In this document: positions 1 through 64,000 of the stretch, piece by piece
Layout of the letters: the number at the start of each line of letters is the position of its first letter
How positions within the stretch are numbered: position 1 is the stretch's first letter
Origin: a virus
Reading direction: 5' to 3' (one strand)
IMG/VR virus record: IMGVR_UViG_3300050498_000110
Coordinates: 11,927-75,926 of that record
Length of the DNA stretch: 64,000 bases
Program-made: the position numbers and the translations under genes
Notes under the pieces: model-generated
What the model saw: only the letters and a program-made list of their open reading frames with translations
Told to the model about the DNA's origin: nothing
The model's database searches: none

Positions 1-549
1 CGAATTCGACAGCCGTTCATCGGCTTCGGCAACGGCATTCAAGGCCGCCTTGAGGATGCGGATGGTGCGGTTGACCGTGGCCGGCACCGCCTTGATGCCG
101 TCGCGGAACATTTTCAGGTCTTGTGCGGTGACCGCCGCGACTTCCCGGTCAATCAATGACGCGGGTAAGTGGTGCAAGACGCGGGTAACGTTACCAGGCA
201 GACCGCCGCGGGCCGCCAGGTCGCGGCCGTAAGCCTCGAGCGCCTGGCGCACGGTCAGCTTGCCGTCATGCTCGGGCCGGCCGCGGGCGACCGCCGACGC
301 CTTGGCGGCGGCCTGGTCATAGGACAACACGGTGTCGCCATTGGCATCGGCCTGGTCGTCGGCAAAGCCGATCTGCCGGATCCAGTTGCCGCCCTTGCCG
401 TCGGCGACGCGCACGGTCCAGGAACCGGCGCCGGCATTCTTGCGGTAGCCGAGCGACACGCCCGGAAACAGGGTGATGAAGTACGGCTTCGGCCGAGCCT
501 CGAGCGCAGCGCGAGCGGTGCGGGTGTGCAGTTTCTTCGACATGGTCAT
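1..549 (-). CDS. int: Tyrosine integrase, N-terminal part (runs off the window start; absent from the ORF track)
   Basis: Hand translation MTMSKKLHTRTARAALEARPKPYFITLFPGVSLGYRK...WTVRVADGKGGNWIRQIGFADD...PATVNRTIRILKAALN resembles alphaproteobacterial arm-binding/SAM-like integrase N-termini; ATGA overlap with the upstream gene; catalytic domain is outside the window. Confidence 0.85.
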   Translation of the reverse strand, partial: MTMSKKLHTRTARAALEARPKPYFITLFPGVSLGYRKNAGAGSWTVRVADGKGGNWIRQIGFADDQADANGDTVLSYDQAAAKASAVARGRPEHDGKLTVRQALEAYGRDLAARGGLPGNVTRVLHHLPASLIDREVAAVTAQDLKMFRDGIKAVPATVNRTIRILKAALNAVAEADERLSNS

Positions 550-959
550 TCATTCCTCAATTTGACACTGCCGGTCAGCACCTTGCCGGACAGTGAAAAC
601 ATCATTTCCTCATTGTAAGACGGTGCCTCCTCGGACTGGCATCTTGCGGTGATGGCAAATCGGTCCTTGTCGATTTGATTGATGGTTGCAAACCGGCAGA
701 TCACATCCTCGCCGATGCTTTCGACGTAGCCGCGCGCGCCGAGCTGCATCCAATCGCCCTTACACTGGCTGCGCGGGCGGCGCTGATAGGTCGAATTCGA
801 CCAGGTGTCGCCATCGCTGAAATGCTGGCCGGTGGCGCACCAGCCGCCGAGCATAGCCTTGGGCAAGCCTCGCAGTGACGGGGCTTCCGCCGCCGCCGGC
901 AGGCTCGAGGCGACCAGCGCCATGCCCGCAATCAACAGAGCAATCTTGTTCATGGTCAT
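546..959 (-). CDS. Secreted hypothetical protein
   Basis: Signal-peptide-like N-terminus (KIALLIAGMALVASSLPAAA); coupled overlaps at both ends. Confidence 0.75.
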   Translation of the reverse strand: MTMNKIALLIAGMALVASSLPAAAEAPSLRGLPKAMLGGWCATGQHFSDGDTWSNSTYQRRPRSQCKGDWMQLGARGYVESIGEDVICRFATINQIDKDRFAITARCQSEEAPSYNEEMMFSLSGKVLTGSVKLRNE

Positions 960-1147
960 CTCGCCTCCAATTCATTAAATCGCTTCAACGCTTCGCGGCG
1001 CGTATCGAATTCCGCGACAATGCGCTGATCAATGCGCCTAACGACCCACCACTTAACGAGCGGATTTGCGCTGAATGCATCGTCGCGCTGGCGGGCAAAC
1101 CGCTCAATTCGGTAGGCATTGCCGACAATCTCATTTTTCATGGTCAC
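956..1147 (-). CDS. Hypothetical protein
   Basis: 63-aa ORF with ATGA overlaps to its neighbours. Confidence 0.65.
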   Translation of the reverse strand: MTMKNEIVGNAYRIERFARQRDDAFSANPLVKWWVVRRIDQRIVAEFDTRREALKRFNELEAR

Positions 1148-1335
1148 GATTCCTTTCTAGCGAGCGCCCGAGCAAATTCGAAAATGAGTCCCAGAACGGT
1201 CAGCCCGAAAATGACATGGGGCAGATACTTGTCCGGGTTGAAGATGAGCGCATCAATTGCAATCAGCGTTGTCACAGTCTTGGTTCCTTTTTCCAATGTC
1301 CCGGCAATGTCCCGGTAAGCTCTATATAGGTGCAT
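1144..1335 (-). CDS. Small membrane hypothetical protein
   Basis: Hydrophobic C-terminal segment; start taken at internal ATG 1335 of track ORF 1144..1452. Confidence 0.4.
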   Translation of the reverse strand: MHLYRAYRDIAGTLEKGTKTVTTLIAIDALIFNPDKYLPHVIFGLTVLGLIFEFARALARKES

Positions 1336-1560
1336 AGACCCCGATATGTCAAGAGCTATTAAATCGTGCATTTTCAATGGCTTGTCCGGTGGCTGGTAGA
1401 GCCCCATAGGGCCGACTCGTGCCCTATCGCGGCCCGACCAGGACACACACATAAGCCCATTCTATCGAGGTTTCCGCCAGGTCCAGCCGCCGCCATGTCC
1501 TGCCAATGTCCCGGCGAGCCGGTAGAGCCCGATATATTTGGCGTTCATTAATGTCGTCGC

Positions 1561-1611
1561 TTAACCTTGACCAAGGTGCTTTAATCTTGACCAAGGTGCT
1601 TCAAGCTGCTT
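1561..1611. promoter_or_regulatory. 20-bp tandem repeat / candidate operators in the divergent control region
   Basis: TTAACCTTGACCAAGGTGCT followed by TTAATCTTGACCAAGGTGCT; CAAG(G/C)TGCTT at 1572, 1592 and 1602. Confidence 0.5.
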
Positions 1612-1655
1612 TATCCCTAGAGTCACCTACCTCAACACAACAGGGAGCATCTACC

Positions 1656-2114
1656 ATGCGAGTGTTTATCTTCGACGGCACACCGGAAGAACTTTGCGCC
1701 GTGCCGCAGCTCGAGCAACTGATCCAAACTTCGCCAACGTCTGCGACTGCCCTCGCACATGAGCCATCAGACGAGACATCGGACGACGATAATGCAATGG
1801 CCAAGCTGATTTTGCGCGGCTTGAATGCCTCGCCGCCCCCTCCATCCCAGCGCGGACTCATCGCGAGGCTGGCCAACGCTTATCCCGATGCGCTGACAAC
1901 GGCCGAAGCGGAAGCGGCAGCAGGTAAGCAGATCGGCGGCGTGATCGGTGGCTTGGGATTGCGGTTCAAGCACGTTCGCGGCTGGCCCCGGCGCGCGGCG
2001 GATTGGCCAAGTCGCTACGCCATCCGGCGCGAAACCGACGCGGATGGAATCGTCCGTTATCGTGCGACCCCCGCTTTGGTTGCAGCTTGGGGGCAATTCC
2101 AGACCAGAGGATAA
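1656..2114 (+). CDS. Hypothetical protein, possible helical/winged-helix DNA-binding C-terminus
   Basis: GGGAG RBS before ATG 1656; in frame with track ORF 1506..2114. Confidence 0.6.
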   Translation: MRVFIFDGTPEELCAVPQLEQLIQTSPTSATALAHEPSDETSDDDNAMAKLILRGLNASPPPPSQRGLIARLANAYPDALTTAEAEAAAGKQIGGVIGGLGLRFKHVRGWPRRAADWPSRYAIRRETDADGIVRYRATPALVAAWGQFQTRG

Positions 2115-2223
2115 AAGCCGCCTCAAGTGATGCTTGACGCCCGGCCTGGCCGGGCCGATAAAGGCGCACCGGGTCGCCGTGGGTATATCGGCGACCCGGC
2201 ACTTGGCAAACGGCCAAACAGGG

Positions 2224-3084
2224 ATGGCCAGAATGCCCGTCGCCCGCGATAGCATAAAATCCAACGGGGCGCGCCAGGCCATCGACGCTGCGCGCAAGAA
2301 CATCGCCGAGGGCGAAGCCGCGCTGGCCCTGGCCTGGTCAGGATTAAAGCCGCGTTCGACGCCACCAGCATCAAATATCTGGCCTGCGGCGCAAGCCCCG
2401 GTCGTGATGGCGGCGGAAACACTTTGCCACCTGATCCTGACCGCCGAGCGCCAGAACAGAGCGCATACGGCGGCGCTCTATCTGGTCAACCTGCGCAAGT
2501 GGTTTGACGATTATCCGGTCGAGCTACCGCCCGACGAAGACACTTGGGAAAAATTCGCCGGCAAGCGGCTGGCACCGATGCCGCTCGACCGCATCAGGGA
2601 ACTCATCGGTAGCATGGTGTACCGGAACGCCATCGTGGCCTGTTCTCGCTGCGGTGCGGAAACCGTCTGCCCCTGCGGCTGCGGCGAGCCGTATCTGCCC
2701 GACCATCCGTGGGCGCGCGGTGTGACGGAAAATGTGACGATAAATCCGAGCAAGTCCGTCGAACTTCCGGCGAATGATGAAATGGCTAGCAAGGCCAAGA
2801 GTTTACGCGGCAGGCCGCCGACGGGGAAGGCGACGACCTCGGCTGAGCGAATGCGTCGCCTGCGGGCGCGCCACACCTCCGACGATCCCGCGGCCACGAC
2901 CCTCGACGGCCGCGTCATTCCGGGCGCCGTCGGAGCGCTCTTGCTGCGCTCGAGCACAGTCGCGGACATGGCCCATTATGACGATGGCGACCCGGTCACC
3001 GATGACGCAATAGCAGCGGCCAAGCACGCCGCCGACAAGTGGAGGGAACTCTATCACCAGCTCAAAGAAAGGAGGAAAGCATGA
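2224..3084 (+). CDS. Hypothetical protein with Cys cluster and RGRP...AERMRR motif
   Basis: CSRCG...CPCGC and RGRPPTGKATTSAERMRRLRAR; start uncertain (2224 or 2233). Confidence 0.65.
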   Translation: MARMPVARDSIKSNGARQAIDAARKNIAEGEAALALAWSGLKPRSTPPASNIWPAAQAPVVMAAETLCHLILTAERQNRAHTAALYLVNLRKWFDDYPVELPPDEDTWEKFAGKRLAPMPLDRIRELIGSMVYRNAIVACSRCGAETVCPCGCGEPYLPDHPWARGVTENVTINPSKSVELPANDEMASKAKSLRGRPPTGKATTSAERMRRLRARHTSDDPAATTLDGRVIPGAVGALLLRSSTVADMAHYDDGDPVTDDAIAAAKHAADKWRELYHQLKERRKA

Positions 3085-3656
3085 CAACAGCAAGGCGCCG
3101 AAGACGGCAACGAATCGTGCGGCACTTGCGGCATCCGTTCCATTTCAAGGTTGAGCCCGGCGCCAAGGTGTTCACCGCTTGGGCGCGAGTCCGAGTGCCG
3201 ACCACGGACGTGACTCTGCCACTCAAAGTCGAGCATGTTCGCGAATCGATCAGGCTCAAAGGAATCGGGAATACAGCGACGTGTTCGATGGCAGTCTGCG
3301 CGCGTCGCGAGGCAGAATGCTTCCCGCATCCAGTCGAGGGCTATATCGACTGGTTCTACAAGCGAGCATTCGTCGTCTCTAGGCTCGATAAGAACGGTAT
3401 GCCCTGCGAGTGTTATGTGTACGCGCATAAAGACGGAATCGGAAAGCTCAACGACACTAAAGGCGGCCAACAGAAGTTGCTCGCCCAACTCGAAATCGAT
3501 GACGACCGCTTAATCGTTCTGAGAGTGCCGCCGCCTTCGATTGGCAAGGACAGGATCAAACGACCGACCGGCCGCAAGGATGGTAAAAAGCGACTCCAGC
3601 CGCGCGGTGCCAAGCTGCGGTTTGCGGCCGCACAGATGGGCGGTGTTCCGGCATAA
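3081..3656 (+). CDS. Hypothetical protein
   Basis: GGAGG RBS, ATGA overlap, basic protein. Confidence 0.7.
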   Translation: MTTARRRRRQRIVRHLRHPFHFKVEPGAKVFTAWARVRVPTTDVTLPLKVEHVRESIRLKGIGNTATCSMAVCARREAECFPHPVEGYIDWFYKRAFVVSRLDKNGMPCECYVYAHKDGIGKLNDTKGGQQKLLAQLEIDDDRLIVLRVPPPSIGKDRIKRPTGRKDGKKRLQPRGAKLRFAAAQMGGVPA

Positions 3657-3874
3657 TTTCGGCGTCGGCTTTCGCTGCAACTTCGCTGGCCGGCGTCGAG
3701 CCCCGCGGATCTTCCCTCCGATGAAGTTTCCGCGGGGCACTGCTCTGGCCGCTGCTGACCGAGAGCTGCATCGCGGCATCGCTGGCGACGGCCAAGGGCC
3801 GCCGGACGGGCTCATACCCCGACCCCGGCGGCCACTTTATCAACAGGTATGACAACAATGGACAACCGCCCGAC

Positions 3875-4117
3875 ATGAGAAACAAGCGCATGGAAGAAAA
3901 AATCCAGAGCGGCGAAGCCGTTGACCTAAGCAAGTGCCGGCGGGAAGGCCGCTATTATATCGTCCCCGAATTCATCGACGGGGTTGATTATTGCGATGCG
4001 GTGGCGGAATCTTGGATCTGGTCGATGGGCCGGCGCTATTCCGACGGCGTGGTGCTGGCCTCAACCGGCACCGAGCTTTACCAGAATCCACAGTTTCGTT
4101 GCCTGTTCTTGCGCTAA
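3875..4117 (+). CDS. Hypothetical protein
   Basis: 80-aa ORF of globular-looking composition. Confidence 0.65.
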   Translation: MRNKRMEEKIQSGEAVDLSKCRREGRYYIVPEFIDGVDYCDAVAESWIWSMGRRYSDGVVLASTGTELYQNPQFRCLFLR

Positions 4118-4187
4118 CCCCTTGACCCTAACGCCGCATCAAGGAATGCTTGATGACGACTACCATCCGCCCAAGGATGATGCTGCC

Positions 4188-4949
4188 ATGAACGTCATTG
4201 CGCCCGTCGCCTTCAACCGCGACCGTCTTGAGGTAATCAAGGAGCGGATTGCGCGCGGTTATGAGCGCGCCAACAAGGGCGGCCAGGAGTGGGTCGAAGG
4301 CTCGCTTGAGCTTGCTGCCGCTCTGCGCGAGGCCCGCGACAACATCCCGTCGAACATCACCTTCAAGGGCTGGTTGCTGGCGAACAAGCTCGACTTCTAC
4401 AACAAGAACGATCGGCAGGCTTTGATTAGCTTTGGTGACAATCTCGAAGTCGCACGCACCGTACTGACCGAGACCAAAAGCCGAAGCTACGACTTGATCT
4501 GGCGCGAAAATAAAAACCGTTTTCCGAGAACTCGGAAAACAACCGACAAGATTCACTACAGCAAGCCGCGTGTGCGCAATCCCGGCCGCGCGATGATTTT
4601 GCGCAAGATGAAGCTCGGTGAGGGAGTCATTGATTCGCTCAAAGGTACGACGCTCGATAGCGCGCTGGAGATGGATGAGTTGGTTATTCTCAACAGAGGG
4701 GCACCGCCAGGCGAACTCAACAAAGTCGTATCTCGACTGGTGCAGGAAGCCATCGCCGGAAAGGAAGTAAGCGCACTCGCTTACACCGCAAGCCTCGCGG
4801 GCTCGAATACCCGCAAGCATGTTCCGACACTGATGGATGCCTGGAAAAAACATATGATTTTCCCATGGAAAAGAGCCGGATGGGCCGAGCGGGAAAAGTT
4901 TTTGCAGCACGTGATGGAAATGCATACCGCGAAGGAGGCAGCGGAATGA
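4188..4949 (+). CDS. Hypothetical protein (N-terminus loosely DUF3102-like)
   Basis: AAGGA RBS; ELAAALREARDNIPSNITFKGWL segment; ATGA overlap downstream. Confidence 0.65.
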   Translation: MNVIAPVAFNRDRLEVIKERIARGYERANKGGQEWVEGSLELAAALREARDNIPSNITFKGWLLANKLDFYNKNDRQALISFGDNLEVARTVLTETKSRSYDLIWRENKNRFPRTRKTTDKIHYSKPRVRNPGRAMILRKMKLGEGVIDSLKGTTLDSALEMDELVILNRGAPPGELNKVVSRLVQEAIAGKEVSALAYTASLAGSNTRKHVPTLMDAWKKHMIFPWKRAGWAEREKFLQHVMEMHTAKEAAE

Positions 4950-5968
4950 GTGAGGTTAGGATTTTCAAGGCGAGCCTGGAAGACGATGACGAAACCGATC
5001 AGATCATCATTCGCGGCGTGCTCGATCAGGAATGCCTAAAGTACATCAAGCTCGACTGGTATCAGCGCGAGCAGGGTTTTTCCAATAACCACACCAATAA
5101 AATTGTGGCGGCCTTTATCTCTGGCAACAAGATCGAAGACATCACCGTCGGCATGCGTGGAGCACGCATGCGCACCAGCAAAGATGGCACCTACACTCTG
5201 CTCGACAAGTGCTACTGCATCAATGGTGGGCAACGTCTCTGGTCGGCGGCCTGCGCGATCAAGGAAAGGCCCGATCTGAAAATTCGGCTCGGGATCAAGG
5301 TCTACACCAACACAAACGAGCAGTTTGAAAATGACCTGTTCTGCAAGATGGGCACCTCGCAGGTGAAGATCGGCCCATCCATCCTGCTCCGCAACAGGCG
5401 CAAGAACAGCCGCGCCTCGGCGATGCTGTTGGCGATCTGCAAGGATCCAGTCTTTGCGATGAAGGACCGCATCGCTTGGGATCAGCGCAAGACGCGCCAG
5501 GATCTAATGCAGGGCTTCACCTTTGCGCGCGTAGTTGGAGCATTACACTGCCACAAGGGTGGTGCCCTCAGAAGTAGTGTCCCCTACGATCTGCTCGACG
5601 GCCTCGATTCCTTGGTCGAACGTATTGGTGAAGAAGCGGTTACTGGCAACATCATTCGTTTCTTCGACGGTATCGACAAGTGCTGGACTATCCGGCAGTT
5701 AAGCGGAGATCGCAGCGAGCAGCGCTTGCATCTGACGCTGCCGTTCCTGCTCACCGTCGGAAGGCTGTTCTCGGCCTATTCCGAATTTTGGGATGGTACC
5801 GCGCGCAATGACTTCTATCTTCCTGACAAGTACCTAAGACGGCTTAAGGGACTCACGCTCAACGACTACATCATGCCGCGCGCCAAGGTGCCGCGCGATG
5901 CCTTCTATGAGATTCTACGCAAGCGTCTGCAACTGAATCCGATCTTCGAGCAAGAAGCCGCCGAGTGA
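4946..5968 (+). CDS. ParB/Srx-fold (DGQHR/DndB-like) domain protein
   Basis: YQRE motif and INGGQR, a variant of the (I/V)DGQHR signature. Confidence 0.6.
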   Translation: MSEVRIFKASLEDDDETDQIIIRGVLDQECLKYIKLDWYQREQGFSNNHTNKIVAAFISGNKIEDITVGMRGARMRTSKDGTYTLLDKCYCINGGQRLWSAACAIKERPDLKIRLGIKVYTNTNEQFENDLFCKMGTSQVKIGPSILLRNRRKNSRASAMLLAICKDPVFAMKDRIAWDQRKTRQDLMQGFTFARVVGALHCHKGGALRSSVPYDLLDGLDSLVERIGEEAVTGNIIRFFDGIDKCWTIRQLSGDRSEQRLHLTLPFLLTVGRLFSAYSEFWDGTARNDFYLPDKYLRRLKGLTLNDYIMPRAKVPRDAFYEILRKRLQLNPIFEQEAAE

Positions 5969-6678
5969 GCAAGTTTCACGGCCGTGAAGATGATTTCTTT
6001 TTTGAGCTTCGTAGCGGCCCGAGCCGCACGAATGGCCAGCACGTCCGTTATTTTGTTCTCGTCTGCCGCAAATGCAGCACCGAGATTTCGCTGCAAGCCC
6101 ATGGCATGGGAACCGCCAAGATTCGGAAATGGTTCAAACGCCATGGATGGGACGTCGGCAAGATGCGGAATCAGCACACTTGCCCGGATTGCCAGCGCAA
6201 GCACGAAAAGCACATTGCAGAGCACGGCGGTGAAGACACGCTCGCACTCAACGATTCGCCGAAGCCTCCGCCGTCACCGCTGGTTCAATGCGACTTCTGC
6301 GACAAGATGAATGACCAGGTGAAGAAGATGGTGCAGGGCTGCCGCGCCTACATCTGCAATGAATGCATCACGCTCTGTATGGACATCATTCATCCCAGCA
6401 CTGAATGCCACATCGTTACTGCGCCGGGAATACTCGCCGTTGCAGAGGGAGACGCGGTGATCAAGCACGTGCAGCAAGCGACCATCGACGAGCAAGGCTT
6501 CCAACACGGCGCCCATATCGACAGTATGCCGATTGAGGCACGGCCCTCCGAGATCGAGCATCCGATCCAGGTCACCAAGAACGATGATGAAAGCGTTGAA
6601 GCCGATAGTCAGATCAGCGATGCCGATAATGAAGACGACGTGGCTGACTGGTGGAAAGAATTGCACGCACAGAAATAA
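5965..6678 (+). CDS. Zinc-finger protein containing a ClpX-type C4 zinc-binding domain and an acidic tail
   Basis: CDFCDKMNDQVKKMVQGCRAYICNECITLCMDII; extra CRKC...CPDC pair; no AAA+ domain. Confidence 0.75.
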   Translation: MSKFHGREDDFFFELRSGPSRTNGQHVRYFVLVCRKCSTEISLQAHGMGTAKIRKWFKRHGWDVGKMRNQHTCPDCQRKHEKHIAEHGGEDTLALNDSPKPPPSPLVQCDFCDKMNDQVKKMVQGCRAYICNECITLCMDIIHPSTECHIVTAPGILAVAEGDAVIKHVQQATIDEQGFQHGAHIDSMPIEARPSEIEHPIQVTKNDDESVEADSQISDADNEDDVADWWKELHAQK

Positions 6679-6680
6679 GG

Positions 6681-6995
6681 ATGAGAATGCGCGACGCGCA
6701 AGTTCAATTCTTTGCTCTTTGGGGAAAAGATCATGCCTATGCGCTCGACGCGTACCCGAATGAATTCGGACCATACATTGCGGAATGGAACAGAGCACGG
6801 CAACAATTTATGGGGCCATTTACTGATGCGCATGAAGCTCTGAAAATAGCGCTCAATCGCTGCTATGACTTGCGCAACGACGGCAAGAAGCGAAAGAGAA
6901 AACGCAGACAACCTTGGATCGTTGTTCAAACCTGGCCGACAAAGCCATCAGCAGAGCTGATGCAACTCGTTGAGAAAGTGTTGCTAAGTGGGTGA
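6681..6995 (+). CDS. Hypothetical protein
   Basis: In the operon; basic KKRKRKRR stretch. Confidence 0.6.
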   Translation: MRMRDAQVQFFALWGKDHAYALDAYPNEFGPYIAEWNRARQQFMGPFTDAHEALKIALNRCYDLRNDGKKRKRKRRQPWIVVQTWPTKPSAELMQLVEKVLLSG

Positions 6996-6998
6996 AAT

Positions 6999-7970
6999 TT
7001 GATGCCGTTCCTTGCCCGCCCGATCACCGACCGTGCCACCTGGCTGGAGTGGCGCCGGCAATGCGTCACCGCCTCGCGCGTCTGCCAGCTCCCGGCCTTC
7101 GATTGCAGCCCGTTCAAGGAATGCACGCCCTTGCGGCTCTATGCCGAGCTGCGCGGCGTCGAATTCCCCGACCGCGATGACAACAAAATATTGCGCCGCG
7201 GACGATGGCTCGAGCCGAGCATTGGTCTGGCCTGTTCCGAGCTGCGGCCGGAATGGACAATCACCCCGGCGAAGGAATTCCTGACCGATGGCGCTCTTGG
7301 CGCAACACCTGATTTCTATGTCGACGGCGATCCGCGCGGCCGCGCCGTGTTGCAAGCGAAATCAGTGGCGCCGAGCGTCTATGCCAAGGAATGGCAAGGC
7401 GGCAAGGAAATCCCGTTCTGGATCGTGCTGCAAACCCTGACCGAATGCATGCTTTCGGACGCCGCTTTCGGTGTGGTCGCCGCCCTGCTGGTCGACGCCT
7501 ATGCCATGGACTGCGCCATTCTCGAGGTGCCGCGTCATCCGGCGGCCGAAGCCAAGATCCGCGCCGAAGCCGAGCGTTTCATGGCCGACGTGCGCAACAT
7601 GGTGGAACCGGATCCCGATTTCAGCCGCGATGGCAGCATGCTCAAGCTGCTGTTGCCGAAAGAGCAACCGGGCAAAGCCTTGGATCTGATTGGCAACAAC
7701 GCCATGGCCGAGAAGTTGGCCGCCCGCGCCGAGCTGTGCCAGCGCATCAAAAACGACAAGATCGCCATCGAAGCTATCGAGAACGAATTGAAGTTCATGA
7801 TGCAGGATGCCGAGCGCATCGATGGCTTGCCAGGTTGGCGAGCGACTTTCAAGACCACGCATTACAAGGGCTATACCGTCGAGCCGCGCGATATCCGCGT
7901 GCTGCGCATCCAGGACAAGCGGCCGCCGGAAGAACGGCCGGGCGGTGATAACGACAGCGATGAGAATTGA
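6999..7970 (+). CDS. YqaJ-like viral recombination exonuclease
   Basis: WLEWRRQCVTAS, GRWLEP, LGATPDF and LQAK motifs; lies upstream of RecT. Confidence 0.9.
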   Translation: MMPFLARPITDRATWLEWRRQCVTASRVCQLPAFDCSPFKECTPLRLYAELRGVEFPDRDDNKILRRGRWLEPSIGLACSELRPEWTITPAKEFLTDGALGATPDFYVDGDPRGRAVLQAKSVAPSVYAKEWQGGKEIPFWIVLQTLTECMLSDAAFGVVAALLVDAYAMDCAILEVPRHPAAEAKIRAEAERFMADVRNMVEPDPDFSRDGSMLKLLLPKEQPGKALDLIGNNAMAEKLAARAELCQRIKNDKIAIEAIENELKFMMQDAERIDGLPGWRATFKTTHYKGYTVEPRDIRVLRIQDKRPPEERPGGDNDSDEN

Positions 7971-8209
7971 CCATGCTATTATTTGAACTAGAGGAAGCGA
8001 TTCAGGCGATTGAAATCGCCGTCAAAGGCAAAAAAGGAATGCGCATGACGCAAGCGCATAAGACCATTGTGAAAGGTAGGCGCATCGTCGTGCAAGATGA
8101 TGTTCTCTCGCCGCATCGCCTCGAACAAATCAATCGCATTCTAAAATGGGCGCATCACCATTGGCATGACTTCGGACCGGAGCTTCACAAATTTCTTAAT
8201 AAAGGATGA
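7967..8209 (+). CDS. Hypothetical protein
   Basis: ATGA overlap between the exonuclease and RecT. Confidence 0.55.
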   Translation: MTMLLFELEEAIQAIEIAVKGKKGMRMTQAHKTIVKGRRIVVQDDVLSPHRLEQINRILKWAHHHWHDFGPELHKFLNKG

Positions 8210-8215
8210 ACGACA

Positions 8216-9310
8216 ATGACCAACACCGACCAAGCCCCCATTGTCCAATCGAAGCCGCCGATTGTGGTGTTGCGCGAACGGCTCGAGGCGCGCGCGGGCG
8301 AGCTGAAAGCTGCGCTCGCCGAGATTCCGCCCGAGCGCTTCATCCGTGCCGTCATCACCGCGGCGCAGATCAATCCCGACATTCTCGCTTGCCAATGGAA
8401 CAGCGTTTGGCTCGCTTGCATGAAGGCGTGTCGGGATGGACTCCTACCCGACGGCGTCGAAGGCGCGATTGTTGCTTATGGCGACAAGGCAAACTGGATC
8501 CCTATGTACAGAGGACTTCTGCGCAAGTTTCAGGAATCCGGGTCGTTCCGATGGGTCGCCGCCGACGTGGTGCGCGAAGGCGAAGCGTTCGAATATTGGA
8601 TCAGCACCGACGGGCCGCACTTCAAGCATATCCCTGACGGCATTGAGACGGCGCCCATTGTCAAGGTCTATGCCATCGCCACCACCTTGCAAGGCGGTGT
8701 GTTCGTCGCCGTCATGTCGATGCCGGAAATCGACAAGATCAAAAAGATGAGCCGGGCCAAGCGCGAGGATGCGCCCTGGCGGATGTGGGAAACCGAGATG
8801 ATGAAAAAAACCGCGTTACGGCGGCTGGCCAAGATGCTGCCGTCGGGGCGCATCGTCGATGAGGATGACGACGACAACGATGATGTCAGGGAGGAATCCT
8901 CATTGCGAGCGGCGGCAGTAAGTGCGCCCCGAGAGCGCACGGCCGCCGCGGCGCTCGATCTGTTTGCAGGTTCTTCCGGTGAGTCCGTACAGTCGCCGCC
9001 GCATGATAGTCACCCCGACGCGGCGGCACCGGGAGAAGGCGACGGCGTGCAGCAATCGCAGCACCATGAGTCCGCCGGTGCGGCGCAGCTCGACCAACGA
9101 TCTGCCGGTCCGGCAACTGCCGCCGTCGCCAGTACGGATCCTGACCCGGTGACCGTCGCCTATCTGCGCGGCAAGGAAGCCAAGGCCGCCAAGCATGAGC
9201 GCAAGGCGCTGCCGGGGGAATATCGCTCGAGTGAGCGCGACAGCGAAGCCACCGCCTGGCTGGCGGGATATGACGGCAAGCCGAAGCCACAACATGGGGA
9301 AGCATCATGA
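8216..9310 (+). CDS. recT: RecT-family single-strand annealing protein
   Basis: ERFIRAVITA, GLLPDGVEGAIVAY, MYRGLL, PW...EMMKKTALRRLAKMLP. Confidence 0.93.
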   Translation: MTNTDQAPIVQSKPPIVVLRERLEARAGELKAALAEIPPERFIRAVITAAQINPDILACQWNSVWLACMKACRDGLLPDGVEGAIVAYGDKANWIPMYRGLLRKFQESGSFRWVAADVVREGEAFEYWISTDGPHFKHIPDGIETAPIVKVYAIATTLQGGVFVAVMSMPEIDKIKKMSRAKREDAPWRMWETEMMKKTALRRLAKMLPSGRIVDEDDDDNDDVREESSLRAAAVSAPRERTAAAALDLFAGSSGESVQSPPHDSHPDAAAPGEGDGVQQSQHHESAGAAQLDQRSAGPATAAVASTDPDPVTVAYLRGKEAKAAKHERKALPGEYRSSERDSEATAWLAGYDGKPKPQHGEAS

Positions 9311-9738
9311 CCGACAAACCGGAAGACTACGCCCAGCCCAAGCAGCGCGCGACGCAAGAGGCATTGCGTGCGGTCGAAGCCGCCGTCACCGACGCCAAGG
9401 CGGCCGAGAACGCGCTGCCGTCCGAGAACCGCACGGTGAGCGACTACGCGGCATTAGGCTCGCAGGCCATCACCAAATATTTCGAGGCCGCCGCCGTGCA
9501 TATGGAGCAAGCGGCAGCCGAGATCATGAAGGAAGCCGAGCATGCCCGCGACGAACTCATGATGCAGGCGGAAGACGTGCGCCATTCGGCACGCGCGCTC
9601 ACCGCCGCGGTCGAAGCGGCAGCGAGCCGGACCAAGCGGGCTGCGCTCGGTGCCACCGACATCCGCAAGGCATTCGCCGATGACGTCGCCCGCGAGCGCG
9701 CCGAGCACGAAGCCGCCCGCCAGCGAGCGGTGGGATGA
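9307..9738 (+). CDS. Coiled-coil hypothetical protein
   Basis: Ala/Glu-rich helical ORF, ATGA-coupled. Confidence 0.65.
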   Translation: MTDKPEDYAQPKQRATQEALRAVEAAVTDAKAAENALPSENRTVSDYAALGSQAITKYFEAAAVHMEQAAAEIMKEAEHARDELMMQAEDVRHSARALTAAVEAAASRTKRAALGATDIRKAFADDVARERAEHEAARQRAVG

Positions 9739-9789
9739 TGTCCGAGCTGGATTACAAGGCGCGCGCCGAACAGCTCTGGCAGGAGTTCG

Positions 9790-10035
9790 ATGAACGGAAT
9801 CGCGATGCCGTCTGACGCTTTCTGTATGTGGACGATCTACGACCATCCGAAGGATTATCCGACGGCATTCATCGCCCGCAAATTCCTCATCGGACGCGGT
9901 ACGGCGACGCCGACGACGACGATGTTGGCTAGCCCGGATCTCGAGGATTTGCGCGAAGCGATGCAGCGCATGGGCTTGACCTGTCTCACCCGCATGCCGG
10001 ATGACGACGCGGCCATTGTTGAAACCTGGATCTAG
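9790..10035 (+). CDS. Phage hypothetical protein
   Basis: WTIYDHPKDYP...IVETWI. Confidence 0.7.
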   Translation: MNGIAMPSDAFCMWTIYDHPKDYPTAFIARKFLIGRGTATPTTTMLASPDLEDLREAMQRMGLTCLTRMPDDDAAIVETWI

Positions 10036-10046
10036 CGAGTCGAAAA

Positions 10047-10235
10047 ATGACCGATCCAATAACGATCTTTCTAGCGTCCGGCACCGGGGCATTCATCGGC
10101 GGCATTATTGGCACTTGGCTGGTCACACGCTGGCAATTCGACAGAATTCGCGAGCTAGAGCACGATATTGAAATCATCCGAAAAAATCTCATGCGGATAC
10201 TTTACGAGCGCGGCGACTTGGAGCGGAGGCAATGA
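10047..10235 (+). CDS. Small membrane-anchored protein
   Basis: N-terminal hydrophobic helix. Confidence 0.6.
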   Translation: MTDPITIFLASGTGAFIGGIIGTWLVTRWQFDRIRELEHDIEIIRKNLMRILYERGDLERRQ

Positions 10236-10546
10236 TGTTGAGCAAAATCAAATACACCGACCGCGAGCACATCGAAGCCGACACGGTGCGGATGATTGAA
10301 ACCGGCAGCGAAGCCGAGCAAGTCGCCGCCCGCATGCTGCGGAGCATGACGCCGCTGTTGCTGGAAATTCTCACGTCGTCGAACTTGGCTTATCTCGCGG
10401 GCTTCGCGCGCGGCACGGCGCAGGTTGTCGCTAGCCTGGTGATGTCGCTGCCGTCGGACATGCGCGACGGCATGGCCGACGTCTTGCGGCGCGAGATCGA
10501 CCAGGCGCTTGACCTTGCGGTGAAAGGCCCGCCGAAGCGACCATGA
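10232..10546 (+). CDS. Hypothetical protein
   Basis: ATGA-coupled ORF. Confidence 0.65.
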   Translation: MMLSKIKYTDREHIEADTVRMIETGSEAEQVAARMLRSMTPLLLEILTSSNLAYLAGFARGTAQVVASLVMSLPSDMRDGMADVLRREIDQALDLAVKGPPKRP

Positions 10547-10935
10547 AGTTCTCCCCCAAGCTCGAAGACTGGCGCATCCGCCAGGGCGACTATGCCACCA
10601 GAACCGGCGAGCGCTGCGGCGCCTTTAGCATCCCTGGCCCGGCCGGTCGGCAATTGCTGGTGCTGGCCACCGATGGGCAGTCACCAGCGGGCCAATCGTG
10701 GGAACACGTCAGCGTATCCATCAAGGGCAACCGACCGCCCAACTGGCGGGAGATGTGTTTCATCAAGGATCTGTTCTGGTCGGCCGACGAAGTGGTGGTG
10801 CAGTTTCACCCGCGCGGCCAGGACTACGTCAACAACATGAGCACGTGTCTGCACTTGTGGCGCTGCACGGCGCAGGAATTCCCGACGCCACCGCCGAGCC
10901 TGATCGGCATCAAGGAACTTGGGACGCTGGCATGA
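10543..10935 (+). CDS. Conserved phage protein (WEHVSVS...CLHLW type)
   Basis: WEHVSVS, PNWREMCFIKDLFW, QFHP and CLHLWR motifs, common in phage early regions. Confidence 0.8.
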   Translation: MKFSPKLEDWRIRQGDYATRTGERCGAFSIPGPAGRQLLVLATDGQSPAGQSWEHVSVSIKGNRPPNWREMCFIKDLFWSADEVVVQFHPRGQDYVNNMSTCLHLWRCTAQEFPTPPPSLIGIKELGTLA

Positions 10936-11108
10936 TAGGCGAGATCACAAAATTCGCAGAGCGGGCGGAAGCGATGATTGCCGAGCGCGACAAGAAACTT
11001 GCCGAAGCCGCCGCCTTCCTCGACCGGCTGGCGGAACGCTTGCATCGTGTCGAGGATATCGCCGCCAACTGCCGCGCGATGGCGAACAAGCTGCGGGGTG
11101 AGGCATGA
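10932..11108 (+). CDS. Small coiled-coil protein
   Basis: MIGEITKFAERA..., ATGA-coupled at both ends. Confidence 0.55.
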   Translation: MIGEITKFAERAEAMIAERDKKLAEAAAFLDRLAERLHRVEDIAANCRAMANKLRGEA

Positions 11109-11353
11109 CGAAATATCGCCCGCATCGCCATCTGCTTGAAGACTCAATGCGCGAGGTTGTCGAAGTTAATGACCTACCGCAGCTTGTCCGCCACATGCGC
11201 AGATCCGTGCAGTCCTGGTATCCACCCGATGAATTGCCGACAGTCGAGACTACCGAAGTTAAGCCCTACGTGTTCGATGATCGCATCGGTTGGGACACGT
11301 ACATCGTGCTGGTCAAAGGTTCGGCATGGGGATTCACTGATGGGCCGCTCTGA
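11105..11353 (+). CDS. Hypothetical protein
   Basis: 82-aa coupled ORF. Confidence 0.65.
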   Translation: MTKYRPHRHLLEDSMREVVEVNDLPQLVRHMRRSVQSWYPPDELPTVETTEVKPYVFDDRIGWDTYIVLVKGSAWGFTDGPL

Positions 11354-11490
11354 TAGCAACATACCGCGCCCACCGAAACATATATCAAAGCGCTGGCCGG
11401 GCGCCGGATCGGCTGGCGTGCGCAAGGCCATCATCACTAATCGCAACAAGAAAGTAAAAGTGACGCTGGCCTCTACAAAACGAGAAACCC

Positions 11491-11694
11491 ATGAACAAAC
11501 GTAGGATCGCAGAATTAGAGCGGATATGCGCCGAGCTATATCAAGTCATCGGCACGCTTGCGGACTACGCGGGAGTTTTTGACCACCCCGACGTGGTGCG
11601 GGCGATGGACAATGCGAGCAAGCTGCGCCTTGTCCATTCAGACTTGTTGCCATGGCCGCGTACTGCGCTTTCCGCCATGGCGCGCCAAGAATGA
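11491..11694 (+). CDS. Hypothetical protein
   Basis: 67-aa ORF, ATGA overlap. Confidence 0.6.
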   Translation: MNKRRIAELERICAELYQVIGTLADYAGVFDHPDVVRAMDNASKLRLVHSDLLPWPRTALSAMARQE

Positions 11695-11885
11695 CCCAAG
11701 AGCAAGCCATTGCCGTGCTCGAGGCCGAGCTGCACCGCCTGCGCCGGGTCGAGCACTATGCCAGGGTCGTGGTCGAAGCACATCACCGCGGCCGCCGCGG
11801 CACCATGACCGAAGCCGACGCCCGCGCCATGCTGCGCTTGCTCGATGCCCTGGCGCTGGCGCTCGAGTCCGATGGCCGACACTAG
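11691..11885 (+). CDS. Hypothetical protein
   Basis: MTQEQAIAVLEAEL..., ATGA-coupled. Confidence 0.55.
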   Translation: MTQEQAIAVLEAELHRLRRVEHYARVVVEAHHRGRRGTMTEADARAMLRLLDALALALESDGRH

Positions 11886-11949
11886 AATTGCGGGGATAAT
11901 TTCTAAATCGAAATTGTAGAATCGGAAAGTTCCGGCACTGTGCGACGCC

Positions 11950-12351
11950 ATGCGTTACGCCATCATCAACCCGAAAAAGCAAACCCTGCGCGCCATTGAC
12001 GCGTCGTCATTCGACGTCGCGCTGGACGTCGCCGAGCTGGCCGAAGTCGGCCGCGATCATGGCCTAGTCACCCGCCGGGTCGCCATCGTGGTCTATGAAT
12101 ACAGCCTGTATGTGCCGCCGGCCGAGCAACATTATTTCGCGCTCGAGGGCAAACTCTACGGCGGCAATGCCCTGCTCTATGGCGTCGGCGATGCTGGTGA
12201 AACCATCGACCTGACCGCCTGTCCGGAACCGACGTTTTTCAAATCTGCCGCCGACGTCGAAGCGGCGATCTATCTGGGGAAAGTCGAGCGTCCCGTTGTT
12301 GCACGTGACGAAAAGGTAGTTTGGAAATGGCCCGATCCGCAACCGGAATAG
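11950..12351 (+). CDS. Hypothetical protein
   Basis: 133-aa globular ORF. Confidence 0.7.
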   Translation: MRYAIINPKKQTLRAIDASSFDVALDVAELAEVGRDHGLVTRRVAIVVYEYSLYVPPAEQHYFALEGKLYGGNALLYGVGDAGETIDLTACPEPTFFKSAADVEAAIYLGKVERPVVARDEKVVWKWPDPQPE

Positions 12352-12593
12352 ATCATCAGCTTGTGCGCAAGCTGTCGCATAATTTGCGCCGCTATCTGAC
12401 GCCAGTGCTCACGCGCTGGCTGGCCGCCGCGCAAGCCGAAGGCGTCAACGACAAGACCACCAGCCTGGTGGTGATGAATGAAGCGATGGCATTGGCGGCG
12501 ACATTTCACACCGGCGACCCTAAGCTGTTCACCGACCTGGCAGCGCTGGCCATTGCCGACGCACGCACGCCGACTGGCACGACCACGCACTGA
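12321..12593 (+). CDS. Hypothetical protein
   Basis: In the operon; start uncertain. Confidence 0.5.
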   Translation: MEMARSATGIDHQLVRKLSHNLRRYLTPVLTRWLAAAQAEGVNDKTTSLVVMNEAMALAATFHTGDPKLFTDLAALAIADARTPTGTTTH

Positions 12594-12594
12594 C

Positions 12595-12795
12595 ATGCGC
12601 ACATTATTGACCCGGCGCTATAAGCTCGAGATCTCCGAGCTGCAACGCCGCCTGATCATGCGGGCGCTCACCAGCACGGTCGCCAGCAATCACCGGCGCC
12701 GGGCTTCAACCGACGCGCTCGATGACGCCCGGCGGGCAGAATGGCTCAACCTGGTGCGACTGTTCGCGCAGCTCGATGACGAAAGGCCCATGTAA
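12595..12795 (+). CDS. Hypothetical protein
   Basis: ATG 1 nt after the upstream stop. Confidence 0.5.
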   Translation: MRTLLTRRYKLEISELQRRLIMRALTSTVASNHRRRASTDALDDARRAEWLNLVRLFAQLDDERPM

Positions 12796-13076
12796 TGGTG
12801 AAGCACATCACTGGATACGCCATCGGTGACCAACCGATTGATCCGAAGCTAATCGAGATGATGAATGCGCTCGCGCGCGGGCTTGATGAGATTTTGAACG
12901 GCGGCGCCAAAGGCGAAGCCCGCAAAAACGGCTTCGTCCTGATGGTGTTTCCGTTTGATGGTCATGACGGCCGCTGCAACTACATCAGCAATGCCGAGCG
13001 TGCCGACGTCGTAACGCTGTTGCGCGAACAGCTTCGCCGCCTCGAGGGTGCGCCGGATGTGACGGGACACGCATAG
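12795..13076 (+). CDS. Phage hypothetical protein
   Basis: GFVLMVFPF...CNYISNA; 1-nt stop/start overlap. Confidence 0.7.
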   Translation: MVKHITGYAIGDQPIDPKLIEMMNALARGLDEILNGGAKGEARKNGFVLMVFPFDGHDGRCNYISNAERADVVTLLREQLRRLEGAPDVTGHA

Positions 13077-13077
13077 C

Positions 13078-13329
13078 ATGGCAACCGTCTATGATCTCGC
13101 TGTCCGCAAATTGGTGGAACAGGCGCTTGAGCTGGCCAAGACCAATCCCGGCTTGCGGCGGCTCGAGCTTGACGCTTTCCAGCGCGTGATATGGCCACCC
13201 GATGGCGAAGCGTTCCGGCGCTTCGGCTTGCCGGTGGAAGTGCTCGAGCGCGCGATGAAGGAAGCGCACCGGCAAGTGCGCGTGCTGACCGATGGCGAAG
13301 ACACCGGCACGGCGGGCGGTGTGAAATGA
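13078..13329 (+). CDS. Hypothetical protein
   Basis: Operon-packed ORF. Confidence 0.6.
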   Translation: MATVYDLAVRKLVEQALELAKTNPGLRRLELDAFQRVIWPPDGEAFRRFGLPVEVLERAMKEAHRQVRVLTDGEDTGTAGGVK

Positions 13330-13517
13330 GCGACTTGCGCGATGTCGAGATTTGCAGGTTGCAGGAGGAAGTCAGATGCCTCCGCACACAAAACGATTTA
13401 CTGACGAAGATCATTCAATTGGAATTTGCTCGGCGGCTACCGAGCCGGGGCGAACAGATGCGCAAGGTGCATGAAATAATCAACAGCGTTCGGTTCGGAT
13501 TTCACGACAGAAAATGA
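13326..13517 (+). CDS. Hypothetical protein
   Basis: ATGA-coupled at both ends. Confidence 0.55.
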   Translation: MSDLRDVEICRLQEEVRCLRTQNDLLTKIIQLEFARRLPSRGEQMRKVHEIINSVRFGFHDRK

Positions 13518-13840
13518 CTCATCCGCTCGACCCGTACACTTACATCTTAGTTGACCGCAAGCCGGTCAATTGCCCGAACGATGACAGATGGTTCATGTGG
13601 TTCGGCAACATGGAAAATCGGCGCGTGGCCCAGACCATCATCGGCCCGGCCCGTGTCAGCACTATCTTTGGCGGCATTGATCGCAGCTATGGGAGCGCGC
13701 CGCATCCGCAGGTCTTCGAAACAATGATCTTCGGCGGCAAGCATGACGGTCGCGAGGAATGGTCTGCATCATGGGAGGAAGCCGAGTTGGTGCATGCCGA
13801 AATGGTCGCCCTGGTGCGTGGCCAGCTCGCCGATGTTTGA
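13514..13840 (+). CDS. Phage hypothetical protein
   Basis: VSTIFGGID...VFETMIFGG motif. Confidence 0.75.
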   Translation: MTHPLDPYTYILVDRKPVNCPNDDRWFMWFGNMENRRVAQTIIGPARVSTIFGGIDRSYGSAPHPQVFETMIFGGKHDGREEWSASWEEAELVHAEMVALVRGQLADV

Positions 13841-14101
13841 GTCGCGTCGCGGCAAGTCGGGAGCTTGAGCGAGTCATGTCAGAATCTTTTTGTTGTCCAG
13901 AATCTCGCAATGCTGTCAATGCGCGTTGCTTGAGCCTCGCGACACAGAATCGATTCGTGTGAATCCAATCTGATATAATAGCTCTGTCAGTTGGAATTCA
14001 CCGATTGACCGACTCGCTGTTTGACAAAGTGAAGATCTGCAAACAAAAGGCCCGGCCATGTCCGGCCGGGCCGAGTCGATTTCATATGCAACAATGGAGT
14101 C
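13839..14101. promoter_or_regulatory. Intergenic control region with ten GANTC sites and promoter-like hexamers
   Basis: GANTC at 13839, 13871, 13882, 13900, 13947, 13952, 13961, 14011, 14073, 14097; TATAAT 13974; TTGACA 14021 (+) and 13914-13919 (-). Confidence 0.65.
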
Positions 14102-14106
14102 CTACC

Positions 14107-14583
14107 ATGGCCAGGCGCCATAGGAAAGTGAAGTTGACGAAGGCCGAGCAAATCGCGGCCGACATCGGGAAGTGGCAGCGGGCGCAAGAGCGTGCGCTGA
14201 TCATGGAACGCAAGGCGGCGACCTTGCTCAAGCGGTCGGCGGTCGAGCTGGCCAGGCTGCACAAGCGACAGGCCAGGCTCGAGCATGAGGCGACCAGAGT
14301 CGAAACGACTCCCAAGCCGGTCGCCCTGGCGGTCGCGGTTCGGACCGACGGCACGGAAGAAATCGTGCCGGTCGCCGAGCCCCAGCCCGAGCCGGTCACC
14401 GAGCCGTCGCGCACCGAAGCCTGGCGCGAGCACCGGGCCGCGGTGAAACGAGCACGCAAGGCCAAGGCGCCGCCCGGCTCGGAGCGGGCAGCGCTGCACC
14501 ACACGCCGCCCCAGGCCACAGCGGAAGCCCGCCAGGCCAAGATGGAAGCGCTCGGCTTCCGACGCACCGGCAAGGCAAAATAA
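14107..14583 (+). CDS. Basic helical hypothetical protein
   Basis: GGAG RBS; followed by a terminator. Confidence 0.7.
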   Translation: MARRHRKVKLTKAEQIAADIGKWQRAQERALIMERKAATLLKRSAVELARLHKRQARLEHEATRVETTPKPVALAVAVRTDGTEEIVPVAEPQPEPVTEPSRTEAWREHRAAVKRARKAKAPPGSERAALHHTPPQATAEARQAKMEALGFRRTGKAK

Positions 14584-14601
14584 GCCGCCAGCGGCCTTCC
14601 T

Positions 14602-14635
14602 AAGCCCGTCCCTTCGGGGGCGGGCTTTTTCTTTT
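14602..14635 (+). terminator. Rho-independent terminator
   Basis: AAGCCCGTCCC-TTCG-GGGGCGGGCTT hairpin followed by a T tract. Confidence 0.85.
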
Positions 14636-14720
14636 GTCTCCGCAACGGCTTCGCGAAGGCTTCGCGAAGTGTTCTTAATGCTTGTATATGGCGAGATATG
14701 CAGCTATATGTAGGGACAAT

Positions 14721-14800
14721 AGGCACGGCTTGGCTAGGCGAGGCAAGGCAAGGCGGGGCCGGACTTGGCGCGGCGGGGCTCGGCAAGGCAGGCAAGGCAA
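14721..14800 (+). repeat. NGGCN pentamer array 1 (about 14-16 units)
   Basis: aggca cggct tggct aggcg aggca aggca aggcg gggcc ggact tggcg cggcg gggct cggca aggca..., ends at the AAGGAG RBS. Confidence 0.9.
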
Positions 14801-14814
14801 AAGGAGTATTTGGA

Positions 14815-15231
14815 ATGAGCACCGTCATTGCATTTCCCGGCGCGCACACTCGCGCCCCGGTTCCACCAGTCTCGGCGGTCGATGAACTCGAGGCCGCCGA
14901 ACTGGCTTTGCTGCGCGCACGGCTGGCACAGATCCAGGCCGAGACGCGGCAACTCAACGCCATCTGGTTTACCTACTGTTTCCGCAAATTCTTATTTTGG
15001 GGCGTGCTGGCCTGGCTTTTGTATGCCCTGGCCAGCCCGGCCGCCGCCGAGTCGCGGTCGCTCTATGGGCCGAACGGCGGCTTTGTTGGCTCGAGCCTGG
15101 TGCGCGGCAACCAGACGACGTTCTATAGCGCGAGCGGTCGCTTTATCGGGTCCGAGATCCGGCACGGCAAGCAACGCGCGGTCTATGGTCCGGCCGGAAA
15201 CTTCGTCGGCTCAATCGTGACGCGACGATGA
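14815..15231 (+). CDS. Membrane protein with a C-terminal Y-x3-G-x-F-x-G repeat domain
   Basis: Hydrophobic segment then LYGPNGGFVG / FYSASGRFIG / VYGPAGNFVG. Confidence 0.7.
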   Translation: MSTVIAFPGAHTRAPVPPVSAVDELEAAELALLRARLAQIQAETRQLNAIWFTYCFRKFLFWGVLAWLLYALASPAAAESRSLYGPNGGFVGSSLVRGNQTTFYSASGRFIGSEIRHGKQRAVYGPAGNFVGSIVTRR

Positions 15232-15404
15232 AAAAGTCTCGCAACCGATTGGTCGAAACATTGAAACGATTTATCGAAGGCGATGCATCGCGCAAAGAAT
15301 TAGCAGAGGCGGCGATGCACTATGACCGAATGACCCGCGTCAAACTGCAACCGGCCCTTCGTCAGCTTGTCGATATCATGAAGGGGGCATCATGTTCCGG
15401 GTGA
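15228..15404 (+). CDS. Small hypothetical protein (not in track)
   Basis: 58 aa, ATGA-coupled, fills the gap between neighbours. Confidence 0.4.
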   Translation: MKKSRNRLVETLKRFIEGDASRKELAEAAMHYDRMTRVKLQPALRQLVDIMKGASCSG

Positions 15405-15733
15405 CCTTCCTAGTCGACGACAAGAAATTGGCATACGCGCTTTGGGCACTGACCAACGTTGCGCTCGCCAAGCCCGACATCGAGCCGGTGATCAACGTCA
15501 AGAAACGCCGCAACGGCGTCGCGCAGCAAACCGGCGGAACGTTGCTCGAGATGTTCACGGCCCATCTCAAGGCCGACAAGCCGGAACAGATCGACGCCAA
15601 ATACGTCAAGGCATGGATGCAAGGCGCCGGGCTCAATCCGACCAGCCATGGCTATGTGCTCAAGCACGCGCAGCGCAGCAAGCTCATCCGCAAGATCGGC
15701 AAAGGTCTGCGCAGCGGCTACACGGTGCTGTGA
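15392..15733 (+). CDS. Hypothetical protein, possible winged helix
   Basis: 113-aa ORF with basic C-terminus. Confidence 0.65.
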   Translation: MFRVTFLVDDKKLAYALWALTNVALAKPDIEPVINVKKRRNGVAQQTGGTLLEMFTAHLKADKPEQIDAKYVKAWMQGAGLNPTSHGYVLKHAQRSKLIRKIGKGLRSGYTVL

Positions 15734-16017
15734 TGGCAAAGCGACGGCTTTACGCTGCCTATGTTTGGAGAGGTGACAAGGATCCGGTGATTGCAGAATT
15801 GCGCAGCATGGCCGAGTCTTACTACGGCGTGAGCAAGGTCACCGGCAAAGAGCTGGCGCAGAATTCCAAGGACGGCGGCCCGTCGGCGACCTGCATGCGC
15901 GCCTGGTTCTATGGCGACACCCGGCGGCCGCAGAACACCACCATCGAAGCCGCCGGGCGCGCCATGGGATTCGAACGGGTTTGGAAACGGATGCGACGCA
16001 ATCGACCGGAGGAATGA
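15733..16017 (+). CDS. Cro/XRE-like HTH protein
   Basis: KELAQ...PSATCMRAWFYGDTRRPQNTTIEAAGRAMG resembles an XRE HTH. Confidence 0.55.
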   Translation: MAKRRLYAAYVWRGDKDPVIAELRSMAESYYGVSKVTGKELAQNSKDGGPSATCMRAWFYGDTRRPQNTTIEAAGRAMGFERVWKRMRRNRPEE

Positions 16018-16244
16018 CCATGGGATATGCTTTGGCCCACGGCGCTTGCTTCGGCTGCGGCCGCATCTTCGGCTTCAATCCGTTGCGCGTGCCGAGCATC
16101 ACCAGCCCGAAGACCGGGACACGCGAGCCGATCTGCCAGGCTTGCGTCACCCGCGCCAACATCACGCGCGCCACGAACGGACTTGCGCCTATCATCCCAC
16201 TGCCCGACGCTTATGACCCGATTGACGAAAGCGAGCTGCCATGA
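16014..16244 (+). CDS. Small zinc-finger protein
   Basis: CFGC...ICQAC. Confidence 0.7.
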   Translation: MTMGYALAHGACFGCGRIFGFNPLRVPSITSPKTGTREPICQACVTRANITRATNGLAPIIPLPDAYDPIDESELP

Positions 16245-16429
16245 CTAACGCCGAAAAGTTGGCCCAACTTGCTAACAATGCGTTGCGTCGCAGTGATGGC
16301 AATCTGAAAAAAGCGGCGGACGAAATCGCGTTTGAATTTGCCGAGTGGGAATATCGAAGTTTCAAGCGTCCATTGTTGAAGGCGCTCATTATCAATTATC
16401 TGACACGTCTGCGCAGTGGCCATGACTAA
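16241..16429 (+). CDS. Hypothetical protein
   Basis: ATGA-coupled. Confidence 0.5.
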   Translation: MTNAEKLAQLANNALRRSDGNLKKAADEIAFEFAEWEYRSFKRPLLKALIINYLTRLRSGHD

Positions 16430-16643
16430 AGGTGCTGCCATGAGCGAACCGACGCTTGAGCAATTCGCGCGCTGGATCCAGACCGCCAAAGACAAGCGCG
16501 ACTATGCCGTGGCCTGCGCCATCTATCGCGCCACGCACGGTCAGGCAGCGCTTAATGCCGCGCTCGAGACGATCGAGGAAATCGAACGCGCCGACATGGC
16601 CGAGCGCAAAGCCAACCTGACGCCCAACCCAAAAGGACGATGA
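16416..16643 (+). CDS. Hypothetical protein
   Basis: Operon-packed ORF. Confidence 0.55.
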   Translation: MAMTKGAAMSEPTLEQFARWIQTAKDKRDYAVACAIYRATHGQAALNAALETIEEIERADMAERKANLTPNPKGR

Positions 16644-16644
16644 C

Positions 16645-16917
16645 ATGCCCAAGAAACACAAGCGCGACCGACATCAGCCGACGCCAGCGGCGCAAGACAT
16701 TCCAGCGGTGGTGACACAAAGCGAAATCGACGAAGCCGAACGGGAAATTGATCGGGAGCTTTCGCGCGATCCGTCGATGTTGACCGAAATGCTCGAAGCC
16801 ATCCGCGCCGATGCCAAGGCGACGCGAGACGGCACCGCGCGCACCATTGCCGATCTTGAAACCATGCGCGCCGAGATCGACGCTGCCATTGCGTTCCTCA
16901 AGGCCGGGCGGCGATGA
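16645..16917 (+). CDS. Coiled-coil hypothetical protein
   Basis: Operon-packed ORF. Confidence 0.6.
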   Translation: MPKKHKRDRHQPTPAAQDIPAVVTQSEIDEAEREIDRELSRDPSMLTEMLEAIRADAKATRDGTARTIADLETMRAEIDAAIAFLKAGRR

Positions 16918-17039
16918 AGCCGCTGACCAAGAAACCGCCGCACACGCCGAACAAACGCGGACGCCCCACAATCTTCAACCGACCGATGACCGCGGCCGAA
17001 CGCATGCGCCGCTGGCGAGCTGGCAGAACAACGTCATGA
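16914..17039 (+). CDS. 41-aa basic peptide with RGRP...AERMRR motif (not in track)
   Basis: MKPLTKKPPHTPNKRGRPTIFNRPMTAAERMRRWRAGRTTS; ATGA overlaps at both ends. Confidence 0.65.
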   Translation: MKPLTKKPPHTPNKRGRPTIFNRPMTAAERMRRWRAGRTTS

Positions 17040-17299
17040 CCATTCCCATCGACGAAGTCGCCAAGCGCGCGATTGCCATGCACGAATACGTCGTGAACTT
17101 GCCGCCGGAATATCAGAGCGTCGTCATCGCGCATTTGCTGGCGACCTGGATTGCTGGCCATCAAGGTGACGACAAGGCGGCACTGGCGAAATTCCGGGAA
17201 GAATTGCTGACCAATCACATCAAGCTGGTGCGCGACCTGATCCCGATGGAGGACGCCCGCATCCGAGACTTGAACGCGATTTCCAGACCGAGCGACTAA
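17036..17299 (+). CDS. Hypothetical protein
   Basis: MTIPIDEV..., ATGA-coupled. Confidence 0.65.
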   Translation: MTIPIDEVAKRAIAMHEYVVNLPPEYQSVVIAHLLATWIAGHQGDDKAALAKFREELLTNHIKLVRDLIPMEDARIRDLNAISRPSD

Positions 17300-17317
17300 A
17301 CCAACAGGGAAACCGAC

Positions 17318-17767
17318 ATGCTTTCACCACCAGAATTGGTATGTGCCGTGCGTGGCCGCGCCATCAAGTTCACCCCCGAACGGCTCGAGCAAATCAAGAA
17401 TTTGGTCGAGCGCGGAATGCGTCGAGAGGATATTGCCGCCACCATCGGCGCCACCGTCGGATCGCTGCAAGTGACATGCTCGCGTCTCGGGATTAGCCTG
17501 CGCCAGCCGAAGCGCACAAAGGTCGCCGCGGTGGACGATGACGAGCCGAAACGAGAAGGCAATGGCAAACCGGTCGGCGCACCGATCCCAATTGCACAGC
17601 GGCCGCAATTGGCATTGATCATTCACCGGGGCGACCGCGAGCGGCGCATTGAACTCGATCTGCCCGATGACGTGCTGACCCACATCGCGCTCGAGGCGGC
17701 CTTTAGCAATGAAGGCTTCGCCGCCGTCATCACACGGCTGATCATTGCCGGTCACAAGAAATCATAA
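17318..17767 (+). CDS. HTH protein with a GcrA-like N-terminal domain
   Basis: FTPERLEQIKNLVERGMRREDIAATIGATVGSLQVTCSRLGIS resembles the GcrA pattern WT.ER...L..L...G.SA..IA..LG......RLGL. Confidence 0.55.
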   Translation: MLSPPELVCAVRGRAIKFTPERLEQIKNLVERGMRREDIAATIGATVGSLQVTCSRLGISLRQPKRTKVAAVDDDEPKREGNGKPVGAPIPIAQRPQLALIIHRGDRERRIELDLPDDVLTHIALEAAFSNEGFAAVITRLIIAGHKKS

Positions 17768-17790
17768 AAAAACCCCGGCCGAAGCCGGGG
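17766..17790 (-). terminator. Rho-independent terminator (for the leftward Pro-rich gene; may also act rightward)
   Basis: CCCCGGC-TTCG-GCCGGGG followed by T7 on the minus strand. Confidence 0.85.
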
Positions 17791-17815
17791 GCAAGTTGGC
17801 GTTAAAATCGACAGA

Positions 17816-18481
17816 TTATCGCGATGGTGTCGGCACGCCGGGGTGCTCCTCCGACGGCACGATCGCGACAACCCAACCAGTTTGCGGCGACCAGGCTGTC
17901 TTCACGTCCCAATTCTCGGCCACTTCCGGCTTCTCACTACTGCCGGGAGGCGGCAGCACAATCGGATGGGTCGGGAAGCCAGGTATGCCGACACTCGGCG
18001 GAATGTAGATCGGATGCTCGGGTTTCAGCCCCGGAATAGTTCCCGGCGGCAGATAAATCGGAGGCGTCGGGAAGCCCGGCCCTTGCGATGGCCCCGGAGG
18101 CGGACCACCAGGCGCAATCGGGTGAGCTGGATGACCAGGGCTCGGCCAGATGCCCGGCGGTTGCCCAGGAAGCCCTTGATCAGGATAGGGTTGTCCACTG
18201 CCGCCCCAGAACCCAAGCGGCGGGCCGCCCGGTGCGATGGGATGCGCCGGATAACCAGGACCCGGCCAAATGCCGGGTGGAGGACCACCGGGGGCGATGG
18301 GATGGGCAGGATGGCCAGGACTCGGCCAAATTCCCGGCGGTTGGCTCGGCGGATAGTAGATCGGAGGCGTAGGAACACCGGGGCCTGGCCAGATGCCCGG
18401 CGGTGGGCCGCCTGGTGCGATAGGGTGTGTGGGAACACCGCTTTCAATCGGAAAGATCAAGCACAGCACGGGTGCTGCCAT
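17816..18481 (-). CDS. Proline/glycine-rich repeat protein
   Basis: Repeated P(T/A)HPIAPGGPP units and PPGIWP motifs; GGGAGA RBS before ATG 18481. Confidence 0.75.
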   Translation of the reverse strand: MAAPVLCLIFPIESGVPTHPIAPGGPPPGIWPGPGVPTPPIYYPPSQPPGIWPSPGHPAHPIAPGGPPPGIWPGPGYPAHPIAPGGPPLGFWGGSGQPYPDQGLPGQPPGIWPSPGHPAHPIAPGGPPPGPSQGPGFPTPPIYLPPGTIPGLKPEHPIYIPPSVGIPGFPTHPIVLPPPGSSEKPEVAENWDVKTAWSPQTGWVVAIVPSEEHPGVPTPSR

Positions 18482-18685
18482 TAGAATCTCCCATCCTTTG
18501 GGGGTGAAGTCGCGACTCGCACTATAGGCTTGCGGCTGAAAAATGATATGACGCCACCGCAAACCGTCCACAATTTTCCGCACGATTTCCGTCCAGAAAA
18601 TATTAGGCGTCAAGCTCTGCTTTAGGGCGTATATTTGCCCATGGGGGACACGCTACCTTGTGTCAACGTGACGGAGACAGACCAC

Positions 18686-19450
18686 ATGAAGAAACTCTTA
18701 CTTGCCGCGAGCTTTCTAACGGCGCTCGCTCTACCGGCACAGGCCGATCTTGTGCTCTCAGATTTGGTCTTTCGCGATCTGGGCGGTACCGGCTTCGGTG
18801 TGGCCCCACGTCTTCTGACGATCCAGAACAACGTGTTCGAGCAGGGCTCGACGTTCGCCACTGCGGGCGGCGGGACCGGCTTCACCGGCCAGGACGGAAG
18901 CGTCTGCACCAGCAACGGCACGTGCGGAAGCACGTTGACCGGAGCCAACCAGTCGTTGGTGTATTCCGTCGCCGCGTTGGGATGGAATTCAGGTGCCGAA
19001 GTCGGAATCGGGCTCGACACCAACGAGATCGGCAGCACAGCGGGTCTGACGTTTCAGTCCCTTGTGCTGACGCTCTACAACTCTGCTGGCGTTGCACTCG
19101 GCAGCTTCTCGGGTGATGGACCGGTATTCATCTCCCAGGAATTGCTGGCGCTCCAGCAGGGCAACGGCAACTCGGTGTTCGACATCCGCTTGGATGCCGC
19201 ACAGCAAGCCCAATATGACGCCATCCTGGCCGCCAATGGCGGCCCGAGCAACGTCTTCGAAGGCTTGCAGGCAGCGTTCGGATGCACGGTCATCGCACCC
19301 GGCTGCGGGCCGTCCACGGACGGCGCGGAGTCGTTCCTGGCGTTCCAGGTGCCCGGTCCCATCGTCGGTGCCGGCCTTCCGGGGCTGGTTGTGGCGCTCG
19401 GTGGAATGCTTGGTCTGAATCGATTCAGGCGGAAGCGACAAGTCGCATAA
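18686..19450 (+). CDS. Secreted protein with a PEP-CTERM-like C-terminal sorting signal (VPGPIVGAGLPGL type)
   Basis: Signal peptide MKKLLLAASFLTALALPAQA; C-terminal VPGP motif, TM helix and RFRRKR. Confidence 0.85.
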   Translation: MKKLLLAASFLTALALPAQADLVLSDLVFRDLGGTGFGVAPRLLTIQNNVFEQGSTFATAGGGTGFTGQDGSVCTSNGTCGSTLTGANQSLVYSVAALGWNSGAEVGIGLDTNEIGSTAGLTFQSLVLTLYNSAGVALGSFSGDGPVFISQELLALQQGNGNSVFDIRLDAAQQAQYDAILAANGGPSNVFEGLQAAFGCTVIAPGCGPSTDGAESFLAFQVPGPIVGAGLPGLVVALGGMLGLNRFRRKRQVA

Positions 19451-19505
19451 AGACTATCCCACAGCGGGCCTCCCCGGTGTGGTGTGTGTGTCAGTCAGTA
19501 GCGTA

Positions 19506-19543
19506 GGCCCGTCGCGTAGTGATTCATGCGGCGGGCTTTTTTT
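19506..19543 (+). terminator. Rho-independent terminator
   Basis: GCCCGTCGCGT...ATGCGGCGGGC hairpin followed by T7. Confidence 0.8.
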
Positions 19544-19559
19544 CTAGAAGGAAAGCACA

Positions 19560-19895
19560 ATGCGAACACTCGTGATCGTCCTGATGATGGCGCTGATCAC
19601 GCTCACGTTCACGGCGCTCTTGATCGCGCCGACACTCGCACAGGCACCAATGCTAAACGTGCCCGACGTGCGCGGGCTGGTGCAGCCGCCGGCACCATCC
19701 GGTCCCCGCATCGTGCCACTTCTGGGCAAGGACGGCGAGAAGATTGGCACCGCATCCTTCGTGGGCAATCGCATCTACCTGCGCAATCTGCAAAACGAGA
19801 TCTTCGTTCAGATCGTGGTCGAGGCCGACGGCAGCAAAGTGATGTATGATGCCCGCGGCAAGGTGCTTGATCGCATCGAGGCTGAGAAGAAATGA
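19560..19895 (+). CDS. Exported/membrane-anchored hypothetical protein
   Basis: Long hydrophobic N-terminus, beta-rich C-terminus. Confidence 0.7.
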   Translation: MRTLVIVLMMALITLTFTALLIAPTLAQAPMLNVPDVRGLVQPPAPSGPRIVPLLGKDGEKIGTASFVGNRIYLRNLQNEIFVQIVVEADGSKVMYDARGKVLDRIEAEKK

Positions 19896-20215
19896 TTGGA
19901 TATGTTGTAATCCGCTACGGAAATCTCGGGCAGACGGCCGATCTCGTACGGGACAACGAAAGCGGCGACGTCCGCATCTTCGCAACGAAACAAGAGGCCA
20001 TCGCCGTTGCTCGGCAATGTGCGCCCAGCAAAGTTGAGCCCCTTCACAGCAACTACATCACCAAGGGCAGCGACGAATGGCCCATGTGTGCTTGCGGTCA
20101 TTTGTGGGCACGGCACCAACAAGACGCATATGGCAAGTGGTCATGCCGACAATACGGCTGCTCCTGCCGTAATGTGGTTCCGCTTTTGAAGCAACGAACT
20201 TGGGAGGTTTGGTGA
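19892..20215 (+). CDS. Hypothetical protein with C-terminal Cys/His cluster
   Basis: CACGH...H...C...CSC. Confidence 0.6.
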   Translation: MIGYVVIRYGNLGQTADLVRDNESGDVRIFATKQEAIAVARQCAPSKVEPLHSNYITKGSDEWPMCACGHLWARHQQDAYGKWSCRQYGCSCRNVVPLLKQRTWEVW

Positions 20216-20409
20216 CAATTTCAGAAGGTCTGTTGACTTTGGGCCTGCTGGTTGGTTCTGCTGGGATATTCCTTGCAGTGACGCGCCGCTGCAAGCATGA
20301 TTGGGAATGCATCGGGGGCACTACCAACGATGGCGAGGGCCGCAGAGAGGGATATTATTTCTGCCGTAAATGTCAGAGGCGCAAGCAAGAGAACTTCATG
20401 TGGTGGTGA
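20212..20409 (+). CDS. Small membrane-anchored zinc-finger-like protein
   Basis: TM helix then CKHDW...CRKC; GTGA overlap. Confidence 0.55.
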   Translation: MTISEGLLTLGLLVGSAGIFLAVTRRCKHDWECIGGTTNDGEGRREGYYFCRKCQRRKQENFMWW

Positions 20410-20424
20410 AAAAGGGGTGCTCCA

Positions 20425-21837
20425 ATGATCGATGCAAGAGACTTCTCACCGGACGGCTCGCACGCTGGCACGGAGAATGATCCATGGCCCGGCCAAGCCA
20501 TCGTTGATGCTCTCAAGTCGCTCCCCCAGCCCGGAGGTGGCACCGTTCGTGTCGCCAACGGCATCTGGCTCTTCGACAAAGCCCACACCATTAACGGCGT
20601 CAACGACTTCGTACTACAGGGCGAGAGCCACAGCGCGGAGCTTCGTTTCGTCGGTGGTGAAGGTGGCGGCCAGCTCTGGTTTGGCAGTGACCAGGGCGGC
20701 ACTGCCGGCTTCACCAACGGCATCTTCGAGAACCTTCTCATCAATGCTAACGGCCTCGACAAAAATGACCCAAGGTCGCCCTCTGCGCTGCGATTAAGCA
20801 CCGGACGCAGTAGTGAGTTTCGTAATAACAAGATGCTCGGTCACTCCAACGGCTCTATCCCGGCGATGTTCTGGGAGGGCGGTCAGTACGTCAAAATCCA
20901 CCATAACCATTTCGACGGTCGCCAGCCCGAAGACGGCGGTGGCACGGGAGGCGGTGGAGATAGTGTCTGCCAAGTTCAGAGCGGCCCAATGGGTGCTGAC
21001 GGCCACGTCGGCAGGGACTTCGAAATCTCCGACAACACGTTTCTGGGTGCGATGCCGGTGGTCATCGGCGTCGACAAAATCAAGGTGCTGCGCAACCACT
21101 GTGAGAGTCACTATGGCTTCCTTGCCATCGCAGCCTGCGGAACATGGAATACACGCTGCACAGACACCATCATCGACAGCAACACCGTCAGTGCTGAGGG
21201 CGCAAACGGCGTCATGATTTCGGGTATCTCTAACGACCCTGGCGGTATGAGCATCATCGACGGTTTCCAGATCACCAACAACACACTGATCGGCACGTTC
21301 GCGTCGATCTGCTGCCAAGGTTGGTTGAATGACGACCAGTGGAACGACGGCGTTACCCTGGTGGGCAGCGAGAAGTACAATGTCCTTATCAAGGGCAATA
21401 AGCTGCACTCTGCGTGGGGTGCCTCCGACATCAATGTGCGCGGCGGTGACGGCAAGGTCGATGGCGTTCTCATCACCGAGAACACCCTTACGAACGACGC
21501 CGGAAAGCCTAATACTCTGACCACCGACGATCACAGTTACAACGTCCAATGCTACGGCAACAATGGCCTCGACGACACCACTGAGCCCGAGCCGATCCCA
21601 CCCGAACCGGAGCCACCGATGAAGAACACTGTCACCATCACTGTGACCGCCGACCCGCCCGGTAGCGTAAACTTCGTGACCGATCCAGCAATGTCCAGGT
21701 CTGCCACGCCGAAGGGGAAACCGCCCAAGCCGCCGCAGCCGCCAGCGCAAGTGCCCACTGTCACCATCGCCGTGGACGTTGAGCCACCCGATAGCTCCAA
21801 CATCGTGTTCGCGGGGAGCGTGACCCGCCGCGAGTGA
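20425..21837 (+). CDS. Right-handed beta-helix (pectate-lyase-like) putative polysaccharide depolymerase
   Basis: IDARDF...AIVDAL...GGGTVRVANGIW start and repeated I..N.F / I.DNT strands; Pro-rich linker near the C-terminus. Confidence 0.75.
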   Translation: MIDARDFSPDGSHAGTENDPWPGQAIVDALKSLPQPGGGTVRVANGIWLFDKAHTINGVNDFVLQGESHSAELRFVGGEGGGQLWFGSDQGGTAGFTNGIFENLLINANGLDKNDPRSPSALRLSTGRSSEFRNNKMLGHSNGSIPAMFWEGGQYVKIHHNHFDGRQPEDGGGTGGGGDSVCQVQSGPMGADGHVGRDFEISDNTFLGAMPVVIGVDKIKVLRNHCESHYGFLAIAACGTWNTRCTDTIIDSNTVSAEGANGVMISGISNDPGGMSIIDGFQITNNTLIGTFASICCQGWLNDDQWNDGVTLVGSEKYNVLIKGNKLHSAWGASDINVRGGDGKVDGVLITENTLTNDAGKPNTLTTDDHSYNVQCYGNNGLDDTTEPEPIPPEPEPPMKNTVTITVTADPPGSVNFVTDPAMSRSATPKGKPPKPPQPPAQVPTVTIAVDVEPPDSSNIVFAGSVTRRE

Positions 21838-21840
21838 GGC

Positions 21841-22080
21841 ATGTTAAAGGCGCTCGATCGCGCGGTGACATGGCTGGCGATGCATCTGTTCCCGGCCCCG
21901 CATCCGATGGGGACGATCCTCGGTCGCGAGATTGATAGCGTCGATGTTGCGCTGGCGATCTACACGCTGTGCATCGGCGTTGGGCTGGCGCTGGTGTTCG
22001 GCAACTGGTTGTGGTTCCCGGCCACCTTGTTGTGCATGGTCATGGCGGCGATGATGTATCGGATGTTATGGGGGGATTGA
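21841..22080 (+). CDS. Small membrane protein
   Basis: Two hydrophobic segments. Confidence 0.6.
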   Translation: MLKALDRAVTWLAMHLFPAPHPMGTILGREIDSVDVALAIYTLCIGVGLALVFGNWLWFPATLLCMVMAAMMYRMLWGD

Positions 22081-22353
22081 TTGAAAGATTGGCCGCGCTA
22101 CGCCAAGGCGCTCGACATGCGGCTGGCGGGCGCGAAGTTAAATGACATCGGCCGCCAGCTCGGTGTTGGGCGAGAACGCGCGCGGCAGATGGTCGTGCTG
22201 GCCAAGGCGCAGCTCGCTTATCGCGTCTTCAAGGGTGTGCCGCGACCCCTGCCGAAACTATTATGGGATATCAACGCAGCCGCGGAAGCCCTCCGACTGC
22301 ACCAATCAAGCAACTCAACAACGCAAAGATCAGATAAATCACGGCAATCATGA
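22081..22353 (+). CDS. Sigma-70 region-4-like HTH protein
   Basis: DMRLAGAKLNDIGRQLGVGRERARQMV. Confidence 0.6.
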   Translation: MKDWPRYAKALDMRLAGAKLNDIGRQLGVGRERARQMVVLAKAQLAYRVFKGVPRPLPKLLWDINAAAEALRLHQSSNSTTQRSDKSRQS

Positions 22354-22573
22354 TCACCGCCCAGATCACGATATTGAGCGCGGCGGCGATGAAGCCGAGC
22401 AAAGTGGTCGGCGACGGGCCGGACCATGGTGCGCTGACCGGCGGCCAGAATGCGGTGCCGGGAGCGCCGCCACCAAGTGCCATGATCAGCAACCGCAGCA
22501 AAGCCACGATCGCGATCAGAACCACAACCCACACGGCCACGGCTTCCCAGAATTGCAAACTTAAACAGGCCAT
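22271..22573 (-). CDS. Two-TM membrane protein (holin-like candidate)
   Basis: GGAGG RBS before ATG 22573; two long hydrophobic helices; end of the lysis region. Confidence 0.65.
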   Translation of the reverse strand: MACLSLQFWEAVAVWVVVLIAIVALLRLLIMALGGGAPGTAFWPPVSAPWSGPSPTTLLGFIAAALNIVIWAVIMIAVIYLIFALLSCLIGAVGGLPRLR

Positions 22574-22597
22574 ATTAGCCTCCATTGGTTTATGACG

Positions 22598-22657
22598 CGG
22601 CTCGGCCAGGCAAGGCGCGGCAGGGTGAGGCAAGGCCAGGCGCGGCATGGCACGGTA
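22598..22657 (+). repeat. NGGCN pentamer array 2 (12 units) with adjacent hairpin at 22664-22697
   Basis: cggct cggcc aggca aggcg cggca gggtg aggca aggcc aggcg cggca tggca cggta; GCGGGGCGGGATT/AATCCCGTCCCGC stem. Confidence 0.9.
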
Positions 22658-22697
22658 AGGGAAGCGGGGCGGGATTCTTCACAAAATCCCGTCCCGC

Positions 22698-22826
22698 TCA
22701 TTCCTGATAGAAGAACGCGCCCCACACGAACAAGCCGACCACCACCGCGGCGAGCACGGCAAAGACGCCGAGCGCCCACCATGGCGGGCCGCTCCTTGAG
22801 CCACGTCTTCTTCTTTTGCATGTCAC
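22698..22826 (-). CDS. 42-aa single-TM protein downstream of the endolysin (not in track)
   Basis: GTG start overlapping the endolysin TGA; MTCKRRRRGSRSGPPWWALGVFAVLAAVVVGLFVWGAFFYQE. Confidence 0.55.
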   Translation of the reverse strand: MTCKRRRRGSRSGPPWWALGVFAVLAAVVVGLFVWGAFFYQE

Positions 22827-24316
22827 GCCACTTCGACGTCACGATCTACGTAGTCTTGGACCGCCCGGAACATGTCGTCAGCCTCGCGTTTGAGTTCGAC
22901 CTCATGGCGGATGATCGGGCCGTAGTGATTGCACAGATTGCGCAAGGTCAGACCGTGCGTCTCCACCGCAAACGCCGGGCAGCTCTTGCATAGGTCCTGA
23001 AACTGGCGGCCCGCGCCCGAGCCGTACGAGTCCCACTCGCTCGAGCTGCACGACACCCCCTCGCGGAAGGCTTCGAGATAGCACGTCCCTTCGTTCTTCG
23101 CCTGCGAGTACTCGTACATAAGCTGATCGAACTCAGGGTCACTAGCGCCGTGCGCGTTGTATGAAGTCTGGAACAGTCCGGCCTCACACGTATCGCTCGA
23201 CACGTTCTCTGCGCTCATGTCGCGGCCCTCGCAGTGGCGGCCTGACGACTCCCGCATACCGCTGCCGAGCATCAGGGCGTAGAGGTGCCGCAACGTGTTG
23301 ACACCATCACGCTCGTTGTTCATGCCATGGGAGCGGAACTCGGCGAGGTACTCATTGAGGGCGTCCTTCTCTGAGCTGGTGCGCGCCTTCGCCATCTCCC
23401 TCGCCGCGGGGTGATCGGCCTTGAGCTTGAGGTACGTCTGCGCGAACGCCAGCGCCATGCCCTGGATGTAACCAGGAGGAGCCTTTCCACGATCATCCCA
23501 CGAGTAATCTGCGACGTCAGACTCGTTCGCGATCCGGATAATCGCCGCTTGCTGCTCATAGCTCAACGCGCCGGGCGGTGGCTCTGGCGGCGGCAGCGGC
23601 GGCTTGTTGTCATAGAGCGCGCGCCATGTCTCCTCGCCGACGATGCCGTCGACTTCCAGCCCGCGCGTGCTCTGGTAGCGCCGCACGTTCTCCTCGGTGA
23701 TGTCGCCAAAATCACCGTCGATCTCGCCGGTGAAACGCGGAAGCATTCGTTGCAGATCGACCACATCGGGACCGCTGTCGCCGTTCTCCAGGTCCGGCCG
23801 ATCTTCGACATCGATCTCCGGGATCGGCCAATCGCGCGGCCAGGCATAGGCGATCACAGTGCTGGGATCGTAGGTGCTGACATTGACCTCGTTCGATTGA
23901 TTGCCGCCCCTGCAACGGAGCATTCCGTTGTCATCCCATCCCTCGAACATGGTGACGTGACCGCCACCCTCGCGTGTCATCACAACAATCGCGCCAGGCA
24001 CCGGCGCGCCGAGCTTCACGAAGCCGGGGTCACTCGCAAACGACTGCGCCCACATCCATTTATCCGTATCAGTGGGGCCGAACGGTCCGCTGATACCCTG
24101 CTTTGTGCAAGCGGCGAGGCAGAAATCCGTAGCAACGCCACACCAAGCGATGCTGTCGTCAGTGTAACCCGATGCGTACGACGCCTGCTCGGGAAACTTG
24201 CGCCCGATGTACTTCGCCATCGCCTCAATCTTCGGATTCGAGCCGTCTTCGTACTCGCTCAACCCTGTGATCGCCCGCATGACTAAGAGCCACGGAGGTG
24301 TATCTTCCTGTGCCAT
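22823..24316 (-). CDS. Modular endolysin: NlpC/P60-CHAP-like peptidase, PG-binding domain and lysozyme-like C-terminal domain
   Basis: WCG...GHVT...GGNQSN; GDSGPDVVDLQ...DGDFG...DGIVG..TW; RESSG...GLFQ. Confidence 0.88.
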   Translation of the reverse strand: MAQEDTPPWLLVMRAITGLSEYEDGSNPKIEAMAKYIGRKFPEQASYASGYTDDSIAWCGVATDFCLAACTKQGISGPFGPTDTDKWMWAQSFASDPGFVKLGAPVPGAIVVMTREGGGHVTMFEGWDDNGMLRCRGGNQSNEVNVSTYDPSTVIAYAWPRDWPIPEIDVEDRPDLENGDSGPDVVDLQRMLPRFTGEIDGDFGDITEENVRRYQSTRGLEVDGIVGEETWRALYDNKPPLPPPEPPPGALSYEQQAAIIRIANESDVADYSWDDRGKAPPGYIQGMALAFAQTYLKLKADHPAAREMAKARTSSEKDALNEYLAEFRSHGMNNERDGVNTLRHLYALMLGSGMRESSGRHCEGRDMSAENVSSDTCEAGLFQTSYNAHGASDPEFDQLMYEYSQAKNEGTCYLEAFREGVSCSSSEWDSYGSGAGRQFQDLCKSCPAFAVETHGLTLRNLCNHYGPIIRHEVELKREADDMFRAVQDYVDRDVEVA

Positions 24317-24328
24317 CTGATGGCTCTC

Positions 24329-24685
24329 CTATCTCGGCCGTTGGGCTTGTTCTCGTTTCTCGATTGCTTCCATGCTTCTGATGTAAGCATCTCGCGCATT
24401 GCGCGCGCCGACCAAAGCCTTCGGCGGGATCTTCGGCTGATAGTTGTCCGTGACCCAAACGCTGTAAAGCTGCGCGATATGTTTCTTGAATGCCTCACCT
24501 ATCGCCTGCCTTTCCAGCTCATCAATCTGATCATCCCATTTCGATGATGCCACCGGTGCGCCCTGCGCTTCGGCTTCCCAGCGTCCCGATAGATATCCGA
24601 TCAGTGCAAGTGCAAAAAGAATCACCAGCACGATGATGACCGTGATGGCGATGCGGTGGCCGACGCTCAAATTGCGCCACATCAT
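24329..24685 (-). CDS. Membrane-anchored lysis-region protein
   Basis: N-terminal TM helix, immediately upstream of the endolysin. Confidence 0.7.
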   Translation of the reverse strand: MMWRNLSVGHRIAITVIIVLVILFALALIGYLSGRWEAEAQGAPVASSKWDDQIDELERQAIGEAFKKHIAQLYSVWVTDNYQPKIPPKALVGARNARDAYIRSMEAIEKREQAQRPR

Positions 24686-24834
24686 TGCGGCCTCAACGCC
24701 AGCAGAATGAAGGTGAACGCCAGCCAGAAACCGATGCCAGCGATGACGCTAATCTCGAACGCGATCCCGACCGCGACCAGTGCCACCAGGACCCAAGCGA
24801 CGTGCCACAGCGTCGCGCTGCTGTTGTTGATCAT
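24682..24834 (-). CDS. 50-aa two-TM holin-like protein (not in track)
   Basis: MINNSSATLWHVAWVLVALVAVGIAFEISVIAGIGFWLAFTFILLALRPQ; ATGA overlap. Confidence 0.55.
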   Translation of the reverse strand: MINNSSATLWHVAWVLVALVAVGIAFEISVIAGIGFWLAFTFILLALRPQ

Positions 24835-24938
24835 TGCGCTGCCGGCGGATAGCCGCTGAGCGCTGTGCTGCGGCTGTAAACTTGCCCCACATCAGCCTGG
24901 CGCGGCGGCGCATCTCCTCACAGTGGGCGCAGCTCATT

Positions 24939-27401
24939 CTAGCTCCCGTTGGGGACTTCATAACCTACGACATAAAGATCCAGGTCGTTAGCACTGAACG
25001 ATCCACTATAGACCGTATAGGCATGCCAAACCGACTGCGCCCGGTTTGGCAGCATGCATTGAATCGCTTGCACTGGATTTTCACCAGCGAACGCCGCAGA
25101 TAGCGGGTATTCATACATGGCCGCGCTGTCTCCGACTCCGAGATACCACCAGATCGCACCAGCGCCGCCAGACGCGACACAAGAAACATTGCCCGATACC
25201 GTGACTGTCAATGCAATGGCGGGAACATAGGCGGCAGTTGAAACGGATCCCCATACGCCATTGCCAGCATTCAAAGTTGCTCCGATATTTTTCTGACCAG
25301 CATAAAAGCACCTGTTGCCACGAATGTGAACATATTCGAGGTTTCCGCTCGTGCGCTTAACCGTCGTCAGATAGGCCCAGTGCGTATAGCCGGAGGGCAA
25401 GGTCGGTCCCGCATTCGGTCCGGCGTTCGAGCAGATGCCCGCGAGCGTCGACGTCGTCGGGTTGTAGATCGCGTAGAGGTGCACGTCGCCATTCGACAGT
25501 GCCGCGTCAGGACCATTGGCACCGGCGGCGGCGCCTTGCGTCACCGTCAAGCTGCCGTTGGTGACGAGCAGGCTGCCAGCGCCAGTCTGGTGCAGCACGG
25601 CCTCGATGAACGTGACGGTGAATTGCGTCGCGCTAGTCAAGCCAGAAAGCCCGCGCACAGCGTAGACATCGCGCACCGCAGACTTGACGTGCGCCGTCGT
25701 CGCGATCGCCGTGCTGTTGTCATTGGCCGCTGGTGTCGGCGCCGCCGTTGTTCCGACGAGCGCAGCGTTGGTGATCTCGACCGGCGATGCGGTGTTGCTC
25801 TTGACCTGCGATTTGTTCTGGCCGCCGCTCAACATCAAAACGGTGTTGGCGGGATTGGTGTCGAAGATCGACACCTGCATGCGGGTGAAATCACCAGTGT
25901 AGAAACTACTCGCCGCCGATGCTTTCGCGCTGAATGCAAGCCCGATGTTGGCGTCAGCGCCGGAAGCCTGGATTAAAACTTGCCCGGCACCGGCAGTTTG
26001 CGGCTGGATGTTGAGCCCCAAAGTTCCGCTCGCACCGAACGTCGTAACGCCGCTCAAGCGCGTATTGTTGAGTAGCGTATTGAGATCGACGCCCTCGATG
26101 GCAGTCGCCGAGATCCAGCGCGCGACTTGCGCGTTGAGCGGCGTGCCCGATGACGATACGTTGCCGCCGGACGTCAACGACATCAGCGTGCCGCCGGAAA
26201 ATTGCAGGCCGGTGCCAATACTGACTTGCGACCACACCCCGCTGCCGGAACGATAATAGATGGTGTTGGTTCCGGAGAGCGCAGCGAGCGCAGCAAGATC
26301 GCTGTCGGCTTGCTGTGCGTCGAGCGTCGCCCGCATGGTCGCCGCGTCGGCATCATCCAGCAGCGTGCGCGCAAACACCGACAGCGGCGTCAATGCTGCC
26401 GCGCCTGGTCCGGTGAAATACGGCGTCTGGTCGGCTGCGCCGGTCAAGCTCGCAAGCGCGGCCAGCTCGGCATCATAAGGCTGCGCGCCACCGGTGCCGA
26501 CTCTGACGTCGAGCGTCCCGGCCGAATATGTCAGGTTGGCGCCGAGCGTGAGCGCGGACCAGGTATCGGCGCCCGAGCGATGATAAATGCCGGCGGCACC
26601 AACGCCGGTCGCCGCTGCCAGCGAGGTTAAGTCCGGGTCAGTCGTTTGTTTGCCTGCCAGCGCATTGGTGACAAACGCCGTAGTCGCGATGGTCGTGTTC
26701 GAAGTCGCCGGGCTCTGTGTCGGCGCGGTCGGATTGTTGAGGAAATTCGGACTATCGAGCGCCGCCAGGCCGGCGGCCTGGTAGCTCTGCCAGGATGTGC
26801 CGTAGCGCAGGTAATAGTTCCCATCCGTCGGCGCGTCAGCAACGATCCCTTGCGGCCCGGTCGGTCCTTGCGGGCCAGGGATGCCTTGGACGCCCTGCGG
26901 CCCTTGGATGCCCTGCGGGCCGGTCCCGCCAGCGGTGCCGGTGTCACCTTTCACGCCCTGCGGTCCGATCGGCCCAGCCGGGCCGGGCGGCCCTTCCGGC
27001 CCCACCGGTCCCTCCGGTCCGCCAGGCGTTCCGGGCGGCCCCGCCGGACCGACCGGCCCCTGAATTCCCGGCTCGCCGGCCACCGACACGTTCCAGCTCG
27101 GATAAGTGCCGCTGCCCTTGGTGGCATCCGGCGCGACAACGACGGTTTCGCCGTCGTAACTCACCACCACGCCCTCGAGCCAGACATTGGAATAGCCTTG
27201 CGCGGTCGCGCGTACGCGCTGGCCGGGCAGGAACGAAAGCCCGTATTCGTTGAGCACGAAGCTCTTGTTGTCGAGATCGACGGTCTGCCCGCTGTCGCTT
27301 GTGCCCGCGGCACGCGGCCCGATAGCACCGTAAGGCGCGGCGATTGCGACCGCCGTGGGCTCGACAGTGCGCTCGACAACCGTAAGACCGATGATGGTCA
27401 T
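24939..27401 (-). CDS. Tail fibre protein with collagen-like segment
   Basis: G-X-Y run, LDSPNF...APT...IATTAFV fibre repeats, variable C-terminus. Confidence 0.88.
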
Positions 27402-27796
27402 CGGGTGACTCCCAAGACGATTTCCAATGTGATGTCGGCTACACGGCGCGCGCTGTCAGGATCGCGGCCAACGATATCGGCGACGTAGTCGCCCGGTTGT
27501 TGCAACATCATCTCGGCGACGTCGATGTTGATGAGCAGATATCCGACGTCAGGCGGTTCGCCGATGGCGAGCCCGCCGGTTTTCGTGCTGGCCGAGATGA
27601 CGACTTCATGATCCGGCGTCGAGCGCCGAACTTCCATCTCAAATTCAATCCCACGCAGGTCGAGCTGCGGGAATGTATCCATATCGCCGCTGCCGGTGTC
27701 GACCAGCCACTTGATGGAGTCGACCCAATCCTCATTGGTGCCGGTGAATATTTCCATCGCCACCAGCGGCATGGCGAGCAAGTTCGACGCGGGCAT
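27398..27796 (-). CDS. Tail/baseplate accessory protein (BppU-N-like)
   Basis: Beta-rich 132-aa ORF between the fibre genes. Confidence 0.65.
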
Positions 27797-27813
27797 GGCG
27801 CGCGATCCTTGTT

Positions 27814-28290
27814 TTAGGCGATCGGTGTGATGATCGGAGGCCAGATTGAGTCGTCGGTCGGATCGACCGGCATGGCGGTAAACGAATTCGCCACGGCGCG
27901 CACGTCGTTCACGTAGCTCCAGCCGCGAGTGTATTCCGCGACGAATGCCTGATCCGGCCAGGTCGTTGTGTCGGTCCCGTGCTGCGACTGGTTCTGGTTA
28001 TAGGTGGCGTTGTAATTGTTCTGCTTGAAGATCGGAAACGCATTGTTAATTCTGCGATTAGCTTCGCCGTTGACCACGGTCGTGTAATCGTCGCGCCATG
28101 TCGAGACGAGCGTCGAGACAATGTCGCCCTCGTCCGGCGATTTGATCTTGTCATCCGCGACAGCCAGGACAGTGCACTGCGCACCATGCCAGTCCCGGTC
28201 GACAACTGTATCATTGCGGTAAGCCGCGACTACGCGGACGGTGCCGTCGATAACTTGCAGATCTTGACGGATCACGAATGCTTGCGCCAT
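27814..28290 (-). CDS. Tail fibre-associated/assembly protein
   Basis: Follows a fibre gene; ends DPTDDSIWP. Confidence 0.65.
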   Translation of the reverse strand: MAQAFVIRQDLQVIDGTVRVVAAYRNDTVVDRDWHGAQCTVLAVADDKIKSPDEGDIVSTLVSTWRDDYTTVVNGEANRRINNAFPIFKQNNYNATYNQNQSQHGTDTTTWPDQAFVAEYTRGWSYVNDVRAVANSFTAMPVDPTDDSIWPPIITPIA

Positions 28291-28303
28291 CTCGTCCTCC
28301 CCG

Positions 28304-30025
28304 TTAGGTCACGACCGTATAAGCGCCGTTGTAGGCCAAGACTCCGGGCGCCGGAATGATCGTCCCGTAGCCGCCGCCCGCTGCCGTACTCAAAGCGATG
28401 AGATAAGACAGGTTCGAGCAGAACAGATCGGCAAATGAATTGCCGATTGCTTGCGACGTATGCCAAGTCCCCTGCGAATTGTCGCCGATCCCAAATCCGA
28501 CCTCCGCATTGTAATTCGACCAACACATCCAACATCCGAGGAAGGAATTTTGGTTGCTCGAAAAACCAGATTTGTAATTTCCGAAACAGCCGGAATAATT
28601 GAAGCCATAGTTTGCGCCTGCGGTGGCGAGAACGCCGCTGCGCCAGTTGCCGACTGCGAAGCAATAGTTGCCGACGAATCTGCCGCCACCAAAGAATCCG
28701 CCATCGCACCCCCACACCGAGACGTTGAGGGCATTAAAATTAGTGCCGACGCCGGTGAAGCCAGTGATGCCGTTGCCAGACCAGAAATTCGGTCCAGTGA
28801 CGAGAATGTCCTGGATGGTCGGCATCTGCGGACCGATGTTCTCGATCCCAAAAACGGTTGCCGTCCCTCCGCTCGATGGCACCAGAATTTCAACGCCGAA
28901 CCTAGTGCGCAGCATGGCGATGTTATTTTGCGAGTCGTTGTTGATGTTGCCGGTCTGCGAGAACATCCCGCCGGTGAGATTGCCAGGGATCTTCATCTCG
29001 CCGCGGATCGTGATGCGGTCGGCATTGGCATGATTGACTTTGAACGGGGCATAGCAACCGGGAATTCCGCCGGGACTGGTGAGCGGTCCCGCGCCCTTCG
29101 CTATAAAAAACGTGACCCGCGCAGTGTGCATGATGGTCTTGCGCCGGATCGCCGCACATCCGTCTTCGACCGTGGCGAATTGCGATGGGATATTGAATTG
29201 ACAATCAGCAGTGATGAATGGGTTGGGCTGGATCCAGAATTGCGTACCGTCATAGATGAATAGCATGACGTCGCCGGTCTGCATGTCGCCTTGCAAGAGC
29301 GGATTGCCACCGCCGCCATTGGCGCGGATCGGCCTGTCGCCGAGTGACCCGGTCGATGTTCTGAAACGCGCGATGCTGGCGCCGGTGCAGGTCGTGTTGA
29401 GCCGGACCAGGAACGGATCGCCTGCCACAAGCGTGTAATCCGTCGGCAATGTCGTGAACGTGGCGTCGACGATGTTAGCCGTGTTCGATTGATCGACGGC
29501 ATAGGGAATGTTCACCAGATTGTTGACAACGCCGCCGGTGGTGCTGGAACCGACAAAGTTCACCAGTTGGAAGCGCGTACCGTCAAACACCATTTCGGCA
29601 ATGCCACCACCAGGCAAATCGCCCGGTTGCGTGCTGCCGCCGTTCATTCGAATGATGCCAACCCGGCCAGCACCGGCATCAATTGTCGCCGCGCCGGTGC
29701 TGGTCTGATAGACCTTGACCCGCAGCGTGAGGCCGACGGTGTAGGATGTAATCGGTGGATCGAACGACACCGAAAGATTGTTGACCGAGCCGCTGTCTTC
29801 GGCCCAATTCATCCGCTGCGAGCGCACACCTTTGGCGACTTGCAGAAGATCGCTGTCACTCGGCGTGAATTTCGATTTCTCGATGATTGCGACAAGCTCG
29901 CGCATCGGAAATTCGAACGCTGCTGCCGGCGGCACCGAACCGCGCTGACCTTCAACCGGATTGCCGTTGATGTAATGCGCGTCATCGCCTTCGGACTCGC
30001 GGCCATACGGCGGTTGATATCGCAT
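28304..30025 (-). CDS. Baseplate-attached tail fibre/spike with C-terminal beta-helix-like region
   Basis: N-terminal INGNP...PAAAFEFPMREL..IIE...TPSDSDLLQV, typical of fibres following gp48-like genes; Gly/Asn-rich repeats. Confidence 0.85.
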   Translation of the reverse strand: MRYQPPYGRESEGDDAHYINGNPVEGQRGSVPPAAAFEFPMRELVAIIEKSKFTPSDSDLLQVAKGVRSQRMNWAEDSGSVNNLSVSFDPPITSYTVGLTLRVKVYQTSTGAATIDAGAGRVGIIRMNGGSTQPGDLPGGGIAEMVFDGTRFQLVNFVGSSTTGGVVNNLVNIPYAVDQSNTANIVDATFTTLPTDYTLVAGDPFLVRLNTTCTGASIARFRTSTGSLGDRPIRANGGGGNPLLQGDMQTGDVMLFIYDGTQFWIQPNPFITADCQFNIPSQFATVEDGCAAIRRKTIMHTARVTFFIAKGAGPLTSPGGIPGCYAPFKVNHANADRITIRGEMKIPGNLTGGMFSQTGNINNDSQNNIAMLRTRFGVEILVPSSGGTATVFGIENIGPQMPTIQDILVTGPNFWSGNGITGFTGVGTNFNALNVSVWGCDGGFFGGGRFVGNYCFAVGNWRSGVLATAGANYGFNYSGCFGNYKSGFSSNQNSFLGCWMCWSNYNAEVGFGIGDNSQGTWHTSQAIGNSFADLFCSNLSYLIALSTAAGGGYGTIIPAPGVLAYNGAYTVVT

Positions 30026-30040
30026 AGTGTCCGCTCCCTC

Positions 30041-30787
30041 TTAAGGTAGACCCGCCATTGGATCGCTTGTCCCGATGTCGGAGAAGTTAAGCACCAACTC
30101 GGTGTGTGCCGGCTTCCATCTATTGAGCAAGCACAGCAGCTCATCCGGCACGCCGATTTCCAGATGATGATCGACACCAGCCTGGCCGCTGCCGGCGCGG
30201 AACCAGTAATAGGCGCGCTGACCGACGTTCACATACCAGGCGAATCGCTGTTCTTCTGGCCCGATATACCAACGGAATTCCTTGGCAGTATCGAGCGAAG
30301 CCGTGCCGTCTTCGGCAAACTTGAGCGGCCGCGTCTCGCCGCATTCCGACACGCCGGCCATGAACGGCGCAAATTCCCCGATATAATCGTCGACAACTTC
30401 ATAACCGACGAACTCCATGAGCTTGATAAAATAGGCGCGCGACTGCCCGCCCAGCCAGGTCATGTAAGTCACAAGCATCTTGCGGCGCGCGTCGTCGGTC
30501 GTGGCCGACGGGAAGCACGGATCCGGCAAGCCCCAGCTCGCTTCCCAATCCGGCAACAGCTCGACGGTTTGGCGCGGGTCGCTTTCGCGCTCGAGCAAGT
30601 CGGCAGCGCGGTTGTCGACGAAACCCCAGATGTTCGCCAGGCCCCGGCAGGTCTTGGCCAGCACGCTATCCGGCTTGCGCGGCCAGGCAATGCCCTTCGG
30701 CAACAGTTGCAGCAACGCAACAAGATATTCGCGCCCACCTCGCCGGACGTGCCGATCACGCTCGGGCGCCGCGAGATTGCGCGCCAT
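30041..30787 (-). CDS. Baseplate protein, Mu gp48/YmfQ (DUF2313) family
   Basis: LLQLLPKGIAWP, ELLPDWEASWGLPD, WKPAHT. Confidence 0.9.
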   Translation of the reverse strand: MARNLAAPERDRHVRRGGREYLVALLQLLPKGIAWPRKPDSVLAKTCRGLANIWGFVDNRAADLLERESDPRQTVELLPDWEASWGLPDPCFPSATTDDARRKMLVTYMTWLGGQSRAYFIKLMEFVGYEVVDDYIGEFAPFMAGVSECGETRPLKFAEDGTASLDTAKEFRWYIGPEEQRFAWYVNVGQRAYYWFRAGSGQAGVDHHLEIGVPDELLCLLNRWKPAHTELVLNFSDIGTSDPMAGLP

Positions 30788-30791
30788 GGCA

Positions 30792-31877
30792 TCAATTCCC
30801 GTAAACGATGTCGTGCAGCACGCCCATGTGTCCGGGGCTTGCCATCACATCATCGCGCCAATCGAGCAGGTCGAAAGAGATTACGCCCGGCGTGTTCATG
30901 ATTGCCTGCGCCTTCCACGCCGCGAAGATGGTTTGGCCTGGTGCAGCGAGTTCGTACATCATCGTCTGCAAACTGGCTTCGATGGCTGCGCGCGTTTCGG
31001 GATTGTCGGGAATAAGCGCCGTCAGATGCACGTCGATGAATTGCTTGACCGGCGCCAATACCCAAAAGTCCTTCACTGCCACCGGCCGCTGTGAATCGAT
31101 GTAAGTCGTCGCGGCCTCGAGATCTTCGCCGCGCGGCCAGCCATCATTGTCGGCGCGCAATTGATCGAACAGCACGCGCACCGTCACCGTGCCGATGCCC
31201 ATTTCATTGGGCGCGCACCAGGCCCGCGTGCAGCCGGGAACAGCAAGTGCCCAGCGCACGTAATCATGCGCCGCGCCGCCTTGCGGCGGTTGCCGAATGC
31301 GCTGCAACACGCGCATGCGCAAATCGTCATCAATCTCGGTATCGGTGCCACCGGTCAGCGATAGGACTTCGGCATCGCTGTTGATATTGAGCGGCGGTGC
31401 CGGCAGCGAAAGCGTGGTGCCCGGTTCCTGATTGCTGGCAGCACCAGGATCGAGCGACCTGATGGGAATCTCGACCTCTGCACCACTCGCCCCGGTCACC
31501 CCTTCCTCGGTCGTTTCATAACCGATACCGCCGCCAGTCAATTGCGTGCCGACCGGAATCACAATGCCCTCGACCACGCCGCTGAATGTGGCGCTACCTT
31601 CGGCAAAGGTTGCCATCTTGCGGCCGACCGTGCCGTCAGCATTGACCAGCCAGATGTCGCCGTGTCGATCCAGCCATTCCGTCTCGGCGGTCAGCGGCAA
31701 GAGCTGCAACGCCAGCCAGTCGATATAGCGCAGCGTGTGATGCGCCAGCCCGGCCATGGCGTCGGCCATGACCCGCAACACGTTGTTGCCGATGAAGGCG
31801 GCGCCGTACAGGCTGGCCGTGATGTCATCACGGACCATCTCGCGCACCTGGCGCAAGCTCGGAGTCGTCCAAGGCAT
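30792..31877 (-). CDS. Baseplate wedge protein J / Mu gp47
   Basis: WLDRHG, GGTDTEIDDDLRMRVL, PPQGGAAHDYVRWA, GIGTVTV. Confidence 0.93.
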   Translation of the reverse strand: MPWTTPSLRQVREMVRDDITASLYGAAFIGNNVLRVMADAMAGLAHHTLRYIDWLALQLLPLTAETEWLDRHGDIWLVNADGTVGRKMATFAEGSATFSGVVEGIVIPVGTQLTGGGIGYETTEEGVTGASGAEVEIPIRSLDPGAASNQEPGTTLSLPAPPLNINSDAEVLSLTGGTDTEIDDDLRMRVLQRIRQPPQGGAAHDYVRWALAVPGCTRAWCAPNEMGIGTVTVRVLFDQLRADNDGWPRGEDLEAATTYIDSQRPVAVKDFWVLAPVKQFIDVHLTALIPDNPETRAAIEASLQTMMYELAAPGQTIFAAWKAQAIMNTPGVISFDLLDWRDDVMASPGHMGVLHDIVYGN

Positions 31878-31889
31878 GGGGATTCAGAC

Positions 31890-32396
31890 CTAGAATGCGG
31901 CGTCAGTCATTTCCGACCACAAATACTGCCAGCGCAGCTCGATCGCGGTTTTCGGCCCGCGATACATGGTGACGGCAACGTCGATGCGTTCCTTGCCGAC
32001 GCGCATGGCGTCGACGTCGATGCGGGTGCAAACCCGCCGATCAATGAACGGCTGCAACGCCTCGCGCACATAGGCTTTTGCACGCACCACGGTGGCGCCT
32101 TCCTTGGCGCCGGGATCAGTGATCTTTGCCCGCCGCAACAGCCAGTGCTTGCAGCCGATCGGCCAGCCGTTCCAGATTTCTTCGGCGTCAATGTCGCCCC
32201 ACCAGCCGCGGCGGTCCGGGTCATCAGGGTCGGGCAGCACATCTTCGACGCCAGCGAGCGCATCGGTGCCGACCGCCAGGCGTACCGCGGTCGCCAATTC
32301 TTCATCCTCGCTCAAGGCGCCGTCCGGCCGCTGGAGCCAATCCATCAAAGTTGATTCCAGCTTGAGCTGCGTGTCACGGAGTTTGATATCGGTCAT
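31890..32396 (-). CDS. Mu gp46-like baseplate protein
   Basis: DRRGWWGD, GCKHWLLRRAK, AYVREALQP. Confidence 0.9.
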   Translation of the reverse strand: MTDIKLRDTQLKLESTLMDWLQRPDGALSEDEELATAVRLAVGTDALAGVEDVLPDPDDPDRRGWWGDIDAEEIWNGWPIGCKHWLLRRAKITDPGAKEGATVVRAKAYVREALQPFIDRRVCTRIDVDAMRVGKERIDVAVTMYRGPKTAIELRWQYLWSEMTDAAF

Positions 32397-32480
32397 GACT
32401 TTACTATGCTGTCGCTGTCGTCGCCGCCGACCACATCAAGGTTGAACTCCATCGAGTCCATGTCGGCGGCGGCGACACCC

Positions 32481-32645
32481 CTATTCATCTTTGAAGCGGT
32501 AGGATGGTTCGCAGCGCCGATGCAGCCACACCAGCGCGCCAAAGATGAGATATTGCCAGACCGGTCCCTTGTAATAGACATGCTCGAAGCCGTAGTGACC
32601 CTCGAGCCCGCACCAGGCGCAGACCGGTCGCGTTGCTCCTGCCAT
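32481..32645 (-). CDS. Small hypothetical protein
   Basis: MAGATRPVCAWC...LHRRC, 54 aa; GGAG RBS. Confidence 0.45.
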   Translation of the reverse strand: MAGATRPVCAWCGLEGHYGFEHVYYKGPVWQYLIFGALVWLHRRCEPSYRFKDE

Positions 32646-32647
32646 TG

Positions 32648-35600
32648 CTATCTCCTGCGCCGCGCGGCGATCATCGACCGATTGATCTGCGTGCCCGCCA
32701 CGCCCGTGCGGACCATGAGCGTGACCGTGATCGGCGAGGCTGATGCGAAACGGAACGGCCCAAGATTGATCTGATCCATCGCGCCAGCCGACGTATGCGA
32801 CGTCATCTGATAGTTGGGAAAAACGCCGCTTAGCGTAGCGCTTGCGCTCAAGTCCCATTCTATACCGGTGCCGCTGCCGCCCGGCGCGATCATCTGCACG
32901 TTCGCCCACACATCCCAATCACCAGCCGTCAGCGACAAGGCATGGATGGCCGTGACCGTGCTGACGGTCGGCGTGACAGGACTGGCAAGAATGTTTTGCT
33001 GATATTCACCAACATCGCCCGCAGTTGCGCTTGCCGTTCCATCGCTGCCCTTCAATGCAGTTCCAGTCGCGGCAAATGAAGCGCCGATAACAAGTGCACC
33101 CGCGGCGTTCATGACTGAAAAATCAAAACGAGTCGGGATGATGCTTCCCGATGGAGCCGCGTTCACCTTGACATTTAATTGCGCCGCGTTGATCCAGGTC
33201 GTACCATTGGAACCGTAATACCAGAGCATCCCAAGATTATCGCCATTCACAACCGCGCCATGTGTTGCTATGGACGCGCCTCGCGATTTCGCAAAAACAT
33301 TAGAAGCTCCAGTAGCGTTAGCTCCGAAGCCAACGAATGACGTCGACCAATCGGTGGCGGTCAGACTGGTTACTTGAAATTTTGTCGGAGCGCCGTCGAT
33401 AGTCAGATCGGCGGTATGATTGACGAATATTTTTGCAGCACCGCCGATCTGATTACTGTCGTCAATGATGACGCTGCTGTTCTGCACCACCTTGCCAGTC
33501 GCGAGATCGAAACGAACGATGGCGTTGTCGGTTGCGGAACCAGGACCGGCGACATTGCCATAGTTCTGATTTGCGGCGGCGGTCACCAGACCTTTTGCGT
33601 TGACAGTAATTCCCTGAAACGTGCCGACATTGGAATTGACGGTTGCCAGTGTTGTGGCATTGCTGTCGGCCGCCGCTGTGACATCGCCGGTAAGCGCCGC
33701 GCGCTTGACCAACGCTTGGCCAGCCGTGCCGAAGTCCCAAGTGATGCTCGTGCTGTTGGTGCCAACTCGCTCGGCGCTCAGTGTCGCATCGGTGGCGGCA
33801 ACGATATATTGAGCCGTGGTCGGTGCGCCGCCACCACCACCGGTCGCTGAAAGCGTGCCGCCTGTGAAGGTCAATCCGGTGCCAATGGTGACTGACGACC
33901 AGGCGTCAGTGCCGGACCGGTAGTAAATGACGTTCGTGCCAGTGAGCGCGGCCAGCGCAGTCAGATCGCCGTCGAGCGGCTGATAATTCCCGGCCGCCTG
34001 CGCACCGATGGTCGTCCGCACCGCCGCGGCGTCAGCGTCGTCGAGTATCGTTTTGACGAAGGTCGAGATGCCGAGCGTGGTCTGTGCTGTCCCGGCGTCA
34101 GCATCATCGACCAGCGAGCGGCCGAAGCCGGTGAAGGTCGCCAGCGCTGCGGTTCCTGCCCCGTTGAAGTAGGGCAACCGATCCGCCGCCGACGCTAGCC
34201 CCGCCAACGCCGTCAGCTCGGTATCGAGCGGCTGGAACGGACCGGCGCCCGCTGTGATCGTCGGCGTCAGCGTCCCGGCAGTATCGTTGTAACTCCAGGT
34301 GATCCCGGTGCCGTTTTGGATCAGCGCAGCGGCGCGATCATCGACGCGCTCATTGGTGAAGTAGAGATTGGTCGAGCCTTCCGGCACCGCGTCGGTCGAG
34401 CCTGGCGATGGCGAAATCTCGACATAGGCCGATCCCGACCAGCGATAAATCTTCTCGGTGTCGAGCGCGACATAAATCACGCCCACCGTACCGGTCGCCG
34501 GGAAGGCGGCGAGATTGGCATATTCAACGACGTCATCGACGTAGCTCGGTAGCTGCGCGGCCGGGACCTTGGCGCTAGCATCGAGCGAGGCGTAACCGTT
34601 TGCTGCCCCCTTGTTGGCGGTGAGTTCGTAGCCCTGCGCTTTGACAAATGCCGTAGTCGCAATCGACGTGTCGTTGTCCGCGCTCGCTGGCGTCGGTGCC
34701 CGCGGGTCACCGGTGAGCACCGGCGAGTCCAGCGTGGCGAAGATCAGCGAGGCGTCCGCCCATCCGCCACTCTGGCGGACGTAGGGAATTCCGCCGGTTC
34801 CGGCCTCACCGACGACGGCGTTGAGCGTGCCGCCGGAAAACGTCAGGTTGCCGCCGGTGACGACGCCGCTCCATGTGTTTGCCGCCGAGCGATAATAGAT
34901 ACGGTCGACCAGGCTGGCGGCGGCCAGCGACGTCAGGTCAGGGTCGAGCGGCTGGAAACCAAGCGACGACGGGGCGATGCCTTGGATGTGCGTGGCATCG
35001 GTCCATTGCGCGAGCTGCCCGTTGCTCGGCGTGCCGACGTTCGACACATTGCCGCCGCCGACACCCGCGATTGCCGTGACCACGAAGCCGGTGGTGGCGA
35101 TGCTGGTGTCGGCATCGCCAGGCGACGGCGTCGGTGCGCGTGCATTGCCGGTGAACACCGGCGAATCCAGCGGCGCATAGTTGGCGAGCGCTGCCAGCGT
35201 GGCGAAGTTGCTGGCGATGTCGGCCCAGGCCGCATTCCTGCGCGCGTAATAGATGCCATTGCTCGGCGCTTCCGGGACGCCGCCACCACCGCCATCGCTC
35301 GGCGTGCCGACGATGGTGAGCCCGCCACCTATGGTCGAAATCGGCGCCTCAAGCTTGTAGCCGGGCGGCACCGGAATGTCCGGCCAACCCGCCAGCACGT
35401 CATAGGCAATGACATCATCGACGGTCGTGAGCGCGTTGACTTCGCCGATCTTCTGATTCTTGATAATGAACAGATCATTGGTGCGCTCGGCAATGCCGGA
35501 CAGAATTGCGGTCTGCTCGTCCGGTGTGACATTGACCGGTGTCGTCGAACCAATCGGGATCCATTGCGCGTTGGCGGGGACGACTTGACCGATATTCGTC

Positions 35601-36526
35601 CAGGTCAGACTGCGGATCGCGGTGACGTTGGAAAATGTTCCCGGCGTGATGGATGAGATATAACCGAGAGTATAAGTCGAAACCGGCCCGAAGCTATATG
35701 GGATGTCCGGCATAGTCTCAGCCGGCGCCAATCCTGGCGCGGCTACATAATAGGTTGTCTCGCCAATGTTGAAGTTTATCCGAGCAATCGATGCATCAAG
35801 CTTAGCGTTGATCGTGTCGTTGATGTACCCGATGGTCATGTTTCCGGTGTAGCTGATCTCGTCATTGATCTCCCCCGCCAGCGCCGAGAATATCGAATTG
35901 GCCCCGTTGACCACCGTCGTGTTGACGCCGTTCACCACGATCGAATTGACTTGCGAGATCAGCACATTTCCGATGGCAGAAATTCCGCTGTTGATCGTCG
36001 AGACGATCGCATTCGTGTCGGTGACGATAACTGCGTTGATGTTCGGAATGAGCGCATTGAGCCGATTGATGACTTCGTTTAATTTCACCGTCGCCGATTG
36101 CAGGCCGCCCGCGGTCGATGCATAGAGCGAGCCGTCGGTAGCGTCCCACCAATAGTCCCCCGCCGCGACGATATAGTGATACGGCAACTGCCGCTTCGAT
36201 TCGAACAGTTGCTTGATCAGGTCGATCTGGACTTTCTTGGCCTGATCCAGCAGCAGGTTCTTCGCCTGCATCCGTTCCAGAAATTGCTGGAACAGCGGCA
36301 CATAGGGAGATACGTCATAAAACTCCTCACGCAACCCATTTAAGTTTGCATCATCATCGCCGCCGTTGACGACCTCTTGCCGCTCGATCTCCCCCTTTCC
36401 TTCCTGCCAATGCACCATCCACAAGTCGGGATCGTCAATAATCAATTCAGAAAAATCCATGCCTCTGACAGAGGCATTGTCTACGCTCATGATACAAGGC
36501 GGATCAGTTTGCAGCCACCAACGCAT
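32648..36526 (-). CDS. Large modular tail fibre protein (1292 aa)
   Basis: Repeated LDSPV.TG..RAPTP...TSIATT.FV units, NKGAANGYASLD and PEGSTNLYFT modules, QPLD.DL.ALA repeats. Confidence 0.85.
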   Translation of the reverse strand: MRWWLQTDPPCIMSVDNASVRGMDFSELIIDDPDLWMVHWQEGKGEIERQEVVNGGDDDANLNGLREEFYDVSPYVPLFQQFLERMQAKNLLLDQAKKVQIDLIKQLFESKRQLPYHYIVAAGDYWWDATDGSLYASTAGGLQSATVKLNEVINRLNALIPNINAVIVTDTNAIVSTINSGISAIGNVLISQVNSIVVNGVNTTVVNGANSIFSALAGEINDEISYTGNMTIGYINDTINAKLDASIARINFNIGETTYYVAAPGLAPAETMPDIPYSFGPVSTYTLGYISSITPGTFSNVTAIRSLTWTNIGQVVPANAQWIPIGSTTPVNVTPDEQTAILSGIAERTNDLFIIKNQKIGEVNALTTVDDVIAYDVLAGWPDIPVPPGYKLEAPISTIGGGLTIVGTPSDGGGGGVPEAPSNGIYYARRNAAWADIASNFATLAALANYAPLDSPVFTGNARAPTPSPGDADTSIATTGFVVTAIAGVGGGNVSNVGTPSNGQLAQWTDATHIQGIAPSSLGFQPLDPDLTSLAAASLVDRIYYRSAANTWSGVVTGGNLTFSGGTLNAVVGEAGTGGIPYVRQSGGWADASLIFATLDSPVLTGDPRAPTPASADNDTSIATTAFVKAQGYELTANKGAANGYASLDASAKVPAAQLPSYVDDVVEYANLAAFPATGTVGVIYVALDTEKIYRWSGSAYVEISPSPGSTDAVPEGSTNLYFTNERVDDRAAALIQNGTGITWSYNDTAGTLTPTITAGAGPFQPLDTELTALAGLASAADRLPYFNGAGTAALATFTGFGRSLVDDADAGTAQTTLGISTFVKTILDDADAAAVRTTIGAQAAGNYQPLDGDLTALAALTGTNVIYYRSGTDAWSSVTIGTGLTFTGGTLSATGGGGGAPTTAQYIVAATDATLSAERVGTNSTSITWDFGTAGQALVKRAALTGDVTAAADSNATTLATVNSNVGTFQGITVNAKGLVTAAANQNYGNVAGPGSATDNAIVRFDLATGKVVQNSSVIIDDSNQIGGAAKIFVNHTADLTIDGAPTKFQVTSLTATDWSTSFVGFGANATGASNVFAKSRGASIATHGAVVNGDNLGMLWYYGSNGTTWINAAQLNVKVNAAPSGSIIPTRFDFSVMNAAGALVIGASFAATGTALKGSDGTASATAGDVGEYQQNILASPVTPTVSTVTAIHALSLTAGDWDVWANVQMIAPGGSGTGIEWDLSASATLSGVFPNYQMTSHTSAGAMDQINLGPFRFASASPITVTLMVRTGVAGTQINRSMIAARRRR

Positions 36527-36532
36527 CGCGCA

Positions 36533-37417
36533 TTACCCTTCCTTGCAATACTTATCTTTTTTCACAAGGCATGGGATCGTCCACCAATTGCCGTCCGCGT
36601 CGTTAAAAATGCGGTGGTCACGAAACCGGATGTGCGTGTGTTCTTCGGTGACTTGCGTGGATTTTTTCTTGTCTTGCTCGTAATGCGTCGAGCTGTCGCT
36701 GTTACCCTTTTGCGTGGCGTAGCTTTTGCCGTGCTGCGAATAGGTGGCCGTGCCGTTCTGTTCAATCGCAACCTCGGATTTCTTGTTGTCGTCCTTGGCC
36801 GACTTTTGCCCGTATTCCTTTTTTTTCTTCTGTTGCTTCTGCGCCCGCTGCGGGCCGGGCTTCTGCTGGCTGTCATCATCCGGCTTGGGCACCAGCGCAA
36901 TGCGCGTCAGCTTGTCCTCGCGCGTCGAAAGATAGGTGCCATCCTTCGACAGCAAGAATTGCTGACGGTCCTTCTGCAACCGATGCTGCGCAACGTCGCC
37001 TTCCTCCAGCTCGACCAGGCGATGGCGCCGGTCGCCGACCGCAATCATGACCGGATGCGAGCGCGAACCGTTCATATACAGCACGATGGCTTCGGCAGCG
37101 TCGCCCTTCGGTTGCTCACCTTCCTCCCCTGGCGTACCACCTTCACCGCCAGGCCCGCCGCCGCCATTGCCACCCTGCTGGCCGCTTTGCTGCTTGCCTT
37201 TCTTCTGGTCTTCGTCTTCCTCATCCTGCTTGGCCGGAACGCTGGTGCTGCCATAGTTCTCGGCGTATTCCACATCGGTCGCCGTCTCGCTCGCCATCAC
37301 GTCGATGGCTTTGGCCTCACTCCACAGCGTCTTCGAATTCAGCTCGCGCAAAGTCGCGCGCGAAGCGCCGGTCTGCGCCCGCCGCGAAGCATCACGAGTC
37401 GATGTCCGCATTACCAT
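36533..37417 (-). CDS. Baseplate spike protein, Mu gp45-like
   Basis: ENYGSTSVP, EAIVLYMNGSRSHPVMIAVGDRRHRL..LEEGDVA. Confidence 0.85.
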   Translation of the reverse strand: MVMRTSTRDASRRAQTGASRATLRELNSKTLWSEAKAIDVMASETATDVEYAENYGSTSVPAKQDEEDEDQKKGKQQSGQQGGNGGGGPGGEGGTPGEEGEQPKGDAAEAIVLYMNGSRSHPVMIAVGDRRHRLVELEEGDVAQHRLQKDRQQFLLSKDGTYLSTREDKLTRIALVPKPDDDSQQKPGPQRAQKQQKKKKEYGQKSAKDDNKKSEVAIEQNGTATYSQHGKSYATQKGNSDSSTHYEQDKKKSTQVTEEHTHIRFRDHRIFNDADGNWWTIPCLVKKDKYCKEG

Positions 37418-37431
37418 GTTATTGAGATTCC

Positions 37432-38571
37432 CTATTCGCCTAATGATGGGGGTCGATCACCGGAGGGCGCACTGGTACTGCCGTCACTTTGGGTCAGGTC
37501 GGGCCTGCCCTCGCTATCTTTGCCGCCCTCGCCGTCTTCACCGCCGGGCCGTTTCAGCTCGAGCGTGGTGCGCGTGCCCGACTTGTTGTCTTGCGTAAAT
37601 GTCGCGCTGACCAGATCCAGCGTCTCATCGACAATCAACATCGGCGACTTGACGTGCACCTTCTCGCCGGGTTGCCACAACCCGCCGGATGATTTCAACC
37701 AGCCTTGCACCACGATGGTGACTTGCAACTGTTCCTGCCCGCGCACCTGGCTTTCGAACTTGCTGCGCGACTCGGCATCCTGCTGGTCACCAGGATGCTC
37801 GGCTAATTGTCGATTGGGCGCATGCACGCCTTTGCCGCCGGTGTTGACATTGGCTTTCGAGCTGGCGTTAGCCCCATGGGCAACCTTGGCGCCCCATCCG
37901 CGCAGATCGTGAGCGCCCTCTTGACTGATCGCGCTGTTGGGTCCGCCGCCTTGCTTGACGGTCATCACTTCGTTGCCCTCGAGGATGTTGACACCCTCGA
38001 TCAGCGACTCGCCGCCGCCAGTCCATTGTATGCGAGCCGTCAGGTTACCTTCCTTGTCAGTGCCCATGGTGATGCCGCGTTGACGCGCCAGCATCTCGAG
38101 GAAGTCATATTTGCTCATGCCCGGCGGGATCGACGCGCGCGGGAATGGCTTGCCTGGCAGTCCAGTCTTCGGCACCACGTTGATGCCGGTTGGCTTGACC
38201 ACTTCGTCGGCAATTTGCTTCCACGACTTATTCTTGAACTCGCCGGTCTTAGTCATGGCCGCGCCATCGGCCAGCGCCTTGGTATAGCTGACGCCGATGA
38301 TCTCGATGCCGTGTTGCTCGCCGGTATAGGCCACCTGGCGCGTCTCGACGTAGCCGGTGATGGCCAACACCCCGCCGAGCGTGATGCTGCAATGATCGCC
38401 CGGCCGAATGCGCAGCGCCGCGAAATCCTTGGCCAGCGGCATGCCTTCTGTCACCGTCAACTTAAATGAATTGTTGGATTCGCCCTCGACCAGCTTGACC
38501 AGCACAGACTCCCAATCCCGGTAATTCATACCGTTGACCGTGATCTGTGCGACCTCTTGCGGCTTCGGCAC
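37432..38571 (-). CDS. Baseplate hub protein, Mu gp44-like
   Basis: ITVNGMNYRDWESV, WQPGEKVHVKSP, GTRTTLELK. Confidence 0.88.
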   Translation of the reverse strand: MPKPQEVAQITVNGMNYRDWESVLVKLVEGESNNSFKLTVTEGMPLAKDFAALRIRPGDHCSITLGGVLAITGYVETRQVAYTGEQHGIEIIGVSYTKALADGAAMTKTGEFKNKSWKQIADEVVKPTGINVVPKTGLPGKPFPRASIPPGMSKYDFLEMLARQRGITMGTDKEGNLTARIQWTGGGESLIEGVNILEGNEVMTVKQGGGPNSAISQEGAHDLRGWGAKVAHGANASSKANVNTGGKGVHAPNRQLAEHPGDQQDAESRSKFESQVRGQEQLQVTIVVQGWLKSSGGLWQPGEKVHVKSPMLIVDETLDLVSATFTQDNKSGTRTTLELKRPGGEDGEGGKDSEGRPDLTQSDGSTSAPSGDRPPSLGE

Positions 38572-38582
38572 CGGCGCAACTC

Positions 38583-39254
38583 CTACGCGCTCAATGCCCT
38601 GACTCGGTTTTGAAAGAACGCGGGATGCACGATTTTATTTTCAGCGGCTAGTTCTTCCGCGCGCGAGCCCTCGCTATAGATGAATTGGCTCAACGCCAGG
38701 CCGGGCATCGGAATGAGCTGATATTCAAGCATGCGCGGCAGCGGCCGCGCGGTGTCGGCCAGGTAGCGGGTGATTGACCCAGCCAGCCCGATCAGCGCAG
38801 CGTAGCTTGGATTGTCTTGCTGACCGGCCGCCAGCTCGATCGCGATATCGAACCAATTCTTCATCCGCCTAAGCATGGACTCGACATCTTCGCGGCTATC
38901 AAATTCGGTCTTCGCCAGAATGCGCGCGTCCTGCGCCAGCGCAAACAAGATGCTGTTCTGCACCACCGCCACCGCTGCCAGGTAGCTCGGTTGCTCGCTG
39001 GTCAATTGCTTGAGTACGTTGTCCATCCACTTGACCGAAATGCCGGCATCGGTGGCCAGGCGATAGCAGACCAGCAATCGGCGCCCGAACGTGCCATCGC
39101 GCACGTATCTATTGATATGCGCGCGCAAGTCACCGACGGCATAGCGCAGTTGCGATGCCGCGCGGCCCTTGGCTTCGGTGAAGGCCAAGAGCTGGTCGGT
39201 CGAGCGCACAATGATGCCCTCGATTTCGCTGAAAACTTTCTTGTTGAACTTCAT
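38583..39254 (-). CDS. Tail protein resembling the C-terminal part of Mu gp43
   Basis: LALSQFIYSEGSRAEELAAENKIVHPAF. Confidence 0.75.
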   Translation of the reverse strand: MKFNKKVFSEIEGIIVRSTDQLLAFTEAKGRAASQLRYAVGDLRAHINRYVRDGTFGRRLLVCYRLATDAGISVKWMDNVLKQLTSEQPSYLAAVAVVQNSILFALAQDARILAKTEFDSREDVESMLRRMKNWFDIAIELAAGQQDNPSYAALIGLAGSITRYLADTARPLPRMLEYQLIPMPGLALSQFIYSEGSRAEELAAENKIVHPAFFQNRVRALSA

Positions 39255-39799
39255 GCGCTACCTATGCCGCCCTGACCGATGGGCTTGCCGCCGGCAAGAA
39301 CGCCGCTGTTGATGGAGCTGACGCCAGTGCTTTCGGCGGTGCTGGCCGAATTGAGCATCTGACTGCTGGCGTCGGCGAAGCCGGTCATTGCCGGCCGACC
39401 AGCTTCGACAAACTGCATGTCGAATTCGACGTAGCCGCCTTGCTGGCGCTTGTCGCCATAGGAGTAGCGCTCGCACATCACCAGCATGGTGCCGAGCGTC
39501 GGATGCACCAGGATGCCGGCGTCGTCGGCCTCGAGCGCACCAATCAGCGCAGCGATTTGCGTGAGCAGATTGCCGCCGATACCCTTGTCGCGCAGGATCA
39601 AGTAACCGGTAAATTGCCAGCGCACCGCTTCGCGGCCCATGTCCTCCGAGTAGGGATCATTACGTTTGGGATACTGATGCACGACGGTACGGCGGCCGCT
39701 CGCGCGACTGCTAACCTCGACGTGAAAGATGGCGCCGCGAAACGAAGCCGGGATAAGATTGTCCCGCCAGACATTCCTAATATCGCGGATAGAAGCCAT
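39251..39799 (-). CDS. DNA circularization N-terminal domain protein (Mu gp43 N)
   Basis: WRDNLIPASFRG..FHV...GRRTVVHQYPKR..PYSEDMGR, LVHPTLG. Confidence 0.9.
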   Translation of the reverse strand: MASIRDIRNVWRDNLIPASFRGAIFHVEVSSRASGRRTVVHQYPKRNDPYSEDMGREAVRWQFTGYLILRDKGIGGNLLTQIAALIGALEADDAGILVHPTLGTMLVMCERYSYGDKRQQGGYVEFDMQFVEAGRPAMTGFADASSQMLNSASTAESTGVSSINSGVLAGGKPIGQGGIGSA

Positions 39800-39802
39800 G
39801 GT

Positions 39803-42800
39803 TTATGCCGGTGATTGAATTTTCCCACCGCCGGTGGCGTCGGATTCTAGATCGCGATTGATGGTCGTATTGACCCCATCGCTCGGCCCCATTTTTGCGC
39901 GCACACCGCGCGGGCCTCGCAGATTGAGCGTGAGCGAAAGCGACATACGGTCCCGGCGCCGCCTCGGCAGCATGAAGCCAGGCCCGCCCGTCTCCGTCTC
40001 CACCTCTGGCTGACTTGGTTTCTGCTTTTTCAAGTATTCGTCGAAATCTTGTTGTGCTTGGATCTGCGCTTTTTTCTCGGCGCTGCCACCGGCGCGCCGT
40101 TCTAATGTCCGTTGCAGGATTGCGGCCAGCTCCGGTTTGTCTCTGTAATAGCGCGCCAGACCGCGTTGATAGGCTGCAATTTCGTCGCGTGTCCCGCCGC
40201 TGTATAGACTCAAGCCTTGGCCGATAATTCCCGCCGCACCAGTCAGGCCGCCATGAATTCGTGCGCCGCCCATATATCCGACGCCGGTGCCACCACCACC
40301 ACGCGCCACCATTTCCTCGAGGAAACGCAAGTAGCGCGGATCCCGGCGCCCAATTAATTTTCCCCGCTCATCCAACAAATCGAAATCAGCGGCCAGACCA
40401 CCGCCTGTTACCGGGTCAAGATTGTGTCGGCGCGATCCTTTATGCCGATGACCTTGCCCGCCAGATTCGATGTTGACCGTTGTAACGCCAGCCGCAATAG
40501 CCGCCTCATCTAAGACAGCCTCGAGACGGGGATCAATTTTGTTGTAGCGATACTTGCTATAATCGCCGAGCTGACTCTGCTTAACGCGAGTCACCTCATC
40601 GGCACCAGCCTTGTTGGGCTGCGATACCGCTGGCTGATTTTGCGAATCCGCCGGAGGGTTTTGCGATTGCGGGGGAGGCGCCTGGCTTCCATCACTCCTG
40701 ATTCGTAGCGCCGCGTTGCGCGCTTCCTTCATGTCGTCATCGGACAGCGGGTTACCATATTGATAGCCCGTCTCGAGCCGCGACATATAATGCAAAAACC
40801 GCAACCCGGCGGGTGACAACAGAAATTCGCGCGTCATCATGGTGTTTGGGGGGACGCCAGCCGCTCTTGCAGCTTCGATACCGTATCCCCGTCGTTTGCC
40901 CGATGGGTCAACCCACGTTTGAATAACCTGCTCGATGGTGGCGCCGCCCCTCCTGCCGCCATAGAGTTCGCTTTCGAGCATCTTGCGGATCGCCGCAGCC
41001 GCGCCCGCCTTCATGTTCGGGAATAATGCACCAACATCGTATTGCGATGTCCGCTCACCCGGAATGCCGCCTTGCTGTGTGGCCCATTTATCGTGCCACA
41101 TATTGAACGGATTATTTTTGCGCTGGCCGACCGTGCGCGACGTATCGGCACGTTCTGCTGGGGTAGGAATGCGTCCGCCCTTGATGCGGAATTCCTCATC
41201 CGTCGTTGTCGGTGTGCTCGGTGAGCGCGGCGCGTTCGTCGTGGTGCTGGTGCTGGTAGAACGCTGACGCGCCCCACCGCCACCGCCTCGAGGCGCCCGA
41301 CCGCCGCCACCGCCGCCACCGCCGCCACCTCGAGGGGCACGGCCGCCGCCGCCACCGCCGCCGCCACCGCGGAAGCTCGAGATCCGCCCCGCCAGGCCCG
41401 CCATCGGTCCCGCGCCCGATGCGTCGGTGTTCAACGCCAGCGAATTGACCACGTCAGCCAGCCGCGTGACGTTGGCCGTGACTTCCTTCACGGTCTGCCG
41501 CAGCTCGGCGGTGTCGCCGGGTTTCAGATAGCCATAGTTGGATTGCGGCGGCGGTTGCCATCCGCCAGCAACCCGGTAGGGCGCGGCGGTTTCAGGATCG
41601 AATAACTCGCTGCGCTTGCCGGGAACAACGACTTCCGGCAGTTGGATGATGCCGCCCGGCCCGGTCCCGCGCGGCACCGGCGACGTGAGTGGCCCCATGG
41701 GCGGCAACCCGCCACCGCCTGCACCTGGCGGCCGTGGCGTCGGCGCTGGCACCGATGGCACTGACGTCGTCGGCCCTGTCGGCGCTGTCGTCGGCGCTGC
41801 CGTCGGCGCACCTGGTGGCCGTGGCGCCGGTGTCGGCACGGTGCCGCCTGCGCCTGCGCCTGCGCCCTCACCCTTGCCCATGGCGTTGGCAAGCCCTGCC
41901 AGCCCGCCCGCGGCAGCAACCGCGGTCAAGCCAGCCGCGACCGCGGCCAGTCCGCCCCCGAGCCCGCCAACCCCCAGCGCAACACCAAGCCCGATGAAGA
42001 TCGTTGGCCAGCCGCCCATCTTGTTGACAATGGGATCCAGCGTTTCAATGAACTTGGTCGCCGCATTGATGATGGCAATGATTTTGTCGCCGACCGCATT
42101 CCAGTTGATATTGATTGAGCCCAACCAGGCGCCGAAGTCTTTGGCAATTTTCCCGCCCGGCCCCTGCAAGAATTGGTCAAACGCTTTGATCATGGCAGTT
42201 GCCGCCGGCATCAGCGCAACCGCGAGTTCCTTTTTGACGTTGTCGTAGCTGATATTGAGCTTGAGCAATTCCAGGTTATAGCGCCGCATCTCGGCGGCTG
42301 ACATTTGATAGATTTCGCCGAGATCGCTTTCCTTGATTTTCAGCGCATCTTTCCAGGCCGTCGATAAGCCGACGAAGTTCGCCAGGAACGATTGCCCGCG
42401 GCGATTCTGGACGTTGCTCATGCCGCCAAGGAAGGCTTCGATGCCAGCTTGTGTGCTGACTTGCGCCGCCTGCCTGACATGCGCGAGAAATTCGGGACCT
42501 TGTCTGCTCTTATAAATCTCGGCGAATTGCGCGGCCTTCGGCCCCTTCACCACCAGGTCGTCGATGACGCGCGCCAGGTTGGCAATCTGCCCCTGCGACT
42601 CTTGGGCGGTGAGGCCCAACGCCTGGCCACGCGCCGCCAGCGTTTCGAATTGCTTGGCGGTGAGCCCGACAGCGGCCGCCGTGTAATGCACCTGTTGCGT
42701 GTTGCGCGCGAGATCGCCGAACGATTGCGTCAGCTTGGCAACACCAGCAACCAGACCGCCGCCGAGAAACGCGCCGAGCCCGGTCAAGCCCAGCAGCGAA

Positions 42801-42982
42801 CTAAACTCGCGCCGCAGCGCGCCGACGGCCCGGCCAAGGCTCGCAAAACTTTGCTCGAGCGGCCGGAACGTGTTGCGCCCAAGCTCCTGGCGCAAGCGTC
42901 GTTGGGTCTGTTGCAGCGAACGCGACAGCTCATCGCGAATGATGACTTCAACGACCGGGATGCGGCGCGAGCTGATGGCCAT
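39803..42982 (-). CDS. Tape-measure-like protein 2 with lysozyme-like and M15-peptidase-like domains
   Basis: Helical N-half; KNNPFN module; SGGQG...GSRRH...GLAADF...RIHG. Confidence 0.75.
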   Translation of the reverse strand: MAISSRRIPVVEVIIRDELSRSLQQTQRRLRQELGRNTFRPLEQSFASLGRAVGALRREFSSLLGLTGLGAFLGGGLVAGVAKLTQSFGDLARNTQQVHYTAAAVGLTAKQFETLAARGQALGLTAQESQGQIANLARVIDDLVVKGPKAAQFAEIYKSRQGPEFLAHVRQAAQVSTQAGIEAFLGGMSNVQNRRGQSFLANFVGLSTAWKDALKIKESDLGEIYQMSAAEMRRYNLELLKLNISYDNVKKELAVALMPAATAMIKAFDQFLQGPGGKIAKDFGAWLGSININWNAVGDKIIAIINAATKFIETLDPIVNKMGGWPTIFIGLGVALGVGGLGGGLAAVAAGLTAVAAAGGLAGLANAMGKGEGAGAGAGGTVPTPAPRPPGAPTAAPTTAPTGPTTSVPSVPAPTPRPPGAGGGGLPPMGPLTSPVPRGTGPGGIIQLPEVVVPGKRSELFDPETAAPYRVAGGWQPPPQSNYGYLKPGDTAELRQTVKEVTANVTRLADVVNSLALNTDASGAGPMAGLAGRISSFRGGGGGGGGGRAPRGGGGGGGGGGRAPRGGGGGARQRSTSTSTTTNAPRSPSTPTTTDEEFRIKGGRIPTPAERADTSRTVGQRKNNPFNMWHDKWATQQGGIPGERTSQYDVGALFPNMKAGAAAAIRKMLESELYGGRRGGATIEQVIQTWVDPSGKRRGYGIEAARAAGVPPNTMMTREFLLSPAGLRFLHYMSRLETGYQYGNPLSDDDMKEARNAALRIRSDGSQAPPPQSQNPPADSQNQPAVSQPNKAGADEVTRVKQSQLGDYSKYRYNKIDPRLEAVLDEAAIAAGVTTVNIESGGQGHRHKGSRRHNLDPVTGGGLAADFDLLDERGKLIGRRDPRYLRFLEEMVARGGGGTGVGYMGGARIHGGLTGAAGIIGQGLSLYSGGTRDEIAAYQRGLARYYRDKPELAAILQRTLERRAGGSAEKKAQIQAQQDFDEYLKKQKPSQPEVETETGGPGFMLPRRRRDRMSLSLTLNLRGPRGVRAKMGPSDGVNTTINRDLESDATGGGKIQSPA

Positions 42983-45177
42983 TATTGAAAGCTCAAGCGA
43001 TTATCGGGAACGTGGTGAGCATTCTGCATCTGCACCGCGCCGTCCATTGGCTGCGGCTTGAACAGGGCGCTGGGATTGCGGGCACCGCTAGCGAGGCCAC
43101 CGACGTCGATGTCCACCGTGGCACTGCCGCTTAGGGCGCCGCTCTCTTGAGCGAGTAGTCGTGTGATCGAGCTGACGCCGCCGCCGCCAGGCTCGGCGCC
43201 CTGTAATCCACCAGGATCAAATCCGCGTTCGGTGAGTTGCGAGGTGAATTTAGAAACCAGGCTAGGCCAGAGTCTATTCGTTCCGCCCGGATCATTCGGA
43301 TATGGCCTGCCGGTTCTCGGATCCGTTGATGGCGAATATTGTTCCGCCAAGCCTTCAAATGTGCCGCCGCCTCTGGTTATATTTTTTGCAACGACCGCCG
43401 CGGTTTTCTCGATCCCTGCCCCGATGGTTGGGAAGTTCATGAATTTGGTATTGCCGCGCCCCCCTCCCATCAGCCCGCCCGGATTGAGATAGGCCATGGT
43501 CGCGCGGCTCATTCCAAAAGGACCGCCCTGCGGCGCTTTCGATTCCAACGCCATGATGCCTGCAAGCAACGATGGCGAAACATCTTGTTGAGCTGCGGCA
43601 GCAACGACGGCATCATACTGACCCGCCATTGGCCCCTGCCTAAACATTGTGTCGTAAGCCGCTCGGCTAAGATCGCCGCCGAGCTTGTCACCGCCATCGA
43701 GCTGGTATCCGCTCGCGCCGAAGCCGCCTTCCGGGCCGCCGATAGCTGTTTGCCCAAGATAATCGGCCAGATGGCCGGTCCCTATCGCCAACTGCTCAAG
43801 CTCGCGATTGAGCGCATCGCGCTCGCGTTCGTCTGCTGCCTGCGCCGCCCGCCGCTCTTGCTCATTCTGCGGCTTGCCCTCACCGCTCTGTGGTTTCGGC
43901 TGCGGCAGCGGCACTTCCTCTTTCTTCGGCCACAACTGCTTATAGATCCAATCCCAAACCCCCTGCTGTTTGAGATATTCTGGGATCGTGGTCGGCTTGC
44001 CTTCCTCGACATGTTTTTTGGTAGCTTCATCAATTTCTTTTTTGAGATCTTCCGGCGTCTTGCCAAGATGCTTTTTTATGTCCTCCCATGCCAGAATGAA
44101 CGGCGTCAACGGCAACAACAATTTCATGGCCGTCTTAATGCCGTTGGCAACACCTAACAGTGACAGCGCAAACTTGCCTAGCGCCAGCCCCGCGATGACC
44201 TTTGGCCAGCTCAAGTTCATCGCCTGAATAACAGCGTCGGCTTGTTGGAATGCCCCCGTCAGCGTGTCGAGCGTCTTCTCGAGTCCGCCTTTGGTGATCC
44301 AGTCTGAGATGGCGTCGGATACTTGCTTCGCGATGTCGCCGATCTGCTTGGCGAATTTCTTGCCGCTTTCGGTGCGCAGATAATCATCGAGCGCCTTCAT
44401 GACTTTCGTCACGGCAGGCGTCAGCTCGGAACCAAGTATCAGGCCGATGTTGCGCGATGAGCGCTCATATTGCATGTTGGCAATTGCCAACGCCTTCATT
44501 TGCTCGGTGCTCAATTGCACGCGCTTGCCGAGCAACGGCAAGATCTCGGCGACATCCTTGGCCGAGAACGGCAACCCCGCCTGCTTGAAGAATTCCGCCT
44601 GGCCGCGGCGGTCCTTGATCTTGTTCCCGACGCTGATCAGAAACTCGAGTCCGGCTTCCTCGCCTTGATTTTTGATGACGGCGCGCAAGCGGCGGGCGAT
44701 GTCCGGCCCGGCAATGCTTTTCTCGAGGAAGGCGCCGAACGAAGATTTTTCGCCCTTGACGTAAAAGTCATCGAGCGTCGACAGCGCTTGCTTGATGGCG
44801 GACGTGGCCGCTTCCGGCGCCTCACCGAGCCCGGTCAGGGCATCGCGATAGTTCTCAATGAACTTGGTCGAAACGCCGAGCTGTTGCGCGGTGTAGTGCA
44901 GTTGGATCTGCTGCCGCGCCATGTCCTGCATGGCACGGACAGCGGTGGCAATGCCTGCCACCACACCGCCGCCGACCAGGCCGCCGAGCGTGAGCCGCGA
45001 CAGCGTCGACAGCTCGCGATGCACCACGCGCACCGCGGGCGCGAGCCGTTGAAAGCCCGCATGCGCGGCATCAACTCGCGTGTTAGCGAGCTGGCGAAGC
45101 TGCGCGTTGATGGGGGCGAGCTGCCGCGACAGCTCATCCCGCAACACCAGTCTTATTTCAATGGTCTGGTCAGCCAC
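42982..45177 (-). CDS. Tape-measure-like protein 1 with a lysozyme-fold (SLT/glucosaminidase-like) domain
   Basis: Follows the tail chaperones; DVSPSLLAGIMALES...NPGG...FPTIGAGI...QYSP. Confidence 0.8.
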   Translation of the reverse strand: MADQTIEIRLVLRDELSRQLAPINAQLRQLANTRVDAAHAGFQRLAPAVRVVHRELSTLSRLTLGGLVGGGVVAGIATAVRAMQDMARQQIQLHYTAQQLGVSTKFIENYRDALTGLGEAPEAATSAIKQALSTLDDFYVKGEKSSFGAFLEKSIAGPDIARRLRAVIKNQGEEAGLEFLISVGNKIKDRRGQAEFFKQAGLPFSAKDVAEILPLLGKRVQLSTEQMKALAIANMQYERSSRNIGLILGSELTPAVTKVMKALDDYLRTESGKKFAKQIGDIAKQVSDAISDWITKGGLEKTLDTLTGAFQQADAVIQAMNLSWPKVIAGLALGKFALSLLGVANGIKTAMKLLLPLTPFILAWEDIKKHLGKTPEDLKKEIDEATKKHVEEGKPTTIPEYLKQQGVWDWIYKQLWPKKEEVPLPQPKPQSGEGKPQNEQERRAAQAADERERDALNRELEQLAIGTGHLADYLGQTAIGGPEGGFGASGYQLDGGDKLGGDLSRAAYDTMFRQGPMAGQYDAVVAAAAQQDVSPSLLAGIMALESKAPQGGPFGMSRATMAYLNPGGLMGGGRGNTKFMNFPTIGAGIEKTAAVVAKNITRGGGTFEGLAEQYSPSTDPRTGRPYPNDPGGTNRLWPSLVSKFTSQLTERGFDPGGLQGAEPGGGGVSSITRLLAQESGALSGSATVDIDVGGLASGARNPSALFKPQPMDGAVQMQNAHHVPDNRLSFQ

Positions 45178-45180
45178 GGC

Positions 45181-45362
45181 TCAACGCTCGCTTGGACTCT
45201 CAGCCTCTTGCGCCGCGCGGATGCGCTCGGTCAGCTTCAACGTCCACATCTTGTGACGAGTGATCTCGCCAATCGTCTGTTCAAGGAAGACGCGCGGATC
45301 GACGTGGTAGAAGTGCGCCAACTCGTAACAACCGATGATGATTTCATCGGGTGAAATCATGC
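45181..45362 (-). CDS. Tail assembly chaperone downstream ORF (possible -1 frameshift extension)
   Basis: In the -1 frame after the T7 run at 45375-45381; also has its own ATGA-coupled start. Confidence 0.7.
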
Positions 45363-45782
45363 GCCCGGCGGCGTAAAAAAACGGAACAGCTTCCAAGCCA
45401 CCGCGTTCCAATCTTTCGCCGACAGCATGCGCACGCTCGACGGCGGGACATTCGCCAGTAGCGACATCATCGCCGCCATCTTTTTCTCATTGAATGAAAT
45501 CGTCGGCTGCGCCCCCGAGAAATCCAGATACACCGGATTGCCCGCGCGCTCGATGTCGCCGCCGGTCGGCTCGCGCCAGCGCAGTGTAGTGATTTCCTCG
45601 CCGTGTGCCTGGATCGGCTTGATGAGCACATGGAACAGCTCGATCTCGGGCTCATCCGACGGTGGCGGCGCCTGGTCCGCATTCGGGTCGTAAGACAAAT
45701 CCGGCTGGTCGTCGGGCGCCGCCTGCGGCTGCGGCGGCACGTCGGGCTTGAGTGCATCGTGACGCTTGGTGATGTCGTCCAT
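45357..45782 (-). CDS. Tail assembly chaperone (Mu gp41-like)
   Basis: LIKPIQAHGEEITTLRWREPTGGD, LSAKDW; between tube and tape measure. Confidence 0.88.
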   Translation of the reverse strand: MDDITKRHDALKPDVPPQPQAAPDDQPDLSYDPNADQAPPPSDEPEIELFHVLIKPIQAHGEEITTLRWREPTGGDIERAGNPVYLDFSGAQPTISFNEKKMAAMMSLLANVPPSSVRMLSAKDWNAVAWKLFRFFTPPGA

Positions 45783-45865
45783 GGATCCTCCATTTCGTTT
45801 GTTCTAGACAACGCAATGCACGCCGCGCGCCAGTCAAGACGCGCGCCGCTTCCCCAGCGGCAGCA

Positions 45866-46231
45866 TCAGCCGCCGATTTCCTCGCAGGTCGTGCCCTCGA
45901 AGCGAACGCGGATCTGGCCTTCTCGGGTGTTGTTCTCGAAGGCCGATTTGCAAGCGGCTTCCTTGAGCACGTAGGTCTTGCCGTTCATCAGCTCGGCAGT
46001 CACCGTGACGTCAACCATGGCGTCGAGTACTTCCAAACTGACCTCTTGCGTGGTCGAAACGTCGCCCTCGATCCAGGGTACGCGCGGCAGCTCTTGATAG
46101 CCGTGCACGTAGTCCTGGCCCGCGAGCATGGTGCGTTCGACCGGCGACGATGAGACGGTGAAGTTGCCACGCAACGGCAGTTGGTTGCCGTCGACCTTGA
46201 AATACGCCGTTCCGGCGATGGCTTGCGCCAT
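45866..46231 (-). CDS. Tail tube protein (Mu-like)
   Basis: IAGTAYFKVDG, VTVTAELMNGKTYVL; follows the sheath. Confidence 0.93.
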   Translation of the reverse strand: MAQAIAGTAYFKVDGNQLPLRGNFTVSSSPVERTMLAGQDYVHGYQELPRVPWIEGDVSTTQEVSLEVLDAMVDVTVTAELMNGKTYVLKEAACKSAFENNTREGQIRVRFEGTTCEEIGG

Positions 46232-46344
46232 AGCGAGACTCCATCTGTTGGGGAATGGCGCGCATCACTGCGGGCCGAGCGGCCGCGTCCCGCGTCGCGG
46301 CCGTTTGGATTGAGCGCGCGGGCGCTGACTCAAGTCGAGTCGTT

Positions 46345-48171
46345 TTAGCGGAGCACTTCCTGATCTTGACCGCGCGAATACTGCAATCTGAACTGTACGA
46401 GCACGGCATATATACGTAACTGATTCACAAGATCTGGCGGCCATAGCACATTAAGCCTATTGGGGTTATTGGGGTCCCTTTCGACTATAAGGTGCTGCTT
46501 AAAGCTTTGGACGTCCTCCACTAAACCATTGAACTCATCTATCCTATATTGACTGACAAGCTCGGCCTTGACGATCTTTGGCGTGACGATCTTCTGCCCG
46601 ACACCGAAGCGCGTGCCATCGTTCGCGAGCTTGTGGCGCGGGAACTTGGTGGTGATGACATGGCGCTGATTGCGGATCAGCCTGGCGAGCGTGGCCATGG
46701 TGGTGACCAGCTCATAGGCATCGTCGCTCTGACTGTAGAGGTTGAGCTGATAAGTCGTGGTGTCGCGCATGATCATTGGCTGACCATCCGAGCCACGTTT
46801 CTGCGTCGACAGCCCGACACCCGACAGGGTGTTGAGTTCGGGCAGGATGAAAGACTCTTCGGGATGCGCCGACAGCACCTTGTTGAGCGAAAGCGTCTGC
46901 AACGGCCTGGCCGGATCGTTGGTCAGGGCGCGCGCAGCTTTCGCGGCGTAGGCCGCCGCCCATTCCCAAGTCGGCGTCGGCGACAATTCTTCGACCGCCA
47001 TCACTGCGAGCGGGCCGAAGTTCGGTGATACACCGCCCGCGGCCTGATCACCCCACACCACCAGGTCGGAGAAGTTGTCACGCCGGGCGCAGAACAGATG
47101 GCCATAGAGCTGGCGCATCCATCCCCAGCGGCCGGTGTCGGTAAATCCCCATTCCTGGCAAAAATCGAATAGCGTGTTGCTTTCGGTGTTGGGCAACGCG
47201 ACGTATTCGTATTCGTGCTCGCCGAGATTGGCGATGGCGTCGGCAAAGTCAGGTTCGCCGCCGCCGACCACGCCGCCGGTACCAGCGCCGAGATGCGGCG
47301 GCACGGCCATGGTCAGACCGGGAGGCAATTCCTGCCCACCCACCTTGCCGTAATAATTGAGCTGCAAGGTGATGTCGTTGCCGTTCTTGCCCGGTGTCTT
47401 GCACGTGATCGTCACGTCAGGACCAGCCGCCACTGCCGTGACTTGCAACGACGGTTCGTCATTGATGGCAAAGGCCAGCTCGGTCGCCATGGTGGCTGGC
47501 GTGTCGGTTGTGCCGACGGCAATGCCGACATGATGACCGCCGATATAGAGATGCACCATCCCGGCTTCGACCGGCGCCGTCTGAAACGTGATCTTGGCGG
47601 CGGCTTGCGTCGAGCCCGAAAGCGGCGCCACCGGTAGCGCCCAGATCTCGTGCGCGAAATTGTTGGCAAAGGCAGCGGCGAACATCGACGCGATTTCCGA
47701 GCCCTGACCATATTGGCGGTCGGCCTGCGCTTGCGTGCCGATGGGCTTGGGAATGTTCGGCGTGCCAATCCCGGCGCCTTGCGAGACGACGTCCGGCACC
47801 CACGTCAGATTGAACGTCGCGCCGATGCCTGCGCCGTTGGTGGTAACTTGCATCACCGGATTCACCGGCGGCGTCGCTTCGGCGGAAATGCTCCCGGCAT
47901 CGGTGATGGTGACGGTCGCCACGGCGCCAGTCGTGATGGTGGCCACGGTCAGCACAACGCCATTGTCCAGGTTGATCGTATTGCCGACCGCATAGCCGCT
48001 GCCACCGGCGGCGACGGTCGCGGTGGAAACCTTTTGCGTTGAGATGATCATGGTTCCGACGATCAGAATGGGTTGCCGGATGATCGGCAAGCCCGCCATC
48101 GACGGGTCGACTTCGGCCCAGAACAAAGGCATGCGCCATTGGGCGGGAATGGCATCAAAGCTGATAGGCAT
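46345..48171 (-). CDS. Tail sheath protein (Mu-like)
   Basis: DPARPLQTL, KFPRHKLANDG, ERDPNNPNRLNVLWPPDLVNQLR. Confidence 0.96.
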   Translation of the reverse strand: MPISFDAIPAQWRMPLFWAEVDPSMAGLPIIRQPILIVGTMIISTQKVSTATVAAGGSGYAVGNTINLDNGVVLTVATITTGAVATVTITDAGSISAEATPPVNPVMQVTTNGAGIGATFNLTWVPDVVSQGAGIGTPNIPKPIGTQAQADRQYGQGSEIASMFAAAFANNFAHEIWALPVAPLSGSTQAAAKITFQTAPVEAGMVHLYIGGHHVGIAVGTTDTPATMATELAFAINDEPSLQVTAVAAGPDVTITCKTPGKNGNDITLQLNYYGKVGGQELPPGLTMAVPPHLGAGTGGVVGGGEPDFADAIANLGEHEYEYVALPNTESNTLFDFCQEWGFTDTGRWGWMRQLYGHLFCARRDNFSDLVVWGDQAAGGVSPNFGPLAVMAVEELSPTPTWEWAAAYAAKAARALTNDPARPLQTLSLNKVLSAHPEESFILPELNTLSGVGLSTQKRGSDGQPMIMRDTTTYQLNLYSQSDDAYELVTTMATLARLIRNQRHVITTKFPRHKLANDGTRFGVGQKIVTPKIVKAELVSQYRIDEFNGLVEDVQSFKQHLIVERDPNNPNRLNVLWPPDLVNQLRIYAVLVQFRLQYSRGQDQEVLR

Positions 48172-48233
48172 GGGGGTTTCTCCATCGAGAGGGATTGGCG
48201 CGTCTCACGACGGGCCGGTGATGCAGGAAGGCG

Positions 48234-48620
48234 TTACGCCCTCGAGGCCGCGGGCGCGGGCTTGGTCGGCTCGGTTTCGGTCGCGGGCTCACGCGGCGGC
48301 TGGCGTTGCCCTTGCCGCGGCGCCTCGAGCTGCTGCTGGTGCGGCTCGGCCTGGTGCTCGCCATGCTCGGCTTGTCGATCGAGCACGATTGATCCCTCGC
48401 GTAACCGCCGGTGCGTGAATGTGTCGTTCGGCCACTCGACGGACTGATTTATGTCGGGCATGAAGCGCTTATGCGTGACGCCGTGGCGCAGCGCCTTGCG
48501 ATATTTTTCTTCGCTTGCGCGTACGCGCACGACTTCGGGCTTAGTCGCGCCCCTATGCTCCCTCCGCTTGGGCATGCCGACGCTGGTGCTGCCGTGCGTT
48601 TTCGAAACGATCTCAACCAT
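48234..48620 (-). CDS. Mu gp38 (DUF2635)-like protein with low-complexity tail
   Basis: VEWPNDTFTHRRLREGSIV; position upstream of the sheath. Confidence 0.65.
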   Translation of the reverse strand: MVEIVSKTHGSTSVGMPKRREHRGATKPEVVRVRASEEKYRKALRHGVTHKRFMPDINQSVEWPNDTFTHRRLREGSIVLDRQAEHGEHQAEPHQQQLEAPRQGQRQPPREPATETEPTKPAPAASRA

Positions 48621-48622
48621 GG

Positions 48623-49258
48623 TTATTCCTCTCGGGTTTGCTTGGCTTGCTTTGCTGCTTGTGAAGTCGGTACGGTCCAGTCAGCGATGATCGGCGGCCG
48701 CGTCGGGCTGTCGGGATCTTCGGGATAGGGATAGCTGACCTTGAAATGCATCTGTTCGAACACGTCGGTGACGATCGGCTCGAAGCGCGTGCGATAGGTC
48801 AGCGTCAGCGTCATCTGCATTTCGAGCGTCGGCGTTTCATTGTCGCGGCCGGCTGCGCCCGGCACATGATCGCAGTCGCCGCCAGTGATGGATTCGACCT
48901 GCACGCCATTCGGAAAGGTGTGCCAATCCGGGTCGTGCAACAGCTTCATGATTGACCAGTGCCCGGCGTCGGCAAGTTCTTCTGCCAGCTCGGGATCATT
49001 ATTCTGGACGATGTAGGACAAGCCGAGCTTGAGCTTGTGCAGAAAGTGCGGCTCGGTGAGATTGTTGGATCCATCCTCGCTGAATTGCTCGCCCATGTAG
49101 TAAACGCCCAAGTAAGGAATGTGCTCGGGCTGGATTGCCTTGGCCGTAGTGCGGCTGAATTTGGCAACCGACGTGAATGGCGGAATGAGCTTGCAGCGCT
49201 CGAGGATGCCGTTGCGGATCAGCAGACCATAGGAGTTGACATTGACGGTTGCGGTCAT
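48623..49258 (-). CDS. Tail terminator/neck protein
   Basis: Position in the neck module; beta/alpha composition. Confidence 0.7.
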   Translation of the reverse strand: MTATVNVNSYGLLIRNGILERCKLIPPFTSVAKFSRTTAKAIQPEHIPYLGVYYMGEQFSEDGSNNLTEPHFLHKLKLGLSYIVQNNDPELAEELADAGHWSIMKLLHDPDWHTFPNGVQVESITGGDCDHVPGAAGRDNETPTLEMQMTLTLTYRTRFEPIVTDVFEQMHFKVSYPYPEDPDSPTRPPIIADWTVPTSQAAKQAKQTREE

Positions 49259-49647
49259 TGGTCAAACTCGTATGTCGCTGTCGGCGTCGGCTTCGCGGTG
49301 ACGATCCTGCGCAGCGTCACGGTGATGGCGCCACCTGCATTGCCGGCACCTGCCAGATCCAGCACTTCGAACAAGCCGCCGGGCACGCCCTGATGAAACG
49401 GAATGTCGATGGTGTCGCCTTGCATCGGCAGCACCGGGAATTCGGCAATCAGGATGTCGATATAAGAGCGCGCATCCGACAGGATGCCGCCGTCTTCGGT
49501 CATCACGTCCAATTCCTTGGTGTCGTAATAGCCGCGCGCGCCATAGGCCGGTTGGCCTGGCTGCGAGACGATTGGCGTCACCGTGATCGGCCGCGCCCAG
49601 GTGTCCCACAGCGGCAAGTAAAGGCTGTCGGTGAGATTGAATAGCAT
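49255..49647 (-). CDS. Head-tail joining (head closure) protein
   Basis: IDILIAEFPVLPMQGDTIDIP; neck synteny. Confidence 0.75.
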   Translation of the reverse strand: MLFNLTDSLYLPLWDTWARPITVTPIVSQPGQPAYGARGYYDTKELDVMTEDGGILSDARSYIDILIAEFPVLPMQGDTIDIPFHQGVPGGLFEVLDLAGAGNAGGAITVTLRRIVTAKPTPTATYEFDQ

Positions 49648-50183
49648 CAGGCCGCCGCCTTGGCTCGAGCTGCGCGCAGCCGCGTGACGAAGTTCTGTGC
49701 TTCATCGCCGGCAATGACGCGCAAGTGGAAGCGCTGACGGTTAGTCACACTACTGACGCCGACATACATCGGCTTGAGCTTGCCGCTGCCGCTGCCCACC
49801 ATTCCGCGAACAGGAACACGCGATGATCGAACCGCCAGATATTTTTTACCGGGCGGGCGGATTAACTTGCCTTTGAAGTTGCGAGCCCTGCCGCGGTGCG
49901 GCGGGATCGGAATCCACAGCAACGGCTTGCCGATGCTGGTGCCGCCGTATTCGTACATGTGCAGGAAGCCGGGCTTCAAATAGACGCCGATGCGATAGCC
50001 CATGCCGCCGGGCTCGGCCTTGAATTGGGTTTCCAGATTTTTTGCCCAACGCCCGCCGTTGTGCATGCTGCCGGCGATGTCCTTGCGCGAGCGCTCGCGA
50101 ATGGTGCGCGAGGTTTCCACCACGGCGTCGCGCACCACGGTGGCGTAGTCGACCAGATTGGTTTTGAGTTCGATGGAAAACAT
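49647..50183 (-). CDS. Neck/tail completion protein
   Basis: Basic protein with KPLLWIPIP; neck synteny. Confidence 0.65.
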   Translation of the reverse strand: MFSIELKTNLVDYATVVRDAVVETSRTIRERSRKDIAGSMHNGGRWAKNLETQFKAEPGGMGYRIGVYLKPGFLHMYEYGGTSIGKPLLWIPIPPHRGRARNFKGKLIRPPGKKYLAVRSSRVPVRGMVGSGSGKLKPMYVGVSSVTNRQRFHLRVIAGDEAQNFVTRLRAARAKAAA

Positions 50184-50839
50184 CAGATGTAGAATCGGGT
50201 GAATTTCGACAGGATGTTTTTGACCGCGGTGGTTTGGATGCTCGGCCCGGTCGTGGTCGCGGCCGCGCCTGCCATGTCCTTGGGCGAGAAATAAATGACT
50301 CGGCTTTCCTTGTGCGCCAACATACGAATGCCGCTGCCGCCGGTGGCTGCGGCCGCCGCTTCGGTGCGGAAGCTGCGCACCATCAGGCCCGCGACCTGCT
50401 GCAACGGCAGCGGCGCTTCATCCGGCAGCACATAACCGCCGGTGTAGGTCACCACGATTTCGCTCGAGCAACCGCCGAACAGAATGAGCTTGCCGGTGAG
50501 TTCTTCGATTTCGTAATCGAACACCAGATTGCCGCTCGGCGACTCGACGCTTTCGATGTCAACAGCCTTGACCGGATAATGCGTCAGCCAGATCCGGCAG
50601 GTGCCATCGGGGCAGCATACCGGCGCCACACAGCGCCAGATTTCTTCTACCTTTTCCTTGCCGAAGATGCGGTTGCAATCCCAGGCGATGGCTTCGGAGT
50701 TTTGCGAGATCAGCATTTGCAGTTGTGCGTCGGTGCTGACGTCACCGGCCGGGATGCCGAGCAAGATCTTGCAATCGTCGACCGTGATCAGGTCGTGCGA
50801 CGCCGCGGGCTCGAGGATGTTGACGGTGACGTCGCTCAT
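50183..50839 (-). CDS. Head-tail connector (gp6-like adaptor)
   Basis: LITVDDCKILLGI, VTYTGGY.LP.EAP.PLQQ. Confidence 0.8.
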   Translation of the reverse strand: MSDVTVNILEPAASHDLITVDDCKILLGIPAGDVSTDAQLQMLISQNSEAIAWDCNRIFGKEKVEEIWRCVAPVCCPDGTCRIWLTHYPVKAVDIESVESPSGNLVFDYEIEELTGKLILFGGCSSEIVVTYTGGYVLPDEAPLPLQQVAGLMVRSFRTEAAAAATGGSGIRMLAHKESRVIYFSPKDMAGAAATTTGPSIQTTAVKNILSKFTRFYI

Positions 50840-51039
50840 GACTGCAACAACTCGACCAGCTTGGCGTTGCGGCGGCGCTCGCGTGCCAGCAACAGCATCA
50901 GCGCATGGCGGGCGCGGGCAGGGTCGCGCTCGAGCGCCAGGCGCGCGGGCGGACGGGCGGCTGCGGACAGCTCGGCCGCGCCGTGCTTAAGCTCGGCCAC
51001 GCGTGCGCTGGCCAGCAGCGATTGCTTGAGCCGGTTCAT
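50836..51039 (-). CDS. Hypothetical protein
   Basis: ATGA-coupled at both ends. Confidence 0.5.
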
Positions 51040-52277
51040 TTGGTTTCCGTGTGGAATTGCTCGAACAGCTCGCGCAGCGGTAATGCCACTTCATCGCCGT
51101 CGGACATGACAGCAATTGCACGATAACTGGCGCGGTCGATTCGCCATTTGACGATGCGGGCGCCGGGCGGGCCTTGCTCGCCCTTCACGCCGCGCTCGCC
51201 AGGGCGGCCAGGCTCACCATCGCGGCCAGGCTTGCCCGCGCGGCCGACGCCGCAGAGAAGTTGCCAGCCCTCACCAGGACAAGGGCCGGGCGCGTCCTTC
51301 AACGCAACGAAGCTCGAACCGTTGACCATGACTAAGTCGAGCCGGGCATATTCGGCTTCGGCCTGGTGCAGCCCGCGCGGGTTGATGGCAGCACCGTCGC
51401 GACCGCCGACCGCCAAGCAGATCCAATCGGCGCTATGGCCGGGCCTGGTCGCGGTATCCTTGAGCGCCTGGTAGCAGGCGCCATCGCAGGCGAAGACGTC
51501 GCCTTCATAGGCGACCGTATCCGGCCGCCACAGCTTGCCCTTCGGCAGCTTGCCGCGTGGACCTTCCGCGCCGCGCTCACCGGCGACCCCGCGCTCGCCT
51601 TGCGGTCCGGACGGTCCCGGTGGTCCGGGTGGGCCGTCAACGCCAGGCTGGCCGGGCGGCCCTTGCTCACCGATGGCCCCGCGTTCGCCCTGCGGACCGG
51701 GCGGGCCGTTAGCACCGGGCTGACCGGATGGGCCTTGCTCGCCTATCGGCCCCGTTGCCCCTGCCGCGCCGGGCGCACCGGGCTCGCCGTCTTTGCCAGG
51801 CTGACCGGCTTCGCCAGGCTCGCCCTTTTCGCCGCGCTCGCCTTGATCGCCCTTATCGCCGATAGCGCCAGGCGGCCCCGCGGCGCCTGCTGGCCCTTGC
51901 TCGCCTTGCAGTCCTTGCTCGCCGACATCGCCTTTCTCTCCCTTGCTGCCGGGCTCGCCATTGATGCCAGGCGGCCCTGGTAGGCCGGGCGGCCCGCGCT
52001 CGCCGATTTCGCCAGGTTCGCCGGTGTCGCCTTTCTCACCGCGCTCGCCTGGCGCGCCGTCGCGCACGCGCGCCAGACAGTCATCCACGACACGCCGCAC
52101 TTCCTCGCGTAGCTCGGCGTTTTGCGCGCGCAGCTCGGCAATGGTGGCGCGCGCCTGCGCCTCGATTGTCTCGCGCTCGCGTGCCCATTGGCGGCGCTGC
52201 TCGGCAATGACCTGGCCGAGTGCGGCGCGAAGTTCGTCAAGCTCGCCGTCGAGCTGCAAAGCGTAAGCGTGATTCAT
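51036..52277 (-). CDS. Collagen-like head-associated protein
   Basis: Coiled-coil N-terminus, long uninterrupted G-X-Y run, then YEGD...Y.ALKDT and [19 protein letters not shown] modules. Confidence 0.85.
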
Positions 52278-54856
52278 TCTTCCTCGCTTTCGCCTTCATC
52301 GGATTCCCCGGCCTCGATGCGAGCCTTGACGGCATCAGAAATCTTTTTGGCCGCGGCGTCATCGCCGTCGTCGAGAATGTCCTGATGCAGCTCGGCGTCT
52401 TGGTAGTTGCCGTCGTCGTCGATGTAAAAGAATTCTTTCGACTTGGGATTTTTCGTTCCGGTCTTCGGCGGCAGGTCGTCGGCGCGCACGACGCGGAAAT
52501 GTTTTGCCGCAGATTTCTTTTTGCCGACATAGGCATCGAAGCGCGCCATCGATTCCTTGTCGCCGAAAACCAGCTTGCCCTCCCATGACGAGCCCAGCAA
52601 CATTTGCTTGCCAAATGCGCTATCGGCAATGGCCCATATTGCCTTCGGGTCGTTGCTCTTGAGCGCGCCGCCGATTTGAGATTGCACCATCGCCAGCACT
52701 TCGGGAGTTGATTTTCCCAGCCTGCGATTGATCGACTCGCGGATCTTGCTCCAAGCGCCTTTGGTTGGAACGTAGCCATATTTGGCCCAGGCATAGCCGC
52801 CGACGTCGAGATTGGCTTTTGTCTCAAGATGCTTGATGCCAAGGTCGCGGTAGGTCTGCACATTTCCTGCAAGCAACTTTTTGCCGACGCCCTTGGATTG
52901 CGCTTCCTTGCTGACTTCGAACAGATCCGAAGTTGCAACGTTGCGTTTGACATCTATCGAGCGCTGAAATTCGCCGACGGTTTTGCCGCCTTCCTTGAGC
53001 TTGCCGCTAATCTCTATAAGATGCTCGCGGGTCTGTTTGCCGCCCGGCTTGCTGGTGCCGACATTGAAGCTGCGCAGCGACACCGTCATGTCGCCTTGTG
53101 CATCGCCGAGAAATGATTTTTTGAAATCACCGGGATCCATTCCGACGCTATCGTTCCAGACTTCAAGAAACTCCTTTTCGTCCACAGTCGAAACTTTGAC
53201 GCCCTCTTGCTTGAACTTGCTGGTGCTTTCGACCTTGACCTTTTCCTTGCCGCCGCCCTTGCCGCCGCCGCTTGTCTCATCGCCACCGCTGCCCGGTTCA
53301 CTGCCGCACAATAAGCCCGTCTCGGGATCCTGGCAGAAGTCGCGCAGCACAATGCGCCGGTCATATTCATCCGCCAGTGCGAGCAAGCTGCGGCGCTCAC
53401 GCACGATGTTGGCCTTTTTCGGCGGCGGCTTGTCTTCGTCGTCGGACTCGAGCTTGGCGGGTTGCGGTTTGCCGGGCGGTGGCGCACCAGGTGCAGGCGC
53501 GGGCGGCGGATGCGGACCGGTCGAGAACGGCGACGGGCTGGTGGGGATGCCTGCCGCGGCAGACAGCGGCACGACCTGCTGTTGGACGCGCGGCTCATCG
53601 CCATGCGCGACTTTGGGATAGCTCTCGAGGTTGCGTGCTTCGTTAGGCGCCAGGATGCCGCCCTGCACGGCACGCGCCAGGCTTTCGATGCGATCCTTGA
53701 ACAGCGAGCGCAGCAACGCCGCGGTGTCCAGCTCAAGGTATTCGTCTGGCACGCCTTTGAGCTGGAACAGCACGCCAAAGGCTTCTTCGATATGCGAAAG
53801 ACAGAACCCGAGCCCGCTGCTGACCCATGCCTGGTAAAGCGCTTCCACCGATGAAAACGCGGTGCCGCGGCCGCTCTTGTCGGACACGCCGAGCACCGCC
53901 AGCGGAATGCGAAACGCGAGCGCGATCTGTTCGTCGCTCATCTGTTTCATTTCCGCGACTTGCGAATCTTTGCCCGGCGTCGACCACGGTTGCACTTTCA
54001 AGCCAGCGGTCAGAATCGGCGTGCCGCCTGGTCCGCAGCCGTCGAGCCCGGCGGCTTGCTCGCGCCAGCGCTGGCGCAGCTCATCGACTTGCTGGCGGTT
54101 GAGCACCAGATCGGTCGACAGGATGGCCGAAGGCCGCGCCTGGTTGAGATAGAACGCCGTCTGCTGTGCATTGATTGCCGAGCTGGTAGCAATCTCGGAC
54201 AGCGCAGCGGTCAGCGGCGTCTCGCCGACCAGCGGGAATGGTTGCCGGCGGCGGATGCAATGCAGGCGCACGTGCAGCACGTCGCGCATTGGCACCACCA
54301 GGCGCGCGTCCGGCGCCAGGCGCTTTTCAATCACATCGTTGCCGGCCAAGTGATAAAAAATCTCGCCGTTATAGGCGAGCTGCGGCTTGCACTGGAATGG
54401 ATCGAACATATGCAACGATTCAATCTCGAAGCGATTGTTGCGCAGCGCCAACGCATAGGCGTTGCCCTCGAGATAGACCGAGCGCGTCAGATTCAACATG
54501 AAATCTGAAATGCTCTGATAGTCATTCGGATGGCGCAGGATGCGCGATAGCGCCGAATTGGTCACGCGCTCGCGGCCGCCGTTGGCTTTGCTGCGCCAAT
54601 GGTCGCCTGGCAGCATGGCCACGGTCTGCGCGTAGGCCGATACGCATGCTTCCACCATGGCGGATTGGCTTGAGCCGCCATAGGGATCCATCCCGGTTTG
54701 CCACCAGTTGATGGGCGCCCCGTCAGGAAGCCAGCCGCCGGTGACGGGCAGATAGTACGGCCCCGACCGCGGCTCGCCTTCGACCGCGCGCAACACCGCA
54801 TTGGCATAGACATTTTGCGCCGCCGAGATGACGACGGGCGCAAGCGCCGTATCCAT
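52274..54856 (-). CDS. HK97-family portal protein with a C-terminal GNAT-like extension
   Basis: [31 protein letters not shown]; extension [10 protein letters not shown]...[15 protein letters not shown]. Confidence 0.92.
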
Positions 54857-54931
54857 TTTGAGCCTATGTGTGAAAGTGTAAAAAGTGAGTCCCCGCGCCG
54901 GGACGGAGAAGGGACTCCAAGTCGGGAGGAT

Positions 54932-55243
54932 TTACGTTGTCTGGCGCGGCGGCTGCGGCGTCGCTTGACGGGTTTGATACTGCGCGCTCGGCTTGCGCGC
55001 TTCCACCGTTTTCGCCTCGCTGGGCGGCGGTGCATTCTGCGGCAGGTTGTTGGGATCCGGGCCGCTGCCGTCGTCCTCTTTCTCGAGCACATGAGCGCCG
55101 AGCGCAGCAAGATCATTCTCCTCTTGCGTCGGCGTGGGTTTGCCTTGCGACCGCTCGGCATATTCGCGCGCGGAGACTTCCTGCCGCTTGCGATTTTCCT
55201 CGAGCTGTTTGCGGGCAGCTTCGTTTGCAGGATCTTCGGCCAT
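54932..55243 (-). CDS. Head-module hypothetical protein
   Basis: GGAG RBS; GKPTPTQEENDLAALG. Confidence 0.75.
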   Translation of the reverse strand: MAEDPANEAARKQLEENRKRQEVSAREYAERSQGKPTPTQEENDLAALGAHVLEKEDDGSGPDPNNLPQNAPPPSEAKTVEARKPSAQYQTRQATPQPPRQTT

Positions 55244-55331
55244 GATGGTGACTCCTATGGAAGTTGCTTACTAAGTTGCTTACCAAGAGCGACGCTGTGT
55301 CCTGCGCTTACTAGCCAGGACACAAGGTCGC

Positions 55332-57683
55332 TTACCAGTTGACGTTGTTGACCCATGCGACGCAACCGCTGCGCCGCATTAACCAGTTGAGCGGCATGAT
55401 CATTCGCAATGCGATGCTGTCAGTCTGAAACAGCGAACGCTGCGGTGACGCCACGGTTCCGGGCGAGCCGGTGCCGACCAGCTCAAGTGGAGTCGTGTCC
55501 TCCATATGAAGCGTAGCAGAATCGCTAAGCTCGAAGCGCGGCCCGCCACCGCCGGCCGTAACGAAGTCCGCCGCGTCGACCAGGATGACGGTCCGGGTCG
55601 GGATCGTTGCCGAGTCGATGATCGGGATGTTGAGCAACGTGCCCTGACCGATTTCCGCCTTGAACGGGAAGATCCCGTTGGTGTTGGCCAGCGACGCCGA
55701 CAGCATCTCGCCGGGATTCATCAGGAACACCGGGTTGCGGATGTTGCCCTTGGTGCTGGTGGTCAGCACGCCGACCAGCAGCTTGAGATCGCCGATGATC
55801 GCGGGCAGACCTGGCCCGGTCGTTGGCGTCTGCGCCGCCACACCGTTGAGCAAGCCCGCGGGCCGCGTGGTGGTCGCCGGGTTGGCGTCGATGAGCACCG
55901 AGTCGATGGACACCGACGTGTCGGTCTGGATGGCTTCGCGCAACACGCCTTCGATGGCGGGTGTGCTGTGCTCGCTCATTTCGCGAGTCCACACGGTGAT
56001 GACGGCGAGTTTTTTCGGCGTAAGATTCTGACTCGTGAACGCGCCGATGCGGACCGGGATGGCGGCGCCTTCTCCGACGAAGGATCCGGCAATGGTCGGC
56101 GTCACCGAACGAGTCGGAATCACGATTTTCGCGGCACGTCCGAATTGCAACGTCAGGCCCCTGGCCGCAAACCGGGTATAGACGGCTTGCGGGATGAGCT
56201 GCGGCATCAGCTCGGCATAGGTTTGCTGTGCCAGTTCTTGCGCCCAACCCGGTACTGTGGTCATGGCGGGCGCAGTGGCCGTGCGCAGGATAAGACCGCA
56301 AGCGACCCTGGTGACTTCGTCGTCGCCGTAGATCTTTTCGCACGCCTTGATCGGATCAATTTGCCAGTCTTTCGCGAATATCGCGACCGTGCCCGCGCGC
56401 ACCAGATATTCCAGCGGTGCCAGCTCTTTCTTGCGCTTGGGGATGACGTGCGGCGCACTGATATCGTGGTCGTTGCCATCTTCCGGGCGGCGCTGGTCGT
56501 GCAGCACCGTCAACGCCCGGCTCGAGCTGCCATTGCCGTTGCCGTCAGTCGACTTCGCCAGCAGCTTTTCCGATTGCAGCCAGGCATCGAGCCGCTTGCG
56601 CATCTTGGCGATGTCGGCATTGAGCGCGGTCGTCGTTTCGATTTCGTCATCTTGGACGTCATCGTTGTCCATCTTCGCCAGAAGCGCCGTCAGCGCGTCT
56701 TCCTTTGCCACCAGATCGGTTTGCAAAGCGGCGATCCGTTCTGAAAGCGTGCTCATGATTTTTGAGCCCTTTCTATTGCGAGAAGTTGCGGCATGCTCGC
56801 CGGTGGCACCGTTGCGCCGGATGGTCCCGTTTCCTTTGCGTTGCTCCGCGAAAACGAGTCCGAGCGTGTCGGTGGAAACTTTCAGAGACTTGGCCAACGC
56901 CAATGCATTGGCGTTGGCAGGTACCGCAACCAGCGAGCATTCGACCAGCTCTTGCTCGAGGAAGCGGAATGGCCCGAAGAATGGATCCGACTTTTCAGTC
57001 AGCGGTTCGCGCTTGGTGGCGCGGAAGCCGACCGACACCGCGCGCAGGATGTCAGCGTCAACCAGGCGGCGGATTTCGTCGATGCGCGGTGACGTGCCTT
57101 CCGGCGCCAGCTCGAGGCGGCCACGAAGCTGCACGCCGTTGACCTTGACGTCATGCCAGCGACCTACAATGAAGGTCGGGTCGTGCGCAAAAAGTGCTAC
57201 GGGGTTGCGCTTGAACGAATCTGTTTTCCAGCCATCGGCGGAAATGATGTCGCCCATCCGGTCTTCGGATTCATCCGATAAGACGAAGTGCCAGCCGGTG
57301 CCAGCCTTGCGCGCTTTTTCGGCATGCGTGGCGCGGTGCACGTGATCGGCGCCGCTACTGCGCTCCGACCACAGCATGGCGCAGGCTTCCTCATCGTCGA
57401 TGGCATCGACGCAATCGCTGATGAATTCTTCGCGGTCGTCATAGTCTTCGGGATCCGGTGCTTCGGCTTTTGTCGTCAGCAACCTTTTCCAGAGCGCGAT
57501 GATGCGTTTGACTTCGGCGGCCGGTGGCGCCGCTAAGTTTTTGCTGTCGCGCCAGTAGCCCATGCAGATCGCAACAGCCTGTTCCTGCGTGCGATCTTCC
57601 GGCGCGTCGTCGCCGAATGTCTCGCTCATGCAGCGGGCCATGAAGTCCGACTGGCTTTCGCCAGGCTTGGGTTTCATCGGCAT
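55332..57683 (-). CDS. Prohead protease-major capsid fusion (HK97 type)
   Basis: DRMGDII...NPVALFAHD...VSVGF...ECSLVAVPAN protease motifs; FVGEG..IP...PKKL...TRE...RPAGLLNG capsid motifs. Confidence 0.95.
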   Translation of the reverse strand: MPMKPKPGESQSDFMARCMSETFGDDAPEDRTQEQAVAICMGYWRDSKNLAAPPAAEVKRIIALWKRLLTTKAEAPDPEDYDDREEFISDCVDAIDDEEACAMLWSERSSGADHVHRATHAEKARKAGTGWHFVLSDESEDRMGDIISADGWKTDSFKRNPVALFAHDPTFIVGRWHDVKVNGVQLRGRLELAPEGTSPRIDEIRRLVDADILRAVSVGFRATKREPLTEKSDPFFGPFRFLEQELVECSLVAVPANANALALAKSLKVSTDTLGLVFAEQRKGNGTIRRNGATGEHAATSRNRKGSKIMSTLSERIAALQTDLVAKEDALTALLAKMDNDDVQDDEIETTTALNADIAKMRKRLDAWLQSEKLLAKSTDGNGNGSSSRALTVLHDQRRPEDGNDHDISAPHVIPKRKKELAPLEYLVRAGTVAIFAKDWQIDPIKACEKIYGDDEVTRVACGLILRTATAPAMTTVPGWAQELAQQTYAELMPQLIPQAVYTRFAARGLTLQFGRAAKIVIPTRSVTPTIAGSFVGEGAAIPVRIGAFTSQNLTPKKLAVITVWTREMSEHSTPAIEGVLREAIQTDTSVSIDSVLIDANPATTTRPAGLLNGVAAQTPTTGPGLPAIIGDLKLLVGVLTTSTKGNIRNPVFLMNPGEMLSASLANTNGIFPFKAEIGQGTLLNIPIIDSATIPTRTVILVDAADFVTAGGGGPRFELSDSATLHMEDTTPLELVGTGSPGTVASPQRSLFQTDSIALRMIMPLNWLMRRSGCVAWVNNVNW

Positions 57684-57695
57684 GGGGAATGCTCC

Positions 57696-58271
57696 CTAGA
57701 ATTGCGCGAACGCCAGCCAGGTTCCGGCAACGTGCGTGATCGGCCAGCCCGCGGCGCGCAATTGCTCGAGCGCGCCGGTCACTTCGACACCAGGGTTGCC
57801 GTAGTCGTGCCAGACGATGACGCCGCCCGGCTTGATCAGCTTGCCCGCGGTGTCGCTGTCGTGCATGACCGCGTCATAGGAATGGTCACCGTCGATAAAT
57901 ACGGCATCACAGGGCTCGAGCTGGTCGGCGACGTCGAGTGAGCCTTGCGGCCGCAGCACCAGGCGAAAGCGCGGGTCATGCGTTGCCCAGCGGCCGGGCT
58001 TGTGTTGCACTTCCGATTGCTGGCAGCGCAGCGTCGTCACAAAGTCGCTCGGCACGTCGACGCCGTAATAGCGCTCAATCGTCGGCACGTGCTCGAGTAC
58101 GCGTCGCGCGGTCAGACCGGATGCAATACCAATTTCGACCATGACCCGCGGCCGCACGCGCCGCAGCAACGCGACCAGCACGGCACATTCATTGGCGTTG
58201 AGATAGGCGCTAAACGGTCCGCGCAGCGCCGTCGGGCCGAACGACGCTCTCGCGACTTGCGGTAAGGCCAT
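57696..58271 (-). CDS. Class I SAM-dependent methyltransferase (Methyltransf_24-like)
   Basis: VEIGIASG, VFIDGDHSYDAV..D, PGGVIVWHDY. Confidence 0.9.
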   Translation of the reverse strand: MALPQVARASFGPTALRGPFSAYLNANECAVLVALLRRVRPRVMVEIGIASGLTARRVLEHVPTIERYYGVDVPSDFVTTLRCQQSEVQHKPGRWATHDPRFRLVLRPQGSLDVADQLEPCDAVFIDGDHSYDAVMHDSDTAGKLIKPGGVIVWHDYGNPGVEVTGALEQLRAAGWPITHVAGTWLAFAQF

Positions 58272-59466
58272 GCAGTGCGCTCGTCCAATCGCCCGGCGCC
58301 GCCTGGCGGCAGATCTTCATGCTCGGATACCACGGGGCCAGCCAGCGCCAGCTCGCCCAATGCGACAGCAGTAACGTTACCGGCCGCTCGAGCGCACCCG
58401 CCAGATGCGCGGCGGCGGTGTCGACCGTCACAATCTCATCGAGCGCCAGCATCAGCGACGCGCAGTCGGTGAAATCCTCGAATTCATGCGTGCGCACGCC
58501 GAGCGCTTGCGCCTCTTCGCGGCCCTGCGTCTGCACCGAATGCAGCTCGACATCTGGTAGCGCCGCCACCAGCTCAGCCAGCGGGATCGCGCGCGGATAA
58601 TCATCCTTGAACATTTGCCCGACCGACCAGGCGATGCCGACGCGGCGCTTGCCATTGAGCGACCAGGCGACGCTACGGCGCGGCGCTGACAGCTTGAAAT
58701 TGGGCAGCACGTCGCCCGGCGTGGCGACGCCGCAAAGATACGGCAACAGCAGGAATGGGCAGAAGTAATCGGCCGACGGGTCGTCAAGCACCGGCCCGAC
58801 TTGCGCCGCCAGCCGCTCAAGCGCGGGCGCGGTTGCCAGCCCCATCACCACGTCGAGCCCTTGCGCGCGCAGCCAGGCGACATAGCGCAGCGCCATGATG
58901 CTGTCGCCGAAGCCGTGCGCATGCAGCGCCAGCAGGCGCTTACCTGCCAACGGTTCACCGTGCCAGGGCCGCATTCCGGCCGCGAGCGCGGCCTTGCATT
59001 GCGGGCGCTGGAACGGCGGCATAGCCTCGCAATCAAAATATTCGCTAAAACCTTCGTGCCACCGTCCGACCGCCAGCAACATGAAAGCTCGGTTGAAGCG
59101 CGCGTGCACGGTCGGCGCGATGACAATGGCAGCATCAGCCTCCAACAGCGCTTCATGGTTCTGATTGCTGCGGAACAATGCAGCGGCGCGATTGAAGTGC
59201 ATCAGGTAGCGGTCGATGCTGACGCCGGGCCGTTGCTCAATCGCGCGATAGCCGACGGCTTCGCCGCTGCGCATGACCAGCAGCGGTTCGTTCGGCGGCT
59301 CGGGCTTGTGGCCATTGCGGCCGTGCACTTCGAGCAGCTCGCCGTGCTCGGTCAGCCCGCGCCAGCCGGTTTCGGTTACCTCACACGCGACGACAGGATC
59401 CAGGTCCGGCAAATCGCCGAATCCAGAAAAAATCGTTTTGCCCTTGTTTGTTTCCATGCAGATCAA
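58210..59466 (-). CDS. TPR-containing glycosyltransferase (GT9-like, GT-B fold)
   Basis: TPR-like HARFNRAFMLLAVG; GFGDSIM; VGIAWS; IVTVDTAAAHLAGAL; WRW...WYPSM...RQ..PGDW; start uncertain (59457 or 59466). Confidence 0.88.
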   Translation of the reverse strand: MICMETNKGKTIFSGFGDLPDLDPVVACEVTETGWRGLTEHGELLEVHGRNGHKPEPPNEPLLVMRSGEAVGYRAIEQRPGVSIDRYLMHFNRAAALFRSNQNHEALLEADAAIVIAPTVHARFNRAFMLLAVGRWHEGFSEYFDCEAMPPFQRPQCKAALAAGMRPWHGEPLAGKRLLALHAHGFGDSIMALRYVAWLRAQGLDVVMGLATAPALERLAAQVGPVLDDPSADYFCPFLLLPYLCGVATPGDVLPNFKLSAPRRSVAWSLNGKRRVGIAWSVGQMFKDDYPRAIPLAELVAALPDVELHSVQTQGREEAQALGVRTHEFEDFTDCASLMLALDEIVTVDTAAAHLAGALERPVTLLLSHWASWRWLAPWYPSMKICRQAAPGDWTSALHGLTASRESVVRPDGAARTV

Positions 59467-59485
59467 GCGCTACTTTATTGAAGTT

Positions 59486-59555
59486 AGGCAAGGCCCGGCG
59501 AGGCTAGGCATGGCGTGGCTCGGCCCGGCGGGGTTTGGCCTGGCATGGCAAGGCA
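59486..59555 (+). repeat. NGGCN pentamer array 3 (14 units) with adjacent hairpin at 59560-59591
   Basis: aggca aggcc cggcg aggct aggca tggcg tggct cggcc cggcg gggtt tggcc tggca tggca aggca; GGAAGGCCAG/CTGGCCTTCC stem. Confidence 0.9.
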
Positions 59556-59596
59556 AGGAGGAAGGCCAGGAGTTCGCGCTTCTGGCCTTCCGATTG

Positions 59597-60655
59597 TCAT
59601 TTCCAAACAGGAGTCATCCAAGCGAAAGCACGCGGGTCGCGCAAGGCCCAGGTCACGGGCCAGCGCATTTTAAGGCTCATAGTATCCGTTTGAAACATCG
59701 AGCGTTGCGGCCCCATGGTCCCGGCGGGACCGGGCACGGTATCCATCACTAAGCTCGCGGCCTTCGATGTCTCAATTTCCGGCTGCGGCGAGAACGCTGC
59801 CACCAGCGCCGCGGGCGCAATCGCCAGCACGTCGTTGATGACCGCGCTCGAGCCCAGCACAATGACGTTGGTTCCGCTCGGCGCGCCGCTGGTGCGGGCA
59901 TTGAACAACATCGCCCGGCCCGGCGACATGACCAGGATAAACGGCCCGTTGCCGCCGACCGGCGCGAGTTCATTGAACAGCACGCCCATGTCTTCGTAGA
60001 ACGCATAGGTCGGATCGGCATTGTTCGACGCCGTCGATGCCGCGATGCCATAGCGCAGGCCCGCCGGGCGAGCGGCGTCGCCGGGATTGGCGTCGAATAG
60101 CACTTCGTCGAGCATCCGGCCGGCGGCGTGCGTCAGGGTATCTTCCACCAGCGCTTCGGCGTTGCTGCTTTCGATCATCTCCCGCGTCAGCACCGCGATG
60201 GCAGCGAGCTTGTGCGGCTCGAGAAGGGCAGGCGATGCCGCGAGCTGGCGCACCGGGATCGGAGCACCTTCGGCGACGAAGCCAGCATTGCCGAACTCGG
60301 CCACAAAGCCGGGCGCACTGATTGAGCCGAAGCCGTCGAAGTTGAGCACCAGGCTGTTGCGGAAGATCTCGGCGGCCGCCGACGCCGGACCAAGCGCCTT
60401 GAGATTGTCCGCCACCATGCGCTGCGCCAGCTCGGCGGCCCAGCCCGCCACCGATGTCATGGCCGGCGCCACCGCCGCGCGTATCACCCGGTCGCTCGGA
60501 TAACGCTCGGCCACCACGTCCTCAATCCGGCGCCCTCGCACTTGCGCAATGATTTGTGCCGTCACCAGGCGCACGAAGCTGTTGCCGCCCGGTAGCGATG
60601 GCTCGGGCTGGAATGACGGCTTCACCGGCTGCGGCGGCGTCATGAGCATGTTCAT
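59597..60655 (-). CDS. Second HK97-fold major-capsid-like protein (no protease domain)
   Basis: WAAELAQ, FVAEGAPIPVR, PHKLAAIAVLTREM, DANP...RPAGL, RSMFQTD...RWPVTW. Confidence 0.9.
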   Translation of the reverse strand: MNMLMTPPQPVKPSFQPEPSLPGGNSFVRLVTAQIIAQVRGRRIEDVVAERYPSDRVIRAAVAPAMTSVAGWAAELAQRMVADNLKALGPASAAAEIFRNSLVLNFDGFGSISAPGFVAEFGNAGFVAEGAPIPVRQLAASPALLEPHKLAAIAVLTREMIESSNAEALVEDTLTHAAGRMLDEVLFDANPGDAARPAGLRYGIAASTASNNADPTYAFYEDMGVLFNELAPVGGNGPFILVMSPGRAMLFNARTSGAPSGTNVIVLGSSAVINDVLAIAPAALVAAFSPQPEIETSKAASLVMDTVPGPAGTMGPQRSMFQTDTMSLKMRWPVTWALRDPRAFAWMTPVWK

Positions 60656-60824
60656 GTTGCGGTGCCTCTACACGAAGTATTTCAAAGCTGAAAGGCGGCG
60701 CCTCCGAACAACAGGGAGAGGCCGAAGGCGCCGCCCGGCGGACTGTCGGATGCGGCAGAGCACGATCAGCCCACCCTTCCGCGCACGTGAGGCTGCCGAC
60801 ATCACGCGCGGGGAATCATTAGCC

Positions 60825-61178
60825 TCATGTGCCCGGCGGACGCAGCGTAACGATGAACGTCCGATCTGCCGTTTGAACAACCGGACCGGCGAGCGGACCG
60901 GACCGAAACTTCCACCAGCCAATGCCGGAAGACCACGGCTCTATGTTGATCATGCGCGCGCTTCCGGGAATGACAGCAAGCAACGCTTCCCTGCCTGAGA
61001 GATCAAGCAAGTTGTGATAGGTGACGCCGTCATGAGAGATTTGAAATGACAGGTTAGCAGGCGTCCATTGCAGCGGCATCTGAATCCGCGCAAGATAACC
61101 CTCGGTGCAATCCACCCCGGCCGAAAGCGATTGGCCAGCAAGAATTATAATGCTCACGGCGGGACGGGCGACAGGCAT
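60825..61178 (-). CDS. Small beta-rich protein (possible head decoration)
   Basis: IQMPLQWTPANLSFQISHDGVTY; upstream of the capsid paralogue. Confidence 0.7.
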   Translation of the reverse strand: MPVARPAVSIIILAGQSLSAGVDCTEGYLARIQMPLQWTPANLSFQISHDGVTYHNLLDLSGREALLAVIPGSARMINIEPWSSGIGWWKFRSGPLAGPVVQTADRTFIVTLRPPGT

Positions 61179-61198
61179 TTTGTCTTTGCCTTCCCTAA

Positions 61199-61399
61199 TT
61201 ACATCAGCAAGCGCCAGGCGGTCGGCTGCACCAGGTATTCGCTGTCAATCTGCAAACGATTGTTGACACACCGGGCCAGGAACACGTCGCCATTGCCGTC
61301 GAGAACTTCCACCGTGCGGCCATCGCGCGGGATGCTCTCGAGCGGATGCCACTCGGGCACCGCGTAGCCGTTGACCCGTTGTGCTGTGTGCAGTGCCAT
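61199..61399 (-). CDS. Small phage protein (WxPxE...W type, DUF551-like)
   Basis: EWHPLESIPRDGRTVEV...PTAWR; start position approximate within track ORF 61199..61462. Confidence 0.5.
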   Translation of the reverse strand: MALHTAQRVNGYAVPEWHPLESIPRDGRTVEVLDGNGDVFLARCVNNRLQIDSEYLVQPTAWRLLM

Positions 61400-61476
61400 C
61401 TGTTGTCCTCCAACCCCAATCCGGAACGGCCACGTCACAGCCAAATGTCCCCAATGAGGCATGGGCTAACCTGCGA

Positions 61477-61686
61477 TCATTTGTGTGAGCCATCTACATG
61501 CGCACGACGAACATGCCGACGCCTTGGCTGATCGACTTCCAAACCGGAACGATGCACGACATGGCGCAAGTGATGCGAGATCGCGTGCCAAAGATCTTCG
61601 TTGTTGCGGTCGCGCCGCAATTGCCGGAAGTCCTCATGCGCATGGCAAGCATGCCGATGGATGGCGTCATGATTGTTCCAGCTCAT
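61477..61686 (-). CDS. His-rich small protein
   Basis: ATGA overlap with the upstream stop; competing plus-strand ORFs exist. Confidence 0.4.
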   Translation of the reverse strand: MSWNNHDAIHRHACHAHEDFRQLRRDRNNEDLWHAISHHLRHVVHRSGLEVDQPRRRHVRRAHVDGSHK

Positions 61687-61916
61687 AGGAACACTTCCGC
61701 CTTGAGCCGATCGATGATTGCCATCACATCGGCGTAGGAACAGTCGACGGGCCTGCGATCTTCGAGCTGCGGATGCGGCGACATCATCCAAGTGTGCGCT
61801 TCGTCCTGGCTATAAAACTGCCGCAGCTCGGCCCACACCAGCGCGCGCGCGTTCGGCTTCATCGGAATGTCGTTCGGGCGCATGTTGAGCAACCCTAGAA
61901 ATTCGAGGCCGTACAT
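61683..61916 (-). CDS. MbcA/ParS/Xre antitoxin C-terminal-like (DUF2384) protein
   Basis: FYSQDEAHTWMMSPHPQLEDRRPVD...VMAIIDRL. Confidence 0.7.
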   Translation of the reverse strand: MYGLEFLGLLNMRPNDIPMKPNARALVWAELRQFYSQDEAHTWMMSPHPQLEDRRPVDCSYADVMAIIDRLKAEVFL

Positions 61917-61918
61917 TT

Positions 61919-63514
61919 TCAGCCAATCAACGCGCTAATGTCCACCACCGCCATGCCGCGATCGCGCGCGCGCAACCCCATCATCATCGCCAGCGCCACA
62001 GCGCCGTCAATGCGAAACCTGGCTTTCTCTTTGTCCAGCTTCCGATTACCCGCCGGATCCGTGGTCGCAATCGCGTTGCTCATATTCCAGATCAAGACCG
62101 GATTGGAATCGTGCACCACCTGGTGCTCGAAGATCGCGTGCTCGAGCGCATCAATGGCTGGCGACATATCGCGGTAGCCTTGCCCCCAAGGCACCACACG
62201 CAAGCCATCGCCACCGCGTGGCAGCTTGCCAAACTCCTGCGGCTCGGTGCTGTCGCGAAATGATTGCAAGCCAATGCGGTCGAACTCACGCATCAGATTG
62301 TCAATGCGCCAGGCATCGTAAGCCAGCCCACGCACGCGATAAGTCACCGTCAGCTCGGCAATGAAGTTCGCTACGACGGCCTGGTCAATGCTGCGGCCGG
62401 GCGACGTCATCAGCCAACCGGCATCGCGCCATTGCACATAACGCTGATTGCCCGAACCAAAATCCTTGTTCGATTGCTCAACCAATAATTCGTCCGGTTT
62501 CCAGAAGAACGACTTCACCTTGCACGGATCCGTCACCGAGCCCATCACCACCGCGGTCAAGTCAATGACGCTCGACAAGTCGACACCTAGATAAACTTCC
62601 TCTTGCGGCTCGAATTCCACCTGGCCCGCACAGCTCGACCACTCTGCACGCGAGATCAATGTAGATGCCGGATCAACCCGCTGATTCAAAAAGAGGTTTC
62701 TAACTTTCGGTTCCTCCGCAGGCATGCGGACGGCCTTGCGGATCCCGGAAATGAAATCTTCCTTGTCGCGAAATGACCCGAGCGCCGGATTGGCCCGCAA
62801 CCATTCCGCCTCATCCGTCAGCTCGCAATCTTCCTTGGCCGCATGCAAGTGACAGACAATGGTCGGATCAATTCCCGCTAGACCATCGTCAATCAATTTC
62901 GACAGCACGTGCTCGGGGTCGTTGCTCTGTGTGCTCATCACGATGAACAGCGGTTCCTCGCGCGCACCGAAACTTGTATCGAGCACATCGTACAAATCCC
63001 GATTCTTGGCTTGTGCCAGCTCGTCGTACACGACCAAGCTGGGGGCGAATCCATGCTTGGTGCCCGCCTCCGCGCTCACCGCCCGGTAAACCGAGCCGGT
63101 GTCGCGCGCCACCATGGTCTTGGTCGACGGCACCACATCAATCAACTCGCGCAGCTCGGGCTCGAGCCCAATCAATTGCTGGGCGAACTTGAACACGATT
63201 GCGGCCTGGTCGCGGTCGTTGGCCGCGCTGTAGATCTCGCCGTAAGTTTCCTTCTCCGGGCCAACCAGATGCGCCAATGCGATCGCCGCAATCAAGGCCG
63301 TCTTGCCGTTTTTTCTCGCCATACTGAGGATTGCACGACGCACCGCGCGCTTGCCGTTCGGCAGCGTCGGCTCGTAAATGTCTTTGATGAATGCCTTCTG
63401 CCAGCGTTGCAGCTTGAAGCGCTTGCCCTTGCCAACGCCGGACGGGATCGTCAGCAACTCGATGAAATCAATTACTCGCTTTGCGCGCCTCTTGCCCGCG
63501 GCGCTGCGCGTCAC
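61919..63514 (-). CDS. terL: Terminase large subunit
   Basis: SMARKNGKT Walker A, VVYDELAQ Walker B, LGVDLS and RIDGAVAL nuclease motifs; probable GTG start at 63514 (track start 63652). Confidence 0.97.
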   Translation of the reverse strand: MTRSAAGKRRAKRVIDFIELLTIPSGVGKGKRFKLQRWQKAFIKDIYEPTLPNGKRAVRRAILSMARKNGKTALIAAIALAHLVGPEKETYGEIYSAANDRDQAAIVFKFAQQLIGLEPELRELIDVVPSTKTMVARDTGSVYRAVSAEAGTKHGFAPSLVVYDELAQAKNRDLYDVLDTSFGAREEPLFIVMSTQSNDPEHVLSKLIDDGLAGIDPTIVCHLHAAKEDCELTDEAEWLRANPALGSFRDKEDFISGIRKAVRMPAEEPKVRNLFLNQRVDPASTLISRAEWSSCAGQVEFEPQEEVYLGVDLSSVIDLTAVVMGSVTDPCKVKSFFWKPDELLVEQSNKDFGSGNQRYVQWRDAGWLMTSPGRSIDQAVVANFIAELTVTYRVRGLAYDAWRIDNLMREFDRIGLQSFRDSTEPQEFGKLPRGGDGLRVVPWGQGYRDMSPAIDALEHAIFEHQVVHDSNPVLIWNMSNAIATTDPAGNRKLDKEKARFRIDGAVALAMMMGLRARDRGMAVVDISALIG

Positions 63515-64000
63515 CTGACTGTTCAACCAGGTCGCCGAACTTAGATTTTTGTCCAACAGCGATTGGGTTGATGCGGGCTCGAGCCGCGGGGGTAAATCCG
63601 AATTCAATGGCATGACGTAACACCTGCCTTGACGCTTCGCGCTCTTGCGCAATCAACGGATTTGCAAGTACGCGCGTCCCACCACCGTGCGTCTTGCCTT
63701 CCTCAATGACCAGCTCCCCATCGGCAACTGCTTTCTTCAATGCCTCAACTAACTCTCTCCGCACCTCAACCGCATGGCAATACCCCGCCAACGGCTCGAA
63801 ATCGACCCGGCTCAATATCCTCATCTCAATCAACAATTCAGCAACGCGATACCACTCCGCTTGACCTACCTCGCCAAGCCAATCAGGCGCGTTCGGCAAG
63901 TCCGTCACCCGCGGCGCTTCCACCTCGGGCGGGATGATTTGCTTGCCAGGGTTGCCGCGCAGCATCTTGATGCGCGCAGGAATTGGGGTCGGTGCCGCCA
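63468..64000 (-). CDS. terS: Terminase small subunit (P27 family); start lies at or just beyond the window end
   Basis: PARIKMLRGNPGK, APDWL, NPL, EFGFTPAARARI. Confidence 0.92.
   Translation of the reverse strand, partial: AAPTPIPARIKMLRGNPGKQIIPPEVEAPRVTDLPNAPDWLGEVGQAEWYRVAELLIEMRILSRVDFEPLAGYCHAVEVRRELVEALKKAVADGELVIEEGKTHGGGTRVLANPLIAQEREASRQVLRHAIEFGFTPAARARINPIAVGQKSKFGDLVEQSGDAQRRGQEARKASN

Follow-up and report, generated by a model that had tools for sequence, protein, structure and literature searches.

VIPR is a CRISPR-like system of phages that was first described in 2026 and consists of a RAMP protein, Vipr, together with guide RNAs (vrRNAs) of 9-16 GGY/NN repeats (bioRxiv 10.64898/2026.04.26.720920). 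In the published mechanism, a polymer of Vipr protomers forms on the RNA and takes hold of every GGY, while the NN dinucleotides pair with double-stranded DNA and every third base is skipped, and transcription of the target is silenced (bioRxiv 10.64898/2026.04.26.720920; 10.64898/2026.04.26.720927). The base skipped by each unit is often the wobble base of a codon (bioRxiv 10.64898/2026.04.26.720920; 10.64898/2026.04.26.720927). Solo vrRNAs, for which no Vipr hit is present on the contig or none lies within 20 kb, have been described separately (bioRxiv 10.64898/2026.10.15.759431).

The DNA analysed here, called the window, was a stretch of 64,000 nucleotides corresponding to bases 11927-75926 of a viral record of 76,054 bp in total, with a genome GC content of 0.60 and a CheckV completeness of 100%. 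The sequence originated from rhizosphere metagenomes and the phage is uncultured; it was present in DNA contigs of such metagenomes only and in no RNA run listed. The structural module was of myovirus type, with sheath, portal, protease-capsid fusion and large terminase genes. Megablast and tblastn found no close relative of the genome among cultured phages, and a single-protein search with the major capsid protein returned one related locus. A GcrA-like regulator gene was found at window positions 17348-17767 and an integrase-family gene at 11276-12475 of the whole genome (L129), which together indicate a temperate phage of an alphaproteobacterium. Homologues of one phage gene were carried by Bradyrhizobium genomes, and on the strength of these homologues and the GcrA-like gene the host is probably alphaproteobacterial.

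Three arrays of pentamers that had been picked out by a sequence-only reading of the window were located at about 14721-14800, 22594-22663 and 59486-59561 and are referred to here as arrays 1, 2 and 3 (Table 1). A search for GGC at 5-nt spacing (four units, at most one mismatch) produced 43 matches in the window compared to 2.4 expected, a number that was reached by none of 100 dinucleotide shuffles. A regex search of the whole 76,054-bp genome showed exactly three arrays, all on the plus strand. In register they comprised 13, 14 and 15 GGY-NN units respectively, which falls within the published range of 9-16. The near-invariant GG(C) core with variable flanking bases was also borne out, since the GGY core was nearly constant and the NN positions were free; beside the dominant GGC, only single GAC, GGT, GGG and GGA variants were present.

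Table 1. Positions of the array genes, their neighbouring genes and the matching sites in the phage's own alleles (window coordinates).
Feature	Position	Strand	Description
Putative promoter of vrRNA-1	14681..14709	+	CTTGTA, 17 nt, CTATAT; -10 ends 12 nt before first GGC
vrRNA-1 guide tract	14722..14786	+	13 GGY-NN units: 12 GGC, 1 GAC
Array 1 3' end	14787..14806	+	4-nt GGCA unit, two GGCAA units, AAGGAG
Gene next to array 1	14815..15231	+	138-aa protein with three TFYxxxGRFxGS-like repeats; homologues P0148-P0150
Own diverged target-like sites of array 1	15058-15095 and 15118-15155		Within gene 14815-15231
Putative promoter of vrRNA-2	22553..22581	+	TTGCAA, 17 nt, TAGCCT; -10 ends 12 nt before first unit
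vrRNA-2 tract	22594..22663	+	14 units; guide core is the first 11 (22594-22648)
vrRNA-2 3' hairpin	22664..22697	+	14-bp GC-rich stem
Gene next to array 2	22271..22573	-	100-aa protein with two hydrophobic stretches, end of lysis cassette
Own target-like site of array 2	22542-22582
Putative promoter of vrRNA-3	59448..59475	+	TTGTTT, 16 nt, CTACTT; -10 ends 11 nt before first GGC
vrRNA-3 tract	59487..59561	+	15 units; guide core is the first 10-12; ends GGCAA GGCAA GGAGG
vrRNA-3 3' hairpin	59560..59591	+	Terminator-like in scan, 14 pairs; fold z = -5.08
Gene next to array 3	58210..59457	-	415 aa, member of a large family in phages; Pfam hits to GT9 and TPR are faint
Own target-like site of array 3	59420-59460		Includes start codon of gene 58210-59457

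The gene map confirmed that copy 1 is in a rightward block and that copies 2 and 3 are in the leftward lysis and structural block, so that array 1 points the same way as the genes on either side of it, and arrays 2 and 3 run antisense to their neighbours. The placement of each array in an intergenic gap, with a hairpin alongside and a gene start just downstream, was right in substance, apart from the role given to the hairpins of arrays 2 and 3. These had been taken to follow the stop codons of upstream genes and were found instead to follow the array in its own 5' to 3' direction, so they are better read as the ends of array transcripts than as terminators of leftward genes. The fold of positions 22590-22700 had a free energy of -55.6 kcal/mol (z = -4.25), and none of 200 shuffles was as stable. 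GC-rich hairpins also followed the solo arrays of four relatives (L041, L114, L223 and L234), where they were accompanied by a T run and lay in array orientation. Array 1 had no hairpin of its own in the fold test and runs into the ribosome-binding site of the next gene, for which the AAGGAG that closes the array doubles.

Hexamers resembling a -10 element ended 11-12 nt before the first unit at all three arrays, with a spacing of 16-17 nt. The CTATAT at vrRNA-1 matches the alphaproteobacterial -10 consensus, and the putative promoter of vrRNA-3 shares bases with the start codon of its leftward neighbour. A strict sigma-70 scan showed no promoter at any of the three arrays; the putative promoters are weak by-eye matches from which transcription is proposed. 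All three arrays ended with GGYAA-GGNAA and purines, and the last units of vrRNA-2 (GGTAA and GGGAA) were likewise tail-like. The terminal units were mostly unpaired in the best target alignments described below and are for this reason read as a tail. No likeness to the pseudoknot tail of the SUSP1 system was recognised in these 3' tails, which were compared with other arrays of this clade. An Rfam gathering scan of the window returned no family.

In the region upstream of array 1, an exact 11-bp direct repeat (GGCTTCGCGAA) was present in two copies at window positions 14647-14669, with the palindrome TTCGCGAA inside. The repeat is placed downstream of the terminator of gene 14107-14583 and ahead of the putative array 1 promoter, where it may serve as an operator or form a second hairpin.

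The sequence-only reading had named no characterised function for such arrays, which is superseded by the VIPR guide RNA role now described in the 2026 preprints. A genomic link to Vipr was found in a survey of IMG/VR. Runs of seven GGCNN units occurred there in at least 120 loci, with a GC content ranging at least from 0.37 to 0.71 and usually several arrays per contig. A single family of ORFs of about 200 aa was encoded within 2.5 kb of the arrays in 66 of the 120 loci listed, and an HMM of the family matched 82 of the 120. One member of the family and a clade profile matched PDB 36pp, the 'SUSP1 Vipr protein' (E = 3.8e-7 and 3.6e-6). Among the 120 loci listed, arrays were co-directional with the adjacent vipr in a ratio of 305:7, and the arrays within a locus were on one strand in 83 of 84 cases. 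The co-direction indicates that the GGC strand is the sense strand of the RNA. The three tracts are thus most likely stand-alone genes for vrRNAs, with transcription and Vipr binding predicted, and arrays 2 and 3 would simply be small genes inserted antisense into leftward operons. Candidates considered for the repeats before the VIPR evidence superseded them were a coding pentapeptide repeat, which was dropped as TAG stops occur inside the units, and a TRAP-like RNA-binding array, a Chi-like site, primase sites and G-quadruplexes.

The survey also bears on the proposal that the arrays are a double-stranded DNA signal tied to the polarity of the genome, with half-turn phasing, such as a lattice of bound protein, a cue for replication, packaging or recombination, or a G-rich structure. 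The three copies do share one strand, a period of 5 bp corresponds to half a turn of the helix, and GG every 5 nt could in principle give two-tetrad G-quadruplexes. The sharing of one strand by three copies has a probability of 0.25, as the caution that it could be chance had anticipated, and the orientation in the IMG/VR loci was not random but followed the vipr transcription unit and not genome polarity, which disfavours a DNA signal of this kind. Close relatives without arrays argue against a conserved genome signal, and a lattice would not predict that the NN positions match genes of other phages under a defined code, as is the case here. This explanation is therefore extremely improbable.

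The genome itself showed no vipr. None was found by an HMM of 66 Vipr members against six-frame ORFs of the whole genome, by hhalign or by a clade profile at E values up to 10, and tblastx with the L075 locus, including its vipr, found no counterpart of that gene. With a CheckV completeness of 100%, the lack of a detectable vipr argues that the arrays are solo guides that would need Vipr in trans. A complete VIPR system, in which the three RNAs directly arm a highly divergent Vipr-like RAMP protein of the phage's own, is unlikely. Vipr proteins are very diverse, their discoverers relied on structure searches, and about 40 small proteins of the phage have no family assignment; two of these (228 and 206 aa) were modelled with AlphaFold and gave pLDDT values of 36 and 54, too low for a judgement on the fold, one being all-helical and the other poorly all-beta. 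Against such a protein stand the negative results with the 66 diverse Viprs, the clade profile, hhalign and tblastx, and the same models recognise the L075 Vipr easily. Solo arrays also occur without any Vipr in 80 head-module loci, 924 kb in total, from the family with the 415-aa gene.

Possible sources of the protein were found among relatives and bacteria. In the relative L075, positions 8678-9810 hold a vipr followed by a staggered array of about seven guides between an integrase homologue and a small gene; the blocks of this array have about 11 units each and are shifted against one another by a 4-nt GGCA. Both flanking genes have homologues in this phage, where they are adjacent and 175 bp apart (own genome, 11101-11276); the gap contained no array and no vipr remnant. 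The L075-type Vipr clade was represented by 61 bacterial genome loci and included Bradyrhizobium lablabi SZCCT0422 and a Bradyrhizobium MAG. In B. lablabi (L147; NZ_JAFCJK010000003.1, about 121-128 kb) a staggered GGCNN array was located about 490 bp downstream of Vipr, and its end resembled that of array 1 (GGCAA-GGCA-GGCA motif). The 4-nt GGCA punctuation of array 1 likewise parts the guides in the staggered vipr-side arrays of L075 and L147. Vipr would probably be donated by a relative infecting the same cell, or by a prophage already resident there, of the L075/Bradyrhizobium type. None of the contigs that bear the targets described below could be shown to carry a vipr.

For the target search, a threshold of at least 80% NN match under the 1-nt-skip code was used as in the VIPR papers. 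The genome itself had no target at this level for any of the three guides, and the best own sites fell in or at the start of the neighbouring genes. For array 1, the sole two genome positions with at least 18/26 matches were both in gene 14815-15231 and in wobble register. The best own site of array 3 was a single top genome position (19/28) at the start of gene 58210-59457, also in wobble register, while the site of array 2 at the start of gene 22271-22573 was one of six top positions with 17/28 (17/22 over the core). Higher scores were found in the rival alleles, here the fetched homologues of the three neighbouring genes with available DNA. Array 3 matched L121 at 25/28 (89%), with 20/20 for the first ten units over the first codons, followed by L131 with an exact core, L123 with 22 and L122 with 20. 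Array 2 matched L125 and L130 at 23/28 (82%), with 22/22 for the first eleven units over codons 1-11 (MACLSLAFWEA), and L128, L127 and L124 with 22, 21 and 21. Array 1 matched two internal repeats of the neighbour homologue in L126 at 21/26 (81%), by which it clears the 80% rule only narrowly; L126 supplied the sole rival allele for this array. Each guide thus spells alleles of its neighbouring gene in related phages that do not have the insertion, and the phage's own allele is altered at that place.

Several controls were applied to these matches. Readings with a skip of 0, 2 or 3 nt gave background scores (15-18), and shuffled guides equalled the observed score in 0-2 of 2000 trials. When the guides were compared with 120 unrelated IMG/VR loci and the 61 bacterial Vipr loci, only background scores were obtained, and the L075 guides gave only background scores on this genome. 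The exact 11-unit core of array 3 (units 2-12) had no match in IMG/VR, the core of array 1 had no exact match in IMG/VR, and the core of array 2 had no match in genome contigs. With up to three mismatches, the cores of arrays 2 and 3 had no match in the fragmentary relatives L075, L041 and L114.

These matches also bear on whether the arrays are sponges or decoys for the Vipr of a rival (anti-VIPR) or decaying remnants, with the match to the neighbour being a historical trace. Satellite solo vrRNAs are reported to redirect Vipr to decoy sites (bioRxiv 10.64898/2026.10.15.759431), the phage has no vipr of its own, and one array each of L223 and L234 had no clear target. The core matches to living rival alleles are nevertheless exact (20/20 and 22/22) and occur under the 1-nt-skip rule only, which argues that the guides are kept under selection, and the GGY cores are nearly intact. 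A sponge or remnant origin is distinctly unlikely as the explanation, even though sponging and retargeting may coexist.

The own alleles were further compared with those of relatives. As the wobble base is skipped, a match can be broken only by a switch between six-fold codons or by an amino-acid change. At the array 2 site, codons 5-7 of the own allele read AGT TTG CAA, compared to TCN CTN and GCN or GGA in four relatives, with Ser recoded from TCN to AGT and Leu from CTN to TTG. At codon positions 1-2, this site was the most or joint-most diverged 11-codon window in comparisons with the two closest relatives. The own-allele change at codons 6-7 creates TTGCAA, which we infer to be the -35 element of the array 2 promoter. 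At array 3, the N-terminus of the own 415-aa protein was METNKGKTIFSGF, while the closest relatives have ..KPGETIYSGF. A cluster of rare six-fold codons was also observed at the 3' end of the sheath gene (window 46345-46570, minus strand), where AGR made up four of seven Arg codons (genome average 9%), TTA was used twice for Leu (genome 3.6%) and one Ser was AGT. The patch could be a possible escape scar from a VIPR guide, given that the wobble base is skipped by VIPR and six-fold switches are the only silent match-breakers.

No array was found at any of the homologous junctions of the relatives that were fetched. At these junctions the genes abut or overlap or, for array 1, are separated by an array-free spacer, so the arrays look like insertions. 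The suggestion of a mobile micro-element therefore holds in spirit, with the arrays in gaps of about 125-230 bp that carry no array in the fetched close relatives. Array 2 was spanned unchanged by one metagenome contig (X5, 22209-22692) among the strongly fragmented DNA contigs of four runs. The 100-aa gene beside array 2 is at the end of the lysis cassette in this phage and beside a head-module glycosyltransferase-like gene in some relatives (L130 and P0127 contigs); its differing location suggests that it moves between modules.

The array-free relatives are also relevant to a role of the arrays as leaders that act in cis on the mRNA of the neighbouring gene and adjust its translation, its stability or the loading of Rho, with array 1 being G-rich and arrays 2 and 3 C-rich in that transcript. 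Each array does lie directly upstream of a gene start, and array 1 ends in a ribosome-binding site. The transcribed sense of copy 1 nevertheless differs from that of copies 2 and 3, the same genes are expressed by relatives without an array, and a leader has no need for NN positions that spell foreign alleles, which makes this role very improbable.

The layout of guide beside target recurred in relatives of the phage but is not a general property of vipr-linked arrays. Among 292 guides from the IMG/VR loci listed, most of them vipr-linked, a match to a flanking gene was no commoner than chance (five at p ≤ 0.01), and the clearest of them was in the related phage L114. There, a solo array in antisense orientation matched its own neighbour gene at 18/22 (82%) and the homologue in this phage at 17/22; a self-match of 82% fits poorly with an immune own allele. 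For the two L041 arrays, neither this genome nor the L041 locus itself gave a significant match. In the 80 head-module loci of the family that carries the 415-aa gene, no Vipr was found and four solo arrays were present, all antisense to head genes. One array of L234 precedes its homologue of the 415-aa gene by 124 bp. Of 79 other loci, 10 matched this guide at the 5' end of the gene with at least 20/24, compared to a self score of 18/24. A second array (15060-15129) lies 80 bp upstream of the portal gene, and 8 of 79 loci had a match to its guide in the 5' region of the portal gene, with a self score of 16/24, which is background level. This portal-side guide also matched the present phage at window positions 54714-54748 (minus strand) in the portal gene (52274-54856) with 20/24 and in frame, so that the phage is a predicted target as well as a predicted shooter. 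One L223 array and one L234 array had no clear target. In total, six cases of the guide-beside-target layout were counted, of which this phage accounts for three, L234 for two and L114 for one.

Overall, these results are best accounted for if each array is a small, separately inserted VIPR guide RNA gene beside the gene whose rival alleles it spells, to which we assign a probability of roughly 0.78. Vipr would be supplied in trans by a co-infecting relative or a resident prophage. The guide of array 1 would be directed to the internal repeat of the 138-aa protein in rivals, that of array 2 to codons 1-11 of the rivals' 100-aa membrane protein and that of array 3 to the first codons of the rivals' 415-aa head-module glycosyltransferase-like protein. 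During mixed infection, the guides would turn Vipr on the rivals' copies of the three genes, while the own alleles, with a match of less than 80%, would escape. Tight linkage of a guide and the own immune allele would keep recombinants from self-targeting, and this linkage is presumably the reason for the adjacency.

A further step, put forward tentatively and as possible rather than probable, is that the solo vrRNA genes are selfish cassettes of a guide plus an immune allele, an RNA-guided counterpart of homing endonucleases. Such a cassette would insert beside a gene whose cassette-free alleles are recognised by its guide, and rivals would be excluded or silenced through borrowed Vipr. It would then spread with the linked resistant allele by recombination, or by true homing if a nuclease-linked type of Vipr were involved.

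What is new here is that guides are scattered in essential operons, each beside the gene whose foreign alleles it spells. If the proposed reading is true, the rule of a guide next to an immune allele would explain how self-silencing is avoided in freely recombining phages, guide cassettes may spread as homing endonucleases do, and odd patches of six-fold codon switches in phage genes would become readable as escape scars from wobble-skipping guides. The data also provide concrete guide and target pairs for a non-enterobacterial VIPR clade, for which the cultured Bradyrhizobium L147 would be a practical source of the protein.

The closest described counterparts are the solo vrRNAs of VIPR-null phages and satellites, which are alike in having GGY-NN arrays with no vipr on the contig and a Vipr presumed to be borrowed in trans, and in following the NN-x target rule at 80% or more with self scores below non-self scores (bioRxiv 10.64898/2026.10.15.759431). 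They differ in location, as the published solo vrRNAs occur one or two at a time at the deleted vipr-vap1 locus of SUSP1-like phages of Enterobacteriaceae (bioRxiv 10.64898/2026.10.15.759431), whereas the soil phage studied here has three separate insertions, in its early, lysis and head operons. They also differ in their targets, which in the published cases are vipr genes, other vrRNAs, satellites and host repeats (bioRxiv 10.64898/2026.10.15.759431) and here are the rival alleles of the neighbouring gene. Guide-target adjacency is not described in the three VIPR preprints (bioRxiv 10.64898/2026.04.26.720920; 10.64898/2026.04.26.720927; 10.64898/2026.10.15.759431), and no mention of homing was found in the last of these. 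Staggered vrRNA arrays (bioRxiv 10.64898/2026.04.26.720920, fig. S18) share the layout of L075 and L147 and the GGCAA-GGCA-GGCA end of array 1. Unlike those systems, the guides of this phage stand alone with their own putative promoters, with hairpins at arrays 2 and 3, and with no vipr or accessory gene.

The Type II VIPR of Escherichia phage SUSP1 (PDB 36pp; bioRxiv 10.64898/2026.04.26.720927) is similar in its repeat grammar, the 1-nt-skip code and the skipping of wobble bases. Its target sites are also at the 5' ends of genes (bioRxiv 10.64898/2026.04.26.720927), a position that suits transcriptional silencing. It differs in that its Vipr is a remote match to the related clade (E about 1e-6 over the C-terminal part), the present arrays have no recognisable pseudoknot tail, and the host clade and GC content are not the same.

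The free-standing homing endonucleases of T-even phages, known for intronless homing and marker exclusion, are selfish cassettes in a gap beside a conserved gene. They recognise the neighbouring allele of cassette-free relatives, while their own neighbouring allele is resistant. Recognition in the present case would differ in being RNA-guided and in using a borrowed protein, and characterised VIPRs silence rather than cut, with no nuclease known for this clade. The likeness of the three array genes to T-even homing endonucleases is one of mode of working and not of family membership.

Follow-up and report, generated by a model that had tools for sequence, protein, structure and literature searches.

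The cassette described here occupies positions 55,332–60,655, on the minus strand, of a 64,000-nt window of the viral record IMGVR_UViG_3300050498_000110 (positions 11,927–75,926 of the record). Transcription runs from a second capsid gene, cap2, through a hairpin and an array of GCCNN pentamers to a glycosyltransferase (GT) gene with predicted TPR and GT-B parts, an overlapping gene for a Methyltransf_24 methyltransferase (MTase), and a gene for a fusion of prohead protease, scaffold, and major capsid protein (MCP) (Table 1). The original prediction had proposed these five elements in this order, and each was found on the minus strand where it had been placed. The fusion matched PHROG 617 over residues 133–783 (E 6e-77). 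The portal protein carries a C-terminal extension of ~340 aa, the homologues of which are separate genes between TerL and cap2 in relatives. Collagen-like proteins are encoded at 51036–52277 and 24939–27401 of the window.

Table 1. Features of the cassette and of the flanking head genes (window coordinates).
Feature	Coordinates	Strand	Basis
cap2, predicted HK97-fold capsid paralogue, 352 aa, without protease or scaffold/delta domain	59597..60655	-	PHROG 617, AlphaFold/Foldseek
Spacer with hairpin and GCCNN pentamers	59467..59596	-	Sequence, predicted structure
Predicted FlmG-like GT, 415 aa from ATG	58210..59457	-	AlphaFold model, Foldseek
Predicted class I SAM MTase (Methyltransf_24, TylF-like)	57696..58271	-	Pfam PF13578
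Prohead protease-scaffold-MCP fusion, 783 aa	55332..57683	-	Peptidase_S78 and Phage_capsid (Pfam)
TerL, upstream limit of the conserved slot	61919..63652	-	PHROG 9, E 5e-116; Pfam TerL_ATPase and TerL_nuclease
Portal protein, 860 aa, downstream limit of the head module	52274..54856	-	Pfam Phage_portal, E 9e-64, residues 68-411

The hairpin, which has a 10-bp stem and appears in the MFE and centroid structures alike, begins directly past the cap2 stop codon. On its 3′ side lie about 14 in-phase GCCNN units (59487–59559); the five-unit GCCNN pattern occurs 31 times in the window, in three arrays, against 0.13 expected occurrences. This spacer hairpin and array were absent from 225 other loci, and in relatives, which lack a spacer here, the distance from the cap2 stop codon to the GT start codon is 1–4 nt, or the genes overlap. 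The hairpin and pentamers were listed among the elements of the original prediction, but because they are unique to this phage, they stand outside the cap2–GT system.

The second capsid gene

cap2 was assigned to PHROG 617, "major head protein" (E 4e-20). It gave zero matches to Pfam, Phage_capsid included, at E ≤ 0.1, and its score of 19 bits against TIGR01554 was below the 27.5 cut-off. It could be aligned only with residues 465–781 of the fusion (36% identity over 320 columns, E 6e-37), and this alignment contained all the motifs through which the two capsid sequences had been predicted to correspond. The N-terminus of cap2 is 56 aa long, and no scaffold gene was found between TerL and cap2; the gene thus shows neither a scaffold of its own nor a sign of processing by the prohead protease. 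The AlphaFold model (pLDDT 80) was matched by Foldseek to the R4C, D3, and HK97 capsids and to encapsulins (E 1e-8 to 2e-10), and phage capsids and encapsulins led its 278 PDB matches at E ≤ 1e-3. By its modelled structure, cap2 has the HK97 fold. In the tree, cap2 formed its own clade across the family (support 99/93), and this clade together with that of the family MCPs was separate from the MCPs of isolates. The two capsid genes are true paralogues in this tree, as had been proposed, and the topology identifies cap2 as the product of an old duplication of the capsid domain within the lineage.

All the HK97-fold elements and the capsid motifs in common with the MCP are kept in cap2 across the family, and cap2 is the first head-operon gene past the terminase. 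Both observations speak against a non-structural cap2, that is, a capsid look-alike serving as an adaptor that shows capsid surfaces to the GT, as an assembly regulator, or as a decoy for capsid-sensing host systems. We consider such a role quite unlikely, and the fact that we know of no precedent for a capsid-type decoy also counts against it. It would nonetheless suit a protein without a scaffold/delta domain or protease that evolves at about twice the pace of the MCP (0.68 vs. 0.34), a difference also compatible with a minor subunit. Three relatives (L021, L046, and L129) each encode two different cap2 types in addition to the MCP, a pattern closer to that of an accessory family than to a geometric requirement.

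The glycosyltransferase and the methyltransferase

The GT reading frame opens at a TTG codon at 59466. Pfam TPR_2 matched the protein weakly, and Glyco_transf_9 scored 21.3 bits, 0.7 under the 22-bit cut-off, over profile positions 174–226 of 247 only; a few GT homologues bear a precomputed PF01075 hit. The AlphaFold model (pLDDT 90) comprises an N-terminal beta domain (residues ~21–76), TPR-like helices (84–162), and a GT-B catalytic part (177–404). The beta domain is phage-specific and resembles no other fold. The best match among Swiss-Prot models was FlbA of Caulobacter (596 aa; E 8e-16, TM 0.61, 22% identity), which was equated with FlmG by its length and by the flbA references in PMC7591256. 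This match spans residues 85–404 of the GT and 225–589 of FlmG.

FlmG of Caulobacter crescentus binds flagellins through a TPR part of 313 residues, transfers pseudaminic acid with its GT part, and O-glycosylates flagellin in the cytoplasm before assembly (PMC7591256). The same two-part build, a soluble TPR part and then a GT-B part, is present in the model of the phage GT with a much shorter TPR part: about two TPR-like repeats are kept, and the 415-aa enzyme has gained its own beta domain at the N-terminus. FlmG acts on a self-assembling structural protein before assembly. Some cellular homologues of the phage GT (29–36% identity over residues ~60–410) occur in flagellin loci, with a flagellin gene no more than 8 kb away in at least 10 loci. 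Nearly all of the cellular homologue loci (79 of 80) lie outside any capsid context. The flagellin neighborhood belongs to the cellular homologues only; FlmG serves flagellin, whereas the phage GT is encoded in a head operon beside a capsid paralogue.

PDB matches of the GT were WaaF/WaaC, the TPR-guided protein GTs bacterial OGT (XcOGT) and SPY, and the protein heptosyltransferase TibC. The GT-B fold matched WaaF (1psw) at a Foldseek E of 1e-6, and WaaC/WaaF and TibC together fell between 1e-6 and 1e-3; the GT9 model covers the region of the DTxxxH nucleotide-sugar motif. TM values to these enzymes were just 0.35–0.37, alongside the sub-cut-off Pfam score, and the phage GT differs from them in its extra TPR and N-terminal domains and in having no LPS-core or autotransporter context. 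On the model, the GT is a soluble TPR and GT-B enzyme whose nearest characterised look-alike is FlmG. This agrees with the original prediction of a protein-glycosylating type, and the alternative offered there, late modification of host LPS, appears less likely given the soluble, TPR-guided, FlmG-like build. Across 26 GT homologues, G185, G187, D188, D349, T350, and H354 do not vary; these residues include the GD motif of the N-domain and the DTxxxH motif of the C-domain, so the enzyme is likely active.

A scan of the phage genes found no NeuB-type nonulosonate synthase, no sugar-synthesis genes, and no second GT. The genome of Bradyrhizobium sp. CCGUVB1N3, host to two prophages of this kind, likewise had no NeuB-type nonulosonate synthase. 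Since NeuB is missing from the phage and from this one lysogen, pseudaminic acid is an unlikely donor; the result argues against a CMP-nonulosonic acid donor, whether pseudaminic or legionaminic acid.

The MTase matched Pfam PF13578 (Methyltransf_24) at 59.4 bits (cut-off 26.3, E 7e-16), and its gene overlaps that of the GT by 62 nt. PHROG 2675 labels its family "DNA methyltransferase", and its sequence had no match among solved structures. One homologue, P0105, is a natural GT–MTase fusion with TylF (PF05711, precomputed) and Methyltransf_24 hits, which supports a functional link between the two enzymes and lends indirect support to a sugar hydroxyl as the putative methyl acceptor. One relative has, in the TerL-to-fusion slot, a Maf/PseD-like domain together with an SGNH esterase and a further MTase.

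Conservation of the cassette

Co-occurrence was evaluated in a non-redundant set of 45 related viral loci in which the stretch from TerL to the fusion was complete. All 45 had cap2 as well as the GT, mostly abutting (1–4 nt apart or overlapping); in a few relatives they are 1–2.7 kb apart, or lie downstream of the portal (L010). The expected co-occurrence was thus borne out for these two genes and not for the MTase, which was found in only 26 of the 45 loci (~58%), at three different positions, and is therefore facultative. The family order is TerL, cap2, GT, the MTase where present, the protease-scaffold-MCP fusion, and the portal, and a Bradyrhizobium prophage has the same order. In cultured phages with related capsids, TerL is directly followed by the protease/MCP, with no GT and a single capsid hit per record; one cultured record with two capsid hits combines two phage sequences. 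The cassette is the core of a head module conserved in a family of uncultured rhizosphere and soil tailed phages of ~70–95 kb and in related Bradyrhizobium prophages.

These data already contradict the view that the cassette has no conserved function, being either a decaying duplicate or a moron of recent arrival, which we regard as highly improbable. The hairpin and repeat array between cap2 and the GT do look like an insertion scar, but this spacer is found in this phage only, whereas all 45 loci keep the cassette with intact frames and 47–76% protein identity, and the cap2 and MCP groupings in the tree are broadly congruent.

Synteny within one phage family can, however, stem from common descent rather than from a functional link. 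cap2 and the enzymes may be neighbors and not partners, with cap2 as a minor or vertex subunit or a size determinant, and with the GT and MTase modifying collagen-like proteins, tail fibres, or host LPS or flagellin (a superinfection block). We hold this reading to be on the unlikely side. In a distance-matrix test controlled for the portal and the protease-scaffold part, the GT and cap2 had a partial r of 0.03 (permutation p 0.37), so the specific co-evolution of cap2 with the GT was not found; the value for the GT and MCP was slightly higher (0.21). The TerL-to-fusion slot is also a general insertion hot spot that houses unrelated effector-like genes. The resemblance of the GT-B part to the LPS heptosyltransferases WaaC/WaaF, and the service of cellular homologues to flagellin, would fit a target other than the head. 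Family contigs of 67–96 kb, larger than the ~44–58 kb of cultured relatives without cap2 (single-phage records), would fit a role of cap2 in capsid geometry.

Capsid paralogues with such roles exist. T4 gp24 is a capsid paralogue that occupies pentamers. Ccm of SaPIbov5 is an HK97-fold paralogue in pentamers that is 24% identical to its partner (PMC8569155). cap2, 36% identical to the MCP part, resembles both as a second HK97-fold homologue that may co-assemble at special positions. Ccm, however, is encoded by a pirate element and makes the capsid of its helper smaller, whereas cap2 is the phage's own, is conserved family-wide, and comes paired with a GT. Against mere neighborhood, cap2 and the GT are never separately present in the 45 complete intervals and are jointly missing in cultured relatives. 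The long TPR region with which FlmG binds flagellin has been lost from the GT, which has also acquired a phage-specific domain at its N-terminus. Its gene is placed in the late head operon rather than in a position typical of lysogenic conversion.

A candidate head glycosylation system

The invariable pairing of a stripped-down capsid protein with a flagellin-type GT suggests that these phages may sugar-coat their heads. We see about an even chance that the cassette is a flagellin-type protein O-glycosylation system whose putative new target is a head protein and in which cap2 is a putative minor shell subunit. Late in infection, the GT would take a nucleotide sugar from the host and O-glycosylate a head protein that self-assembles, either ahead of procapsid assembly or in the course of it; cap2, the MCP, or both could be acceptors. 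In place of the flagellin-binding region of FlmG, the N-terminal beta domain and the short TPR part would select the substrate. Given that genes for sugar synthesis and a second GT are both missing from the phage, the modification is probably a single sugar, and the MTase, where present, would O-methylate it. Unable to scaffold itself, cap2 would enter the shell together with the fusion protein as a minor subunit, for instance at the vertices in the manner of T4 gp24 or SaPIbov5 Ccm, and would there carry the glycan or help to display it. A more specific scenario, which we consider doubtful, is that the capsid gene was duplicated across a Gram-negative soil phage lineage, that the scaffold-less copy became a dedicated glycan-bearing subunit (e.g., at vertices), and that a FlmG-like GT captured from the flagellar glycosylation machinery of the host acquired a new substrate-binding domain, with optional methylation of the sugar.

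Phage virion glycosylation has so far been shown chiefly in mycobacteriophages, in which it protects the particles against antibodies. In Che8 and its relatives, phage GTs put glycans on capsid proteins, as attributed in PMC11256854 to Freeman et al. (2023, Cell Host Microbe 31:1216). The likeness lies in phage-encoded GTs in HK97-fold tailed phages, with glycosylation only predicted in the present case. The mycobacteriophage system has actinobacterial hosts and several GTs, and no second capsid paralogue is reported there; the phages described here have one GT in the head operon. The original prediction had taken the virion GTs of some actinophages to be encoded among structural genes, a premise that does not hold for cluster F1 phages, in which they are near the genome 3′ end (PMC11256854).

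What is new here is the FlmG match, the presence of cap2 and the GT in 45/45 loci, the age and rate of cap2, and the joint lack of both genes in cultured relatives. If the proposed explanation is true, virion glycosylation would extend to Gram-negative soil systems, comprising abundant rhizosphere phages and Bradyrhizobium prophages. It would also show a cellular protein-glycosylation enzyme retargeted through a swap of its substrate-binding domain, and a natural two-subunit HK97 shell beyond T4-like phages and pirate elements. A glycan-bearing subunit, if real, would be the first case of capsid glycosylation beyond those of actinophages and archaeal viruses, and the first such system to have a dedicated acceptor subunit.

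Members of the family are annotated as "hypothetical protein" in almost all records, an annotation that can be improved now, and the family is missing from cultured-phage collections. The sequenced Bradyrhizobium strain CCGUVB1N3 bears two prophage copies, which makes the system directly testable.

Gene order in the head module

The source record (76,054 bp; an IMG/VR virus rated complete by CheckV) originated from rhizosphere metagenomes. The sequencing runs listed as containing the region were rhizosphere and soil DNA metagenomes only, with no RNA run among them. From window position ~24 kb rightwards, every gene lies on the minus strand. In transcription order, TerS and TerL are followed by a few small ORFs, a capsid-like gene without protease or scaffold (cap2), a spacer, the TPR/GT-B glycosyltransferase (GT), an overlapping Methyltransf_24 gene (MTase), the protease-scaffold-capsid fusion, a small ORF, the portal, a collagen-like protein, and a head-tail adaptor. 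This array had originally been read as two capsid paralogues bracketing the two enzymes of a candidate virion glyco-decoration system, and the array itself was confirmed. Cap2 aligned to residues 465–781 of the fusion (36% identity, E 6e-37), and since this alignment holds every capsid motif listed in the original prediction, the observation of two capsids was borne out. Either of two collagen-repeat proteins could be an alternative glycosylation target.

Positions of the features discussed (window nucleotides unless a locus or residues are named)
Feature	Position	Strand	Remarks
TerS		minus	upstream of TerL in transcription order
TerL	61919-63652	minus	
cap2	59597-60655	minus	capsid-like, 352 aa
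cap2-GT spacer		minus	130 nt
GT	58210-59457	minus	TPR/glycosyltransferase, 415 aa
MTase	57696-58271	minus	191 aa, overlaps GT
Protease-scaffold-capsid fusion	55332-57683	minus	783 aa
Portal		minus	860 aa, downstream of fusion, after small ORF
Collagen-repeat protein	51036-52277		directly after portal, within head module; possible head fibre
Collagen-repeat protein	24939-27401		820 aa, far end of tail-gene region; probably tail fibre
GCCNN arrays (three)	14722-14789, 22594-22656, 59487-59559	minus	12-14 in-phase units
GT model, N-terminal beta domain	residues 21-76		
GT model, TPR-like helices	residues 84-162		
GT model, GT-B domain	residues 177-404		
adjacent cap2 genes of types A and B	L021:1079-3179; L046:2293-4933; L129:2875-4956		

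The spacer 3' of the cap2 stop codon contains a hairpin with a 10-bp stem followed by ~14 in-phase GCCNN units. A 5-unit GCCNN pattern matched 31 times in the window, against 0.13 matches expected by chance. The hairpin and pentamer array had also been listed in the original reading. No GCCNN array was present among 225 other loci examined, and in relatives the cap2 stop and GT start are 1–4 nt apart or overlap; both observations indicate a private insertion of the window phage, outside the conserved system. The insertion may lower GT and MTase expression in this phage. At least 120 further viral contigs had GCCNN arrays of nine or more units, and some of these arrays may be repeats within coding sequence.

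The C-terminal extension of the portal (~340 aa; residues ~520–860; window 52274-53300) is ~40% identical to separate genes of 500–900 aa. These genes sit between TerL and cap2 in related loci (L017:3527-5080, L028:4978-7662, L035:266-2881, and L040:7079-8716), and it appears that this gene became fused to the portal in the window phage.

Conservation and origin of the second capsid gene

The protein collection contained more than 270 GT homologues, the best 120 listed having 47–76% identity. Scans of viral contigs gave at least 184 GT-bearing stretches and at least 306 with a related fusion, and the best 80 of each were taken. As a single-sequence query, the fusion retrieved one locus only, and an alignment was used for the locus scan instead. 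ORFs of 146 loci were typed by BLAST against the window proteins. Cap2 and GT were both present in all 45 non-redundant loci having TerL and the fusion, which upholds the predicted co-occurrence for this pair; it did not extend to the MTase, which is facultative (26/45). The same gene order was found in a prophage of Bradyrhizobium sp. CCGUVB1N3 (L001; GCA_024199925.1). Two different GT copies (P0018 and P0019) are encoded on its 9.9-Mb chromosome, so this strain probably carries two prophages of the family (uncultured soil and rhizosphere phages with cap2 and GT). In this cultured, sequenced strain, the two copies offer a practical experimental system in which the cassette is directly testable. 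The full cap2-GT-fusion module, in this order and at 40–48% identity, also occurred on a contig that binning assigned to a Chloroflexia MAG (L147:6970-13373), where GT matched as two overlapping pieces that may indicate a frameshift. Hosts were otherwise of the distant Bradyrhizobium type, and the Chloroflexia assignment could mean that the contig was misbinned or that the host range is wide.

We also sought family loci lacking cap2 or GT. In L117, the upstream 4.6 kb contain the MTase alone, and L094, L137, and L138 have no GT between cap2 and the fusion; contig ends cut all four, which makes them uninformative on loss of either gene. As a DNA query, the 5.3-kb region had no match among 50,697 phage records. 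Cultured phages with related capsids included Stx phages such as BP-4795, Burkholderia vB_SBP9, and Ralstonia phages. Each record had one capsid match, except for one with two matches in which the sequences of two phages are joined, and none of these phages had the GT. In BP-4795 and vB_SBP9, the protease and main capsid protein (MCP) directly follow TerL. Cap2 and GT are thus present together in the family and absent together from its cultured relatives, and neither the cap2 family nor an FlmG-like GT in the head operon occurred in any record of the August 2025 collection of cultured phages.

In a maximum-likelihood tree, cap2 sequences formed a single clade (99/93) and the MCP domains of the family a separate one (93/74). 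A long branch supported at 100/100 set the two clades together apart from the MCPs of isolates, indicating that cap2 stems from an old duplication inside the lineage. Their sub-clades were broadly congruent. Mean distances were 0.68 for cap2 versus 0.34 for MCP, a tempo about twice as high. The cap2 model had an HK97 fold (pLDDT 80), and its matches included the capsids of R4C, D3, HK97, and several mycobacteriophages, as well as encapsulins. An encapsulin-like shell with GT as cargo was considered and set aside, because cap2 is much more similar to the MCP of the same phage (36% identity, sister clades) and lies in a head operon. In L021, L046/L091, and L129, another cap2 type (B), which has diverged further, was seen beside type A, so that one head operon encodes three HK97 paralogues.

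Glycosyltransferase and methyltransferase

The Pfam GT9 match of GT (21.3 bits) fell below the cut-off of 22, and its TPR match was weak. The AlphaFold model, based on 26 homologues, was confident (pLDDT 90). Its PDB matches were WaaF/WaaC, the TPR-guided protein glycosyltransferases XcOGT and SPY, and the protein heptosyltransferase TibC. The Swiss-Prot model that matched best, by a clear margin, was Caulobacter "FlbA" of 596 aa (E 8e-16, TM 0.61, residues 85–404), which we identify with FlmG because FlmG also has 596 residues and the FlmG paper cites the flbA references. In FlmG, the TPR half binds flagellins and the GT-B half transfers pseudaminic acid onto them (PMC7591256). The phage GT has lost the long TPR region through which FlmG binds flagellin and has acquired a small N-terminal beta domain, for which a search of the ESM Atlas gave no look-alike above TM 0.5. 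G185, G187, D188, D349, T350, and H354 were invariant in all 26 homologues, a pattern that fits an active enzyme of the GT9/GT-B type. Cellular homologues are widespread (29–36% identity over residues ~60–410), with no capsid genes nearby at 79 of 80 loci and a flagellin gene within 8 kb at at least 10, including those of Geomonas, Citrifermentans, Geobacter, and a Bradyrhizobium MAG. The FlmG-like fold and this flagellin context place the phage GT with flagellin-type protein O-glycosyltransferases.

The MTase had a clear Methyltransf_24 match and no match among sequences of solved structures; NCBIfam gave no match for the GT, the MTase, or the fusion homologue. In one GT homologue, a GT and an MTase are naturally fused, with matches to TylF and Methyltransf_24, linking the two activities. 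The MTase gene mostly follows GT; it precedes cap2 in four loci and lies between GT and cap2 in one. The slot that separates GT from the capsid fusion is a hot spot for insertions. Directly after GT, L031:6978-9546 holds a Methyltransf_23 gene, a Maf/MptE-like gene (PF01973) weakly matching the flagellin modification protein PseD, and an SGNH/GDSL esterase; the set looks like a larger flagellin-style glycan-tailoring island. Large slot genes in L014:6629-12756 and L046:7101-9977 carry ADP-ribosyltransferase exoenzyme (PF03496), ATLF-like metalloprotease, and pyridine-nucleotide-disulphide oxidoreductase domains, and resemble MuF-type polymorphic effectors associated with the head.

NeuB, a Maf-like domain, and a GT2 enzyme were each absent from the phage, and the large early-region ORFs scanned encoded no sugar synthesis. 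NeuB was also absent from the Bradyrhizobium genome bearing two such prophages. Pseudaminic or legionaminic acid was downgraded as donor for this reason, and the donor is probably an ordinary host nucleotide sugar. With one GT only, the modification is probably a single residue.

Proposed role in the virion

Capsid glycosylation by phage-encoded GTs is established in cluster F1 mycobacteriophages (Freeman et al. 2023, as cited in PMC11256854). In those phages the GTs lie near the genome 3' end, whereas here GT lies in the head operon, and for those phages no further capsid gene is reported. We found no description in the literature of an FlmG-like GT in a phage head operon or of the cap2 family. 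The cassette is notable as conserved, abundant in soil, and mechanistically suggestive.

That cap2 and GT are adjacent, and are present or absent together, argues for a functional pair. We consider the chances evenly balanced that GT O-glycosylates a head protein and cap2 is a minor shell subunit. The main rival, in which cap2 is a structural subunit and the enzymes act on something else, seems rather unlikely to us. Synteny kept inside one family can, however, be inherited and not selected, and a distance-matrix (mirror-tree) test of GT against cap2, controlled for portal and protease-scaffold, detected nothing beyond shared phylogeny (partial r 0.03, p 0.37); GT against MCP gave 0.21. The predicted GT-cap2 complex had a median score of 0.31 against a mark of 0.32, with controls at 0.00, a result that counts neither for nor against the pair.

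For glycosylation of the head, the steps we infer would run as follows. By analogy with FlmG and flagellin, GT would modify cap2, MCP, or both in the cytoplasm, before or during assembly, and the MTase would methylate the sugar. Cap2, having no scaffold or protease part, would join the shell as a minor subunit by co-assembly with the fusion. In T4, gp24 is located at the capsid vertices. Cap2 may occupy a similar position, as does Ccm of SaPIbov5, a capsid paralogue at vertices (PMC8569155). Family contigs measured 67–96 kb versus ~44–58 kb for cultured relatives without cap2 (single-phage records), and this larger size hints at a link to capsid geometry.
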